A DNA stretch of 64,000 nt from Nannocystales bacterium (GTDB taxonomy: Bacteria; Myxococcota_A; Polyangia; Nannocystales; Nannocystaceae): the NCBI GenBank assembly GCA_050633305.1, contig JBOEGF010000008.1, positions 128,001 through 192,000 on the forward strand, given 5' to 3'. A program made the position numbers and the translations under genes. Shown one piece after another: positions 1 to 64,000 of this stretch; position 1 is the first letter of the stretch; every line of letters begins with the position of its first letter. Under the pieces are notes generated by a model, which ran no database searches, was not told the DNA's origin, and saw only the letters and a list, made by a program, of their open reading frames with translations.

Positions 1-139
1 ACGCGTCACCGTGGGTTGCATCTTAGGCCACATCGCGCGGCTCGGCGTGCGGCCCGAGCGGTAACAGTGTGTAACGTTGCGAAACACCCACTGACTCCCG
101 TGGCCGGACGCGCGCATCCTTGGAAGGAGGCGAAACGAC

Positions 140-805
140 GTGCAACCACCATCACACGGCTTGATTCCGAGCTTGATGAAGCTCCCCATCTTCGAAGCAG
201 AGTGGGTCTTGTGGCTCCTCATCGGCCTCTCGCTTCTCTCGGTCGGCGTCATGGCTGAGCGGCTCCTGTTCTTCCGCCGACATGCCATCGACGTCGAGTC
301 CGTGCGGAAGAAGTTCTCCAACCTGCTCGACGCTGGCGACATGCGAGGTGCCGCGACCCTCCTCGAGGGCTACGACAGCCTTGAGACGAACGTCGTCCTG
401 TTTGGCCTTCGAGACTACGCCCGGGGCCCAGAGGCCGTCGGAGACCTTCTGCAGGCAGCGGCTCGGAAAGAACGCGCACGCTACGAACGCCGATTGCCGC
501 TGTTGGCAACGATTGCGAGCAACGCTCCGTTTGTCGGCCTGTTTGGGACGGTGCTTGGGATCATCCGAGCCTTCAACGACCTCTCCACGAACATGGCCGA
601 CGCCAGTGGGGCAGTCATGGGGGGCATCGCGGAAGCCTTGCTCGCCACCGCGGTCGGGCTGCTCGTCGCCATCCCGGCCGTCGTCGCCTTCAACATGTTG
701 AAGACACGCGTGAAGGCCATCACCAACGACGGCAACCTCATGGCCGCGAGCCTCCTCGCACACCTCAAGGCTCCCAACCCGAACCTCGACCCCGAGGGGG
801 AGTAG
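140..805 (+). CDS. exbB: MotA/TolQ/ExbB proton channel protein
   Basis: AGGAGG RBS before GTG; motifs APFVGLFGTVLGIIRAF and GIAEALLATAVGLLVAIPA. Confidence 0.92.
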   Translation: MQPPSHGLIPSLMKLPIFEAEWVLWLLIGLSLLSVGVMAERLLFFRRHAIDVESVRKKFSNLLDAGDMRGAATLLEGYDSLETNVVLFGLRDYARGPEAVGDLLQAAARKERARYERRLPLLATIASNAPFVGLFGTVLGIIRAFNDLSTNMADASGAVMGGIAEALLATAVGLLVAIPAVVAFNMLKTRVKAITNDGNLMAASLLAHLKAPNPNLDPEGE

Positions 806-810
806 TCCCC

Positions 811-1221
811 GTGGCGTCCAACGTCTTTGAAGACGATGGAGATGTGATCGCGGAGATCAACGTCGTCCCCTTCGTCGACATCGTCCTGGTGCTGCTGATC
901 GTCTTCATGCTCACCTCGTCGCTCATCGCCCGCGCCAGCATCAGCGTTGAGCTTCCACGGGCCACGAGTACGGGGGAAGCCGCCAACAGCACCCTCAACA
1001 TCTCCCTCGACGCGGACAATCGGCTCTCCCTCAACGGTGACCTCGTCGACCTCGACACGCTCGGGTCTTCTGTGGCGAGAGCATCCTGGGAGGACGAGAA
1101 CGTCCAGGCTGTCATCTCCGCGGACCGCCGCGTGGACTACGGCAGTGTCATCCGAGTCATCGACGTCGTGCGCACCAACGGGGTGAAAACCTTCGCCCTC
1201 AACATCGAACGCGACGCCTAG
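811..1221 (+). CDS. exbD: ExbD/TolR biopolymer transport protein
   Basis: EINVVPFVDIVLVLLIVFM and ADRRVDYGSVIRVID motifs; follows exbB. Confidence 0.92.
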   Translation: MASNVFEDDGDVIAEINVVPFVDIVLVLLIVFMLTSSLIARASISVELPRATSTGEAANSTLNISLDADNRLSLNGDLVDLDTLGSSVARASWEDENVQAVISADRRVDYGSVIRVIDVVRTNGVKTFALNIERDA

Positions 1222-1243
1222 CGGGCAACGGAGCGCCGAGGAC

Positions 1244-2287
1244 GTGTCGAACAACTCCCCCCTGCCTGGTGTGCATGACCCTCGGGCGTACGCACGAGCC
1301 CGAGCCCGGACGCGCGCGAGCAACAGGGAGCGGATCCACAACCGCGTCGTTCACCCCATCGATGTTCCACGACTTCTGCGCGACCCCCTTGTCCGCTACA
1401 CCTCCCCCCTTCGTTCCACGGTCGCGGTCACGAGGCTCGTCATTCTCGCGGTCATCGCCCACGGGCTCACGATCCTCTTCTTCGCGGTCCTCGGCGCGGC
1501 CTTGGGGAACGACAGGTTCCAGCCCAAGAACGAACGGGTGCAGTTCGAGATTCACGACGCCCCGGATGCTCGCTCGCCCCTGATGACCGCCGCCATGGAT
1601 GATGGAGCTCCGAGCGCGCCGCCTCCCTCGCCACCCGAACCTGTGCCCGTCGAGACTCCACCACCTCCACCACCAGACCCTCCACGGCCAAGAAAGCCGC
1701 GGCGGACGCGTCGGCCCGCCCAAACCCCAACCCAAACCCAAACCTCCGTGGACGAGCCAGCCCCGCCCGAGTCCGAAAGCCCCGCTGCACCGCCGCGAAA
1801 GATCGGTGGGCTGGGTAAGGGATCCACGGCCAAGCGCGCCGACGGACCCGCATTCCCGACCGGCGATCCGTCGGGCTCCCCAGAGGGAACGAGTCCTGTT
1901 CACGGACCGGATGCGGCCGCGCACAGGTCGGATCGAAGCGCGGCGGGCTCAGCACCGCACGGCGAAGACAGCAACCAGCGGCCAGCCACCCGCATCCCGA
2001 CTCGCGACAAGGTGTTCCTCAAGCCCAAACGGCTCACCCCGAGCAAGCCCACCTACCCGCCCTCGCTTCGAGCCCAGGGTATCGAAGGCGAAGTGCAGGT
2101 CCGCGTGTTGATCGGGCCCGCGGGCGACGTCAGACGGGTCGACATCGCCAGAAGCTCCGGCCACGCCGCGTTCGACAACACGGCCAAGAAAGCCGCGCTC
2201 GCCGAGAAGTTCTCCCCGGCCAAACGGGACGGCGAGGCCGTCGAAACCAGCATCTCGTACACCTATCACTTTCGGATCGACGACTAG
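1244..2287 (+). CDS. tonB: Energy transducer TonB
   Basis: TM helix with His, Pro-rich linker, C-terminal TonB_C (YPPSLRAQGIEGEVQV...SSGHAAFD). Confidence 0.88.
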   Translation: MSNNSPLPGVHDPRAYARARARTRASNRERIHNRVVHPIDVPRLLRDPLVRYTSPLRSTVAVTRLVILAVIAHGLTILFFAVLGAALGNDRFQPKNERVQFEIHDAPDARSPLMTAAMDDGAPSAPPPSPPEPVPVETPPPPPPDPPRPRKPRRTRRPAQTPTQTQTSVDEPAPPESESPAAPPRKIGGLGKGSTAKRADGPAFPTGDPSGSPEGTSPVHGPDAAAHRSDRSAAGSAPHGEDSNQRPATRIPTRDKVFLKPKRLTPSKPTYPPSLRAQGIEGEVQVRVLIGPAGDVRRVDIARSSGHAAFDNTAKKAALAEKFSPAKRDGEAVETSISYTYHFRIDD

Positions 2288-3316
2288 ATGGCACCGGCAC
2301 CACAACCCCCTCGTTCACGGCGGCCCCGCAGCGCGTCAGTCCTCCCGCTCGTGGTCACCGTAGCGCTTGGCTGTCAACTCAAGCTCGAACCCGAAGACAG
2401 TCTGCAACAACTCGGCCCTCGCGCTCGTGTTCTCGCGATCCAGTCTGACCCTCCCGACCTCGTGCTCGGGGAGGCGGCCCAAGTGCGCGCGCTGGTCCAC
2501 CGACCGGTCGAGGGCCGTTGCGACCCCTCCGACATCATCGAGTACAGCTGGTCGTGGTGTCCTCTGCGCGACGGTGATGGGTTGGAGTGCGCCATCGATG
2601 AGGACACCGCCCGCGACGTTTGGGCGGCGGAAGGTGGCAACACGGAGTTCCTCGCCTACGACCTCGGCAGCGACCCCGAACCGTTCGTCGAGCACCTCAT
2701 CTCCGAGTCGGTCGGCGAAGCCCTGTGCCGGGCGCACGCGGGCTCCGATGGGACAGCAATGGCCCAATGTTTGGAGAGGGTTGGGGTCAGCGTCCGCCTC
2801 ACGGTCCGCGACTGTGGCGACGAGGACACCGCGATCTGGTCCCTCCCGTTGACCGACGCCGCCTCCAACCGCAACTCGAATCCCGACCCAAGCGGTACAC
2901 TGTCCTTCCGAGTTGCTGGGGGCAGCGATGCCCTCGGTGACGGGGAGGCCCTCCTCCGCGGCGAGAACTACGTTGCCACGGCCGAGTTCGACATCCCGAT
3001 CGAATGCTCCGCCAGCGGGGACGAAGACCCATGCCAAGCGGAACTGGTCTCCGAAGATGAGGACCCGCGCCGCGAAGAACTGACCACGACGTGGTTCTTC
3101 ACCCACGGCTCGCCCTTTCTGGAGGACGTCACCCAAGGCGCCGCCGGGCTGAGCACCTCGGTCAACGGCGCCGCGCTTCCAGACCCCCGCGAGAGCTACG
3201 TGGTGCTCGAGAACGAGGACCACGTTGGTGCCGCCCGGGCCTACCTCCTCGTCCGTGACGAGCGCGGCGGCGTGGGATGGGCGACCCACGACTACCGCGT
3301 GGTCGACCCCCTCTAG
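2288..3316 (+). CDS. Hypothetical lipoprotein associated with the TonB-dependent receptor
   Basis: Lipobox VALGC; RVLAIQSDPP, YSWSWCP and VRDERGGVGW segments; directly abuts tonB. Confidence 0.75.
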   Translation: MAPAPQPPRSRRPRSASVLPLVVTVALGCQLKLEPEDSLQQLGPRARVLAIQSDPPDLVLGEAAQVRALVHRPVEGRCDPSDIIEYSWSWCPLRDGDGLECAIDEDTARDVWAAEGGNTEFLAYDLGSDPEPFVEHLISESVGEALCRAHAGSDGTAMAQCLERVGVSVRLTVRDCGDEDTAIWSLPLTDAASNRNSNPDPSGTLSFRVAGGSDALGDGEALLRGENYVATAEFDIPIECSASGDEDPCQAELVSEDEDPRREELTTTWFFTHGSPFLEDVTQGAAGLSTSVNGAALPDPRESYVVLENEDHVGAARAYLLVRDERGGVGWATHDYRVVDPL

Positions 3317-3323
3317 GAGCATC

Positions 3324-6014
3324 ATGAACCGCTCCGCTGAACCACGGTTTCTCCGGCTGTGCCTGTGCTTGGCCGCCTTCCTATCCGCCGGTATGCCAGC
3401 GCATGCGGCTGCTCGAGAGCCCTCCGCGGCGCAGACCGATGAGGCGGCTGCTGACGATGGTCTCATCCCTCCGGCGCTTCTCGAAGACGCACAGCCTGTG
3501 TACCCCCGACGTGCGCAAGACGAAGGCGTGGTCGCCGTCGTGGTTGTCGAGCTCGAGCTCGACGAGACCGGCCGAGTTCAGGCCGTGTCCGTGAACAAAC
3601 CCGCCGAGGCCGCGGGGTATGGCTTCGATGAAGCCGCGGTCGCGGCTGCGAAGAATCTCGTGTTCGCACCCGCGCGTTTCAACGGCGAGCCCACGGCCGT
3701 GCGTCTGGACTATAGGTTTCGATTCGAGCTTCCCGAAGAAGCCGAATCCGCCGCACCTGCACAGGACGAAGGCAGCCCGGCGCCGATGGAGGAGACCCCC
3801 GCCGGGCTCTCCGAGCTTGCCGGACGTCTCCTCGAGCGGGGCACCCGTCTCCCTCTCGCAGGCGTCAGCGTCACGGTCTTTCGAGGACATGGCGACGACG
3901 CGATTGGATTCGAGACACAGACGGACGCCCGCGGTGAATTCGAGTTCAAGAACCTTCCGCAGGGACAATGGCGAGTTCTCGCGGACCCCGACGGGTACTA
4001 CCCCGTGCGCGAGACCGAAGCGCTCTCCACCAAGCAACGCACAAGCGTCCGGTACTACATCGAAAAACAAACCTACAACGCCTACGACGTCGTCGTTGAC
4101 GCGCAACGCGTGCGCCGCGAGGTCAGCAGCAGCACCATCTCTGCGGAACGCGCGGCGCGGATTCCCGGGACGTTCGGCGATGTACTTGGCGTTGTTCCGA
4201 CGTTTCCCGGCGTCTCGCGCACGCCCGCGAACAGCCTGGTCATTCGAGGGGCCGCCCCGGAAGACTCCAGCGTCCTGCTCAACGGGTCTGGCGTGCCCGT
4301 CCTGCACCACTTTGGTGGGTTGCGCAGCATCATGCCCTCGGGGATGGTGGAGAGCGTCCGATACTATCCCGGGAACTTCTCTGTCGAGTATGGGCGTTTG
4401 ATCGGCGGCGTCGTCGACGTGGAGATCAAGCAGCTCGCCCCCAAGAAGGTCGGTGGCTATGCAGACCTCAACATCTTCGATGCGGGAGCGTACGTCGAAG
4501 CTCCTCTCGGCAAGCGAGTTGCGATCGCGGCCTCGGCCCGTCGCAGCTACATCGACGCGTTGCTGGGTGCAGGCGGAGACAGCAAGGCCGTGCAACCGCG
4601 CTATTTCGATGTGCACACGCTGCTCAGCTACCGCCCCGGCACTGCGCACCACATTCAGACCCTATGGCTGTTCTCGAGCGACCGTCGGTCTCTGCTCTCG
4701 GAGACTCGCCCGGACACGCCCGAGGACCTCGAAACGATCCGGTTCCTGCGGGGGACGGCCGAGTACCACTACATCCCCAACGACAAGCTCGACAACGAGC
4801 TGAAGGTGACTTTTGGTCGCGACCGCGAGAACAGCGAGCTCAACGTGAGCTTCGACGAAACCGACCCCTTTAACCGAACAACCCGCTATCAGGTCCAGCT
4901 TCGCGAGGCGCTTCGCTACCGAGTCGTCGACGCGTTCGCGTTTCGGGTCGGGCTCGATGTCCTATTCCAGCACATCAACCGATCCGTCCGCCAGCCGCCC
5001 GCGATCGCCGAGGGACAGGGTCTCCCCACGGATCCCTCTGCCGGAGACGTCGAGACCGATGTAGAAGTCATCCAGCCCGTGACCACGCGGTCCTCGGGGG
5101 CGACGTACGCACCGGCAGGTTTTCTCGAACTCGAGGCGCGTCCGCACTCGAGCCTGCTCCTCGTCCCGGGCATCCGTGTCGAGTATTTCTCGCGGACGGA
5201 CAAAGTGGGCGCCTCCCCGCGGCTGACCGCGCGGCAGGGCCTGGGTGAACGCTGGGCCCTCGTGGGCGGTGTTGGGTTGTTCGTGCAAGAGCCAACCTTC
5301 GACGAAACAGACCGCTCGCTCGGCAATCCCCAGCTCGGCCTAGAGAAGGCGATCCACTACACCGTGGGCGCCACCTACGAGCCGCGACCCCACCTACGGT
5401 TCGGTGTCACGGGCTTCTACAAGACCATGTACGACCTGGTCAGCATCGTCACCGACGAGGAGGTCCCCGACGGCCAAGCACCCACCCTCACCAACGGCGG
5501 CAGCGGGCGCGCGATGGGTGTCGAATTCACAGCCTTACACGAGTTCTCCCACAATTTCTACGGCCAGGCCTCGTACACGCTCTCGCGCGCCGAGCGAACC
5601 GACGAGGGCGCCCGAACACGACGAAGGTTCGACTACGACCAACCCCACATCGTCACGTTGGTGGGCTCGTATCGCCTCCCGCGGAACTGGGAGGTCGGCC
5701 TTCGGTTTCGATACACCTCTGGCAACCTCTTCACGCCCCTGACCAGCGCGTACTACGACATCGAGACGCAAGAGTACCGCGCGGTCCCCGGCGCTCCGAA
5801 CACTGCGAGACACCCGGGGTTTCATCAACTCGACCTTCGGCTCGACAAGCGTTGGGTGTTCAAGCGCTGGATGCTCAACGCGTACCTCGACATCCAGAAC
5901 ACCTACAACCATCGGGAGAAGGCGTACGCGTACAGCCCCGACTATCGGACGCGGCGGGCAGCTGAGATCGGGCTCCCGATCCTGCCGATCATCGGATTGA
6001 GAGGCGAGTACTGA
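3324..6014 (+). CDS. TonB-dependent receptor with N-terminal TonB_C and carboxypeptidase-regulatory-like domains
   Basis: AGGAG then ATG 3324; signal peptide; YPRRAQDEGV TonB_C; plug (IRGAAPEDS, YPGNFSVEYG); barrel ending LRGEY. Confidence 0.88.
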   Translation: MNRSAEPRFLRLCLCLAAFLSAGMPAHAAAREPSAAQTDEAAADDGLIPPALLEDAQPVYPRRAQDEGVVAVVVVELELDETGRVQAVSVNKPAEAAGYGFDEAAVAAAKNLVFAPARFNGEPTAVRLDYRFRFELPEEAESAAPAQDEGSPAPMEETPAGLSELAGRLLERGTRLPLAGVSVTVFRGHGDDAIGFETQTDARGEFEFKNLPQGQWRVLADPDGYYPVRETEALSTKQRTSVRYYIEKQTYNAYDVVVDAQRVRREVSSSTISAERAARIPGTFGDVLGVVPTFPGVSRTPANSLVIRGAAPEDSSVLLNGSGVPVLHHFGGLRSIMPSGMVESVRYYPGNFSVEYGRLIGGVVDVEIKQLAPKKVGGYADLNIFDAGAYVEAPLGKRVAIAASARRSYIDALLGAGGDSKAVQPRYFDVHTLLSYRPGTAHHIQTLWLFSSDRRSLLSETRPDTPEDLETIRFLRGTAEYHYIPNDKLDNELKVTFGRDRENSELNVSFDETDPFNRTTRYQVQLREALRYRVVDAFAFRVGLDVLFQHINRSVRQPPAIAEGQGLPTDPSAGDVETDVEVIQPVTTRSSGATYAPAGFLELEARPHSSLLLVPGIRVEYFSRTDKVGASPRLTARQGLGERWALVGGVGLFVQEPTFDETDRSLGNPQLGLEKAIHYTVGATYEPRPHLRFGVTGFYKTMYDLVSIVTDEEVPDGQAPTLTNGGSGRAMGVEFTALHEFSHNFYGQASYTLSRAERTDEGARTRRRFDYDQPHIVTLVGSYRLPRNWEVGLRFRYTSGNLFTPLTSAYYDIETQEYRAVPGAPNTARHPGFHQLDLRLDKRWVFKRWMLNAYLDIQNTYNHREKAYAYSPDYRTRRAAEIGLPILPIIGLRGEY

Positions 6015-6655
6015 TGTCCGTTTTGCAACCCCTCCACATCGCTCTGGTCGCCGCCAGCCTGCTCGCCCCTGCCGAATCCCCAACAGGACCGGAACAGGCC
6101 CAGGTCCCGCCCGCGCCCGCTCCACACCAAGGGCACTTCGTCTCCGTCGGCCTCCACTACGGTGGTTTGCGCGCACGAGATACCCATCGCGACGGGTGGC
6201 GTCCGCTCTCCCACGGCCCCTTGCTCTCGATCCGAGCCGGGGAAGCGATCACGTCTTGGCTGGACCTCGGCGTCGACCTCGGGCTCGGTCTCGGCGTCGG
6301 CCCCGACTCGCTCCGACTCGGCCGCGTCACCGCGCACGCCCGCTGGTATCCCTTCGAGCACTGGTTCCTTCATACGGGGCTCGGGCTTGGTGCTTCGGGC
6401 GGGCCGGACCCGGACTACGACGGGTTTGACCGTGGACGTTTTGGCGAGCTGTACGTCGTGGGTCTCGGCACCAACCGCTACGTCACCCGCAGCACCCGCA
6501 GCGGAGGCTTCGCGCTCAGCCCCGTGCTTCAGGCTCAAGTCGGCCCCGACCCTGCCTTCACCACGATGGCGTTGTGGATCGGACTCGAGTTCACGTGGTG
6601 GTCGGGGCTGTCCCGCAACAAGCTCCGACTGCCACCGGAACGCGCCTACCGGTGA
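6014..6655 (+). CDS. Hypothetical exported protein, probable small outer-membrane beta-barrel
   Basis: TGATG overlap with the receptor; signal peptide; alternating Gly/hydrophobic strands. Confidence 0.6.
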   Translation: MSVLQPLHIALVAASLLAPAESPTGPEQAQVPPAPAPHQGHFVSVGLHYGGLRARDTHRDGWRPLSHGPLLSIRAGEAITSWLDLGVDLGLGLGVGPDSLRLGRVTAHARWYPFEHWFLHTGLGLGASGGPDPDYDGFDRGRFGELYVVGLGTNRYVTRSTRSGGFALSPVLQAQVGPDPAFTTMALWIGLEFTWWSGLSRNKLRLPPERAYR

Positions 6656-6749
6656 TGCGGCGATTGCAACAGATCGTATCGGTACGCAACAAGCACTGAA
6701 TCGACCGAAGGCCCGCGGCACGCTGATGTCAGGAGACACACCCGACATC

Positions 6750-8312
6750 ATGCATACGCGAACCTACCGACTGCTTGTCCTATCCCTTTCGATCCTCAGC
6801 ACCTCCGCTTGTACGGTCGACCACAACACCCCCCAGGCGGACACCGACTCGGACTCGAGCTCAGGCTCGAGTTCGAGTACGACCAGCAACGGCGACACAG
6901 GATCGGCAGAGGGCGACTCCACCGGCCCCGGCGAAACAGACGGCGGCGCAGCTCCGTTAGAGGAGGTCTTCGCGGACGCCGTGGCCGACGGGTTCTCGGG
7001 AGTCGCCCTGGTTCGCCACGAGGGGGAGATCGTCTTTCACGACGCGTCCGGGTTCGCATCCCGAGCCGACGAGGTTCCCAACACCCCCCAGACCCCGATC
7101 GTGATCGGGTCGATCACCAAGCAGTTCACGGGCGCAGCGGTCCTCCGATTCCGTGAGCAAGGAAGCCTCGAGCTCGACGCAACGCTAGGCGACTACCTGA
7201 CGGGGGTCCCGGCCGACAAAGCCGACATCACGCTCCACCAGTTGCTGACCCACACCGCCGGCGTCACCGGTTCCCTCGGCCCCGACGACGAAGAGGTTGG
7301 CAAGGATGAGTACCTGCAGCGCTTCTTCGACTCTGCGCTGGAGTCAGAACCGGGGACGTTCCACAACTACTCCAACGTGGGCTACAGCGTCCTGGCGGCC
7401 GTGCTCGAAGAGGTCTCGGGGAAGGGCTACCAGCAGATCCTCCACGACGAATTCTTCGAGCCTCTCGGGATGGACCACACGGGGCACTTGCTTCCGTCGT
7501 GGGATGGGCCGCTCCCCGCTATCGGCTACCTTGAGGACATGGCCGACGACCCTCTCGCTCGTCCCCATGACGCGCTCGGCTACTACTGGAATCTCCGGGG
7601 CAACGGCGGGCTGATCTCCACAGCGGAGGACTTGCTCCTGTGGGACGACGCTTTGAGTTCCCCCGGCATGGCCTTCGACGAGGAGTCTCTCGAACTCCTC
7701 ACCACGCCCCATGTCAGTGAAGGGACTGGAGCGCCGACGTTCTACGCATATGGATGGGTCATCGAGGAGACCCCGATCGGCTCTCTGGTGTGGCACGACG
7801 GCGGCAACGGCTTCTTCTACGGACACTTCTACCGGTACGTGGACGCGGACCTGCAAGTCGTCGTTCTTGCCAACGAGACGACTGACGCGGCGGACACGTT
7901 GACGCGCCAGCTCGCACAAGCCGTTCGTCCCGAGCTGACGCCCGAGACTTGGGAACTGCTCTTCCTGCAAGAAGGCGAACTCATGGACACGACCGACACG
8001 ATCGCGTTCGAAACCGACGTGCTCGAGGGCGAGACGCACGCGGTCGCGGTGTCTCTGTTCCTGACCGAAGGCGCGGGGCAATGGCAACTCCTCGACCCGC
8101 AGGGTGAAGCCGTCGAATCGGGCGTCGTCAGCCCAGATGCGCCGATCGATGGGCAGTTCATCGTCGAGGGAGATCCGGGAACGTGGCGACTCGAGCTAGA
8201 CGTCGACGGCGCCACCGGCGAGTTCCTGGCCGGCTGGGGCAGGCTGGTGGGCCAAGGCGCTCCCTGCCCAGAGGGTGCGCAGTGTGTGGAACTCCCCCCA
8301 CGAGCCCCTTAG
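6750..8312 (+). CDS. Serine hydrolase (beta-lactamase/S12 family) lipoprotein with C-terminal extension
   Basis: Lipobox STSAC; SxxK (GSITK), LLTHTAG, YSN and HDGG motifs; start may be 6726. Confidence 0.85.
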   Translation: MHTRTYRLLVLSLSILSTSACTVDHNTPQADTDSDSSSGSSSSTTSNGDTGSAEGDSTGPGETDGGAAPLEEVFADAVADGFSGVALVRHEGEIVFHDASGFASRADEVPNTPQTPIVIGSITKQFTGAAVLRFREQGSLELDATLGDYLTGVPADKADITLHQLLTHTAGVTGSLGPDDEEVGKDEYLQRFFDSALESEPGTFHNYSNVGYSVLAAVLEEVSGKGYQQILHDEFFEPLGMDHTGHLLPSWDGPLPAIGYLEDMADDPLARPHDALGYYWNLRGNGGLISTAEDLLLWDDALSSPGMAFDEESLELLTTPHVSEGTGAPTFYAYGWVIEETPIGSLVWHDGGNGFFYGHFYRYVDADLQVVVLANETTDAADTLTRQLAQAVRPELTPETWELLFLQEGELMDTTDTIAFETDVLEGETHAVAVSLFLTEGAGQWQLLDPQGEAVESGVVSPDAPIDGQFIVEGDPGTWRLELDVDGATGEFLAGWGRLVGQGAPCPEGAQCVELPPRAP

Positions 8313-8454
8313 CGGCATCCGTCCGCCCACGCCCCGGAGCCTGCGTGTCGTGGTGCTCTGAACTTCGCGCGCGTCGTGGGGCCGAGCTTGGCCTTCGGAG
8401 CGAAAAGTCCCCGCGACGCCTGGTCAGGCGCGAGCACGCTGGTACCCTGCGACC

Positions 8455-9084
8455 GTGAGTTCGGCGCTCCCCCTCAAGTGTCGTTGCGGCAAGGTCCGCG
8501 GCAGCGTGGAACCGGTCTCTCCGTCGGTCGGCCGACGGGTCGTCTGCATGTGCGTCGACTGCCAGACCTTCGCGCGCTGGCTCGGAAACGAAGCCGACAT
8601 CCTCGATGATGTCGGCGGAACCGACCTCTATCAGACGACGCCCGCGAGGGTTCGAATCACCGAGGGGCACGACCAGGTTCAGTGCGCACGCCTCTCCCCC
8701 AAGGGCACGCTCCGGTTCTTCGCGGGATGCTGCCGGACACCCATCGCCAACGCGGCGCCGGGGCCCAGCATCCCCTTTGCCAGCATCTTTGGCGCATTCT
8801 CCGACCACGACGCCGCGGGCGTGTCCCGCGACGACGCGCTCGGCCCGGTTAAGCTTCGAATCCAGGCCAAGGGCGCAACCGGTCCGGCTCCCGCGGGCTC
8901 CCACGACACGATCGGCAAGGGGACGTTGGCGGGGATGGCCGTGGGTCTGCTGTGGGACCGCGTCTGCGGCCAGCACCGGCCCAACCCGTTTCGCAACGAC
9001 GACGGCTCTCTCCCGCGCGAGCCCGAAGTGATTCCCAAAGAAGAGCGTGCGCGCCTACTCGCGCAGTGCGGCCCCCAGAGCTAG
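8455..9084 (+). CDS. DUF6151-like (GFA/CENP-V-related) Cys-rich protein
   Basis: CRCGKVRG, VVCMCVDCQ, GGTDLYQ and CCRTPIAN motifs. Confidence 0.75.
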   Translation: MSSALPLKCRCGKVRGSVEPVSPSVGRRVVCMCVDCQTFARWLGNEADILDDVGGTDLYQTTPARVRITEGHDQVQCARLSPKGTLRFFAGCCRTPIANAAPGPSIPFASIFGAFSDHDAAGVSRDDALGPVKLRIQAKGATGPAPAGSHDTIGKGTLAGMAVGLLWDRVCGQHRPNPFRNDDGSLPREPEVIPKEERARLLAQCGPQS

Positions 9085-9121
9085 CCGCGGCCCAAGCCGC
9101 GGGCCCTGTTATCGTCGTGCG

Positions 9122-10195
9122 GTGCGGATCTTGTACGGCGTCGTGGGTGAGGGCATGGGGCATGCAACACGCTCGAGCGTGGTGCTGGAACACCTCCATG
9201 CCGCGGGGCACGACGTCCAGGTCATGACCTCGGGTCGGGCCAAGGATTTCTTGGCCGCCCGCTTCGAAGGTGTCCACGGGATCCACGGACTGCACTTCGT
9301 CACCGAACAAAACCGGGTCCGCATGGGCAAGTCGCTGTGGTCGAACGTGATCGCAGGTGTCTCCGGAGTGCCCCAAAACGTCCAGGCCTACTTCGACCTG
9401 ATCCACGAGTTTCGGCCCGAGATCGTCGTGAGCGACTTCGAGTCTTGGACGTACATCTACGCCAAGGCCCACGGTCTTCCGGTGATCAGCGTCGACAACA
9501 TGCAGGTCATCAATCGGTGCCGGCATCCCAAGGAGATCACGGAGGGCTACGAGGCTAGTTTCGACCTCGCCAAGGCCTTCGTGAAGTCCAAGCTTCCCTT
9601 TGCCAACCACTACCTCGTGACTTCGTTCTTCCGTCCGCCACTTCGGAAGAAACGCACGAGCTTGCTCCCGCCCATCCTCCGCCCCAGCATCCTCGAAGCC
9701 TCGCGCAGCGTGGGCGAGCACCTGCTCGTGTATCAGACCGCCGAAGGCAACGAGACGCTCGCCCAGACCCTCCAGGACACCGGCCTCCCCTGCCGTGTGT
9801 ACGGGATGCATCGGGGTCTCGACGAGGAGCTCATCGAAGGCAACCTCGTGCACCGACCGTTCTCCGAGTCTGGCTTCATCGAAGACCTCGCGAGCGCCCG
9901 CGCCGTGGTTGCTGGGGGCGGGTTCACGGTCATGAGCGAGTGCGTGTACCTGCGCAAGCCGATGCTCTCGGTCCCAATCCGGGCGCAGTTTGAGCAGGTC
10001 CTCAATGCCCGTTGGCTGGAGCGCCTGGGCTACGGGCGCTTTGCCAAGAACCTCCACGACCCCGCGGTCGTTCATGACTTCCTCGACGCCGTCCCCGGGT
10101 GCGAGGAGAAGCTGGCGGACTACACCCAGGACGGAAACCGCGACCTGCTGGCGGCTCTGGATGAACAGCTCGACCGCGCGGCTGCGGGGGTCTGA
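9122..10195 (+). CDS. MJ1255/VC2487-family glycosyltransferase (GT-B fold)
   Basis: RILYGVVGEGMGHATRS N-terminus; VSDFE, GGFTVMSE and QFEQVLNA motifs. Confidence 0.85.
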   Translation: MRILYGVVGEGMGHATRSSVVLEHLHAAGHDVQVMTSGRAKDFLAARFEGVHGIHGLHFVTEQNRVRMGKSLWSNVIAGVSGVPQNVQAYFDLIHEFRPEIVVSDFESWTYIYAKAHGLPVISVDNMQVINRCRHPKEITEGYEASFDLAKAFVKSKLPFANHYLVTSFFRPPLRKKRTSLLPPILRPSILEASRSVGEHLLVYQTAEGNETLAQTLQDTGLPCRVYGMHRGLDEELIEGNLVHRPFSESGFIEDLASARAVVAGGGFTVMSECVYLRKPMLSVPIRAQFEQVLNARWLERLGYGRFAKNLHDPAVVHDFLDAVPGCEEKLADYTQDGNRDLLAALDEQLDRAAAGV

Positions 10196-10462
10196 GGTTG
10201 CACGGTGTCCCGTTTGTGCCCCGATGGGACACCGGCCGATCGGTCCGCGCGGCGCGCGGCTGCACGCTGGTCCCGCACCCGGTCCGCGAGATACGCGGCG
10301 TAGGCTCAAAGACGTCACATCGTAGTTCAGCCGCTCCCATGGGACTTCTCTGACGCGAAACGCCTGCGAGGTCTCCGCGGGATCCGCAGAAACGACCGTC
10401 GATCACGTCGCCGCGCGGCGCGTCGCTTGCCCCGGGGACCGATCCGTGGGACAGGGGCGCCC

Positions 10463-11725
10463 GTGAAGTTTGATGCGCTGGGCCTGTGTGCCCCTATTCT
10501 CCGCGCCGTGACGGACGCTGGCTACACCGAGCCGACGCCCATTCAGCAGGACGCGATCCCCCCAGCGCTACAGGGCCGAGACGTCTTGGGTTGTGCGCAA
10601 ACCGGCACCGGCAAGACCGCCGCATTCTCCCTTCCCCTCCTTCAGCGGGTCGACCAGCTCGCCGGCGACGACCCCTGCGTCCGCGCCCTGGTGGTCACGC
10701 CCACCCGAGAGCTCGCAGCCCAGATCGGCGAGAGCATCGCGACCTATGGCAAGCACCTGGGCGACCTGTGGCACACCGTCATCTTCGGTGGGGTCAACGA
10801 GAAGGCCCAGATCAAGGAGCTCAAGCGCGGGGTCGACGTCATCGTCGCAACGCCCGGCCGCTTGCTCGACCTGATGAATCGCGGGTTCGTGGACCTCAGC
10901 AGCATCAACGTGTTCGTGCTCGACGAAGCCGACCGGATGCTCGACATGGGCTTCCTGCCCGACGTGAAGCGCATCGTCGCCAAGCTTCCCAAGAAGCGGC
11001 AGACGCTGTTCTTCTCGGCAACCATGCCTCCGGAGATTCGCGAGCTTGCCGAGAGCATGCTGCACGACCCCGTGTCGGTCGCCGTTGCCCCGGTGTCCTC
11101 CACCGCCGAGCGCATCGAGCAGCATCTGTACTTCGTCGACAAGTCGAACAAGCGCTCGCTGCTCGCGGAGCTGCTCTCCGACGGAAACATCAAGCGCGCC
11201 CTCGTGTTCAGCCGGACGAAGCACGGAGCGAACCGGATCGCGCAGTTCCTCGAAAAGCGCAACGTCGCCTCGGCCGCGATCCACGGGAACAAGAGCCAGG
11301 GCGCTCGGACCCGGGCTCTCGAAGGCTTCAAGAACGGCAACCTGCGTGTCCTTGTGGCCACCGACATCGCCGCCCGTGGCATCGACGTCGATGGCGTCTC
11401 GCACGTGATCAACTTCGATCTGCCCAACATCCCCGAGACCTACGTGCACCGCATCGGTCGTACGGCACGGGCCGGCAACTCCGGTATCGCCCTGTCCTTC
11501 TGTGAAGAGGAAGAGCGCGAGTACCTTGTCGACATCGAGCGGCTCATCAAGCGCCACATCCAGCGCATCGAAAGCCACGGGTTTGTCGCAAGCCAACCCG
11601 CTCCTCCGATGACCGACCTCGAGGGGCGCGGAAAGTCCGGAGGGTCGAACTCCGGCCGACGGAAGAGTGGCAGCCGGGGTCGAGGACGCGGGCGCGGTCG
11701 CGGCCGATCATCGGCGTCGCGCTGA
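10463..11725 (+). CDS. rhlE: DEAD-box RNA helicase, RhlE-like
   Basis: Q motif, [21 protein letters not shown] and HRIGRTAR motifs; RG-rich tail. Confidence 0.92.
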
Positions 11726-11848
11726 ACCGGGGCACGCGACGAATCGAGCCGCGGGGTCTCGTGGGCTTGGCCCGCTCCTCGAAGGGAGGCTCCGGCGACC
11801 TCGCACCTCGCCCCAGACACCACGCCGCAGCGGGTGGACCCGAGCGCT

Positions 11849-13153
11849 TCACTCAACGGGCATACGTGCGCCGAGGCTGGCCTTCGCAGCGGCACTTCGG
11901 GGGATCGCGTCAACCGCAACACCGCCCGCCAACACCGATGGCGTGCCGTCCGAGAGATCGACCCACGCCAGTGCCAACTCGGATCCAACGCGCTCCAGGT
12001 GAGGGAAACCGGCGCGGCGCGACGCCTCGGTCGACGCGACTCGCAGGGGCTCCGAGCGTTCCCCGGAGCGGTTCACGCGGCGGATCCGAATCTCGGCGGC
12101 CTTCTCGACCGCCTCGATCCACACCACCGCCACGGAGTCATCGTCCAGCCAAACGAGGTCGACTCTTCCCAGGGGGTTGCCATCGTCTACTGCGACAGGC
12201 CGCGAGAACGGGCGGTTCCCATCCGCGAAGGCGACATGGACAGCCCCCACTTTCGTCGCGCCGGAGAACCACGCGACGGCAAGCGCCTCGCCCCGCGCCG
12301 ACACCGATGGACCGTTGACCGGGCACCCGTCGATGCGCCAGTCATCAACCCCTACCCGGCGCCGCTGCTCGGGCCCAGGTCCGGCGAGCCAGATGTCTCG
12401 GACTTCATTCTCGTCGCGGTCTCGGTACGCGACAACTGGACCCCGGGGGGTTGCACTCGCGGCGGTTTGACAGCAGTCGCACACGCGCTCGTCCACGACC
12501 CGGCGGTCGATGATCCCGGACTCCGACACCGTCGCCGACCAGAGCTGCACGGCCCCGCCGTGGCTCGTCGTCGATGCCCTGCCGTCCAACCAGAATGCAG
12601 TGGTCGTGCCGCTGGGGTCGGCCGCCCATGAGATGAATCCGAACTCCGGGCCCTCCAAAGCGTCCGAGACGGGACCCGGTTCGACCCAAGAGCCATCGGG
12701 GCGGGTCCGAGACCATTGCAGGTCGTAGCCATGCTCATCGCGTCGCTGCGGCCAGGCCGCGATCCAACCGTACGAAGTGGGCACCACGCTTGGCAGGTCC
12801 GCCCAGTTCTGGAGGAGCTCGGGGTTGGAGACGACGGTCTTCGTGGGTCCCTCATGTCCCCATTGCCGGGCACGAAGGCGGTGCCCCTGGCCATCCGGCT
12901 CCAGCCAGCTCAGCACCGCGCCGGAAGCACCCGCCGTCAAGCGGGGCGAGCCGGCGCCCGGTCGGGTGTCGAGAAACACCGGCTTCATCGGGAGCTGGCC
13001 GATGCCCGGGGCTTCAGCCTCGACCACGGGAGCTTCCGCGGGCGCGGGTGCCTCTTCCTTCGCACAGCCGACAGGAGTCAGAGCCACCGCGAGCACAAAG
13101 CAGATTGCAGGGCAGCTCGAGGACACCCCCGTAGGGTGGCACAGGCGCGACAT
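11849..13153 (-). CDS. Lipoprotein with sialidase/BNR-like beta-propeller
   Basis: Lipobox PVGC; NWADLP, CDCCQT, YRDRD..EVRDI and GCPVNGP motifs; ATG 5 nt after the upstream stop. Confidence 0.7.
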   Translation of the reverse strand: MSRLCHPTGVSSSCPAICFVLAVALTPVGCAKEEAPAPAEAPVVEAEAPGIGQLPMKPVFLDTRPGAGSPRLTAGASGAVLSWLEPDGQGHRLRARQWGHEGPTKTVVSNPELLQNWADLPSVVPTSYGWIAAWPQRRDEHGYDLQWSRTRPDGSWVEPGPVSDALEGPEFGFISWAADPSGTTTAFWLDGRASTTSHGGAVQLWSATVSESGIIDRRVVDERVCDCCQTAASATPRGPVVAYRDRDENEVRDIWLAGPGPEQRRRVGVDDWRIDGCPVNGPSVSARGEALAVAWFSGATKVGAVHVAFADGNRPFSRPVAVDDGNPLGRVDLVWLDDDSVAVVWIEAVEKAAEIRIRRVNRSGERSEPLRVASTEASRRAGFPHLERVGSELALAWVDLSDGTPSVLAGGVAVDAIPRSAAAKASLGARMPVE

Positions 13154-13158
13154 GACAT

Positions 13159-16100
13159 TCACCCCGGAACGGGAACACCCAACGTCGTGCAGATCGACTC
13201 CAGGACGTCGCTTCTCCGACTCGCCCACGTTGCAGCGTCCACGTGCAGCACGGTCCATCCCCGGAGCCGGAGGACCGCAGGACGATGCACGAACTGCTCA
13301 AAGGCCGAAGCACCCACCGCCCCCTCGTCGGTCATGACCGCGAGCGTGTAGGCTTCCTCGCCGGACTTCCCGACCGCCAACGGGATGCGGAAGTCCGAGG
13401 TTCCCATGTGCAGGGCGCAGCGCAGGCCCGTGGACTCGAGCGCCAACATCACCTGACTCGCCAGGGGCAGATGGCCGTCGAGCTTGGACCCAACCGCGAG
13501 CGCCTCCGCGGCAGCACGAGGTGTTCCGCGCACACCATCGAGAATACGCTCGGCAACCTCGAACCGGCGCTTGGACAGGGCGTGCGCATAGTCGAGGTAT
13601 CCCTTGAACAGCCGTGGACCTGTGTGCATCGAGTTGCCAACACGCAGCAACGCGGGGTCGAAGGAGGACACCACGTAGCACTCCGCCTTGGCTCGCGAGA
13701 TCGCGACGTTGAGCCGCCGCTCTCCGCCGCGCTGCCCCAGCGGGCCGAACCGAGCCGGCACATACAGCTCGCCCTCCCCCCCGCGACGTTTGCGATGCAC
13801 GGGGGCGTGGCCCAGGGAGAACACGATGACGTCGCGCTCGTCGCCCTGGACCGACTCCAGGTTCTTCACAAACGGGCGCTCGTCCAGCTCCTCGTGGGTG
13901 CTCGCCGTCTGCCACAGTCCCGCGAAGGTATCGTCATCGTCGAGTCGGGACTCGATCTGGTCGAGGATCGCAGCGCGCTGCTTGAGGTTGAACGTCACCA
14001 CGCCCACGCTCGGCGGCTTCGGCCGCCCGAGTAGCTCCGCGAGCAGCTCGACCACGCGCGAGGCCTCCACATGGTTGACCCCGCTGTCGTACGCGCCGCC
14101 CTCGACAGGAAGCCAACGCAGCGCCGACTCACCATGGGGTCCTGACGTGGAAGGGATGGTGAGGAGGTCCCCTTCGTACATCGCGTGGTTGGAGAACGCG
14201 ATCAGCTCCTCCTCGCGGCAACGGTAGTGCCACTTCAGGCCAGCGTGTGGACACCGATTGCGGGTGAGCGAGAGCAGCGACTCGGCGGCGAACATGTCCC
14301 GGGTCTGGGCCTGCGCTTCGGTCAGGTCGTCGTCCTCGGTGCTGCTCGAGCTCGCCTTGAAATACGAGGTCGGCGGCATCTGCTTCTCATCGCCCGCAAC
14401 AACAACCTGTTTGGCTCGGAGAAACACCGGCAGCCCAGATTCGACCGTGCACTGCGACGCTTCGTCGAAGATCACCAAGTCGAACAGCGGTGCCCTCGGA
14501 AAGAGCACCGTCATCGTCTCCGGCGAAACCAGCCAGCACGGGAGGACGTCGAGGATTCCGTCGTCCGCGAAGTCGCGCACGAGTTGCCGAAGCGGCATCA
14601 AGCTGCGTGACTTGGACGTCTCCTTGAGGAGCGACTCCTTGACCTTCTGCTCCGGCGTTCGGCGAGCGCGGTACTCGGCGTCCGGGATGGACAGCAGGTC
14701 GGCCTGATCCAGCGTCGCATTGATGCCCTGAACCTCGAGATCCGCGATGTCGCTCTCCAGCGTGGCGAGCTTGCCGATCGCTTCTTCGGCCCGCTGCCCC
14801 TGCGCCGGGCTGCCCAGGTCTCCCAGCGCAGGCAGAAACGCCTCGAGACGGCGCAGGTGGGCGTCGCCCCACGCCCGCGACAGCCCTTCGCGCCATGCCC
14901 TTGCGTCCTCGTCTGGGCTCGAGGTCCGCAGTGCATCGAGCCACACCCGGGCATCCGCGTGCACGATGTCGGTCTGGGCAAGCCAACCGTCTGCCTCACG
15001 CAGGCGATGCCCGTCGGCGCGAAGACGCGTGGCAAACGTCGGAAGGGCATCCAGCTCCAACGAGCCCAGGAAGGCAAACCGGGCGACCGCAGGGGCAAGC
15101 GCAGCCCGGACCTCGTCGTCCGCACGACGCTGTGCCTCGCGATGTTCCAGCATGATGCGAAGCGCTGCGAGCTGGGCGGCGTTGCTCGGCGGAGCCAGGC
15201 CAAGCACGCCAAGTGCTTCGGCGTGGATCCGCACGACCGTCACAGCCTCGGCCGAGGCCCGAAGCGTCTCGACGCTGGTCTGCGCGGCAGCGGCATCCTT
15301 GGGGGTCAGCTCCGGACGACCAAGGCCTTCGAACGCGTCGCGAAGCGCCTCCCAGGCCGTCGCCGCATCGATCCTCTGTTGTAGCTCCCCGAGGAAATTG
15401 GCGCTGAAGCCATCGGCCGCGCGTTCGGGCCAAACCTTCGGCAATGCATCCCGGACCTCGCCTCGTGTCCGCCACCACAGCGGGGAGAAGAACCGAACCA
15501 GTCGCCCGGCAAAGCTACGAAGCACCGCCACGTTGCGGGTGAACGCGTCGGTTGGAAGTGCCAACGGCGTGCCATGGGTCGCGAGCGCCGTCGATTCCGC
15601 CGACCATGCCGACGTCACCGCTTCAACGTCGAGGGAAGCGCCCGACCACACGGCGCACACCAGCGCCTCCGCTTGCTCGGCGAGCTCGAGCAGTGTGCGT
15701 ACAGCCGCGATTCCGTCGGCGGCCATGTGCAGCGTCGCGACAGGCACCGGGTGTTGTTCCCGCAACGGCCTGGACGTCTCCGCGCGCGCGACCGAGTCCG
15801 CCGTGACGCGCTGCAGAACAGCCAAGTCCTCATCGCCGAGGTCTGCCAGGCTCGAACGCTCGCCCTGGCACCGCCACCACCCGGCCGGGTCCCAGAGTTC
15901 GCCGTAGGGGTGCAAGCGCTCGACCAGTTCCAGCAGGCGGGTGAGGCCCTCCCGCGGGAGGTCCACGAGCGAGGGAGCCTTCATTGGAGGGTCTCCCCCT
16001 GCGAGCAGGGCCAGCAGCTCGCCGACACACAGCCCCACCTGTGGGTCTACATGCGCAAGCGTGCTGCGGCGGGTCTCGAGTGTCGTTCTGGCCCGCTCGT

Positions 16101-18876
16101 GGTCGGCCTGCAACACATCGGCTCGGGTCCGGTTGTGTTTGCGGGGCTTGAAGTCCTTGAGGCGGGCCGAGATCTTCGTGAACAACGCCTTGCGGTCGTC
16201 GCCGACGTCGTGGACGAGCGCGACGGCATCGTCGACTCCAACCCCTGCGAGGCGTTGCTGCACGACATCGAGCGCTGCCCGTTTCTCCGCAACAACGGCG
16301 ACCCGCGCTCCACGACGAAGCGCATCGGCCACCATGTTGACGATGAGCTGGCTCTTCCCGGTCCCCGGCGGTCCATCCACCACAGTGACCAGGTTCTTGG
16401 CGCACGCTGACGCGACGGCGCGCTGACTGGGGTCCGAAGGCAGCACGGGCCACCCTGGAACATGCTCGGGGATCGCAGGAGACGCGTCGCTTCGCAGACC
16501 CGCGGGGAGGAGCCCAAACCCGGCCGAGAGCACCTCGGCGAGCGGACGCGCTCCCTCCTCCAGTTCGCGAAGGAGCGCGTCGTAGTCATGCAGGAGCTCC
16601 GAACTCGACTGCGGGAACAAGCCCAGCACCGCGCACTCTTCCACGATCAGCAGCGCGTCGTCTCCGTCCAGCACATCGTCGCGGTCACGGAACGCACCGA
16701 GTGTTGTCCCCTCCACGCCAATCGAGACCCCAACCGCGCGAAGGCGGTCGATCAGCGCGGGCACATCCCCGGCGAGACCGTCGAGCTCTCGGGCGAGGTC
16801 GTCGGGAAGCGCGAGTCCGGCCTTGTCGAATAAGAGCCGCAGCAACGCCCCGTTCGCGACGGCCTCCTGGTCTTCGCGCGGCTCCAGCGAGAAGCCACGA
16901 GCGCCCCGCCCATCGCGTTCGAGCCGCACGGGACGAAGCACCAACGGCCCGCGCACGCCGTACGACTCCCCGGGGTTCTCGGCGACCTCGACCCGACCGA
17001 GCAACACCGGGTAGCCGATGCACAGATCGTTGGCGCCCGTCTCCTCCCGAGCGTCGCGCGCCAGCCGGTCGAGTTGGCGGAGTTCGTCGGCACAAGCACC
17101 GGCCGCTTCCTGCCGCCCGGCGTCTTCGGGCGTCACCAAGACCGCGGTTTTCCCGGCCTGCACCAGCGCAAGCGCTCGTTCGGGGGTGCCCTTTCGAACG
17201 GCCTCCAAACGGAACAGGTCAAAGACCCGGCGGCTGCGTGTGACCGACCGCAGGCGCACCGACGGACTGCGACCGTCCCCGGAGATCAGCGTGTCGCGCA
17301 GGCGCGCCAACGCGGCCAGCAACGCTTGCCGGTCCGCGGGCAACGCGGGGTCTTCAGCCTCGACGGAAGCCACCCGAGTCCGGCTCCGGAGCGAGACCCG
17401 AGCATCCAGGGACACGGACGAGAGCGGCGGCACGACCTCGACCTCCCGTTGTTCCAAGAACCCCGCGACGCCCTGGAGCGCATGGTGGTCATCTTCTTCG
17501 GCCCCCATCAGCCGAAGCAACCGGCGCGGGGAGATCGCGGTTGACCCGGTCCGGTGCACGGCATCGGCCAACGCCCCCAGCGCGTCGCGAACCTCAGCCA
17601 TTCGCGCGGGGAGCGGGATGGAGGTCGGCAGCTCCTCCGCCGCATCGAGCTCAACCCCCTTGGCGGCCGCCACGGGACCGAGCCAAGTCCGAAATGCCTC
17701 GCCTGCTCCGAGCGCCTCTCCAAGCGCCAAGACCATTCGAAGCTCCCTGGGATCGACAACGTCATCCGCCCCGATGACATGCGAGACCAGCAAGAATAGG
17801 CGGCGTACCAGGTCCTCGCCGCCAGCCCGCACCAACCCGGCGGTCTCGTAGAACTGGGCATGGGCCGCCTCGGGCTCCAGCGATGCGGACCAGTCGGCCA
17901 CATGCGAGCCGAACGCATCCTCGAGTGCGGCCAGTTCCTCGTCCGAGACCTCCCCGTCCGCGCCCGCGACAAGGACGCCGCATGCCAATGCGCACTCGAA
18001 CACAAACGCGGGGAGCTCGGCTCGCTCGTCCTCGATGCGCAGCGACCCGCCCCCCGACACCGCGCTCAGCTTCGCGGAGATCTCAGCATCGATCTCTTCG
18101 AGTGGGCGACCTCCAGTGCCTCCGGTAGCGCTGTGGAACCGGTCACTCTGCGAGAAGTGCCACAGCGCCCAAACCCGCAGCGACGACGCGGGGACCTCGG
18201 TCTGCGTCCGCACATGCTCCTTGCACTGCTCGAGATACGCCCCGGTGTCGTCTCCGAGCGTCTCCCCGCGCAGTCCGGTGGCTGCGATCATCTCGAGCCG
18301 GAGCGCGGCGTGCAGGTCTTGGCACGCCAGCAAGCCAAACCGGTCTGCCGTGATCTCTCGGGCCAAGACCCCGCGCTGCGTGAGTGCGACCGTCTGCGGA
18401 TCGAGGAGCCCCCGCCGTCCCATCGTGACCGCGACGCACAGCGCATCACCGCCCGTGTCTTGGGGACCGTGGGCCAAACAGTGCCCAAGTTCGTGTCCGA
18501 ACAATGCCCTCGCCGCACCATCGTCGAGCAGCGCGAGAAGTCGTTCGGAGACCTCGAGCATCATCGGTTCGGCAACTCGATGCAACGCGAGGTTCTCGTG
18601 CGCATCAGCGCGGAGCAGCTCGTGCGAAGCGGCCAGCGCGAAGGTCTGCTTCACCTCTTCGATGCGTTGGTGCGCCGCAGGGGCCATCGAAAGAGGAATC
18701 CGTCGGCCTTCTGCGAGCAACCGTTGCCGGACGCGCTGCGGGTCCGAGGGCACAATCGCCCTGCGATGGGCTTCGTAATCCACGATCGTGGCCGCAAGAG
18801 CCTCGGCGATTTCCCGCTCGAGGCCGAAGCGGACACGATCTGCATCGAGGTCGACAAGGACCGCGCGAACGCTCAT
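13159..18876 (-). CDS. Multidomain protein: M48-like peptidase + TerB + DUF4011 + SF1 (AAA_11/AAA_12) helicase + Vsr/REase-like C-terminus
   Basis: HELGH...EITADR; ADGEVSDEE and ADDVVDPRE; REETGANDL; GPPGTGKS, DEASQ, GDEKQMPP, HYRC, VQGDERD, RRLNVAISRAK. Confidence 0.85.
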   Translation of the reverse strand: MSVRAVLVDLDADRVRFGLEREIAEALAATIVDYEAHRRAIVPSDPQRVRQRLLAEGRRIPLSMAPAAHQRIEEVKQTFALAASHELLRADAHENLALHRVAEPMMLEVSERLLALLDDGAARALFGHELGHCLAHGPQDTGGDALCVAVTMGRRGLLDPQTVALTQRGVLAREITADRFGLLACQDLHAALRLEMIAATGLRGETLGDDTGAYLEQCKEHVRTQTEVPASSLRVWALWHFSQSDRFHSATGGTGGRPLEEIDAEISAKLSAVSGGGSLRIEDERAELPAFVFECALACGVLVAGADGEVSDEELAALEDAFGSHVADWSASLEPEAAHAQFYETAGLVRAGGEDLVRRLFLLVSHVIGADDVVDPRELRMVLALGEALGAGEAFRTWLGPVAAAKGVELDAAEELPTSIPLPARMAEVRDALGALADAVHRTGSTAISPRRLLRLMGAEEDDHHALQGVAGFLEQREVEVVPPLSSVSLDARVSLRSRTRVASVEAEDPALPADRQALLAALARLRDTLISGDGRSPSVRLRSVTRSRRVFDLFRLEAVRKGTPERALALVQAGKTAVLVTPEDAGRQEAAGACADELRQLDRLARDAREETGANDLCIGYPVLLGRVEVAENPGESYGVRGPLVLRPVRLERDGRGARGFSLEPREDQEAVANGALLRLLFDKAGLALPDDLARELDGLAGDVPALIDRLRAVGVSIGVEGTTLGAFRDRDDVLDGDDALLIVEECAVLGLFPQSSSELLHDYDALLRELEEGARPLAEVLSAGFGLLPAGLRSDASPAIPEHVPGWPVLPSDPSQRAVASACAKNLVTVVDGPPGTGKSQLIVNMVADALRRGARVAVVAEKRAALDVVQQRLAGVGVDDAVALVHDVGDDRKALFTKISARLKDFKPRKHNRTRADVLQADHERARTTLETRRSTLAHVDPQVGLCVGELLALLAGGDPPMKAPSLVDLPREGLTRLLELVERLHPYGELWDPAGWWRCQGERSSLADLGDEDLAVLQRVTADSVARAETSRPLREQHPVPVATLHMAADGIAAVRTLLELAEQAEALVCAVWSGASLDVEAVTSAWSAESTALATHGTPLALPTDAFTRNVAVLRSFAGRLVRFFSPLWWRTRGEVRDALPKVWPERAADGFSANFLGELQQRIDAATAWEALRDAFEGLGRPELTPKDAAAAQTSVETLRASAEAVTVVRIHAEALGVLGLAPPSNAAQLAALRIMLEHREAQRRADDEVRAALAPAVARFAFLGSLELDALPTFATRLRADGHRLREADGWLAQTDIVHADARVWLDALRTSSPDEDARAWREGLSRAWGDAHLRRLEAFLPALGDLGSPAQGQRAEEAIGKLATLESDIADLEVQGINATLDQADLLSIPDAEYRARRTPEQKVKESLLKETSKSRSLMPLRQLVRDFADDGILDVLPCWLVSPETMTVLFPRAPLFDLVIFDEASQCTVESGLPVFLRAKQVVVAGDEKQMPPTSYFKASSSSTEDDDLTEAQAQTRDMFAAESLLSLTRNRCPHAGLKWHYRCREEELIAFSNHAMYEGDLLTIPSTSGPHGESALRWLPVEGGAYDSGVNHVEASRVVELLAELLGRPKPPSVGVVTFNLKQRAAILDQIESRLDDDDTFAGLWQTASTHEELDERPFVKNLESVQGDERDVIVFSLGHAPVHRKRRGGEGELYVPARFGPLGQRGGERRLNVAISRAKAECYVVSSFDPALLRVGNSMHTGPRLFKGYLDYAHALSKRRFEVAERILDGVRGTPRAAAEALAVGSKLDGHLPLASQVMLALESTGLRCALHMGTSDFRIPLAVGKSGEEAYTLAVMTDEGAVGASAFEQFVHRPAVLRLRGWTVLHVDAATWASRRSDVLESICTTLGVPVPG

Positions 18877-18891
18877 CGAGCGCAGCGTACG

Positions 18892-19686
18892 TCACAGCGG
18901 GCCGCGCATGTGCACGAACCGAAATGGGACCCGCGCCCCTGCCTCGACCAGTCGCTGCGTGAAAGCGTCGACGTCTTCACTCACGACGCCCATCTCGGGT
19001 CCCGTCGCGTGCGCCCGCAGGGCGTGCAGCAGCGCGGTCGCGACCTCGACCGACTCCGCTCGGAACGGGAACGATCCCTGCCGCGCCAGGTCAAAGGTCG
19101 CGACGCCGCAGGGCATTGACCCGTCGACGAGGACCGCACGAACGAGCCCTGTGGGGCGGGACCGCACCGAGGCAAGCTGCCCCATCGGAAGCTCGAAGCG
19201 TTCCTCGAGCAGCGCGATCTGTTCCGGGTCCGGGTCGATGACCCCCGGGGTCCCCGACGCCGCGGGCAGCGAGTCGACAAGCGCCGGAGGAAACCGCAGC
19301 GAAGTACACGGGTGGTGAACCTCCAACCCCATAGATGCATAAAGCCCGAGCGCCGCAGTGTTGTCGTCCCGCACGTTGAGACGCCAGCTCGAGCAACCGG
19401 CACCCCGCATCTGCGACACGACACGATGCACCAAAGATCGCCCGGCACCGGTCCGCCGCGCCTGCGGGTCGACGACGAGATGCCGAATGTATCCGTCGTC
19501 TCCGAAGACCTGGGCGAAGCAGTACCCAACCGGCTGCCCTTGGGACTCGGCGATGGTGCTCAGCGGCGCAAGTTCGTCTCGCCATCGCTCCGGGGAGGGG
19601 GTCGGGTCCCCCGACTCCAACATGGGAAACCACCGCTCGAAACACGGGTAGTCGGAAGGCCGCCCGGGGCGCAGATGAATCCCCAT
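18892..19686 (-). CDS. GNAT-family N-acetyltransferase
   Basis: LVVDPQARRTGAGRSL acetyl-CoA motif and NTAALGLY; start set at ATG 19686. Confidence 0.85.
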   Translation of the reverse strand: MGIHLRPGRPSDYPCFERWFPMLESGDPTPSPERWRDELAPLSTIAESQGQPVGYCFAQVFGDDGYIRHLVVDPQARRTGAGRSLVHRVVSQMRGAGCSSWRLNVRDDNTAALGLYASMGLEVHHPCTSLRFPPALVDSLPAASGTPGVIDPDPEQIALLEERFELPMGQLASVRSRPTGLVRAVLVDGSMPCGVATFDLARQGSFPFRAESVEVATALLHALRAHATGPEMGVVSEDVDAFTQRLVEAGARVPFRFVHMRGPL

Positions 19687-19764
19687 CGTTCGAGGATACG
19701 CCTCTACGGCGGAGTCCTCGACCCCGGCCACATGGCCCGGGCCCCGGGCTGGTAGAGTCCGTGT

Positions 19765-22338
19765 GTGCCCAGACCGAATCGAGGAGGTCCGGCGAGCACC
19801 GAGCACACGCTCACCGACGCCGGACTGCGGCGGCGGGTCACGCTCCAAGCCGGCGACCGCGTCGGCCGATACCGAATCCTGCACACGCTTGGTTCGGGAG
19901 GCATGGGCACCGTCTACGCGGCGACCGACCCCGACCTCGACCGAACCATCGCGATCAAGGTCTTGCATGACCGTCCGGGTCGGAAGGTACGAGCGCAAGC
20001 CCTGCTTCACGAGGCCCAGGCGATGGCTCAGTTCTCCCACCCCAACGTGGTGACGGTCCACGATGTGGGCACCCATGAGGGACGGGTCTTCGTCGCGATG
20101 GACTGGGTCCGTGGACCTACCCTGAGGTCTTGGATGAAGGGCCGACCTTGGGACGCAGTGTTGCGGGCATTTTTGCAAGCTGGCCGAGGACTGGCCGCCG
20201 TCCACGCCGCCGGACTGGTCCACCGTGATTTCAAACCCGCGAACGTCATGCTGCACCCCGGCGGGCGCGTCGTCGTGATGGACTTTGGACTCGCGCGACC
20301 CAGCGATGACAGCAGCGGGCAAGCCGAGTGTTCCCCAATCCGGAGCGCTCACAACACGTACGACGACGACGTCAGCCGTGCTGGATCGGTGCAAGGCACC
20401 CCCGCGTACATGGCTCCCGAGCAGCACCTCGCGTTCGACGTTGACGCCCGTGCCGACCAGTTCAGCTACTGCGTCTCTGTCTTCGAGGGTCTGTTCGGCA
20501 AGAGGCCCTTCCGTGCCCGGACCGTCACCGAGTTGGTCATGCGGATCTCCGCAGGCGAGTTTGCCGATGTTCCGCGCAACGGCGTGCCACCGCGCATCCG
20601 CCGAACGCTGACCCGAGGCCTGGCCGAGCTTCCCAAGGACCGCTGGCCCAACATGGAGCGTCTGCTCGACCGCCTACAGCCCGCGGCGCGTGGCACCTGG
20701 ATGATCTGGGGCGCAGGGGCGGCCGCGTTGTCGACCGTCGCTTTTGCCGCCATTCCCCCGGCCGATCCGTGCGAGACCCGCTCAGACGCCGTTCGTGAGC
20801 TGTGGTCCAAGCAGCGCCGCAACACGCTCCTGACCGCCTTGCGCTCCTCACCCAAGCCGTTTGCCGACGAGACCGCGCAGCGAGTGGACACCACCATCGC
20901 GGCCTACGTGGATAGGCTCGCTGATGCACACGACGAGGCATGCCAGGTGAGCATCGACCCGACGTTGCTCGACCGACGGACTGCGTGTCTGAGTCAGCGC
21001 GCAGGGGCGGTCCGCGCCACGACCGATGCGCTCACCGCCTCGGCGGAAGATGGACTGCAGAAGGCCGTACAGGTGCTCGGACACCTGCCCGACGTCGAAG
21101 CCTGTCTCGACCCCGAGGCGCTCGCCCGGACCCACGAACTGCCCGCAGACGAGGCAAGGCGGGACGAGATCGGGCACGCCCGAGACGCGATCAGCGAGGC
21201 TCTCGCAATGAAGGAGGCGGGGGATCTCGAAGGTGCATACGCCCGCGCCAAGGCGGCGTTGGTTCTGGCCCGAGACGCTGGCTTCTCCCCGGTCGAGGCA
21301 GAAGCCCTCAACGCCTGGAGTGCAGCGCAGGAAGGCCGAGGAGACTATGCCGAAGCCGCCGCAACCTCCGAAGCTGCGTTCCACGTCGCACACTCGTCCC
21401 ACCACGACGTCGAAGCCCTCCGAGCGACGGTGCAGCTGGTCTACGTCGTCGGGTACCGACTCCAGCAACCGGACACGGCAGACGAGTGGTTGCGACACGC
21501 CGCCGCGTTGCTCTCCCGGATCGAACACCGCGGACTGGAGGCTCGGCTGATCAACAACGAGGCCACCCTGGCCTACAGCGCGGGTGACTATGACGGCGCC
21601 GTGCGAGGGTTCGAGCGGACCGCCGAGCTTCGCGAGTCCCTGCAAGGGCCCGAGCACCCCGACGTCGCCGCCGCGCACAGCAACATGGGGCTGGCTCTCA
21701 CCCGGCTCGGTCGTCTCGAAGACGCTCTGCAACACCACGCCCGTGCCCGCTCGTCGTGGGAAGCCTCGCTGGGGCCCTCGCATCCCATGGTCGCGATCTC
21801 TGTCCACAACCGAGCCCTCGTGTTCGAACAGATGAAGCATCTCGACGAGGCCGCGGCCGAGTACGAGCGGGCTATCGAGCTCCGGATTCGCAGCCAGGGC
21901 GCGGAGCACCCCTCCGTGGCCTTGTCTCTGAACAACCTTGGCCACGTGCGCAAGGACCAAGGACGCCCGCTGGACGCACTGGAGCTACACCAACGAGCGC
22001 TCGCGCTGTGGCACGAGGCGTACGGCCCCGAACACCGCAGGGTCGCCGAGGCGTTGGGCGGGATCGCCGAGGCCCTGAGCAAGCAATCGCGGTTCGAAGA
22101 AGCCTACCGGTTCGCGGACCGAAGCCTGTCGACGATGGCCGCGGTGGTGGGGACCCACCACCCAGACTTCGCCCACACCCTGATGACGCAGGCCGAGATC
22201 CTGGTCGCCCAGGGCGACGTCGGCGGTGCCATCGCGCGCTACCAGCAGGCTCGTTCGATTTTCGTGAATGCGCAGGGAACCGACTCGGCGATGGTGAAGC
22301 ACATCGACGCGGGCCTGAAGCAGCTCGCCACGCCATGA
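19765..22338 (+). CDS. Ser/Thr protein kinase with TPR repeats
   Basis: LGSGGMGTV, AIK, HRDFKPAN, DFGLA and GTPAYMAPE; TM segment; HPxVAxSLNNLG TPR repeats. Confidence 0.93.
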   Translation: MPRPNRGGPASTEHTLTDAGLRRRVTLQAGDRVGRYRILHTLGSGGMGTVYAATDPDLDRTIAIKVLHDRPGRKVRAQALLHEAQAMAQFSHPNVVTVHDVGTHEGRVFVAMDWVRGPTLRSWMKGRPWDAVLRAFLQAGRGLAAVHAAGLVHRDFKPANVMLHPGGRVVVMDFGLARPSDDSSGQAECSPIRSAHNTYDDDVSRAGSVQGTPAYMAPEQHLAFDVDARADQFSYCVSVFEGLFGKRPFRARTVTELVMRISAGEFADVPRNGVPPRIRRTLTRGLAELPKDRWPNMERLLDRLQPAARGTWMIWGAGAAALSTVAFAAIPPADPCETRSDAVRELWSKQRRNTLLTALRSSPKPFADETAQRVDTTIAAYVDRLADAHDEACQVSIDPTLLDRRTACLSQRAGAVRATTDALTASAEDGLQKAVQVLGHLPDVEACLDPEALARTHELPADEARRDEIGHARDAISEALAMKEAGDLEGAYARAKAALVLARDAGFSPVEAEALNAWSAAQEGRGDYAEAAATSEAAFHVAHSSHHDVEALRATVQLVYVVGYRLQQPDTADEWLRHAAALLSRIEHRGLEARLINNEATLAYSAGDYDGAVRGFERTAELRESLQGPEHPDVAAAHSNMGLALTRLGRLEDALQHHARARSSWEASLGPSHPMVAISVHNRALVFEQMKHLDEAAAEYERAIELRIRSQGAEHPSVALSLNNLGHVRKDQGRPLDALELHQRALALWHEAYGPEHRRVAEALGGIAEALSKQSRFEEAYRFADRSLSTMAAVVGTHHPDFAHTLMTQAEILVAQGDVGGAIARYQQARSIFVNAQGTDSAMVKHIDAGLKQLATP

Positions 22339-22366
22339 TCGCCCACGAAGGGGACGGGTCCATCCA

Positions 22367-23182
22367 CTAAAGGGACGCGTCCAGTCCCTCGAGATCGTCC
22401 CACCAACCGTCCGGCACGACAAACGCACGCTCCACCTCCGTGTCGACGCGCGCGACGAGTGCGGGTCGACGGAGGCCCCTCACCAGGTCTCGCGCTGCCT
22501 TCGAGGGCTCGCCACGCGCGTGCTCGGGGCTGAGCCACCACGGCTTCTCGAGGTCGCACCAAGGCGCATCGCCAAACGTCTCGGCGAACTCGGACGCAAA
22601 GTACCAGTGCCCGTGGTCCGCCTCCTCGTGCGCGCCCTCAGGCAGCCTCTTCTCCCCCCGCGGAGAGAAGAGCGCTCCCAGCATCAGAACCTCCGTCTCG
22701 TCCGGAAACGGAAGGTTCTCGGGCCACGCCTCCGCGTCGCGAGCCTGCCGGGCAACCGTGATTTGATGCGTCGCCAGCCGGTCGAGTTTGAGGTCGAGAC
22801 GGTCCCGCTTCCCGGGCCCAAGCCAGGCCGAGCAATGCGTGCCCGGTTTCGCGGCGAGGTAGTATTTCACCGCAACCTCGCGGTGCACGATGCGAGCGTC
22901 CCGGCGGAACAGGACGTCGAGTTCCCCGATCGTCCGGTTGCCGTCACGCAGCGGCTCGTTGGCGGCCAGAACCTCGACCCCCGGCATGCCGCGCAGCGCC
23001 GTGAGATGCACGCGCTCGAACCAGCGCCCGACCTGGCGAATCGGTGCCGGGCTCTGTCCTCCGCTGCGGCCCAGGCCGACGACAGACGCGACCGCCGTCC
23101 CGCGCTGCGTCCAGTAGGTGTCACGCATCAGTGGCGTTGCGGCCGCCAACCACGTCAGATCGAGGTCCAGTCGCGACAACAC
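22367..23182 (-). CDS. DUF1853-family protein (PD-(D/E)XK-like)
   Basis: GRWFE, TIGELDVL, HREVAVKYYL and WLGPGKRDRLDLK; start uncertain. Confidence 0.75.
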   Translation of the reverse strand: MLSRLDLDLTWLAAATPLMRDTYWTQRGTAVASVVGLGRSGGQSPAPIRQVGRWFERVHLTALRGMPGVEVLAANEPLRDGNRTIGELDVLFRRDARIVHREVAVKYYLAAKPGTHCSAWLGPGKRDRLDLKLDRLATHQITVARQARDAEAWPENLPFPDETEVLMLGALFSPRGEKRLPEGAHEEADHGHWYFASEFAETFGDAPWCDLEKPWWLSPEHARGEPSKAARDLVRGLRRPALVARVDTEVERAFVVPDGWWDDLEGLDASL

Positions 23183-23297
23183 ACAACAGCGTAGCAGGAC
23201 CCACCGTCGGCACCCTTGCGACCATCGCCATCGGTTTGTCGGGTTGGCGTGGCCTGGTTCGTCTACGCTATGAGCCCCACCTTCGGGCCCGACTTCC

Positions 23298-23666
23298 ATG
23301 CTCTACGCAATGCTCATCTATCACGCCGAGGGCGCGTTCGACCACGACGGGGCCGACGATCGCGAGGCCATGTTGCTCCAGCACCGAACGCTGCAAAACG
23401 ACAGCAAGGCCGCCGACGCGTTCGTCGTCGCCACACAGCTCATGGATCCCCATACATCGACGGTCGTACGACGCAACGGGGATGCCATCTCGGTCCAAGA
23501 AGGCCCGTTTGCCGAGACCAACGAGGTGTTCGTCGGCTTCTACTTGCTGGAGTGCGAATCGCTGGAAGCCGCTGCGCGCTGGGCAGAACGCATCCCCCGA
23601 GCGACGGTGGAGATTCGCCCGGTCGCCTATTTCGAGGACCACAGCGGAAAAACCGTCGGTGAGTAG
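23298..23666 (+). CDS. YciI/DGPF-family protein
   Basis: EGPFAETNEVFVGFYLLEC and VEIRP motifs. Confidence 0.88.
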   Translation: MLYAMLIYHAEGAFDHDGADDREAMLLQHRTLQNDSKAADAFVVATQLMDPHTSTVVRRNGDAISVQEGPFAETNEVFVGFYLLECESLEAAARWAERIPRATVEIRPVAYFEDHSGKTVGE

Positions 23667-24888
23667 CGCGGTCCATCGCGCGCTCCGCAGCGCCTATCCC
23701 CAGGCTCTGGCGACCCTCAACCGCATCGCGGGGGACTTGGAGATGGCGCAGGACGGCCTCCACGTCGCGGTGGAACGCGCACTCCTCCGCTGGGCCGATG
23801 AGTTGCCCGCCGAGCCCGTCGCCTGGCTCGTTCGCGCCGGACGCAACACGATCATCGATCAGCTCCGTCACCGGGCGATGAAGGAGCGCAAGGACGACGC
23901 GTTGCGGCAAGCGCTGGACGCGGACCGAGTCGACGACGACCAGCTTCGCTCCGCGTTTCGTGATGACATGGCGCGACTCGTGTTCACGTGCTGCGATCCC
24001 CGACTCAAACCGGACACGGCCGTGATGTTGACGTTGCACACGGTGGCGGGGCTCTCGGTCGACGAGATCGCCCGCGCCTACCTCATGAAGAACACGGCGA
24101 TCGAGCGGCGGATCAGTCGGGCTCGTCGCGCAGTCCGCGAGCTTGAAGGTGGTTACCAGCCGCCGACAGAATCCGAGCTGCCGGCCCGTCTGGACGCTGT
24201 ACTCGCGGTGCTGATGGTGCTGTTCACCGAAGGCTACAGCGCCCGGGAGACCGCGCCATTCCTGCGCCCCCAGCTCTGCGAACTCGCCATCCGCTCCACA
24301 CGGATGCTCGCGCGCTTGTTTCGCGAAGAGGCCGAAGTCCAGGGACTTCTGGCCCTGATGCTGCTTCAGCATGCTCGTGCAGAGGCACGTCTCCTCCCAC
24401 CGGACCGTCTCGTCTCCCTCGAGGACCAGGACCGCACGTTGTGGGACCAGGGGATCTGCAACGAAGGGCTGGCACTGGTCCAGAAGGCGTTGCTTCGCAA
24501 GCGGCTGGGCCCTTATCAGATCCAGGCCGCGATCGCTGCGGTCCATGCGAGTGCCGCGGACTATCAATCCACCAACTGGCAGGAACTCGTCCTCTTGTAC
24601 GACGCCCTGCTCCGGCACCGACCCAATTCCGTGGTTCGGCTCAATCGCGCCGTGGCGGTGTCCCGTGCTCGGGGGCCCAAAGTTGGGCTGGCCCTGCTCC
24701 GCGAACTCGCACCCGAGCCGGGCATGAGCACGTACTCCCCATACTTCGTGGTCCAAGGACACCTGCTTGCGGAATCAGGGAAGGGCTCACAGGCGGTCAC
24801 GGCGTTTGAGCGGGCCCTCACGCTGTGCACCAGCCCGCTGCAACGTCGACACCTCGAACGCCTCCTCGAGGACCTGCAAACGAACTAG
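23659..24888 (+). CDS. ECF sigma factor with C-terminal DUF6596/TPR extension (ECF42-like)
   Basis: AWLVRAGRN, FTCCDP, GLSVDEIARA, LFTEGY, QDRTLWD, GPYQIQAAIAA and LNRAVA; overlaps the YciI gene. Confidence 0.88.
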   Translation: MSSAVHRALRSAYPQALATLNRIAGDLEMAQDGLHVAVERALLRWADELPAEPVAWLVRAGRNTIIDQLRHRAMKERKDDALRQALDADRVDDDQLRSAFRDDMARLVFTCCDPRLKPDTAVMLTLHTVAGLSVDEIARAYLMKNTAIERRISRARRAVRELEGGYQPPTESELPARLDAVLAVLMVLFTEGYSARETAPFLRPQLCELAIRSTRMLARLFREEAEVQGLLALMLLQHARAEARLLPPDRLVSLEDQDRTLWDQGICNEGLALVQKALLRKRLGPYQIQAAIAAVHASAADYQSTNWQELVLLYDALLRHRPNSVVRLNRAVAVSRARGPKVGLALLRELAPEPGMSTYSPYFVVQGHLLAESGKGSQAVTAFERALTLCTSPLQRRHLERLLEDLQTN

Positions 24889-24927
24889 ACGATGTCGGGT
24901 TTGACCACGCCCCCTCGTCTAGGGGGC

Positions 24928-25290
24928 ATGACAACTCCAGCCAACATCTTCTCCGCCTACCTCGACGCGTTCACCGCAGGCGACCTCGAGAGCGCGTTCG
25001 CTCTCGTTGCGGACGACTTCGTATTTCACGGGCCGATGCTTCAGTCCAAAGGGAAGGCCGCGTTCGTGGAGGGAGCGTCCGGCTTGGGCGAGATCGTCAA
25101 AGGGCACGACATCCTCCGGCAGTGGAGCGACGGAGACGAGGCGTGCACCATCTACGATTTCCACATCGAAACTCCGGTCGGGAAGGCGTCGGTCACGATG
25201 ACCGAGTGGGTCCTTGTACGGAATGGGAAGCTCGCCCGCTCTCGGCTGGTGTTCAACAGCCCTGAGTTCACGGCCGTGATGCCCAGCTAA
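24928..25290 (+). CDS. SnoaL-like/NTF2-fold protein
   Basis: YLDAFTAGDLE..LVADDFVFHGP...GK pattern. Confidence 0.8.
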   Translation: MTTPANIFSAYLDAFTAGDLESAFALVADDFVFHGPMLQSKGKAAFVEGASGLGEIVKGHDILRQWSDGDEACTIYDFHIETPVGKASVTMTEWVLVRNGKLARSRLVFNSPEFTAVMPS

Positions 25291-25345
25291 GACGCGCCTG
25301 GCAGCCTCCCCACAAGCCGCGCCGGCCGGTGCACGCTCCCGACAC

Positions 25346-26194
25346 TCAGTCCTCGCCGACCGCAGTGATTCTCCGCAACAGAGCATCGCTTCGGGGGTCG
25401 GCGGGGAACTGGGTCTCGACCCTCACCGACGACAGCACAACGTCGGCCGACGTCCCGAGCATCGTCATGGTGCTGAACAGCGTGAGCGGCTCACCGTCGA
25501 CGTCCAGGCACAATGGGATGACCGGCGGAAAAGGAGCCGTGCTGCTGGGGAGGACCCCCACCGCCCTTCGGATTCTCGCCTCGACGTCCTTCGCGCCCGC
25601 GTGGGTCCGCGCCGCCAAATGAACGTGGGTGAGCACCATCGATGCGAACTCCGAAAGGTTGCGGATCCGCTTTCGAAGCGACGCGTCCTCGAACAGAGAG
25701 AGCAGCGCGTTGGACCCTTGCACCGGGGCGCCTCGGTGGACCTTCTGCGGGTCCGACGGCGGGCCCTCTGCCCCCCGGAGGAAGCATGCAAGCTGCACGT
25801 ACGCGTCATTCGCCATCACGAGGTTCCACGCCTCGTCCACCACCATCGAGGGGTAGGGATGGTGGCGGACCAGCAGGAACTCGACGGCGGACCGGACGTG
25901 CCTCGCCGTGCTGTCGTCGAGTTCGGTCGAGGGGTATTGCGGAGCCAGTCCTGCGGAGAGCAGCATCTCGTTGCGATGGAGCAGCGGGACGTCGAGGACC
26001 GATGTCAGCACCGCGATCATCTCGCGGCTAGGCTTGGCGCGTCCATTTTCGAGATAACTCAGGTGACGGGTCGAGACCTCGGCCTCCAGCGCCAAGGACA
26101 GCTGCGTGAAACGCCGACGCTGCCGCCAGCTCCGTAGCAACGCCCCGAAGCTTGGACTCGCCGCCACCGCCGTGTTGGACTCGCTCACCAACAT
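25346..26194 (-). CDS. XRE-family HTH regulator with MmyB-like ligand-binding domain
   Basis: FGALLRSWRQRRRFTQLSLA..VSTRHLSYLENGR..PSREM; ETQFPAD. Confidence 0.88.
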   Translation of the reverse strand: MLVSESNTAVAASPSFGALLRSWRQRRRFTQLSLALEAEVSTRHLSYLENGRAKPSREMIAVLTSVLDVPLLHRNEMLLSAGLAPQYPSTELDDSTARHVRSAVEFLLVRHHPYPSMVVDEAWNLVMANDAYVQLACFLRGAEGPPSDPQKVHRGAPVQGSNALLSLFEDASLRKRIRNLSEFASMVLTHVHLAARTHAGAKDVEARIRRAVGVLPSSTAPFPPVIPLCLDVDGEPLTLFSTMTMLGTSADVVLSSVRVETQFPADPRSDALLRRITAVGED

Positions 26195-26243
26195 AGGTTC
26201 CCGCAGACCCCAGGCGCGCGGCAACCCACGGATGACAATGCCT

Positions 26244-27152
26244 CTAACATGCGATGGCCCTAAACCGTCGGGTGGCCTGGGCGGACGCCGTTCCTGGCTT
26301 GGCCATCGCCGCGGCTGCCATGGTCGCGACGAGCTTGCCCATGCTGCGACCGAGACCGGCGGCCATCATCGCGACCAGCAATCCGCCTCCGAATCGGGCT
26401 CGGGGAACCATCTCCCACCAGATCCGAACCCGGGTCCCCTCCCCCTCCCCCTTCGGCTCCACGATCCAGCCGCCGACCAGGGCCCGAAACGGGAAGGGAA
26501 AGTCGGGCGCCTCGGTGTCGAAACGAAGGCTGAATGCGCGGCCCGGATCCCATGCCGTGCACACCTCGGTCCATCCCTGGCCTTGCTGGTCCACGCAGCG
26601 GCGTGCAGCTCCCACACCGGGCGCATCCCCGTGCACAAGGTCCGAACTCTGCAGATCGGGGCTATGGTCCGCGATCGTCCCGAGGTCACTGATGACGTTC
26701 CACAGTTCGTCTGCGGGTGCTTCGGCGGAGACCTCGAGACAGACGCGGTGGGTGAACCCACTGTCGCGATCGGGGTGAGCGTACTGCCGCGCGAGCCCGA
26801 CGAGCTGGCCCGTCGCGCATGCGGCCACGACGGTCGCGACTCCCACCATGAGGGCGGACCCGGTCGTGTTGAACTGCTCGGGCAGAAGCACAAGCAGCGG
26901 TCCCGTGCCCACGACCCATGCTGCGTCGGCCGCGCTGATCAGCAGCACCGGAAGCGGCTTCACCGTGCGAGGCCGACCGACGAGAGCGACCACAGCCGCA
27001 AACACCAGCAGCTGGAGACCGACGATGCGGACCTCCCCGACCGCCGTGGTTCCCAGCCATGCGGCGACGACCCCGGGCGCCAGCGTTGCCAGGAGCCCGG
27101 TGCAGGTGCTGAAGACGGCGTTTGAGTACAGTGCGGTCCGAACGAGCGACAT
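26244..27152 (-). CDS. Membrane domain + SRPBCC (START-like) domain protein
   Basis: About 4 N-terminal TM helices; APADELWNVISD and GVGAARRC motifs. Confidence 0.75.
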   Translation of the reverse strand: MSLVRTALYSNAVFSTCTGLLATLAPGVVAAWLGTTAVGEVRIVGLQLLVFAAVVALVGRPRTVKPLPVLLISAADAAWVVGTGPLLVLLPEQFNTTGSALMVGVATVVAACATGQLVGLARQYAHPDRDSGFTHRVCLEVSAEAPADELWNVISDLGTIADHSPDLQSSDLVHGDAPGVGAARRCVDQQGQGWTEVCTAWDPGRAFSLRFDTEAPDFPFPFRALVGGWIVEPKGEGEGTRVRIWWEMVPRARFGGGLLVAMMAAGLGRSMGKLVATMAAAAMAKPGTASAQATRRFRAIAC

Positions 27153-27225
27153 ATCCGCAGTCTGCGACTCCCGTGCCGCGTCGCCATAACCTGTCAGGTC
27201 ATGTTGGGAGCGCCGGACAGGCCGC

Positions 27226-27675
27226 TCACCGCGCGCTCTTCTCGGCCCGGCGGGGTCGGCCGGCGTCGGCAGCAGCGATCAGCGGACACACCACCAGGTA
27301 CATCACCAAGGTGAACCCCGTCTCGAGGAGCACGAAGTCACCCGTGGACGTCATGACGTGTTTCGCGCCGACCATGCACACCCCGAAGCTCCACCCCAGC
27401 GGGAACGCGAGCACAAACAGCCTTCTGGTTCGGCGCCACCACGATCCTGACCCAGCGAGTCGCGCGCTCACGTAGGCCCAAAACGCGCCCTGCGTGAACA
27501 ACGAACCGAAGGCAAGCAACATCGAAATGTCCTCGCGGTGCATCTCTAGTGCCGCGTATTGCTCACGGAAGATCCCATACTTCCAGCCGAACCCGACCAG
27601 GAGTGTGGGCGCCACGAAAGCGAGGAACGCGAGCGCGAATCGGCTCGGGGAGTGGCGAGGGGTCGGACCTTGCAT
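27226..27675 (-). CDS. Small integral membrane protein
   Basis: About 4 hydrophobic helices; fills the gap between genes. Confidence 0.6.
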   Translation of the reverse strand: MQGPTPRHSPSRFALAFLAFVAPTLLVGFGWKYGIFREQYAALEMHREDISMLLAFGSLFTQGAFWAYVSARLAGSGSWWRRTRRLFVLAFPLGWSFGVCMVGAKHVMTSTGDFVLLETGFTLVMYLVVCPLIAAADAGRPRRAEKSAR

Positions 27676-27788
27676 CCCTCTGCAGACGAGCGTCCGGTCG
27701 AGAACCCGACACCGCCCCGCGGGGATGGCGAGCTGCAATCGGAACGACACGAGCCACCGTGGCGCGGGCTGGTATCGTCCGCGGCTCC

Positions 27789-29930
27789 ATGTCCGCTCGA
27801 ACCGCTCTGATGCTCGGCCTCGCCGCCACCTTGTGTGCCTGCGCCAACCCCAAGACGGCTTCGAGCACGCCCGCCTCACCGACCACGCCCGACGCCACCG
27901 TGACGACCACGAATCCCCTGCTCGCCGAATGGACTGGCCCCCACGGAGGCGTCCCCGACTTCTCTGCCATGGATCTCGCTCAGGTCGAGCCTGCCGCGCG
28001 CGAGGCGATGGCGGCTCACCTTGCTGAACTCGAGGTCATCGCCACCAACCCCGAGCCCGCCTCGTTCGACAACACCATCGTACAGATGCAGCGCGTCGGC
28101 CATGCGATGAACCGGTTCGAGGTTTACGTCGGCATCTGGTCGAGCAACATGTCGACCCCGGAGTTCCGCGACCTGTTCGCCAAACTCGCGCCCGTATTCT
28201 CCGAGTACGAGACCAAGATCATTCAGAACGAGCCCCTCTTCGCCCGCATCAAAGCGGTTCACGAGAGCCCCGAACTCGCCTCGCGCCCCGCCAGTGAGCA
28301 GCGCCTCGTCCAACTGGTCTACAACCGTTTTGCGCGGGCCGGTGCCAGCCTCGACACGGACGGCAAGGCCCGATACGCGCAGATTCAGTCTCGCCTCGCC
28401 GAGCTGCACGACGCGTTCGGCAACAACGTCCTCGCCGACGAGCAAAGCACCATCGAGCTCGGACCCGAAGACCTCGGCGGCCTGCCCGATGCATTCAAGG
28501 CCGCGATCAAGAAGCCTGACGCAGACGTCTGGGTGCTCCCGAACACCCGCTCGGCGATGGACCCCTTCCTCACCTACTCCACCCAGCGTGCGCTGCGAGA
28601 GAAGGTGTGGCGCGAGTACTACAGCCGTGGTGACCACGGCGATTCGCACGACAACAACAAGCTCATCGCCGAGATCCTCCAACTGCGGCACGAGCGGGCC
28701 AAGCTGCTGGGGTACGACAACTACGCGTCATGGCGCCTCGAAGACCGCATGGCCAAGACGCCGCAGCGGGCACGCGAACTGATGATGGGTGTGTGGCCGG
28801 CCGCCACCGCGACCGTCAAGGAAGAGGTCGCCGCGATGCAAAAGGTCGCCAACGCCGAGAAAGCGGGGATCACCGTCGAGCCGTGGGACTACCGGTTCTA
28901 CGCCGAGAAGGTCCGCCAGAAAACCTACGCCCTCGACTCCGATGAGGTGAAGCAATACCTCCAGCTAGGCCCGCTGCGTGAGGCCATGTTCATGGTCGCG
29001 GGCAAGCTGTTCGGCTTCGCGTTCACCCCAGTCCCCGAGGGTTCCATCCCCGTGTTCCACGCAGACGTGAAAGTGTGGGAGGTGACCGACGCGGCCAGCG
29101 GCAAGCACATCGGCTTGTGGTACCTCGACCCCTTCGCCCGCCCGGGAAAGCGTTCCGGAGCTTGGGCTTCGACCTACCGGTCCAGCCACACCTACGACGG
29201 TGAGATCACGGTCTTGGTGTCGAACAACTCCAACTTCATCAAGGCGCCCGAAGGCCAGCCCGTGCTCGTCTCCGCCGACGATGCGTCGACCTTCTTCCAC
29301 GAGTTCGGCCACGCGCTGCATGCTCTGAGCAGCAATGTGAAATACCCGGGCCTCTCGGGCGGCGTACGCGACTACACCGAGTTTCAGTCTCAATTGCTCG
29401 AACGATGGCTGTTCACCGACGCGGTGATCGACGGCTACCTCCGGCATCACGAGACCGGCGAGCCCATGCCGAAGGAGCTCGTCGCGAAGATCCGCAAAGC
29501 CGCCACCTTCAACCAGGGATTCAGCACGACCGAGTATCTCGCCTCGGCGATGATGGACCTCGAGCTGCACACGGTGGATCCGACGGGCATCGACCCCGAT
29601 GCGTTCGAGCGGGAGACCCTCGCAGAGTGGGGCATGCCCAAGGAGGTCGTGATGCGGCACCGCACCCCGCACTTCGGGCACGTGTTCTCCGGCGAGGGGT
29701 ACTCGGCGGGCTACTACGGATACATGTGGGCCGATGTTCTCACCGCCGATGCGGCAGAAGCGTTCGCGGATGCGCCCGGTGGATTCTACGACGAGGGCGT
29801 CGCAAAAAAGCTGGTCGAGCACTTGTTCGCGCCGCGCAACGCGGTGGATCCGGCGGACGCGTATCGAGCGTTTCGCGGCCGGGATGCGGACGTGGGTGCG
29901 TTGATGCGGGACCGCGGATTCGCCAAGTAG
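27789..29930 (+). CDS. dcp: M3A metallopeptidase (peptidyl-dipeptidase Dcp-like) lipoprotein
   Basis: Lipobox LCAC; KRSGAW, HEFGHALH, RDYTEFQSQ and HVFSGEGYSAGYY. Confidence 0.9.
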   Translation: MSARTALMLGLAATLCACANPKTASSTPASPTTPDATVTTTNPLLAEWTGPHGGVPDFSAMDLAQVEPAAREAMAAHLAELEVIATNPEPASFDNTIVQMQRVGHAMNRFEVYVGIWSSNMSTPEFRDLFAKLAPVFSEYETKIIQNEPLFARIKAVHESPELASRPASEQRLVQLVYNRFARAGASLDTDGKARYAQIQSRLAELHDAFGNNVLADEQSTIELGPEDLGGLPDAFKAAIKKPDADVWVLPNTRSAMDPFLTYSTQRALREKVWREYYSRGDHGDSHDNNKLIAEILQLRHERAKLLGYDNYASWRLEDRMAKTPQRARELMMGVWPAATATVKEEVAAMQKVANAEKAGITVEPWDYRFYAEKVRQKTYALDSDEVKQYLQLGPLREAMFMVAGKLFGFAFTPVPEGSIPVFHADVKVWEVTDAASGKHIGLWYLDPFARPGKRSGAWASTYRSSHTYDGEITVLVSNNSNFIKAPEGQPVLVSADDASTFFHEFGHALHALSSNVKYPGLSGGVRDYTEFQSQLLERWLFTDAVIDGYLRHHETGEPMPKELVAKIRKAATFNQGFSTTEYLASAMMDLELHTVDPTGIDPDAFERETLAEWGMPKEVVMRHRTPHFGHVFSGEGYSAGYYGYMWADVLTADAAEAFADAPGGFYDEGVAKKLVEHLFAPRNAVDPADAYRAFRGRDADVGALMRDRGFAK

Positions 29931-29994
29931 CGAGTACTGGGCACGGCCGGGAACGCTGCCCGGCAGCAGCGGCCTGCGCGCAGGACGGCTTTCG

Positions 29995-30007
29995 AATTCG
30001 AAAGCAA
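29995..30007 (+). promoter_or_regulatory. Ada box (AAT-N6-GCAA)
   Basis: AAT TCGAAA GCAA about 70 nt upstream of the ada start. Confidence 0.6.
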
Positions 30008-30075
30008 GACGCCGGGTGTCGGGGCGAAGTGTCGGGCGTACGGTTCATGGGCACGTACCCGACCGGACCGCGTCC

Positions 30076-31140
30076 ATGACTTCACCAGCGAAACAGCGCG
30101 CCGCCGCCGTCCTCCAAGACCCCCGGTGGGCAGCGATCCTCTCTCGAGGCGAGGGCAGCTTCCTCTACTCGGTCAGCACGACCGGGGTCTACTGTCGCCC
30201 TTCATGCGGGTCGCGACGGCCCCGACCCGAGAACGTCGCATTCCACGAGGACGCCGAGGCCGCCCGCAACGCCGGTTTTCGGGCCTGCAAACGGTGCGAC
30301 CCAGAGGGACCCAGCCGCTCGGAGCGACGAAGTGCGCTCGTCGAAGAGCTCTGCCGCTGGATCGAGCAGAGCGAGGAGCCCCCTTCCCTGCAACAACTTG
30401 CCGACCGCGCCGGACTCAGTCCCTCGCATACGCACCGGATGTTCAAAGCCGTGACCGGCGTAACGCCGCGGGCCTACGCCGCGGCGAACCGGGCACGCCG
30501 GGTTCGGCAGGAACTCAAGAGCGCAGGCAGCATCACCACCGCGATCCATGCCGCGGGCTACAACTCATCCGCCCGGTTCTACGAGGAGTCCAACGAGCTC
30601 CTCGGCATGACACCGACCGAGTTTCGCCGCGGTGCGGCGCAGCTCCCCATCCGGTTCGCGGTCGGCGAATCCTCGTTGGGCTCCGTGCTCGTGGCAGCCA
30701 CAACCCGAGGCGTATGCGCGATTCTCCTCGGCGACGACCCTGAGGCACTCGTGCACGACTTGGAGCGCCAGTTCCCAGACACCGAGTTGGTCGGGGCCGA
30801 CCAAGCTTTCGAGGCGTTGGTCGCGAACGTGGTGGGACTCGTCGAGGACCCCACGGTTGCCAGCACCGTGCCGCTCGACATCCGCGGGACCGCGTTTCAA
30901 CGACGGGTTTGGGACGCGCTGCGCAAGGTCCCCGCGGGCGAGACCATCAGTTACTCGGAGCTTGCCCGCAGGACCGGGTCGCCGCGTTCGGCACGGGCCG
31001 TCGCCCAAGCGTGCGCCCGCAACACCCTGGCGGTCGCCATTCCCTGCCACCGAGTGGTTCGCGCAGACGGATCTGTGTCTGGCTACCGCTGGGGGGTCGA
31101 ACGGAAGGTGGAGCTGCTCGAACGCGAGGAAAAGGCGTGA
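30076..31140 (+). CDS. ada: Bifunctional Ada regulator / O6-methylguanine-DNA methyltransferase
   Basis: YCRPSC...RACKRC zinc domain, AraC HTH, PCHRV active site. Confidence 0.95.
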   Translation: MTSPAKQRAAAVLQDPRWAAILSRGEGSFLYSVSTTGVYCRPSCGSRRPRPENVAFHEDAEAARNAGFRACKRCDPEGPSRSERRSALVEELCRWIEQSEEPPSLQQLADRAGLSPSHTHRMFKAVTGVTPRAYAAANRARRVRQELKSAGSITTAIHAAGYNSSARFYEESNELLGMTPTEFRRGAAQLPIRFAVGESSLGSVLVAATTRGVCAILLGDDPEALVHDLERQFPDTELVGADQAFEALVANVVGLVEDPTVASTVPLDIRGTAFQRRVWDALRKVPAGETISYSELARRTGSPRSARAVAQACARNTLAVAIPCHRVVRADGSVSGYRWGVERKVELLEREEKA

Positions 31141-31877
31141 ACCCTAACTCCGCCCCATCCCTTCCCCAGCCCGACATCGCAGCCCGTCTCGGTGCGATGA
31201 ACTGGGCTCGGGTGACCCAAGAACTCGATGAGGACGGGTGCGCGACACTGCCCACGCTTCTGCACCCAGCGGAGTGCGAGCATCTGCGCGCCACGTACCG
31301 CAATGGTGAGGCGTTCCGCTCGCATATCGACATGGAACGGTTCGTGTTCGGACGCGGTGAGTACAAGTACTTCGCGTACCCCTTGCCGCCTCTTGTCGCC
31401 GCCCTACGCACCGCTCTGTTCCAGCGATTGGCCGCGATCGCGAATGCCTGGAGCGCTGCGCTGGGGAACGACACGCGCTATCCCGCCGAGCACAGCGCAT
31501 TCGTCGACCGTTGCCACGCCGCCGGACAGACCCGGCCCACGCCGCTGTTGCTGCGATACACCGAGGGCGACTACAACCGCCTTCACCAGGACCTCTACGG
31601 GGAGCACGCCTTTCCCCTGCAGGTTGCCGTGCTCCTCTCCGAGCCCGGACGCGACTTCACCGGCGGCGAGTTCGTCCTGACCCAGCAGCGACCACGCGCT
31701 CAGTCCCGAGTCCACGTGGTGCCACTGCGTCAAGGCGACGCCGTGGTGTTTGCAACCCACCACCGACCTGAGCCCGGAGTCCGTGGTTTTCGGCGGGTCA
31801 ACCTCCGGCACGGTGTCAGCGTCGTGCGCTCGGGTCGACGGCATTCGCTGGGAGTCATCTTCCACGACGCGAAGTGA
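31137..31877 (+). CDS. 2OG-Fe(II) oxygenase (DUF2086-like)
   Basis: GTGA overlap with ada; FGRGEYKYF, LHQDLYGE, RHGVS and LGVIFHDA. Confidence 0.88.
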   Translation: MNPNSAPSLPQPDIAARLGAMNWARVTQELDEDGCATLPTLLHPAECEHLRATYRNGEAFRSHIDMERFVFGRGEYKYFAYPLPPLVAALRTALFQRLAAIANAWSAALGNDTRYPAEHSAFVDRCHAAGQTRPTPLLLRYTEGDYNRLHQDLYGEHAFPLQVAVLLSEPGRDFTGGEFVLTQQRPRAQSRVHVVPLRQGDAVVFATHHRPEPGVRGFRRVNLRHGVSVVRSGRRHSLGVIFHDAK

Positions 31878-32028
31878 CCTGCTCTCTGAGTTCACGAGCA
31901 AGAAACGGAGCGCCGCCGAAAAAAGCCGCTGCTAGACACTGTTCACGAAGGCGAGGTCGAAACGTGCAGGGACGCCGTGGCGGACCCACCGACCTCGGGT
32001 CTTCGGTCCAACGACAGAGAAACAGGCA

Positions 32029-32772
32029 ATGGCTCGATTCAACAACAAGAAAGTTCTCATCACAGGCGGCAGCAGCGGAATCGGTCTTGCGACCGCGGAA
32101 CGACTGGTCTCCGAAGGCGCTCACGTTCTCATCACCGGGAGCAATGCAGACAGACTCGCGACCGCGGCAAAACAGCTGAACGTCATGACACTCCAGAACG
32201 ACGCCGGGGACCCCGAGGCGGCACCGGCTCTGGCCGAATTCGCGAAGCGAGAATTCGGTCGACTGGACGGGGTCTTCCTCAACGCCGGATTCGGCCGATT
32301 TCGGCCACTGGAGGATGTCACCGCCGACGACTTCGATGCCCACTACGACGTAAACGTCCGGGGGCCCCTGCTGCAGCTCAAGTCCTTGTCCGAGGGTCTC
32401 GTCGATCAAGGGGCGGTCGTGTTCAACACTTCGATCGCGCGTACGATCGGAATGGCCGGCGCCTCGGTGTACGCCTCCACGAAGGGCGCGCTGCGTACCG
32501 TCGTCCGTGTCCTCGCCCGAGAATTCTCCGGTCGGGGAATCCGCGTGAACGCGGTCAGCCCTGGCCCGATCAAGAGCGACTTCCTCCGGCGTGCCGGGAT
32601 GGAGCCGACCGACATCGAAGGCTTCACGGCGCAGATCGTCTCCCAGGTGCCGCTGGGAAGAATGGGCGAGCCCTCGGAAGTCGCCGCCGTCGCAGCCTTC
32701 CTGCTGTCATCCGACGCCTCCTTCGTCACGGGGTCGGAGTACATCGTCGACGGTGGGTTGACCGAGCTGTAG
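32029..32772 (+). CDS. SDR-family oxidoreductase
   Basis: TGGSSGIG, NAG, YASTK and VNAVSPGP motifs. Confidence 0.92.
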   Translation: MARFNNKKVLITGGSSGIGLATAERLVSEGAHVLITGSNADRLATAAKQLNVMTLQNDAGDPEAAPALAEFAKREFGRLDGVFLNAGFGRFRPLEDVTADDFDAHYDVNVRGPLLQLKSLSEGLVDQGAVVFNTSIARTIGMAGASVYASTKGALRTVVRVLAREFSGRGIRVNAVSPGPIKSDFLRRAGMEPTDIEGFTAQIVSQVPLGRMGEPSEVAAVAAFLLSSDASFVTGSEYIVDGGLTEL

Positions 32773-32840
32773 CCACGTCGCGCGCCGTGTGCCTCGGCTG
32801 GGACCGCAACAGCCGAGCTTCGCGGAACGCCTCGGCGCGC

Positions 32841-34823
32841 TCACCGTTGACGAAGGGGAGCTCGACACTCGCGGCGCCACGCCCATGTCGCCACGAGCAT
32901 GAGGATAGGACTCCCGCCGCCCCCAGGACCCGTCCGACAGCCTCCGCCTTCTCCCGTTGCGGAGGCGCCGGTTTCAGCGGCATCACCGCTGGAACCCCGG
33001 CTCCCAATCGTACTGCTTCCTGAGGTCGGGACGCTCCCTGACGTCGTGCTTTCTCCGCCCGTACCACCGCCGCTGCCCATCCCCGACGACCCCTGGGAAC
33101 CCGTCGTCGTTCCCATGGGTGGGGTCCAGCCGACCTCCAGCACCACCGCTTCCGAGCTTCCCTGGACGTCCCAGATGTTCGTCGCGACGGCAACCACCTC
33201 CCAAGTCCCAACGGGAAACACGACCTCAGCAAACGAGAACGGAGGGACCTCGTCCACAACCGGTTGGAGTTCCCCGTTGATCGAAAGTTGAACGAACGCC
33301 GTATCGCTGCTTGTCTCGACATCGATCGTCGTCGCCAGGGAAAGCTCCTCGGTCTGGCTCGAGACGGGGTCGGAGATCACGACCGATGGCGGCGCGGTGG
33401 GGGGAACGAGCGCGGCCTCGATCGCGGCGGGAGCCTGCGGCAGCGGACCGATCCGTCCGGTATCTCCGACCGGCTGCGGCAAGCCGGTCCCTTGAAGCAC
33501 GGTCCTCATCTGGGCCGAAGTCAGCGGCTCCCCACCCTCGTCCTTCACCGCTCCCTGCACCAGTGCTGCCACCCCCGCAACGATGGGACCAGCGGAACTC
33601 GTCCCGTTGAAGACAGCCGTGTAGCTCTGATTGGGGTCATCGCCGTACATCGCGTACTGGCCATAGCCGGTCGTGAAGACCTGCTCGCCCCAACCCTGGA
33701 CATCCAGGCGCTCCCCGAATGTGCTGAAGTTCAGGCGCTCCCGCGTGCCCGGTCGGCCTGCCCCCACCATGATCGCCCCGGAGTCTCCCCGCTCCCGATA
33801 CGAGGCAAGCTCGTCGCGATCCAAGTCGAGTTCACCGTTCCCGGCAGTCGCGACCACCACCACCCCTGCATCCGCCGCCATTCGGCTCGCCATCCACACG
33901 GCTTCGTTGATCTCGGCGGGTCCCAGCAACCCCGTGAGAGGTTCGGGCGTCTGCATCTCGAGCAGGATGACGTCCCCCACAGCCGCATCAGCAGCCGCGG
34001 AGATGATCGATTCGGGTCGCCGGGAGCCCGACTCGATCGAGAGCTCAGGGTAGACCCCGAGCGTGCCACCCGGCGCGATCCCGGTGACCCCGTACCCGTT
34101 GTCCCCCGCGATCAGGACCCCGGCGACCCCGGTCCCATGCTGCTCCACACCAGGGATGCCCGCCAGCGCTTCGAGGTCTGGCGTCTGGTTGGCCTCGGGC
34201 GTCAGCGTGCCCTCGTTCCACTCTTCATGCGCGAGCAACCACGCGTACTCGATGTCCACCAGCCCCACGCCGACGCCGCGGTAGCCCATGCCCCATGCCC
34301 CGATCGCATCGACGCCAGGGTCCGAGCCGAGATAGCCCTGGAGCGCCTGGAGGTCCGGTGTCGTGGGGGCGATGTCGACAGGCGCCGGCGTCCCAACGGG
34401 ACTGACGCTGACGAACTCCACCACAGGCAAGGCCTGAAGCGCCCTCGCGTCTTCCAATGAGCCGCCGTCCACCTCAAACACGCCGAGCAGGTCGGGTTGC
34501 TCGCGGCCGCTCTTCGCTCGTGCCCGCGTGGCGAGTCGTGCAACACGCCCCGCATCGGGAAACATCGGCGTGAGGCGGAGCGAACGTTCGAGGAGCAGCT
34601 CGTTCAGCGCAACGACGTCGTGCCCGGATCCACTTCGGACCCTCGAGTCCGTCTCCCCTCGAACGGCGGCGAAGTCGGCAAACTTCACGACCACGCGGTG
34701 TGGACCTCCAACCGCCGTGAGCGGAGCCTTTGCGATCGGTCGACGGGGGCGGGCCGCCTCGGTTGGAACCGGGAGCAACGCCAAGCTTCCCGCCACCGCC
34801 AGTCCCCATGCCCGAAGTGCCAT
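32841..34823 (-). CDS. S8 (subtilisin-like) peptidase with Ig-like domain and MYXO-CTERM-like tail
   Basis: Catalytic D (VDIE), HGT and GTSS; Ser/Gly linker then GGCR...hydrophobic...WRR; start set at ATG 34823. Confidence 0.85.
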   Translation of the reverse strand: MALRAWGLAVAGSLALLPVPTEAARPRRPIAKAPLTAVGGPHRVVVKFADFAAVRGETDSRVRSGSGHDVVALNELLLERSLRLTPMFPDAGRVARLATRARAKSGREQPDLLGVFEVDGGSLEDARALQALPVVEFVSVSPVGTPAPVDIAPTTPDLQALQGYLGSDPGVDAIGAWGMGYRGVGVGLVDIEYAWLLAHEEWNEGTLTPEANQTPDLEALAGIPGVEQHGTGVAGVLIAGDNGYGVTGIAPGGTLGVYPELSIESGSRRPESIISAAADAAVGDVILLEMQTPEPLTGLLGPAEINEAVWMASRMAADAGVVVVATAGNGELDLDRDELASYRERGDSGAIMVGAGRPGTRERLNFSTFGERLDVQGWGEQVFTTGYGQYAMYGDDPNQSYTAVFNGTSSAGPIVAGVAALVQGAVKDEGGEPLTSAQMRTVLQGTGLPQPVGDTGRIGPLPQAPAAIEAALVPPTAPPSVVISDPVSSQTEELSLATTIDVETSSDTAFVQLSINGELQPVVDEVPPFSFAEVVFPVGTWEVVAVATNIWDVQGSSEAVVLEVGWTPPMGTTTGSQGSSGMGSGGGTGGESTTSGSVPTSGSSTIGSRGSSGDAAETGASATGEGGGCRTGPGGGGSPILMLVATWAWRRECRAPLRQR

Positions 34824-35066
34824 CCCCACAACTGTACCCGCCACACTCGGGCCTGAAGGCTCGCGCGATCTCGCAGGCGCCCACAGCACGGTAGGTGCGA
34901 GACGAGGCGAGCCACGTTCTCCGCAGCCGATGGCGGCCCGGGATGAAACTCCGGTCGCGACCAGTGCGCCCATCAACAGCATGTCCAAGCACGAGCACGG
35001 ACACGGACGCCAAAAAGCCCACACTCCGCTCGGGAATGTGGGCTCGGTGAGCGTTGAGGATGAGAC

Positions 35067-35234
35067 TCAGGAGCGGACCGCGGGCTCTGCCTCGACGACC
35101 CGAAGTGTCCGTCCTGGAGCGGGCACCGGCTGTCGCACGGTCCGGGGGTCCTCATCGATACTCGTCTCGCACTCGACGCGCTTGAGGACCCAGACACCGT
35201 GCTCGGGGCGGAACTCGCTTTGGAAGTCGCTCAT
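35067..35234 (-). CDS. Possible 55-aa protein MSDFQSEFRPEHGVWVLKRVECETSIDEDPRTVRQPVPAPGRTLRVVEAEPAVRS
   Basis: ATG to TGA ORF with mostly G/C-ending codons, lying between two minus-strand genes. Confidence 0.35.
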   Translation of the reverse strand: MSDFQSEFRPEHGVWVLKRVECETSIDEDPRTVRQPVPAPGRTLRVVEAEPAVRS

Positions 35235-35321
35235 CTCATTTCCAACATACGGTTTCGGTGTCGGGAATCCATGTCGATGCGATTTCAGTCCGCGGCCGCG
35301 CCGCCCGAGACGAGAGCTGGC

Positions 35322-35663
35322 CTACGAAAACAGATCTTCGAACAGCTCTTCGTTGAAGCCGACGATCAGCGTCTTGCCGACTCTGAGCGTGGGCGCGCGG
35401 AGATTTCCGGTCGGCCCGAGCATCGCCGCGACCGCGTCTTCCGAGCGCAGCGCATTCCCCTTGAAGCTGGACAGCTTCTTTCCTTTGGCCACGTGCAGCG
35501 TGGAGGCTGCGGCGAGCATTTCCGTCGCGACATCACGGCCGAGCTTGCGGCTGGCCGGAACCTTCTCTTGGGCAACGAGGCCCCGTGCATCCATGAACTT
35601 GGACGCTCTTGTGCAACTCGTTCAACCGTTGCGGTGGTAGTGCCACTGGATTTTTTTTGCCAT
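35322..35663 (-). CDS. ArsC-family (thioredoxin-fold) selenoprotein, 113 aa, UxxC with Sec at codon 14
   Basis: AAGGA RBS, then ATG MAKKIQWHYHRNG-TGA(35624-35622)-TSC in frame with ORF 35322..35594; LRAPTL..LIVGF C-terminus. Confidence 0.85.
35587..35606 (-). other. Putative bacterial SECIS hairpin
   Basis: GCGUCCA-AGUUCA-UGGAUGC 7-bp stem; loop begins 22 nt after UGA with G at loop position 2. Confidence 0.65.
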
Positions 35664-35697
35664 CCGGGATCCTTTCTCGTTCGTCTCGAGTTCGTGT

Positions 35698-36735
35698 TCA
35701 CAACTCGTCGCAGGCGCATCCCCAACTCTCCGGGAGAGATGGGCACGTGACCGAAGCGATCACGCGGTGGCCTTCGGAGTTCGGGTGAATGTAGTCGAAC
35801 CCTCGCAGTTCGGGGCGCATGAACCACTGCGGAACTTCGGATGCCCGCTGTGCGTCTGCAGCCAGCGCAGCCTCGTACGCATCGGGGTCGAGATCGGCGT
35901 GGGCCTTCTTCCAGGCGCGGTCTCTCTCAAACAGACGACGCATGGCGTCCACGTCCCGTGGCTCGGCGTCTTTGTGGCGGAGCTCGGAGTCGTAGAGATC
36001 GATCCCGATGTCGACGACCTCGGAGGGATCCCAGTCGACGTCCCCCTCGACGGAGCGCTTCACCGCGTAGCGACCGAGCGCATCCTTGGGATGGTTCCGC
36101 CCCGTGACGTAGTCGACGACGATACGCGTCGCCTCGGTCTTCGAGAGCCCGGCGAGCCCCTTGAACTTGCTGAGTCCGTCCTTGCCCCACGGGGTGGGAC
36201 TGAGGACAACGGCCTTCATGCCCTTGCCATGCGCCAACTCGACCAGCCCCTTGACGTAGTGGTTGGTCATCTCCGGCATCCCAATGCTGTTGAGACCCGT
36301 CGCCACGAAGGCCCAGTACTCGAACTGCTCCTCGTTGAGTTTGATGTGGCGGTTCTTGAGGACTTGCCCGCGGAAGCGCTGCTTCATCTGCAGCGCGCCG
36401 ATGCCGGTCTTGGACAGGTTCCGGATCTCGACGTTCTCGCAGACACCACCGAGTCGCTTGTGAAACGACTGCCCCGAAAATGCTCCGACGGATCCCGCGA
36501 TGACCGCGATCTTCACCGGCTTGTCGGGCTGTTTCCACCGCCACGTCGGCGCCGGCTCTTCGCTCTCCGGCAGGGGCGGAGTCGTAGCAAGAGCGGTCAT
36601 CAGACCGAGTGGGCCGAGCAGGGAAAGAGCCACGAAGGGAGTGTGCGGCGCCGTCCCGCGATGCGTCAACGATTCGACGAAAACGAGATGTGTTGACCTA
36701 GCCCTCTCGGACAACTCGGAGAGGTCGGGAGTCAT
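35698..36735 (-). CDS. SGNH/GDSL-fold protein
   Basis: IAGSVG (Ser), GLN and FDYIHP (DxxH); N-terminal hydrophobic segment; start uncertain. Confidence 0.7.
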   Translation of the reverse strand: MTPDLSELSERARSTHLVFVESLTHRGTAPHTPFVALSLLGPLGLMTALATTPPLPESEEPAPTWRWKQPDKPVKIAVIAGSVGAFSGQSFHKRLGGVCENVEIRNLSKTGIGALQMKQRFRGQVLKNRHIKLNEEQFEYWAFVATGLNSIGMPEMTNHYVKGLVELAHGKGMKAVVLSPTPWGKDGLSKFKGLAGLSKTEATRIVVDYVTGRNHPKDALGRYAVKRSVEGDVDWDPSEVVDIGIDLYDSELRHKDAEPRDVDAMRRLFERDRAWKKAHADLDPDAYEAALAADAQRASEVPQWFMRPELRGFDYIHPNSEGHRVIASVTCPSLPESWGCACDEL

Positions 36736-36792
36736 GGATCGCCCGACGGGGGCCGCCAGACACCCACTCGGCGACCTCCGGGTCCCGCGGTG

Positions 36793-38157
36793 TCACCGCA
36801 TGGTTAGCCCGGCGGAACGACGCCGCTCCACGTAGCCGGCGATCAGCGCGTCGTACATCCACCCGCCGAGCACTTCGCGCCCCGCATGGTTGAGGTGCTT
36901 GCGGTCCGGCGCCGCCAACGGAGGCTTCTTGCGCCGCCAAGCGGCGAGACTGCCCTTGCCCCCCATCGCCGTGAAGCTGTCGAAGAACGCGCAACCAGCT
37001 TCTTCGGCGGCCTGCCGTTGCGCCTCGACCACGTCACCGAGCACGGCGGTCACGTCGAAGTCCAGGGAGCGAGCGCGATCGGTCATCGCGGTGACCAAGC
37101 AGGATGCGTCGGGTTTGCCCGCCCGCACCTTCATGATGCCTTTGACGAACTCTGCGGTGTACTGCGCTGGCTTGATCTTCTTGTTGGCGATTCGACGGGT
37201 GTCGTTGCCACCGAAGGTGAACACCAGCAGTGCGGGGTCTCGTTGCTTCACCTGCGCCGCGATGTGCTCGTCGTTCCACGCATGCATGCGCTTGGTGAAC
37301 GCACCGAGCCAGCTGAACTGGTCCCACACCAGGCCCTTGTCCGTCTCGAGCACGACACCGTAGGCGCGGACCTGACCACCACCGCCAGGGCGCACGGTGA
37401 CCGAGTGGCGCCCGTCGGCAACCTCGATCGTGTGAAACCGGTCCTCGAGGGCGTCGGCGGCGGTCTCCACAACGACCGGCTCGGCATCGTCGACCTGGAC
37501 CTTCAGCCGTCCGCCACGGCGCTGGCCGGCGTACCAAATCTCGAGGTGTGAGGAGTGACTCCCGAGTCCTTCCTTGCGGTTGCTGACCTTGGTACTGGCC
37601 CCGCCCGCGCTCCAGAATGTGGCGCCGCCGAGTCCATAGTGCCCGTCGCCTTTGCACAGGTAGCCGATGTAGCACTGCTCCCAGCCCTTCCCCTTGAGGT
37701 CGACCCAGCGGTGGATGTAGTTCGACATGTAGCGCTGAAGGAGCACCAAGCCGGCACCTCCATCGCCGAAGCGGGTTTGGAACTTGTTCCGCATGACCGA
37801 GGGCAGGTCGTCCATGCCGATCATCGACGCACCCAGATGCACGACGCGCACGACCTTGGTCTCGCCATCGTCGAGCGCAGCAAGCTGGTCGTAGAAGTAG
37901 TGGAGCGCCTCAGGGTTCTCGATCGCGTGATGCGGGGTGACCTCGTCCTCGGGGCGGGGTTTCCACATAGGCTTCTCAGGCTCCGGCTCCGCGACGACCT
38001 CGGCCTTTTTGGGCACGACAGCGGCCGCCACAGGCTTTTCGGGGGCAGCCACGGCCTGCGGGGTCGGACTCACCGGGGACTCCGACCCGCTCTCAGGCGC
38101 GGGCGACGAGCACCCCGCGAGGGCCAACACAGCAGCGACAAACGACGCTCGCATCAT
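36793..38157 (-). CDS. SGNH/GDSL lipoprotein (PatB/AlgJ-like acyltransferase candidate)
   Basis: Lipobox LAGC; HLGASM, RFGDGGAG, FGGND and DRKH. Confidence 0.82.
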   Translation of the reverse strand: MMRASFVAAVLALAGCSSPAPESGSESPVSPTPQAVAAPEKPVAAAVVPKKAEVVAEPEPEKPMWKPRPEDEVTPHHAIENPEALHYFYDQLAALDDGETKVVRVVHLGASMIGMDDLPSVMRNKFQTRFGDGGAGLVLLQRYMSNYIHRWVDLKGKGWEQCYIGYLCKGDGHYGLGGATFWSAGGASTKVSNRKEGLGSHSSHLEIWYAGQRRGGRLKVQVDDAEPVVVETAADALEDRFHTIEVADGRHSVTVRPGGGGQVRAYGVVLETDKGLVWDQFSWLGAFTKRMHAWNDEHIAAQVKQRDPALLVFTFGGNDTRRIANKKIKPAQYTAEFVKGIMKVRAGKPDASCLVTAMTDRARSLDFDVTAVLGDVVEAQRQAAEEAGCAFFDSFTAMGGKGSLAAWRRKKPPLAAPDRKHLNHAGREVLGGWMYDALIAGYVERRRSAGLTMR

Positions 38158-38160
38158 CGA

Positions 38161-39066
38161 TCAGTCTTCCTTCTTGAGTCGGCCGAGCAGCAAGCCCAGC
38201 TCGTAGCGGCGGCGGGCATCCTCATCGTTTTCGTCCTGCGTTGAGACGGCCTCGTACCCCAGACGCTCGAGCGTGGGGTTGCAGACCTTCGCCAGCATCG
38301 TCTGGGACGCGGCCGGCAGAGACTTCCACCGCGCGACACTGCGGGTGTCGACCTTGGCCCGCGCATAGGTTTTCCAGTCGCCGAACCCGACGTGCTCACT
38401 CGAGCCCAGCGCGCGTGCAACGATCCCATCGTCGTAGGCCTCATCGACGAACGCGAGCACCTCCGCGAGCACGGATTCGGGGTCCTCGGAGAGCCTCTCG
38501 TAGCGGATGCTCAGCGCATCATCGTCGTGTTCGGCGAGGTCCTCGATCGCGTTCGCCGTGTCGACCCAAGCGTGTGCAAACGCCTCGAGCGGCTGCGGGT
38601 AGCGCGTGACGTAGCGATGCAACTCCTCGACGTAGCCCCCGGTCTTGTCGGTGAGTTCAGCGATGCTGGCCGCAACGTCGAGTCCATGCCGATGCAGGCA
38701 GATGAACTTGACGTGCCCCGAGCACAGCCGGCGGATCGCAGGCACATGGAACGCGTCGAAGGCCGTCTTCTCGGCCCAACGCGTCTTGCCGGCTTTGGCT
38801 GCGTGGTCCTCGAAGAAGCCGAGGGCGAAGCGCCGCAGACGGCCCAGGACTTCGGCGTCCTCGAACCCGGCATAGCCCAGGCCCGACAACGCCCCGATCT
38901 TCAGGCCCTGCGCAAACGACTCCTCATGCAGGAACCGAGCGGCCCCACTGAGGACGTAGGTTTCCGGCGGGCACGCGATGTTCGGGTGCGCGTCGAGCAG
39001 CCGACGCAACAGCGTCGTGCCCGAGCGTGGCGTACCAAGGATGACAATCCCGGGCCGCTGCGTCAT
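38161..39066 (-). CDS. PAPS-dependent sulfotransferase
   Basis: 5'-PSB GTPRSGTTLLRRLLDAHP; WAEKT; 3'-PB RHGLDVAAS; RYE. Confidence 0.9.
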   Translation of the reverse strand: MTQRPGIVILGTPRSGTTLLRRLLDAHPNIACPPETYVLSGAARFLHEESFAQGLKIGALSGLGYAGFEDAEVLGRLRRFALGFFEDHAAKAGKTRWAEKTAFDAFHVPAIRRLCSGHVKFICLHRHGLDVAASIAELTDKTGGYVEELHRYVTRYPQPLEAFAHAWVDTANAIEDLAEHDDDALSIRYERLSEDPESVLAEVLAFVDEAYDDGIVARALGSSEHVGFGDWKTYARAKVDTRSVARWKSLPAASQTMLAKVCNPTLERLGYEAVSTQDENDEDARRRYELGLLLGRLKKED

Positions 39067-39305
39067 GCCGTCTGTTCCCGCGCGAACGCGAGGATGCGGC
39101 TCACCGAGTCGAGGTTGTCGAGCGTGATGTCCTCAGGGCCCATCTTGGTGCCCGTGTGCTTCTCCAAGAAGACGAGGAGATCCACCATCGCGAACGAGTC
39201 CACGAGTCCGGTGGAGAACAACTCCGTCTCATCTTTGGCCTGGCTCAAATCGACCCGGGCCTTCTCTTCGAGGTACTGAATCAGTGCATCCCGTGTGAGC
39301 GCCAT
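39063..39305 (-). CDS. Acyl/aminoacyl carrier protein (DltC-like)
   Basis: 80 aa; GLVDSF phosphopantetheine Ser motif; DNLDSV; ATGA overlap with the sulfotransferase. Confidence 0.88.
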   Translation of the reverse strand: MALTRDALIQYLEEKARVDLSQAKDETELFSTGLVDSFAMVDLLVFLEKHTGTKMGPEDITLDNLDSVSRILAFAREQTA

Positions 39306-39422
39306 GACCGGCGGACCCTACCAGGCAGTGCCTAGGTTCGGAACAAACCGCGGCTACGGGCCCCCAACGCGCGAACGCCACCGGTTGAACGACGACGAGG
39401 GTTCGGAATTTGCCCTTGGAAG

Positions 39423-39438
39423 CGGCAATCGCGTTGCA
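39423..39438 (+). promoter_or_regulatory. Putative sigma-54 (-24/-12) promoter
   Basis: CGGCAATCGCGTTGCA = GG-N10-GC with TTGCA, about 90 nt upstream of the DUF1592 gene. Confidence 0.55.
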
Positions 39439-39527
39439 AATCTCGGCTGGAGAATGCGCCTGTGCAGCCGATGCCTGTGGCACGGCAGGGGTTCTGTGGT
39501 CCACAATCGTCGCCAACTCGTACCGGG

Positions 39528-41299
<1,772 letters not shown>

Positions 41300-41303
<4 letters not shown>

Positions 41304-42724
41304 CAGCCATGCTCAATCGCCGACGCCTTCTCCAGGCCCTAGGCCTGGGGTCGAGTTCCCTGTTCCTACCCTCCCTGGGTCAGCGCAGCTTCGGGGACAC
41401 TGGCGACGGGCCTCCATGCCGCATCGCCTTCGTGATGACCTATCACGGCATCCTCTACGATGAGTGGAAGATGCGTCCGGGCGACGCGCCAGAGACCGGA
41501 CAATTCGACGCCGACATCTCGGGGCTGGACGCCTCCGAGTTCTCCACCATCCTCGAGCCCCTGGCGCCCTTTGCCAACCGCATGACGGTGCTCGATGGAC
41601 TCGACTTGGTCTCGGTCAAGCCCATGGGCGGAGGCATCGGGCACTTCATCAGCCCCATCAACGCCATGACCGGGGCCCGCACGGTGGGCGAAGACTCCGG
41701 TTCCCGCTCAACCGCCGTGTCGATCGACCAGCTGATCGCCGAAGGCATCGCCCGACCGGACCGGCTTCGTTCGGTGGAGGTCGGCATGCGCGACGAGCCG
41801 ATCAGCTACGCCACCGCGGGGCAGGCTCTGCCCCGAGAGACCCGTCCGGGGACGTTCTGGGACCGTTTGTTTCCCGGCGGTGCGGAGCCTGACAACGGCG
41901 CGCCGACCGTCGCCGCCCGGGTCCAGAACGGCCAGGCCTCGATGCTCGACCTCGTCGGGCAAGAATACGAAGCCCTGCAGCCGCGGCTCAGTGGTGAGGA
42001 TCGCCAGAAACTCGAGGCGCACCGGGACCTCATCCGGGACCTCGAGCAGCGCGTCGCAGGCTATGCGTCGGTCGACTGTACCGCCCCGCTGCCGCCCGAG
42101 GACGTCCTCAATGCCGACCCCGACCGCTACAACAAGGAAGCCAAGCAGTTCATGGACCTGCTCTCGGTGGCGTTCGCATGTGACCTCACCCGAGTTGCTA
42201 CGGTCGCGCTGACGCAGCTGCCCAACAGCGCGTTCGGAGCACCGGCCGGCGACGTCCACCAAGACTTCGCCCACCTGTGCGATCCGCCGAACCCGGATCC
42301 GACGGCCTACGAGCAGATGACGCGGTACCACCGCCACCACGCGACCCAGATCGCGGACTTCCTCCAGACACTCGACTCGGTGCCCGAGGGCGGCGGCACC
42401 ATGCTCGACAACACCTTGGTGGTCTGGCTCAACGAGATGGCCGACGGAACCCACAACCAGGACGTCTACCCGATGGTCCTGTTCGGCGGGTCCAACATCC
42501 CGCTGCGATGGGGTCGCTACCTGCGCTTCAACATGAACGGGCGCGTACCGCTGGGCTCGAACTTCTACAACAGCCAGCGCCCCTCTGGCATGCCTCAGAA
42601 CCGCGTCCTCGCCACGCTCGCCCAGGCTATGGGCGTGGGCCTCGACACTGTCGGCGATGCCGAAGTTGCGGCCGAGGGCGGGACGATCAACTGTAGCGGG
42701 GCCGTCGACGAGATGTTTTCCTGA
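41300..42724 (+). CDS. DUF1552-family protein (Tat-exported)
   Basis: LNRRRLL signal; SIDQLIA, AFACDLTRV and GTMLDNT; ATGA overlap. Confidence 0.88.
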
Positions 42725-42791
42725 CGAGCCGTTCGGCTTTTAGACCATCGCTCCGCTGTCGCGCGTATCGGCCCTCCCGAGGGACGACGAG

Positions 42792-43439
42792 ATGCGCAAG
42801 ACATGGATCATGATGTGGGTGCTGGGACTGGGTTGCGCGAGCACCGGGGAGCCAGATTCGACCGTCGAAGAGTTCTTGGCCGTAGACTCAGCCCAGAGCA
42901 GCGGCGTGCAAGCCCAGGGCTCGCCACCACCGCAAGTCCGTGCCCCCGCGCAGCTTCCGGACTCCGAAGATACGCGTTGGACGACGACCCACTACAACCT
43001 GACGATTCAGGTCGATCACCCCGCAGAGGCGCTCGGGAGGGCCAGAGCCGTCCTGCTCGAAGGTTCGGCGGCGATCACAAACTCGAGCCGACAACCCGAC
43101 AGCGCCACCCTCAACGCCACCGTTGGGCCGCAGACCTACGCCAACCTCCTCGCAGCGGTGGGAGAGCTCGGAGGCGCCATCACCAGCGAGAACTCGTCGC
43201 AGAGCAACACGGGCATTCAGGTCCGTCAGCTGCGCGAGCGCCTCGAGCTCGCTCAGCGCGCCGACGCCCAGCTCTCCGGGCGGCTGGAGGGCGTTCACGG
43301 TGACGACCTGGACGCGCTGATGTTCCTGCATGAACTCACCGCCCGCGAGCGGCAGAATCTGGAGAATCAGATCCGCTCGTACTGGGACCAGGCCGGAAAG
43401 ACCTACGTCTATTTGACGTTCCAGCGTCGCAGCGGCTGA
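42792..43439 (+). CDS. DUF4349-like lipoprotein
   Basis: Lipobox GLGC; alpha/beta region followed by a coiled coil. Confidence 0.6.
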   Translation: MRKTWIMMWVLGLGCASTGEPDSTVEEFLAVDSAQSSGVQAQGSPPPQVRAPAQLPDSEDTRWTTTHYNLTIQVDHPAEALGRARAVLLEGSAAITNSSRQPDSATLNATVGPQTYANLLAAVGELGGAITSENSSQSNTGIQVRQLRERLELAQRADAQLSGRLEGVHGDDLDALMFLHELTARERQNLENQIRSYWDQAGKTYVYLTFQRRSG

Positions 43440-43446
43440 GCCGGCG

Positions 43447-45030
43447 TCACGACTCCAGCGTGGCCCGCAAGGCCTTGCGATCGATCTTGCCGTTGCTGTT
43501 GAGCGGGAACACCTCGAGCACTCGTAGCTGCGCGGGGACCATGTACCGCGGGAGGTGTTCCCCCATCGTGCGCAAAACGGCCTTCTCATCGAAGTCCTGC
43601 CCGGTCACGAACCCAACGATGCCCTCGGCCCCGCCGCTCTCGCTTCGTGGCCAATCGAGCGCCACCGCATCGTCCACGTCGGCCACCCGGCGCAGGACAG
43701 CCTCGACCTCGCCGAGTTCGACGCGGTAGCCACGCACCTTGATCTGAGAGTCGAGCCGGCCCAAAAAACGCAACGGTTCACCGTCCTTGCAGGGGCGGCG
43801 AACCAGGTCGCCAGTCCGATAGAAGACCTCGCTCTCCCCCGGCGGCGTCACGAACACAGCCGCAGTTTTCTCCGCGTCGCGCCAGTAGCCCAACGTGACC
43901 TGTGGACCTGCGAGCGCGAGCTCCCCGAGTTCGCCCGGCTCCACTTCGGCCAGCTCTGGCGTGAGCACCTTCGCACGCATCTGCTCGAAGGGGACTCCGA
44001 TCGGGACGACCCCGTTCTCCGCGTGCGCTTCCATGCATGAGCCCATCGGATATGCGGTGCACGCGAGTGTCAGCTCGGTCGGCCCATAGATGTTTTCGGT
44101 GACCGCACTGGGCGCGCAGTCCATCCAGGTTCGTCCGACGCTGACCGTCAGCGCCTCCCCGCAGAACAGGCTCAGACGGACGTCGGGGAAACAATCCGGG
44201 GACAGTGTCCGCGTCTCTTTCATCAGACGCGCGGTCGAGGGGACGGAGAACCACACGGTAATGCCTGCATCCACCACGTACTGGGCGGGCAACAGACGCT
44301 GCCGCATGTCAGGCACGCACAGGCAGCCGCCGACCGTCCACGGAGCGAAGAGGTCGAACAGCGAGAGGTCGAAGGTGACCTCGAACATGTGTGAGAAGCG
44401 GTCGTGCTGTCCCAGACCATAGCGATCCACCGCCCAGTCGAGGAATCGCTCGATGTTGCGGTGGGCGACCATCACCCCCTTGGGCTCCCCCGTGCTGCCC
44501 GAGGTGAACAGGAGGTAGGCGATGTCGTCAGGGCCAACCTCCGGCGCCTGCCAGGCCTTCGCCGCCAGAAGATCAGCGTCAGCGAGGACCGTGTGCCGAG
44601 CGTCGGCTTCGGCCGGATCGTAGGAGAAGCCCAGCGTGACCACGAGCAATGGCTTGGCCACGGCCGCCAACACATCCGCCAAGACACGCCGGCCACCAGG
44701 GTCAACGACCAACACGTCCGACTCGCTGCGGTCGATCATCTTGACGAGGCGCGCAGCCGGGTAGCTCGGCAGCATCGGCACGTACCCGTGCCCGCTACAC
44801 AGCGTCCCTAGGATCCCTACAAACCCCTGGAACGTCCGCTGCCCCAACACACAGCTCAGCGGGACCCCGCCCTCTGGTCTCCGCGCCATCAATGTGGCGG
44901 CGAGAGCCTTGGTCGCCTGCTCGACCTCCGCATAGGTCTGCATCTCTTCGCCGATCGTGATCGCGGGTCGCTGCGGCACACGTCGTGCGCTGTGCAGAAA
45001 TCCTTCGTGAAGGGCGCGAAAAGCACTCAT
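43447..45030 (-). CDS. Stand-alone amino-acid adenylation enzyme (DltA-like)
   Basis: FTSGSTGEPKG, FDLS, LFCGE, YGPTE, YRTGD, GRLDSQIKVRGYRVELGE and NGKID. Confidence 0.9.
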   Translation of the reverse strand: MSAFRALHEGFLHSARRVPQRPAITIGEEMQTYAEVEQATKALAATLMARRPEGGVPLSCVLGQRTFQGFVGILGTLCSGHGYVPMLPSYPAARLVKMIDRSESDVLVVDPGGRRVLADVLAAVAKPLLVVTLGFSYDPAEADARHTVLADADLLAAKAWQAPEVGPDDIAYLLFTSGSTGEPKGVMVAHRNIERFLDWAVDRYGLGQHDRFSHMFEVTFDLSLFDLFAPWTVGGCLCVPDMRQRLLPAQYVVDAGITVWFSVPSTARLMKETRTLSPDCFPDVRLSLFCGEALTVSVGRTWMDCAPSAVTENIYGPTELTLACTAYPMGSCMEAHAENGVVPIGVPFEQMRAKVLTPELAEVEPGELGELALAGPQVTLGYWRDAEKTAAVFVTPPGESEVFYRTGDLVRRPCKDGEPLRFLGRLDSQIKVRGYRVELGEVEAVLRRVADVDDAVALDWPRSESGGAEGIVGFVTGQDFDEKAVLRTMGEHLPRYMVPAQLRVLEVFPLNSNGKIDRKALRATLES

Positions 45031-45124
45031 GGTCCGGAGGCATTGTCATGGCAAGCGCGCCCGATGTCATGCCCAACCCGGATCTTCGGGGATCGAACGA
45101 GGCCGTCGTGTCACTTCGCTGAAG

Positions 45125-45649
45125 ATGGCCCGGTACACCCACGTCCTCGTCGTTCTCGTCCTGTCCCTCCCCGGGTGTTTTTCCGCCGACGACCCCCCGG
45201 CTGGGGTGGCGGCGGGCGAGTGTGTGCCCGACGGCGACCTGTGCTCGGTCAACGGAGATTGCTGCCTCTTCGATGGCTCTAGTCATCGTGGAGCGGCGCT
45301 GTGCGTGAGCTTCGAGGACGTCGCAGAGTGCAGTGGAACCTGATACGCCGACGGCGATTGCGACGCCGAGTGCTGTGGCTCCCTGCTCGACACCAGCAGC
45401 TACGGCGTGTGCGGCCCCTGCAGCGCCAACCCCTTCCCGCCAGCCGAGCCGCAGTCGGGCACTTGCCTCCAGGGGGTTGAGGTTTTTTGCACATGCGGCG
45501 ACGCCCTCGGGGTCCCGTGCGGAAGCGACCGTGCGCTGTTCGAGAAGAATTGCGCGTCGGGGAGTTCGTCCGCGGACACCTTCGCCTGCTGGGCTGAATT
45601 CGCGACAGGCGCCTGCGGAGATGCGCTCGATGCCTGCTCGCTCGACTGA
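45125..45649 (+). CDS. Cys-rich lipoprotein interrupted by an in-frame TGA at 45341-45343 (Sec readthrough or pseudogene)
   Basis: Lipobox LPGC; ORFs 45125..45343 and 45407..45649 share a frame, and Cys-rich sequence continues through the TGA (ECSGT*YADGDCDAECC). Confidence 0.65.
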
Positions 45650-45664
45650 CCGTATACTCCACGC

Positions 45665-46021
45665 ATGCGCCGCTCGAGTCTCATCGCACTGCTCGCCGCC
45701 TTGATGCTGCCTGGTTGTTTTATCGTCACCGACGACCCAGACGACGATGACAACGCCGGCGAGACCGGCAACGCGATGGAGGAGGTTCAAGTCTGTGCGG
45801 ACCCGGGCACCAACTCCGTGGAGAATGCGAACGGGGAGTGCGTCTGCCAAGAAGGGCTTGTGTGGTGCTCCGAGGACCCGGACGATGTCACGTGTTGTGC
45901 GGGAGCCTGCGGCGACCCGGGCACCAACAGCCAACTCGCCGAGGGTGACGAGTGCGAGTGCATGGCCGGCTTCGAGTGGTGTACCGACAACCCGATGGAC
46001 GTCAGCTGCTGCGCGAGCTGA
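45665..46021 (+). CDS. Small Cys-rich lipoprotein with two tandem repeats
   Basis: Lipobox LPGC; CxDPGTNS...ECxCxxGxxWC...DVxCC occurs twice. Confidence 0.75.
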   Translation: MRRSSLIALLAALMLPGCFIVTDDPDDDDNAGETGNAMEEVQVCADPGTNSVENANGECVCQEGLVWCSEDPDDVTCCAGACGDPGTNSQLAEGDECECMAGFEWCTDNPMDVSCCAS

Positions 46022-46039
46022 CGCGTTCTCGTCGAAGTC

Positions 46040-47758
46040 CTACAGCCCCGGGAGCCCAGCGGGTTCGCCCTGCTTCGAGGGCGGCGCTTCGATCGGCACC
46101 ACCTTGGGCGTCGGCGGGGCCGGAGGCTCCGATGGGGTCTCCTCCTCCCCCCCGCCCGCGGGGGTCGGTGCGGGGGCAACGACAGCCTCGGTGTCGGCCG
46201 TTTTCTTCTCCGGTGCAGCCGCCGGGATGCCGTCTTTGTCGGCCCGGACGCGGTAGCCGACGTACGCACGCAGCAGCGCTCGGTAGAACAACTCGCCGAT
46301 GACCTGGTGGCCATTGGCGGTGGCGTGGCCCAAGTCCCCGCTCATCAACCGGGGGCTTCGCTTGTACCAACGACCCGCCGACCCATCGCCGCCCATCGCC
46401 TCGAAGGTGTCAAAGAAGGCACACCCGCTGTCCTGCGCAGCTTGCCGCTGCGCCTTGACCATCCGCGGAACAACCGCGCGCGAGACGACCTGCGCCCCCT
46501 GACGTTCCCCGTGATCGAGCGGCGCCATGACGATGCATGCCGCATCCGGCTTGGCCTTCTTCACCTTCGCGATCACGGCCCGGTACTCATCGGCGTACGT
46601 CGACATCTTCATCTTGCGAATCATGTCGTTGCCGCCAAACGTAAACACGACGAGGTCCGTGCCCCGATGTTGAAGCTGCGCGGCGAGGTGTGCGTCGTCG
46701 AACTCCATCATCCGGGTTGTGAACGCACCCACCAGCGCTGCCGAGTCCCAAACGACCCCGGGCCCGGGACGCTCCATGGTCACGCCGTACAGCCGAACCT
46801 GGCCCTCCCCCACCGACCTCACGGTGAGTTCGTGTGGGCCGTCGGGAACATCAACCGCATAGAAACGGTCCTCGAGGGTGTCGGCCGCGGTTTCAAGAAT
46901 GACCTTCTCTCCCCCGTCCACCTGGACCCGCAGGTGTCCGCCCTCTGGCTGTGCGGCGTAGTAGAGCTCGAAGCGGGACACGGCGCCCGAGCTGCGTTCT
47001 GCGTGGGGCGCAAAGTCGCTCTGGCCGCCGCCCCATGAGCTGAATGTGGTGCCGCCGAGCCCGTAGTGCCCATCGCTGCGGCACTTGTGGATGATGAAGC
47101 ACTTCTTCCACGAGTCGTTGTGGGAGAACTTTACCTCGCGATGCCGGTACGAAGTGTTCGGAGGCGCCATCAAGTGGAAGCCGTGCCCACCGTCGCCAAA
47201 GCGGTTCTGCACCCGTCTGCGAATCGCTCCGGGGATGCCGTCAACGCCAATCGACGAGTCGCCCCAGTGCATGACCCGGACCACCGTCCCCTCGATTCCG
47301 GCGTCGGCTCGCGCAAGGTTTTCGAAGAACCCGTCGAGTTCGTCCCCAGCGAACAACTCCAACGGTTTGACCGCCTTCTTGTCGTCTCCCGGACGGGCTT
47401 CGTACGGCGCCAACGTGGGCGCCTCCTCGACCTTCACGACCTCGCGCGGCGGCGAGACCAGCGGCTCGGGGTCCTTGCTGGCGAGCACCTCTTGGGCGAC
47501 CTCCTCAACCTCCTCAGCGCGCTCGGCCTCCGCCTCGATCTCATCCGCATCGAACGGCCGCCCCACGAGGTTCCAAAACGGCAGCGGCTCCCCCGACTTC
47601 CAAGGCCGCGCAAACTCCAGGTCCGGCACCACATAGGTCGCGACCAGACAGGCCGCGACGGCAGCCATCGCAGGCATGACCTGCCGCAGCATCGACATCT
47701 GCAACGCCTCAGCCTCGCCGAGTTCTTCTTCCTTCTTGAGGACGCGTGGGTTGACCAT
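46040..47758 (-). CDS. SGNH/GDSL membrane-anchored protein (PatB/AlgJ-like acyltransferase candidate)
   Basis: HWGDSS, RFGDGGHG, FGGND and DLGH; paralog of 36793..38157. Confidence 0.85.
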   Translation of the reverse strand: MVNPRVLKKEEELGEAEALQMSMLRQVMPAMAAVAACLVATYVVPDLEFARPWKSGEPLPFWNLVGRPFDADEIEAEAERAEEVEEVAQEVLASKDPEPLVSPPREVVKVEEAPTLAPYEARPGDDKKAVKPLELFAGDELDGFFENLARADAGIEGTVVRVMHWGDSSIGVDGIPGAIRRRVQNRFGDGGHGFHLMAPPNTSYRHREVKFSHNDSWKKCFIIHKCRSDGHYGLGGTTFSSWGGGQSDFAPHAERSSGAVSRFELYYAAQPEGGHLRVQVDGGEKVILETAADTLEDRFYAVDVPDGPHELTVRSVGEGQVRLYGVTMERPGPGVVWDSAALVGAFTTRMMEFDDAHLAAQLQHRGTDLVVFTFGGNDMIRKMKMSTYADEYRAVIAKVKKAKPDAACIVMAPLDHGERQGAQVVSRAVVPRMVKAQRQAAQDSGCAFFDTFEAMGGDGSAGRWYKRSPRLMSGDLGHATANGHQVIGELFYRALLRAYVGYRVRADKDGIPAAAPEKKTADTEAVVAPAPTPAGGGEEETPSEPPAPPTPKVVPIEAPPSKQGEPAGLPGL

Positions 47759-47777
47759 GGGAACTCGCGGAGAAGAA

Positions 47778-49421
47778 CTAGAACTGGAAGTAGATGAACG
47801 CGCGGGGCGAGCCGTCCATCAAACGCATGAGTCCGTAGAACAGGCCTGAAGCCGCGAGGCCGACCAGCACCCCGGGGGTCTTGCGGAACAGACCTCGGAG
47901 GTGAACGTCGACCCAACGGACCGGGGTGAAGTGATACGCGAGCCCGAGGACGAGCGCGACCCATACCCCGGTGCTGCCCAAGCCGGGGCGGACGCCCCAG
48001 GTATCGAATGTGAGCAGCGCGCCGATGAAGCGCCGCGCCGTCTCAAAGTCCGGAGCGCGGAAGAAGATCCGCGAGAGCACGACCAGGTGGAACGTGAGCA
48101 GCACGTGCACCGCCACCAAGGTCTTTCCCTTGGGCATCGGCAGCCACGCGATCACCAAGAACAGCACGCCAACGCCGCCTCCGAGAATCGAGCCTTGCTG
48201 CCAGTCGAGCTCGAGTACGTAGCGGCCAAAAGCAGCGACCGCAACACTGAGGGCCACGGTGGCGACCGGCCACCCCACGATGCCCAGCACGGTCAGCTTC
48301 CGATCGCGCATTCGGTTCCAACGGTTGAAAACCACCGCGCCGGCGTGGATGTTGGCGTAGATGACGAAGTTCCAGCTCGCCCCGTGCCACATGCCCACCA
48401 GGAACATCGTGATCCACAGCGCGTAGTAACCCCCCTTGGAGCCCAGCCGCGAGAGGATCTGGAAGAAGAGGTAGTCGCGGAGCCACGCCGACAGCGTCAT
48501 GTGCCAGCGCCGCCAGTACTCGGCAATGTCCTTGGACTGGTACGGCCGGTTGAAGTTCTCGGGCAGCGTGAAGCCCAGCATCTTGCCCAGGCCGATGGCG
48601 ATGTCCGAGTAGCCCGAGAAGTCCGCGTAGATCTGTAGCGTGTAGGCGTACAGTGCGATCAGCAGCTCGGGCGAGGTGAAGGTGTCCGGAGCATCGAAGA
48701 TACGGTCCGTGAGCGCGACGGCGATGAAGTCACCGAGCACGACCTTCTTGGCCAGACCTTTGAGAACCCGGAAGGCGCCGTCCTCGAGCCCGTCACGCGT
48801 GAAGCGAGGGCCCCGTTGCAGTTGCGGCAGGAACTCTTTCGCGCGGACGATCGGACCGGCGACGAGCTGAGGAAAGAACGCGACGAACAGCGCGAAGCGG
48901 GTGAACGAGGTCTCGGGGACCAGCCGGCCTCGCCAAACATCGATCGTGTAGCTGAGACTCTGGAACGTGTAGAAGCTGATGCCCAACGGCAAGATGACGT
49001 CGAGATGAATGACCTCGATGTCGACGCCGAACAGACCGAACACATCGGCGAAACCGGACAGGAAGAAGTTCGCGTACTTGAAGTAGGCGAGCAGGCCCAG
49101 GTTTCCGGCCAGACTCAGGTACAGCCAAACGTTTCGCTTCCGGCTCGCCGCCGCCTTGATCGCGGCGTCCTTGGACTTGAAGCCCTCGTGGTGCCGGTAG
49201 ATGGCCGACCCGCAGACGTAGTCGAGACAGGTCGAGAAGACGAGCAGGCCCGCGAAGTACGCAGGGGCCGGAGGCGGCGTGGTTTTCGGCCCAGCTGCGT
49301 AGAAGAAATAGCTCGCGACGAGGAGGAAAACGACGCGGGCCGTGGGCCGGTTCGACAACGCCCAGAACCCCGCCAAGACGGGCAGAGCGAAGAGCAGGAA
49401 GTCGAACGTGGGAAAAAGCAT
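47778..49421 (-). CDS. MBOAT O-acyltransferase (AlgI/PatA/DltB family)
   Basis: LPLGISFYTFQ, FFPQLVAGPI, DFSGYSD, PENFNRPY, WRRWHMTL and GMWHGA; C-terminal FIYFQF. Confidence 0.93.
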   Translation of the reverse strand: MLFPTFDFLLFALPVLAGFWALSNRPTARVVFLLVASYFFYAAGPKTTPPPAPAYFAGLLVFSTCLDYVCGSAIYRHHEGFKSKDAAIKAAASRKRNVWLYLSLAGNLGLLAYFKYANFFLSGFADVFGLFGVDIEVIHLDVILPLGISFYTFQSLSYTIDVWRGRLVPETSFTRFALFVAFFPQLVAGPIVRAKEFLPQLQRGPRFTRDGLEDGAFRVLKGLAKKVVLGDFIAVALTDRIFDAPDTFTSPELLIALYAYTLQIYADFSGYSDIAIGLGKMLGFTLPENFNRPYQSKDIAEYWRRWHMTLSAWLRDYLFFQILSRLGSKGGYYALWITMFLVGMWHGASWNFVIYANIHAGAVVFNRWNRMRDRKLTVLGIVGWPVATVALSVAVAAFGRYVLELDWQQGSILGGGVGVLFLVIAWLPMPKGKTLVAVHVLLTFHLVVLSRIFFRAPDFETARRFIGALLTFDTWGVRPGLGSTGVWVALVLGLAYHFTPVRWVDVHLRGLFRKTPGVLVGLAASGLFYGLMRLMDGSPRAFIYFQF

Positions 49422-49635
49422 GCCGGGCCTGGATCCGCCCGAACATAGGCAACGCGATCCAACGGGTCAAACCCGCCGTGAGAACCCGAGATCGACGAAT
49501 TCGCCCCCAGGGTGTCCCTCCGGCATGTTGGAGCCTGGACCAACCCATCTATGGGTGGCACCGATAGAGGAGATCACGCGGTGAAACCTGCACTGCGGCT
49601 CCTGGAACTAATTCCCGTCTCCCCCGAGTCATGCC

Positions 49636-52476
49636 ATGCCGATGTTGCGCGCTTCCCTCCCCGCCCTTCTCGCCGCCTCCCTCCTCGCCACCAGCTGCGG
49701 CGGAAAAATCGGGGACTCCACGGAGAACGCCGAGCTACCGACTCCGGACCGAGAGCTGCACCTCGACTCGCAAGCGGGCCTCATCGAGTTCGACAACGGC
49801 CTGCGCCTGTTCGTGGTCCCCGACCCCTACACACGCCTGGTCGAGTTCGATGTCCGGCACCACGTCGGCAGTCGCGATGACCCCGCGGGCAAGGCCGGCA
49901 TCGCCCACTTTGTCGAGCACCTGATGTTTCAGATCGGCTCCGAGGGGCCCGGGACCACCCGGCTGATGCAGGCCTTGCCGCAGCACACCTTGTTCTTCAA
50001 CGCCTTCACCTCCAGCGACGAGACCCACTACATGCACATGGGGCTCTCGGGTGAACTGGAGAACTACTTCAAGTACACCTCGCGGCGCCTGCAGTACGAC
50101 TGCGAAGAGGTCCCCGAAGCCGCGTTTGAGCGCGAGCGCGACGTGGTCCGCAACGAGCACCGCTGGCGATTCGGCGGGGCGTTCGGCTTCATCTACAACA
50201 AGGTCTTCGAGATCGCCTTTCCCGAGGGGCACCCGTATCACAGCAGCGGCGCCAGCGATGACCACCAGCTGGCATCGATCACCCCGCAGAACACCTGCGA
50301 CTTCATCCAGCGCTACTACACCGCTGGGCAGTCCGATGTCGTGATCACCGGAGACGTCGACCGTGCCGAGGTCCTCAAGCTCGCGAAGAAGTATCTGGAG
50401 CCGCTTCCCAAGCGCCCGGACGCCAAGCGGGCGCCCGTTCCTCCGCCGGCGGTCGAAGGCAAGACGGTCGAGATCGAAGCGCCGGTCAAGAAGCCAACCG
50501 CGCTGGTCTTGTTCCACATGCCCAAGCGCTTCACGCCCAACTACCTCCCGGCCCAGGCCTGCATCGAGACAATGGCAATCGCGCTGTCGTTCTTCGTCGA
50601 TCGTGGTCCGCTGGGCGTGGTCGACTCGTGGGGGTTCATGCCCGTCGGCGGCAAAGAAGCCCGGCTCTTCGGCGTGATGGTCGAGACCAAGGAGCCCGAG
50701 CAGCTCGACCGCGGCATCGACGAGGTCCTCGACGCGATCACCAAGGGCTTCTCGCCCAAGCTCGACAACAAGGACTACGCGGGAGCCTACGACTCGGCCC
50801 GGCAGCGGGCGCGGCTACAGGTCCTGGACTCCGTCGCCACCATCACGCAAAGCGGCGTGGCCTTTGCCGACTACCTGGAGGAGCCCGGCGACCGTCCAGG
50901 CTTCTATGGGGCAGACATCGCCGAGCTCAACGACCTGACCTCAGAAGATGCGCAAGCCATCGGCCGGAAGATCTTCGCGCGCAACAAAGCTCTGGTCGTC
51001 AAGGTCGTCCCCGACGGCAACGAGCCGGAGATCGAACGCGCCCAATTCGACTACAGCCCCGATGAGGAGGAGAGCCTCGGCGTTCCCGAGGACATCGATC
51101 CCGCCGAGGCACGCAGGCCCATCCCTCTCGAGGACATCGCCCCGCCCGAGGGCCAATCCCTGGAATACGAGCTCGACAACGGCATGAAGGTCGTCCTCGT
51201 GCAGAGCAGCGGTCTGCCTGTCATGGATGTACAGCTGGTCGTCGCCGCGGGAACAACCGACGCACCCAAGCAACCCGACCTCGCCCAGCTCGCCCGCAGG
51301 ATGTACGGGCCCGACTACACCCTCACCAGCAGTCGGAACCTGATGGACTTTTTCGACAAGGCCGGCGGCATCTTCGGGAGCAACACCAACGCTGGAGCCA
51401 CGACCTACAGATCCCGCGGGCTGTCGATCTACCTGGACTTCATCATCGCAGGCCTCGCGGAGCAGACCGTCAACGCGTCGTACCAGACACGTGCGCTCGA
51501 GGGCTGGAAAGCCTTCAATAAGGAGCAGCTCAAGAAACAACGCTGGCAGCAGGTCGCCAAACGCAACAACGCCTTCTACGAGGCCGTCTACGGAAAAGGC
51601 CACCCACACGTCCGCCCTCGAATCACCGACCCCAAGCAGCTTCGCGACATCAGCGTGCGCAGCCTGGAGGACTTCCGCGGCAAGCACTACCGGGCAGGCA
51701 ACAGCGCCCTGATCATCACCGGTGGGTTCGACATGGAGATGGCCATCGCATACGTGGACCGGTTCTTCGGCACGCCCGAGTTCCGCGAACGCGGCAACAC
51801 CTGGCTGGACCCATACACAGAACCCTCCGCCCCGCCCGTACCGGAGCCAACCCCCGGCGCGACCCGGGTGATGACCGAGGTCGACAAAGAGCGTGTGCAA
51901 ACCGAGGTGGAGATCGACTTCGGTCTCGCCGAGATCTACGGCGAAGACCACGCGTCGCTGATGGTGATGGCGGAGATGCTGAACTTCGGCGTGGGCCGCG
52001 TTCGTATGGAGTTGGGCGCGAGCTACGGGACCTACGCGCGGCTCGACACCGACCGGCCACGCATCCGTATCGGCGGCGCGATCGACAGCGCCCGCGCCGA
52101 CGAGGGGCTCGTCGCAATCCTCGCGGCGGTCGAGGAGTTGCGGACCCACGAGGACTTCGAGCGCCGCTTCGCCTTCGCGCGTCGCAGCGTCCTGCAGCGT
52201 ATGATCAATGCACAAGGCGACCCCAAAGAGTTCGCCAACACACTTGCCCGGGCCGTGCGAAGTGGCCGGAGCTACGCCTACTTTCGCGAGCTTGCATCGC
52301 AAGTCGCGGCGCTCAAGCCCAGCGCGGTCGAGGCGACGATCACCCGAGTGTTGAAGCCGGAGCACTCCGTGACCCTGGTGCAAGGACCCAAACTCGGCGT
52401 CGATAAGGCGGTCGAGGGCGCCAAACTGGTCGGTGTCGTCGCCCTTCCCGACGTCATCCACGACGAAGACGACTGA
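49636..52476 (+). CDS. M16 (insulinase-family) metallopeptidase lipoprotein
   Basis: Lipobox ATSC; HFVEH inverted zinc motif, NAFT, duplicated halves (FDNGL / LDNGM). Confidence 0.88.
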   Translation: MPMLRASLPALLAASLLATSCGGKIGDSTENAELPTPDRELHLDSQAGLIEFDNGLRLFVVPDPYTRLVEFDVRHHVGSRDDPAGKAGIAHFVEHLMFQIGSEGPGTTRLMQALPQHTLFFNAFTSSDETHYMHMGLSGELENYFKYTSRRLQYDCEEVPEAAFERERDVVRNEHRWRFGGAFGFIYNKVFEIAFPEGHPYHSSGASDDHQLASITPQNTCDFIQRYYTAGQSDVVITGDVDRAEVLKLAKKYLEPLPKRPDAKRAPVPPPAVEGKTVEIEAPVKKPTALVLFHMPKRFTPNYLPAQACIETMAIALSFFVDRGPLGVVDSWGFMPVGGKEARLFGVMVETKEPEQLDRGIDEVLDAITKGFSPKLDNKDYAGAYDSARQRARLQVLDSVATITQSGVAFADYLEEPGDRPGFYGADIAELNDLTSEDAQAIGRKIFARNKALVVKVVPDGNEPEIERAQFDYSPDEEESLGVPEDIDPAEARRPIPLEDIAPPEGQSLEYELDNGMKVVLVQSSGLPVMDVQLVVAAGTTDAPKQPDLAQLARRMYGPDYTLTSSRNLMDFFDKAGGIFGSNTNAGATTYRSRGLSIYLDFIIAGLAEQTVNASYQTRALEGWKAFNKEQLKKQRWQQVAKRNNAFYEAVYGKGHPHVRPRITDPKQLRDISVRSLEDFRGKHYRAGNSALIITGGFDMEMAIAYVDRFFGTPEFRERGNTWLDPYTEPSAPPVPEPTPGATRVMTEVDKERVQTEVEIDFGLAEIYGEDHASLMVMAEMLNFGVGRVRMELGASYGTYARLDTDRPRIRIGGAIDSARADEGLVAILAAVEELRTHEDFERRFAFARRSVLQRMINAQGDPKEFANTLARAVRSGRSYAYFRELASQVAALKPSAVEATITRVLKPEHSVTLVQGPKLGVDKAVEGAKLVGVVALPDVIHDEDD

Positions 52477-52583
52477 GAGCCCGTTCTCAGTCGTCCCACG
52501 GGCTTGCGATTCCGCACACGCCGTTCGCACACAAGGTGGTCGGAGGTCTGCAACTCCCGCACACGTACGTCGTCTTCGATGCG

Positions 52584-55346
52584 ATGGCCCGCGTGCGACG
52601 ACCCAGTGTTTGGAGTTCCAAGAGCAAACCTGCCGTAGCGCCGCTTCTCCTGTGGGGACTGAGCGCGTTGGCCGGTTGTTCGGACGACACGGGTGCCGCC
52701 GAACCGTCGGATGACGGGCCAGCGTGCATCGGCAAGTGTGACGGGTTCAACAGCATCACGGGTGCACTCCCGCTCGCCCCGCACGCCGCCACCTGGGACG
52801 GCCGAGTCCTGCTCGCCGACGTCGAAGGCGAGTGCCGTGTCGTCGCCGTTCGGCCCGACGCGATCGAGATCCGCGAAGGCGGTCTGACCTTCGGCCCCGA
52901 GGTGTTCTCCGAAGGCCTGCCCTGCCCCACGACCGTGGGCCGTCCCGCGCTCGCGATGGCCACCCCCGACGGGCACAACCCCTTTCCCAGCACCCCCGAC
53001 GGCTCTCTCGACTTCGCGGGCGCGCACCTGACCTACGACGTCACCCTACTGGAGGGCAGTGAGGCCGGCCAGCTGGTGCGCCGCGCGGGCACGCTGATCA
53101 CGACACAAGGCGAGGTCGTTTCAGCCCAATGGGATGACGAGCCCACACCCGTCGGCATCAACGGCCACAACCCTACGCTGAGCGCCGATGGTGGCCTGCT
53201 GGTGTTTGAGCGCGAGGATGGGCTGTGGTTCGCCCTCGCCCAGGGTGATGGTTTTGGGGAGCCCGCGCCGTTGAGCCGGCTGCACGAGCACGCGGCGGAT
53301 TCGGTGCGAGGCCTCCCGCTTTCAACCCGGTACCCACTCGCAAGTGAAGCCCTGCGCGCAGCCGATGGTACGCGGATCGAGGCTGGTCAAGCGCTCGTCG
53401 GTCAACGCCCCTCCCTTGGACAGGACGGCACGTCGTTGTTCTTCGAGTCCGAAGGCGGGACCCGGGTGCTCAGCCAGCGAAGTGGGTTCGCGATTCGGCA
53501 GCTCGACGGCCACATCAACGCAGGCAACGACGATGCGCCCGCATTCCACCTCAGCCTCGGACGCAGCGGCAGCGTCTACGCGCCCTACCCCGGCGCCCAC
53601 CGACTCCCCGTCCGGGAGCACCGGCTTCCCACCGTCTCCTTGTTCGGCTTCACCGAGCATGACGGAGAGTTCCAGAGCAGCTACGACGAGATCGACTTCG
53701 TCGCCTTCTCCGACCGCGACTACGTCACCTACCTGCCGATGACCGCCACCGCGCTCGCCGATGGAACGCTCGATGAGCATCAGTCGGGCGACCTCTCCGG
53801 GCGATTCAACAACGCGGTTCTCGACCCCGGCGCATCGCTCGGACACGCGGCGGTCACAGGCGCTCACGGCCAGGCGGTCTTCCTCCCCACCGGCGCAGGA
53901 CTTGTCGTCCCCGCCAGCGACAGTACCGTCGCGCCGCAACGCGGCTACAACGTCTCGATGTTCGTCCGGCCCATGGCCGACGATGTCCGCGGTCCCCTCT
54001 TGGATTGGCCCGGCGTCGTGAGCATCACGCTCGAAGACGACGGAGTCGTCATTCGTGGCACCGCCCCGGAGAGTGAACCGACCAACTCCGTCCACCCGGT
54101 GCTCGCGCGCGACACATGGACCCACGTCGCGGTCTCCTACGACGGCAACTCCGGCCGCCTGCGGACCTACATCAACGGCGAGCGGATCGCTCAAGACCAG
54201 TTTGCGCGCCGCGGATTCCCAACCGGAGATGGCGGCGCGATCACGCTCGGCCGCGCGACGGCCAGTGGCGACGGGGCCGTGCTCGCCCTGGACGAAGTGA
54301 GCATCTCCCGGGAGCTCCGGTTCGACGAGGAGGTCTATGCAGAGGCGCGACAAGAGGAGTTCTTCCGCCGCCCGATCGCGTCGATCGACCGCATCCGCGA
54401 AGAGGTCGATCTCCCGCTGGGCCTCGACGCCGAGCAGTTTGTCATGCCCGACCGAGCCAACCTGGAGGACAACGCCACCGAGCTGGGCATGCTGTTGTTC
54501 TTCGATACACGGCTGTCGAGCAACCAGGAGATCTCCTGCGCGACGTGCCACGACCCGGAGCTTGCCTTCACCGATGGCCGCCCTGTCGGCGCGGCCGTCG
54601 ATGGCAGCGACCTCACCCGGAGCACCCCGACGGTCTTCAACCGGGCGCTGTCGACCATGCAGTTCTGGGATGGCCGCTCTCCAAGCCTCGAGCAACAGTC
54701 CGTCCTCCCCATTTTCAACAGCGCCGAGATGGGGCTGACCCGGCAAGAGTTCATCGAGTACCTCGAGAGCGTTCCCGAGTACGTTGACCGGTTCAACGAT
54801 GTGTTCCGCCGCCCCCCCAGCATCTCGGCCGCAGGCTTCGCCCTCGCCGCGTTCCAGCGCACGCAGCTCGCAGGAGAGTCTCCCGTCGACCACTACGAGG
54901 CCGGCGACGCTGACGCTCTCTCCGAGTCCGAGATTCGCGGCCGCGCGCTGTTCAACGGCAAGGCCCGCTGCGTCGCCTGCCACAGCGGCTCCAACTTCTC
55001 CGACGAGCAGCTTCATGCCGTCGAGGTTTTCGAGCACACCGACCTGGGTGCGTTCCTCGTCCGCCGCGGCCGCGAGCGATTCCTCCGCACGTTCAAGACG
55101 CCGACGCTACGGAACATCGATGTCACGGCGCCATACTTTCATGATGGCTCCGCCGCGACCCTCGAAGAGGTCGTCTCGCTCTACAATGCAGGCGCTCTGC
55201 CAAACGCACAGAACGTCGACCCCGAGCTTCACCCGCTCGGCCTGACCGCAGACGAACAGACCGACCTTGTCGCGTTCCTCCGCGCGCTGACCAGCCCGAA
55301 CGCGATTCAGACATTCGACGTCCCGCTGCCCGCCCTGGCCGAGTAG
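52584..55346 (+). CDS. Lipoprotein with N-terminal beta-rich region, LamG domain and diheme cytochrome c peroxidase/MauG domain
   Basis: LAGC lipobox; WTHVAVSYDG..TYING (LamG); CATCH, QFWDGR, CVACH and FKTPTLRN..TAPYFHDG. Confidence 0.87.
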   Translation: MARVRRPSVWSSKSKPAVAPLLLWGLSALAGCSDDTGAAEPSDDGPACIGKCDGFNSITGALPLAPHAATWDGRVLLADVEGECRVVAVRPDAIEIREGGLTFGPEVFSEGLPCPTTVGRPALAMATPDGHNPFPSTPDGSLDFAGAHLTYDVTLLEGSEAGQLVRRAGTLITTQGEVVSAQWDDEPTPVGINGHNPTLSADGGLLVFEREDGLWFALAQGDGFGEPAPLSRLHEHAADSVRGLPLSTRYPLASEALRAADGTRIEAGQALVGQRPSLGQDGTSLFFESEGGTRVLSQRSGFAIRQLDGHINAGNDDAPAFHLSLGRSGSVYAPYPGAHRLPVREHRLPTVSLFGFTEHDGEFQSSYDEIDFVAFSDRDYVTYLPMTATALADGTLDEHQSGDLSGRFNNAVLDPGASLGHAAVTGAHGQAVFLPTGAGLVVPASDSTVAPQRGYNVSMFVRPMADDVRGPLLDWPGVVSITLEDDGVVIRGTAPESEPTNSVHPVLARDTWTHVAVSYDGNSGRLRTYINGERIAQDQFARRGFPTGDGGAITLGRATASGDGAVLALDEVSISRELRFDEEVYAEARQEEFFRRPIASIDRIREEVDLPLGLDAEQFVMPDRANLEDNATELGMLLFFDTRLSSNQEISCATCHDPELAFTDGRPVGAAVDGSDLTRSTPTVFNRALSTMQFWDGRSPSLEQQSVLPIFNSAEMGLTRQEFIEYLESVPEYVDRFNDVFRRPPSISAAGFALAAFQRTQLAGESPVDHYEAGDADALSESEIRGRALFNGKARCVACHSGSNFSDEQLHAVEVFEHTDLGAFLVRRGRERFLRTFKTPTLRNIDVTAPYFHDGSAATLEEVVSLYNAGALPNAQNVDPELHPLGLTADEQTDLVAFLRALTSPNAIQTFDVPLPALAE

Positions 55347-55381
55347 TTCGTATTCCCGCGGGGTGTTCTACCCTGCAGGTC

Positions 55382-56320
55382 GTGTCGAGCTGCCAGCAGC
55401 GCAACGAGGCGCTCGCGCGTGGACTGCGGGTGCTTCCCGGGTCCATCCCATACACGAACCGGCGCCGGCTGAACGTCGGTGGTCGGTTCGATGGCCTGAC
55501 GCTGGGCGAGTTCCTCGCGCTCCGACATCCGCATATCGACGCATCGCTGTGGCGCGGGTCGCTGGGCGCCGGCCGACTCGAACTCGACGGGCGAATCGTG
55601 CAAAGCCTCGAGCAGCGCGTCCGTGGCGGAAACCAGCTCGTGCACGTGGTCGAGTCGCAGGTCGAACCAGACGTCTCCGCCGGGCTGCGGTTCCTTCACG
55701 AGGACGACGACCTCGTAGCGCTTGCCAAGCCGGCTCCACTGCCGGTTCATCCCAGCGGGCGATTCAACAAAAACACCGTGGTCGGGCTCATTGCCGCGGT
55801 CTTCTCGGACCTGTCGCTCTTCCCCGTCCACAGACTCGATGCCGACACCACCGGCGTTCTCGTGCTCGCCAAACACCCGAGCGCGGCGCGGCAGCTCGGT
55901 GCCCAGTTCGAGGCACGGACCGTCGAGAAGCGCTACCTCGCCCGCGTCCACGGCACGTCCCCACGCCGCTTCGAGAGCACGGCTCCCATTGCCCGAGGCC
56001 CAGACTCGAGCGGGAAGCGAACGACACACTCAGGCGCCGCAGCGCTCACGAACTTCTGGACCCTCGTCCCAGGTGACCAGAGCCTCGTCGCCGCGTGGCC
56101 CCGCTCGGGAAGGACCAACCAGATCCGACTGCACCTGCTCGACGCCGGGCACCCCATCGTCGGAGACCGCGCCTACGGCCCCGACGCCGATGCTGAGTTT
56201 CAAAGCGGCGGGTCGCTGTGTCTGCACGCGGACGCGATCCGCCTGCACCACCCTTCGTCCGGGGACCGGGTTCGCTTTCACGCGCCCCGCCCTCCCTGGG
56301 CGTCAGAGTTCTTCGGGTGA
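55382..56320 (+). CDS. RluA-family pseudouridine synthase
   Basis: KPAPLPVHP, HRLDADTTG, GRTNQIR and HPIVGDRAY. Confidence 0.9.
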   Translation: MSSCQQRNEALARGLRVLPGSIPYTNRRRLNVGGRFDGLTLGEFLALRHPHIDASLWRGSLGAGRLELDGRIVQSLEQRVRGGNQLVHVVESQVEPDVSAGLRFLHEDDDLVALAKPAPLPVHPSGRFNKNTVVGLIAAVFSDLSLFPVHRLDADTTGVLVLAKHPSAARQLGAQFEARTVEKRYLARVHGTSPRRFESTAPIARGPDSSGKRTTHSGAAALTNFWTLVPGDQSLVAAWPRSGRTNQIRLHLLDAGHPIVGDRAYGPDADAEFQSGGSLCLHADAIRLHHPSSGDRVRFHAPRPPWASEFFG

Positions 56321-57232
56321 CGGCCCCGTGTTCAGGTGCTCGTCCCCGCGTGCCTTCGCAGCCCGCACTTGACGCATTCGCTCCCGCCGGCTCGCCCGCT
56401 GCGCGTCGTCTGTGGTTCCCACACACCGGTGGCAGCACACGCCAGCCTCGTAGTCGGGGTGCTCCAGCTCTTCCGGGGCCAGCGGCTCCAGACAGCCAAA
56501 GCACAGCACATGGCGTCCCTGCTCCAGTGCGTGGTCGACGGCCACGCGACGGTCGAACACGAAGCACTCCCCGTCCCACCGCGATTGCGCCGGGTCGGTT
56601 CGTTCGAGGTACCGGAGGATGCCCCCCTTGAGGTGATAAACCTCAGGTACACCCTCGCGCAGGAGGAGCGAAGTCGCCTTCTCGCAACGAATTCCCCCCG
56701 TGCAAAACATCGCGACCTTCTTGTGCCGCGTGGGATCGATGTTGGCTTTGACCCACGCCGGGAAGTCCCGAAAGTTCTCCGTCTCGGGGTCGACCGCCCC
56801 CACGAACGAACCAATCCTGACTTCATACGCGTTGCGCGTGTCGACGACCAGGACCTCCGGATCGTCGACCAAAGCGTTCCAGTCCTCGGGTTCAACGTAG
56901 GTCCCGACCCGCTCGAGCGGGTCGATCCCCGGAACGCCCATCGTCACAATTTCCTTCTTCAAACGGACGCGCATCCGGCCAAAAGGCGGTGCCGAGGCAT
57001 TCGCGAACTTCGCCTCCAACCCCTCGAGCCCTGGCTCACTCCGCAACCGTTCGAGGACCGACTCCACCCCCGCCGGTGGGCCGGCGATGGTCCCGTTGAC
57101 GCCCTCGGCGGCGAGCAGCAGCGTCCCAACAACCTCCCGGGACTCACATAACCGCTGCAACACTGGTTGCAAACTAACGTGGTCTTCCAACGGAACGAAC
57201 GCGTACAGCGCTGCGATTCGACATCTGCTCAC
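56303..57232 (-). CDS. trhO: Rhodanese-domain tRNA U34 hydroxylase TrhO (YceA/UPF0176)
   Basis: EGVNGTI, KKEIVTMG, DTRNAYE, MFCTGGIRCEKA, LKGGILRY and CFVFDRR. Confidence 0.92.
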   Translation of the reverse strand: MSRCRIAALYAFVPLEDHVSLQPVLQRLCESREVVGTLLLAAEGVNGTIAGPPAGVESVLERLRSEPGLEGLEAKFANASAPPFGRMRVRLKKEIVTMGVPGIDPLERVGTYVEPEDWNALVDDPEVLVVDTRNAYEVRIGSFVGAVDPETENFRDFPAWVKANIDPTRHKKVAMFCTGGIRCEKATSLLLREGVPEVYHLKGGILRYLERTDPAQSRWDGECFVFDRRVAVDHALEQGRHVLCFGCLEPLAPEELEHPDYEAGVCCHRCVGTTDDAQRASRRERMRQVRAAKARGDEHLNTGPSPEEL

Positions 57233-57436
57233 GGCCGCGGAGGCTAGCAGCCGCTTGTATGGCGCGTAAGAGCTTCAGCCTTCGGACCCACGTCTCTTTT
57301 TTTTTGAGCTCATCTGCGCCGGCGTCCGGTCCGCGCGTTGGCGCAGCCTCACGCGCGTTGCCAAGCGACTCCCCTCGTTGTAGTCGTCTACCTTCAGTTT
57401 TCGCCCCGTTCGCGGGCGCAACCAAGGACTCTAGGC

Positions 57437-58957
<1,521 letters not shown>

Positions 58958-58978
58958 GGCAGTCGGACTCTAGACAGG

Positions 58979-59015
58979 GGGGCAGTCGGATCGAATCCGG
59001 CTGCCTCTTTCCTTT
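58979..59015 (+). terminator. Intrinsic terminator
   Basis: GGCAGTCGGAT-CGA-ATCCGGCTGCC hairpin followed by TCTTTCCTTT, between convergent genes. Confidence 0.7.
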
Positions 59016-59071
59016 GGTTCAGGAAGGTCCAAGACGGAGCGAGTCGTTCGCGACGCTTGACCCCGCGACCG

Positions 59072-60811
59072 TCAGAAGTCGATGGAGTGGAGGATATTGA
59101 CCGGGACGTCGTACGTCGTTTCGGTCGAACCGTCCGGCCAGCGGATCGTCATCGATGTGGGAGACGCGTCGCCGAACCCGAAGTGCAGGCGAAGCATCGA
59201 TCCCGCCCCCAGACTCGAGCCGCAGATCACCTCCCGCGTCTGCGTCCTGCCAGTGTCGTCCGTGACGCTGACCCGGGCGCCCACGGCATCCGTCGACACA
59301 GTCTCGCCATCGCCGCGAAGTTCGATCTCGAGCCATGAGGCCCCGCCACCTTCGTTGTGGAACAGGGCGAACGAGTCGGCCGCATTCCCGACGAGTATGT
59401 CGACCCAGCCGTCTTCGTCGTAGTCGGCGATCGCCAACCCCTGGCTGCGGCGCGTGTCCTCGGCTCCGGCAGCATCAGGCAGTCGCAAGAACGTCCCATC
59501 GTGCATGTTCCGCAACATGACGTTGGGACGAGCCGCGCCAAAGTTGAGCTGTCCGATCGCAACGTACAGGTCAAGCCAGCCGTCGTTGTCGTAGTCGATG
59601 AACTGAGCGCCCCAGCCGTACTGGTTCCACAATTCCTCGTCGACCAGCGCTCCTGCCTGCTCGGCAACTTCAACGAAGACCGGTTGCCCCTGCGCGGCTT
59701 GGTTGTTCAGCAGCTTCATCGGGCCCAGGTCTGAAATGAAGACGTCCTGGTCACCGTCGTTGTCGTAGTCGCCGACGGCCAGCCCCATACTCCCCATCTC
59801 CAACCCCGCGCCTGAAGACGCCGAAACGTCCGTGAAGCACCAGTGACCACACCCTGGGCCATCATTTCGCCACAGGACATTCCCGCCGGCCTTGTCGTTT
59901 ACGACGTACAGGTCGACGTCTCCGTCGAGATCGTAGTCGAAGAAACTTGCCGAGAAGGCCAGCCGCGTCCGAGTCGTGATGTCGAGTACGCCAGGCATCT
60001 CACTGAACGACCCCCCACCGTCGTTGTGGAGCAGGCGATCGGGAAGCGTGATCTCGTTGTTCGCGACGTAGACGTCCAGAAGGCCGTCTCCGTCGTAGTC
60101 GCCCCACGCGGCGGTCTCTCCGTGTCCAACGTCCGCAAGGCCAGACGCCAGAGAAACGTCGGTGAATCCGCCGGCCCCATCATTGCGAAGCATCGTGTTC
60201 TCACCGAACGCGAGGAGGTACAGATCTGGGAGCGTGTCGTTGTCAAAGTCGACGAACACAGCACCGGTGCTCGCCGTCGCGGTCAACTCCATCCCCGCAA
60301 CGGGCCAAGCAATCGCATCGAACGACCCGCTCCCGGTTCCTCGGAAGAGATGGTTGGGCGCGAGTTGGCTCGTCACAACGAGATCCAACACGCCGTCGCC
60401 GTCGTAGTCGCCCCACGCTTGGCCCTCGGTCGCGAAGAGGTCGATGGACTCATGTGCCACGTCGATCCCAACCGACAAGGAGACCTCAGCGTACGTGACC
60501 GGCGCCTCCATCCCAGAGCCGGTGCTCTCCGTGTTGGTCGTCGTCCCAGTCGACAAAGGCGTCGGTGACCCGGACCCGGACGAACTCGACGCGACCCCCA
60601 TTCCGCTGGCCTCACCGGATCCATCGGTTCCAATACCTGACGTGGACGTCGTGGCGAGCACCATCCCGTCGTCGCCCGATTCGGCGTCGCTCGATGGGTC
60701 GCCGACGGTCGTCTGACTCGAGGCCCCATCCGGTTCGGACGGCAGCTCGACTTGAGCGACGTCGCTGCAGCCGGCTGCGAGCGCGATCAGGGCAGTGAGG
60801 CTTAGGCGCAT
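59072..60811 (-). CDS. CRTAC1/ASPIC-UnbV family FG-GAP repeat lipoprotein
   Basis: Lipobox AAGC; many GDYDxDGxxD repeats; C-terminal AVGARV...LHFGFG...IRWPDG. Confidence 0.9.
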   Translation of the reverse strand: MRLSLTALIALAAGCSDVAQVELPSEPDGASSQTTVGDPSSDAESGDDGMVLATTSTSGIGTDGSGEASGMGVASSSSGSGSPTPLSTGTTTNTESTGSGMEAPVTYAEVSLSVGIDVAHESIDLFATEGQAWGDYDGDGVLDLVVTSQLAPNHLFRGTGSGSFDAIAWPVAGMELTATASTGAVFVDFDNDTLPDLYLLAFGENTMLRNDGAGGFTDVSLASGLADVGHGETAAWGDYDGDGLLDVYVANNEITLPDRLLHNDGGGSFSEMPGVLDITTRTRLAFSASFFDYDLDGDVDLYVVNDKAGGNVLWRNDGPGCGHWCFTDVSASSGAGLEMGSMGLAVGDYDNDGDQDVFISDLGPMKLLNNQAAQGQPVFVEVAEQAGALVDEELWNQYGWGAQFIDYDNDGWLDLYVAIGQLNFGAARPNVMLRNMHDGTFLRLPDAAGAEDTRRSQGLAIADYDEDGWVDILVGNAADSFALFHNEGGGASWLEIELRGDGETVSTDAVGARVSVTDDTGRTQTREVICGSSLGAGSMLRLHFGFGDASPTSMTIRWPDGSTETTYDVPVNILHSIDF

Positions 60812-61175
60812 TCGAAGTCTCCGCTCGCCGCGGACACGACGAACCGTACTCTCTCGTACCATGGCAGAGCTTGGCGGCGCAGCGGCGTGAACAAGATCCT
60901 GGCACGGCGCGTAGGCCGCGAGGCTCTCGGACTCCGCGCGCACGCCGGATGTCCCGTTCCGCTCGCAGCTCGGGCGCCGTCAGGTCCCCGCGACATGAGC
61001 GTCCATGACTCCGTTGTCAGCGCGGGCGCCGACCGTAGAGACGTTCACGGGCTCAGGTCAGCGGGCTCGCCGGTGCTGCCAACATACCGCCAGAGAACGT
61101 CCCCAACATCCCTCTTCGCGACGTCGAAGAACAGGACCTGCAGAGCGCCACATCCTCCCCGAAGAAAAGACCTGC

Positions 61176-62474
61176 TCACCGAGCAAGCATCTGGATCGTC
61201 GCGTCCTCGGCGAAGAAGAACGCCTCGGAGTCGAGCGCTAGCCGTTGATTCGTGACTGGAACCAGCGTTGAGTAGAGCGTGCGCGCGCCTGACCCATCCT
61301 CCGCGACATCGCGGAGGTGATTTCCATCGTCCTCGAAGTCCCACCAGGTGAGTCTGCCGTCCTCAACCAGCAGCGAGAACCCGTCGGAGAAGAACGGCGA
61401 CCCTTCCTCGAGTAGGGTCACAATGTTCGAACCATCAAGGTCGCACGCGATCAGTGAGCTCTGATCGCCATCACCGCGACACGCGAGATATATGCGTTCA
61501 TCCGCCGCCACCATCGCGTGACAACCCATTGGCGCGAGAACGGTGGTGGCCGAACCGCCACCACCACCGACACCGCGCCGCTGGATACCCGCTTCGCTGC
61601 TGAAGAATACGAACGCGCTGTTGGCAGCGACCAATGAGTCTTGCTCGAGCCCTGCGGCGTACGTTCGGTTGTCGGCACCATCCAGAGTTGTACCGAGCAC
61701 CGCGTATGTGTCGGGGTTAGGCAGCGGGACGTCATTTCGTCCCACCCAAAACACGCGATTCGAAGTCGAAGTCAGCGCCGTCGGCGTGTTGTACGTCGCG
61801 TCGAAGTCAAGGCCCTGCGCAGGTGCCCCGTTGAGCGAGATCAGACGTACAAACCCGTCGGGCATGATTCCCCCGGTGAGGACAATCCCCTCCCCGGTCG
61901 CTTCGATCTCTCGCTTCCCGGGTCCCGGATCGGGGCCGTCATCGGCGAGAATCTCCGGGTCTGGCATGAGCTGCTGCGGGATCCGCTCTAGCGTCCCGGC
62001 CGTGACGAAGTAGACGTAGTCCTCATCCGCTGCGAGGTCTCGCAGGTCCCCCTCCACAAACAGCGACACGGGCTGGCACTCCCCGGCTTCGCACTCGCCC
62101 CCTAGACAATCGTGCCCGCACTCGCCGCAGTGCAGCGGATCGGCCATCCGGTCGATCTCGCATGCCCCGGTCCCGCACGCGACCAGCGGACCCTCGCACT
62201 GGACCTCTCCAGTGCTGCTCTCTGCCCCAATTCCAGTTTCTGCGGTGTCCCCGGTGTCGGTGCCTGTGGACTCAACTCCCGTGGGAAGAGTCGCGCCGCC
62301 TCCCGAGGACGTTCCGCTCGAGCCCGGGCCGGTCACCATGCCGCCAGCCGTCGCCCCCGTGGTGTCCGTCGCTTCTCCCGCATCGGTATCACCCGGAATC
62401 GGATCCACCTGGTTCGGTGTGAAACAAGCCGGAACCAGTGCCAGAGCAAGAATGGTGGAGGGGAGTCGAAGCAT
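61176..62474 (-). CDS. Lipoprotein with Cys-rich linker and beta-propeller
   Basis: Lipobox VPAC; DPLHCGECGHDCLGGEC; repeats such as LAADEDYVYF and LALDSEAFFF. Confidence 0.78.
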   Translation of the reverse strand: MLRLPSTILALALVPACFTPNQVDPIPGDTDAGEATDTTGATAGGMVTGPGSSGTSSGGGATLPTGVESTGTDTGDTAETGIGAESSTGEVQCEGPLVACGTGACEIDRMADPLHCGECGHDCLGGECEAGECQPVSLFVEGDLRDLAADEDYVYFVTAGTLERIPQQLMPDPEILADDGPDPGPGKREIEATGEGIVLTGGIMPDGFVRLISLNGAPAQGLDFDATYNTPTALTSTSNRVFWVGRNDVPLPNPDTYAVLGTTLDGADNRTYAAGLEQDSLVAANSAFVFFSSEAGIQRRGVGGGGGSATTVLAPMGCHAMVAADERIYLACRGDGDQSSLIACDLDGSNIVTLLEEGSPFFSDGFSLLVEDGRLTWWDFEDDGNHLRDVAEDGSGARTLYSTLVPVTNQRLALDSEAFFFAEDATIQMLAR

Positions 62475-62655
62475 CGCGGGACCCAAGTCGGGGCACCGTG
62501 CCACGCTTCTCCCCCCCCCAAACAAGCCCGACGGCGCCCGGGGGGCAGGGGGTCCGTGCCCGTCAGAAGCCTCCTACCGCCTGCCTCCCAACCCCCTGCG
62601 AGAGCCGCTCAACCCGCGTTTGACACGACTCTGCCCCGTCCATAGCGTTGCCTCG

Positions 62656-63780
62656 ATGGACATCAGCAGTGCCTTCGACTCGGGGAACATCGTCGTCGTC
62701 AAAGCGGACGACCCAACCGGCATCGAGCTGGAGATTCGGCCCGACGCTGGCGAGGACCACTTCCAGTGGTTTCACTATCGGGTGACGGGTTCGAAGGGCG
62801 TGCCGCTGACGATGACCATCACCAACGCGCGGCGTGCCAGCTACCCGGAAGGTTGGAAGGACTATCGAGCCTGCGCCTCGTACGACCGCGGGCACTGGTT
62901 CCGCGTGCCAACCCGGTACGAGGGCGGGGAGCTCATCATCGAACACACGCCGGAGCACGACGCGTGTTGGTACGCGTACTTCGCTCCCTACTCGCTCGAC
63001 CACCACAACGACCTCATCGCGGAGGCGCAGATGGTGGACGACGTGACGCTCAGCCGGCTCGGTGCAACGGTCGACGGTCGTGACATCGACCTGCTCACCG
63101 TCGGGGACGATGGGGACGACAAGCGCTCATGCTGGATCATCGCGCGTCAGCACCCCGGGGAGTCGATGGCGGAGTGGCTCATCGAAGGGCTGCTCGACCG
63201 ACTGCTCGACGATGAAGATCCCGTCGCTCGAGAGGTTCGCGAACGCGCATGCCTGTACATCGTCCCGAACATGAATCCTGATGGCTCGTTCCGCGGCCAC
63301 CTCCGGAACAACGCGGCGGGTAAGAACCTCAACCGCCAGTGGGAAGAGCCGAACGTACAAAGCAGCCCCGAGGTTTTCCACGTGCGCGCAGCGATGGAGC
63401 GCAGCGGCGTCGATTTTTTCCTGGATGTTCACGGGGACGAAGCCCTGCCCTACAACTTCATCAGCGGCGGCGAAGGCATCAAGTCCTGGGACAATGCGAA
63501 GGAAGAACGGGAGAAGCGATACAGCGACGCCCTTCTTGTCGCGAGCCCTGACTTTCAGACGAAGTTCGGGTACCCGGTGCCGGAACACGGCGAGGCCAAC
63601 AACACGATGGCCAGCAACTGGGTCGGCGAGCGATTCGGCTGCCTAGCCGTCACGTTGGAGATGCCATTCAAGGATACGGCCGACACTCCACATCCGCTGG
63701 GCTGGTCGCCGGAGCGGGCCCGGAAGTTCGGCGCGGCACAGCTTGACGCACTTCTCGTCGCACTCCGCGCGGCACGCTGA
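62656..63780 (+). CDS. M14-type cytosolic carboxypeptidase
   Basis: ISSAFDSGNI, ARQHPGE, NMNPDG, NLNR, DVHGDE and TLEMPFKD. Confidence 0.92.
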   Translation: MDISSAFDSGNIVVVKADDPTGIELEIRPDAGEDHFQWFHYRVTGSKGVPLTMTITNARRASYPEGWKDYRACASYDRGHWFRVPTRYEGGELIIEHTPEHDACWYAYFAPYSLDHHNDLIAEAQMVDDVTLSRLGATVDGRDIDLLTVGDDGDDKRSCWIIARQHPGESMAEWLIEGLLDRLLDDEDPVAREVRERACLYIVPNMNPDGSFRGHLRNNAAGKNLNRQWEEPNVQSSPEVFHVRAAMERSGVDFFLDVHGDEALPYNFISGGEGIKSWDNAKEEREKRYSDALLVASPDFQTKFGYPVPEHGEANNTMASNWVGERFGCLAVTLEMPFKDTADTPHPLGWSPERARKFGAAQLDALLVALRAAR

Positions 63781-63890
63781 GCTGGTCGGCTTCACGGCGA
63801 TGCCATGGGGTCCCTCGGCCCCATGATCGGTGCTAATCTCGGTTTCTGGGGGACGTGAGCGCCGTTTCGGCGTGGGACGTCGGCAGCACT

Positions 63891-64000
63891 ATGAAGAGAC
63901 TGATTCAAGCAAGCTTGGTGTTGGGTGTCGGCTCGATGCCCGTCGCGGCATCGGCCGATCCAGGGCAGCTCGTCGGCATCGAGATCGACACGGTCGACGT
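63891..64000 (+). CDS. Partial exported protein truncated by the window end
   Basis: MKRLIQASLVLGVGSMPVAASA signal-peptide-like start; frame open to the edge. Confidence 0.55.
   Translation, partial: MKRLIQASLVLGVGSMPVAASADPGQLVGIEIDTVD

Follow-up and report, generated by a model that had tools for sequence, protein, structure and literature searches.

The gene at 13159..18876 on the reverse strand of the window (the whole 64,000-nucleotide stretch of DNA analysed here) encodes a 1905-aa protein in which an M48 peptidase-like domain is followed by TerB, DUF4011, SF1B helicase and REase_MTES_1575 domains. Judged from its sequence and from those of its relatives, this protein belongs to a real and widespread variant of the ProA/Hhe type, which combines an apparently eroded nuclease with a putatively pluggable M48 protease and of which the window gene would be a protease-decayed allele. 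The features of the gene are as follows.

13159..18876, (-), whole gene, M48-TerB-DUF4011-SF1B helicase-pseudo-REase, 1905 aa (ORF and Pfam)
18049..18843, (-), M48-like zinc-peptidase domain, aa ~12-276, probably a pseudo-peptidase in the window lineage (Pfam M48, E 7e-4; model; rate test)
18481..18495, (-), HExxH motif (HELGH) with H128, E129 and H132, intact in the window gene (motif check)
18340..18357, (-), EITADR with the third zinc ligand E174, intact (motif check)
18175..18195, (-), M48 HPx4R site, aa 228-234, His replaced by Val (alignment; motif according to PMC7950410)
17662..18009, (-), TerB domain, aa ~290-405 (Pfam above cut-off; top fold match 2ou3)
17383..17601, (-), small alpha/beta linker domain, aa ~426-498 (DSSP of the model)
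16597..17319, (-), DUF4011 region, aa ~520-760 (Pfam at aa 594-682)
13642..16446, (-), UPF1-like SF1B helicase, aa ~811-1745 (Pfam AAA_11/12 and motifs)
16351..16374, (-), Walker A motif GPPGTGKS (exact motif)
14452..14466, (-), DEASQ (exact motif)
13180..13458, (-), REase_MTES_1575 (Vsr-like), predicted inactive (Pfam at aa 1807-1899; residue alignment)
18892..19686, (-), upstream GNAT gene, co-oriented, 15-nt gap (conserved in the genus only)

Architecture of the protein and extent of its family

The single ORF claimed by the sequence-only reading was confirmed, as were its HELGH, EITADR, Walker A and DEASQ motifs, whose positions are exact; the remaining UPF1-like motifs (GDEKQ, HYRC, QGDERD and RRLNVAISRA) are also present, and the DUF4011-like region corresponds to a Pfam DUF4011 match. 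Among the PDB relatives of the helicase, which carries a poorly conserved insertion of ~500 aa, are SMUBP-2, Sen1 and UPF1. When Pfam was run on segments of the protein, TerB (PF05099, aa 296-392) scored 24.9 bits against a cut-off of 24.4 and REase_MTES_1575 43.6 bits against 38.2, while Peptidase_M48 (aa 109-136) fell just under its cut-off with 19.9 against 20.3. The C-terminal REase domain and its lost residues had not been noticed in the sequence-only reading. Among the sequencing runs listed, none of RNA contains the gene, and a single DNA run spans it in short pieces and could be its source.

An AF2 model of aa 1-430 reached a pLDDT of 93 and a pTM of 0.92. Its first VIA row was the TerB structure 2ou3 (Z 9.1, rmsd 4.0, 133 aligned), its second 2h5n (Z 8.4), which we take to be TerB-like, and its third the M48 structure 3c37 (Z 8.0, rmsd 5.1, 157 aligned); BepA (Z 7.0) and ZMPSTE24 (Z 6.8) followed at ranks 5 and 6, below one unrelated row. 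These VIA scores are middling and the query was a two-domain model. The proposed TerB-like acidic region is thus borne out by both Pfam and the top fold row, and the zincin part of the N-terminus has middling M48 matches and a Pfam score just under threshold. No match was obtained with Foldseek at E<=1e-3 for the models of aa 1-430 and of the linker region, when the N-terminal profile was searched against PDB sequences, or between the N-terminal module and the phage collection. From DSSP of the model only, we infer a winged-helix-like order of elements in the linker domain.

Two homolog searches, the second of which contributed its best 120 matches only, gave at least 139 clusters at 90% identity, the query included; six of them are N-terminally incomplete or split. 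The carriers are Myxococcota and Beta- and Gammaproteobacteria, with hosts that include Nannocystaceae, Sandaracinaceae, Rhodocyclaceae (Azoarcus indigens), Thiobacillus and Hydrocarboniphaga effusa. The fusion was found in 30 of 35 GTDB loci, as 22 full-length single ORFs, six genes cut by contig ends and two split genes, the remaining five loci encoding other M48 proteins. It also occurs in seven of 39 other genomes near the host, all of them in the host's own family (7/23). An assembly artefact, absent from relatives, was ruled out by this recurrence in 7/39 other genomes and in 22 full-length GTDB genes; the fusion is real and widespread in relatives.

The N-terminal profile matched 13 of 300 genomes of the phylum with one copy each, one of the 13 being a stand-alone M48-TerB protein, and the distribution of the fused family is patchy and single-copy. 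In the window genome, the window gene is the only DUF4011/SF1B helicase of its kind that was found. No conserved partner gene emerged across 280 neighbour proteins of the fusion, and the upstream GNAT gene, shared within the genus only, is not part of the system. Several loci have Ser/Thr kinase genes nearby, which were treated as a chance association, since such genes also occur in 7/18 random loci. As to additional domains, 33 of the 139 relatives bear another conserved C-terminal tail, and one copy (L037) is fused to a kinase.

Residues of the tail nuclease and of the M48 site

In canonical homologs the REase domain reads F-R-I-D, then E-C-D-G, then H, and by Vsr and PD-(D/E)xK chemistry its Asp and Glu would be the catalytic residues. 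The window protein has P1832 in place of the Asp and M1848 in place of the Glu, and the YH motif is absent. Of the 137 family proteins that include the C-terminus, all have another residue for the Asp (Pro in 130) and a hydrophobic residue or Thr for the Glu. Both residues are kept in all five plasmid outgroups, two additional fetched outgroups missed by the motif cut not being among the five, and in four further homologs from the phylum. The Asp is also kept in two of 20 more distant long representatives; ten of these 20 were aligned, and the Glu is absent from all nine that span the REase region. A family-specific His is found in 134/137, and His-Arg-Pro and an acidic pair remain. The tail nuclease of the family is predicted to be inactive, and a rewired site around the conserved His and the acidic pair is possible.

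The M48 site follows another course. According to the part of PMC7950410 consulted, the M48 pattern is HExxH-x(30,140)-HPx4R, the His of HPx4R is an autoinhibitory zinc plug in BepA, loss of this plug His in BepA H246N deregulates the enzyme and does not kill it, and Lit fits the same HExxH...HPx4R pattern. The HPx4R pattern is present in 120/139 family proteins, and the five M48 residues including its His are intact in 120 of the 129 aligned members outside the clade of the window protein (four of the nine failures lack the N-terminus, and two proteins with short N-termini were left out). Outside this clade the M48 domain and the helicase show a similar degree of conservation (0.43 vs 0.40). 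The protease of these members thus looks active and pluggable and, with the nuclease residues lost, is likely to be the weapon of the family.

The window clade (P0001-P0008) differs from the rest of the family. The His of HPx4R is kept in 0/8 of its members, four of which have lost HExxH or ligand residues as well, while the TerB acidic AD(G/D)...E residues are kept in 8/8. The intact zincin announced by the sequence-only reading holds for HExxH and E174 and fails at HPx4R, which reads VPASSLR with V228 for the His and adjoins a deletion of ~9 residues. At a matched helicase distance of 0.113, the M48 distance is 0.360 in the clade vs 0.149 elsewhere, or 2.4 times faster, and the TerB distance shows no rise (0.157 in the clade vs 0.176 elsewhere); this comparison was made on 21 pairs of seven clade proteins and 59 pairs elsewhere, which are not independent pairs. 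The window clade shows relaxed constraint on its M48 domain in these alignments. In a separate lineage, L093, the M48 catalytic residues are lost and the helicase and TerB conserved, which suggests two or more losses of M48 activity from proteins that retained the helicase.

Because the clade has lost the His in 8/8 members and its M48 diverges faster, the window copy is probably a protease-dead pseudo-peptidase. Alternatively, it might be a still-active, unplugged protease. In the window protein H128, E129, H132 and E174 complete the zinc site, and loss of the plug His would lift the inhibition, much as BepA H246N behaves as deregulated (PMC7950410, part consulted). The zinc ligands or the catalytic Glu are nevertheless gone from four of the eight clade members and from the G005 copy, and the 2.4-fold faster divergence relative to intact lineages also speaks against an active enzyme, which makes this alternative very unlikely.

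Sister forms and known systems

When plasmids were searched with the N-terminal module, a two-gene form came to light, in which an M48 gene overlaps a DUF4011-SF1-REase-WGR gene by 4 nt. In a metagenome scan the helicase lay directly downstream of the M48 gene in 15 of the 15 loci with downstream DNA (17 loci in all), the 4-nt overlap was found in 10/10 gene-called two-gene loci, and two genomes of the phylum hold the same M48 and helicase pair. The two-gene M48 is homologous to the fused M48 (hhalign 99.1%, M48 part only); in its tail, TerB was neither aligned by hhalign nor matched by Pfam. M48 and helicase are thus genetically coupled in two lineages, the fused one and the two-gene one.

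Seventeen of the next-nearest helicase loci of the phylum comprise 11 compact proteins, two two-gene pairs and four proteins with a canonical REase. The compact proteins begin at or near DUF4011, align with the window protein from aa ~528 onward, and have no common neighbour; no M48 gene was found within 1.0-4.4 kb upstream of the 11. A FastTree tree joins the compact proteins to the fused family and leaves the two-gene form outside (support about 0.99-1.0, with labels on the re-rooted path that may be shifted by one edge). As far as these sequences tell, the fused family is nearest to compact DUF4011 helicases without M48. In the ten compact helicases whose tail is complete, the Asp is kept and the Glu and YH are missing, and the two-gene REase likewise keeps the Asp and lacks the Glu and YH in 9/9. 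Because the closest M48-less relatives are also eroded, nuclease erosion would be older than the protease or independent of it. Replacement of the nuclease by the protease in one step was accordingly rejected as stated, and by residue comparison it is only the full loss of the Asp that goes together with the fusion.

These relatives bear on a second explanation, in which the effector function lies with the helicase and its altered REase, and M48-TerB is an optional regulator (by self-processing, inhibition or scaffolding), gained and lost. The 11 compact relatives without a nearby M48 would fit such a role, as would the loss of M48 residues in the window clade and L093 beside a conserved helicase and TerB, and the His-Arg-Pro and acidic pair that the REase keeps. 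We consider it unlikely, for the M48 residues are retained in those 120/129 members across several phyla, the domain outside the clade is conserved to nearly the same degree as the helicase, and the fused family has also lost the Asp, which the compact and two-gene forms keep.

By NCBIfam and PADLOC the chassis is ProA/Hhe-like, so that the kinship with DUF4011-helicase-Vsr proteins of the Hhe type suggested earlier was upheld. The best named match was ProA (NF058533; E 6.7e-157, aa 811-1898), with 524.5 bits vs a cut-off of 1500 and vs 2310 for a canonical homolog. ProA is likewise a single gene with DUF4011, a UPF1-like helicase with a large insertion and a MTES_1575 REase (domain list from the part of PMC13700489 consulted). 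Unlike ProA, the window protein has an N-terminal M48-TerB module, lacks the REase Asp, Glu and YH, and has no C-terminal DUF3320 (no PF11784 match), ending 6 aa after the REase. Hhe (NCBIfam NF042953; PADLOC PDLC02194) shares the DUF4011-helicase-Vsr-like chassis (E 1.2e-100 and 1.9e-71), with an NF042953 score of 337.8 bits vs a cut-off of 2000 and a match to the C-terminal helicase and REase only. Hhe is listed among HEPN systems in the consulted part of 10.1101/2024.10.26.620412; Pfam scans found no HEPN in the window protein, and aa 1-430 model as M48-TerB. The best PADLOC match was the candidate PDC-S37 (E 4.7e-154), whose best stretch begins at aa 811, past M48-TerB. Its profile PDLC05009 was covered at positions 291-1335 of 1550, with 513 bits vs 1237-1483 for two canonical homologs; the main text of 10.1101/2024.01.29.577857 does not mention PDC-S37, whose definition may lie in a supplement. 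Taken together, these sequence matches indicate that the window protein resembles the ProA/Hhe chassis and is not a member of either.

Other systems share single elements with it. The giant MTES_1575 proteins also fuse a peptidase to an SF1 helicase and a Vsr REase, and protein cleavage was suggested for them in 2013 as a further line of defence; their peptidase is however transglutaminase-like and accompanied by HEPN and wHTH, with no M48 or TerB in the part of PMC3710099 consulted. Lit, BepA, HtpX and Ste24 resemble the family module in the HExxH...HPx4R pattern, as given in the sources consulted in part, and in middling M48 fold matches. Lit cleaves EF-Tu upon sensing T4 Gp23 (10.1101/2024.10.26.620412, part consulted); it acts on its own and responds to a phage protein, whereas the protease of the window family is tied to a helicase and the window copy, unlike Lit, lacks the HPx4R His. 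Shango and Bunzi are anti-phage systems with TerB-domain proteins, and Shango has a helicase. Both differ in being multi-gene, the Shango helicase is DEAD/DEAH, and the partly consulted sources note no M48 or DUF4011 in them. The sequence-only reading did not recognise the M48-TerB-DUF4011-SF1 helicase fusion as described, and we found no account of the architecture in the literature searched, which includes passages of 10.1101/2022.11.11.516204, PMC7824862, 10.64898/2026.10.19.760177, PMC11090510 and 10.1101/2022.05.11.491447; the original Ter-system (2012), Hhe (2020) and Prometheus (2024) papers lie outside this scope and could mention it.

Genomic context and a proposed helicase-to-protease switch

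PADLOC was run on genes called by a codon-based script, mostly within three genes of the fusion, at 34 loci (three close relatives, two duplicates, one locus without neighbours and one stand-alone protein were left out). Six of the 34 lie near Wadjet I, Wadjet II on an ICE, BrxA, a DrmD-like SNF2, a type I RM system or BrxHI/SngC, and two further loci have weaker PDC-S27 and PD-Lambda-2B matches. Curated defence neighbours were found at none of 18 random 9-kb control loci from four related, mostly myxobacterial genomes, which gives Fisher p values of 0.066 (6/34) and 0.024 (8/34) under a curated split that is an analyst's judgement on kin that are not independent. Generic non-kinase PADLOC matches occur at 4/18 control loci and kinases at 7/18; under a mechanical rule that counts any non-kinase match there is no enrichment (9/34 vs 4/18, p=0.51). 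PADLOC showed no defence neighbour at 26/34 fusion loci, in the window, or at the nine two-gene loci (0/9). The defence-island signal for the fusion is suggestive only, present under the curated rule and absent under the mechanical rule and in the window itself. A recent import of the window gene was not supported, as its GC and GC3 match the surroundings and no tRNA was found.

The same context bears on a housekeeping role, in which the helicase would track damaged DNA, R-loops or stalled RNA complexes and the protease would clear stuck proteins, the SprT/Wss1 proteases being the comparison for clearance of proteins stuck on nucleic acid. Most fusion loci (26/34) and all nine two-gene loci lie among ordinary genes, and the window gene, with a GC3 of 0.80, does not stand out from six genes of the window (0.78-0.86). 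WGR forms the C-terminal end of the two-gene helicase, uvrA follows at one locus, the two-gene M48 has a weak SprT-like match (E 3e-4), and two variants (P0046 and P0055) are fused to an exonuclease. Set against this are the restriction of the profile to 13/300 phylum genomes and of the fusion to 7/23 in the host's own family, the copies located on an ICE, after guaA or beside Wadjet, BREX or RM genes, and the anti-phage nature of the named relatives ProA and Hhe. A housekeeping surveillance role is rather unlikely on balance.

We favour a helicase that controls a plugged protease. The proposed steps beyond the architecture, the pattern of residue loss and retention and the M48-helicase coupling are those that we infer. 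The helicase would sense foreign nucleic acid by ATP-driven engagement of ssRNA, ssDNA or R-loops, and in intact members the HPx4R His would block the zinc site, as in BepA. A TerB ligand or metal possibly gates the helicase signal. Engagement of the helicase would then displace the His plug and switch on the protease, and the freed protease would cleave a protein of the host and halt the infected cell, in the manner of Lit, while the pseudo-nuclease would only bind nucleic acid without cutting it. The chance that this chain is correct, from engagement of foreign ssRNA, ssDNA or R-loops through release of the plug and cleavage of a host target to a nuclease that only binds, seems to us just short of even. 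In the window copy, the helicase and TerB have been kept and the protease output would have been dropped, in a reversion towards the stand-alone helicases nearest to it.

The earlier idea of a sensor-effector with protease output consequently stands at the level of the family, through the nuclease residues lost in 137/137, the M48 intact in 120/129 and the two-gene coupling, and is weakened in the window clade, with the His lost in 8/8. Its reading as a defence system draws on the ProA/Hhe-like chassis and the patchy distribution, and is weakened by the lack of defence neighbours in the window, by the weak island signal and by the eroded nuclease of the nearest, M48-less relatives. In its full form the hypothesis is that the helicase gates a His-plugged M48 as the sole catalytic output of an abortive-infection system, encoded in fused and two-gene forms as a counterpart of Lit, with the pseudo-nuclease as a binding module and with natural protease-dead alleles, including that of the window; this we offer tentatively, as a possibility that is open to considerable doubt.

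How the ProA/Hhe helicase couples to its output is not settled in the literature searched, as far as the consulted parts go. If the proposal is true, the family would provide a helicase-to-protease switch, of which we found no account in the same sources. The window gene is the wrong allele for a first test of protease output, but cultured carriers exist in Azoarcus indigens and Hydrocarboniphaga effusa, and nature offers a series of fused, split, protease-less and protease-decayed versions, with a single-residue control per module. TerB too, if the proposal is true, would acquire a definite position in a signalling chain.

Genes around the fusion and location of other copies

In the window, the gene for the M48-TerB-DUF4011-SF1B helicase-REase fusion is accompanied by:
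11849-13096 (-): 415-aa ORF with a lipoprotein-like start, downstream of the fusion and co-oriented with it
19765-22338 (+): Ser/Thr kinase-TPR gene, divergent from the GNAT gene upstream of the fusion
30016-31877 (+): Ada and alkylation-repair oxygenase pair
39462-42724 (+): DUF1592/DUF1552 pair, a typical myxobacterial gene pair

The 415-aa ORF matched no Pfam or NCBIfam entry, and a homolog at the equivalent position was found in genome G005 only. In two Rhodocyclaceae (L040, L044), guaA, an island integration site, lies immediately upstream of the fusion. In Azoarcus indigens (L046) the fusion is carried by an ICE, with Wadjet II downstream. The fusion is divided into two pieces at L041:9959-16133, L050 and L096. 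Since L041 comes from a long-read assembly and its pieces overlap by 41 nt, its split may reflect an indel error.

Stand-alone M48 proteins and added modules

M48 proteins were also found without the helicase:
L023:7693-8883 (G000:C14, the window's own genome), L024-L026, L097: soluble M48-TerB proteins of about 400-450 aa
L056-L059: myxobacterial proteins of 270-490 aa with a fusion-type M48 (THPEH) and no TerB

HExxH, Glu and HPx4R are all intact in L023-L026, and such a protein is a possible source of the fusion's M48-TerB module. Many of the homologs P0166-P0277 are probably of the TerB-less kind. Some TerB-less myxobacterial proteins end in a coiled-coil-like 'LEARF.EL' tail.

Other fusions carry additional modules:
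L037:9014-16165: Ser/Thr kinase at the N-terminus; genes for a DrmD-like SNF2 and an SMC-like ATPase share the operon
P0046, P0055: N-terminal RNase_T exonuclease

A winged-helix-like conserved C-terminal tail occurs in 33 of 139 family proteins and is absent from the window's protein.

Two-gene and compact relatives

Two further forms were recognized:
L098:8312-15003 (plasmid, CP047137.1), L099-L115 (metagenomes), L156, L157 (window's phylum): two-gene sister system, M48 gene plus DUF4011-SF1-REase-WGR gene
L146-L155, L158: compact DUF4011 helicases without fusion partner, REase eroded

The two genes of the sister system overlap by 4 nt. The first ~250 aa of its helicase appeared kinase-like by eye and had no Pfam match; its REase retains Asp and lacks Glu and the YH motif (9/9). 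Neither an upstream M48 gene nor a conserved neighbour was found for the compact helicases, which measure 1363-1599 aa (n=10) or 1007 aa (n=1) and are the closest kin of the fused family.
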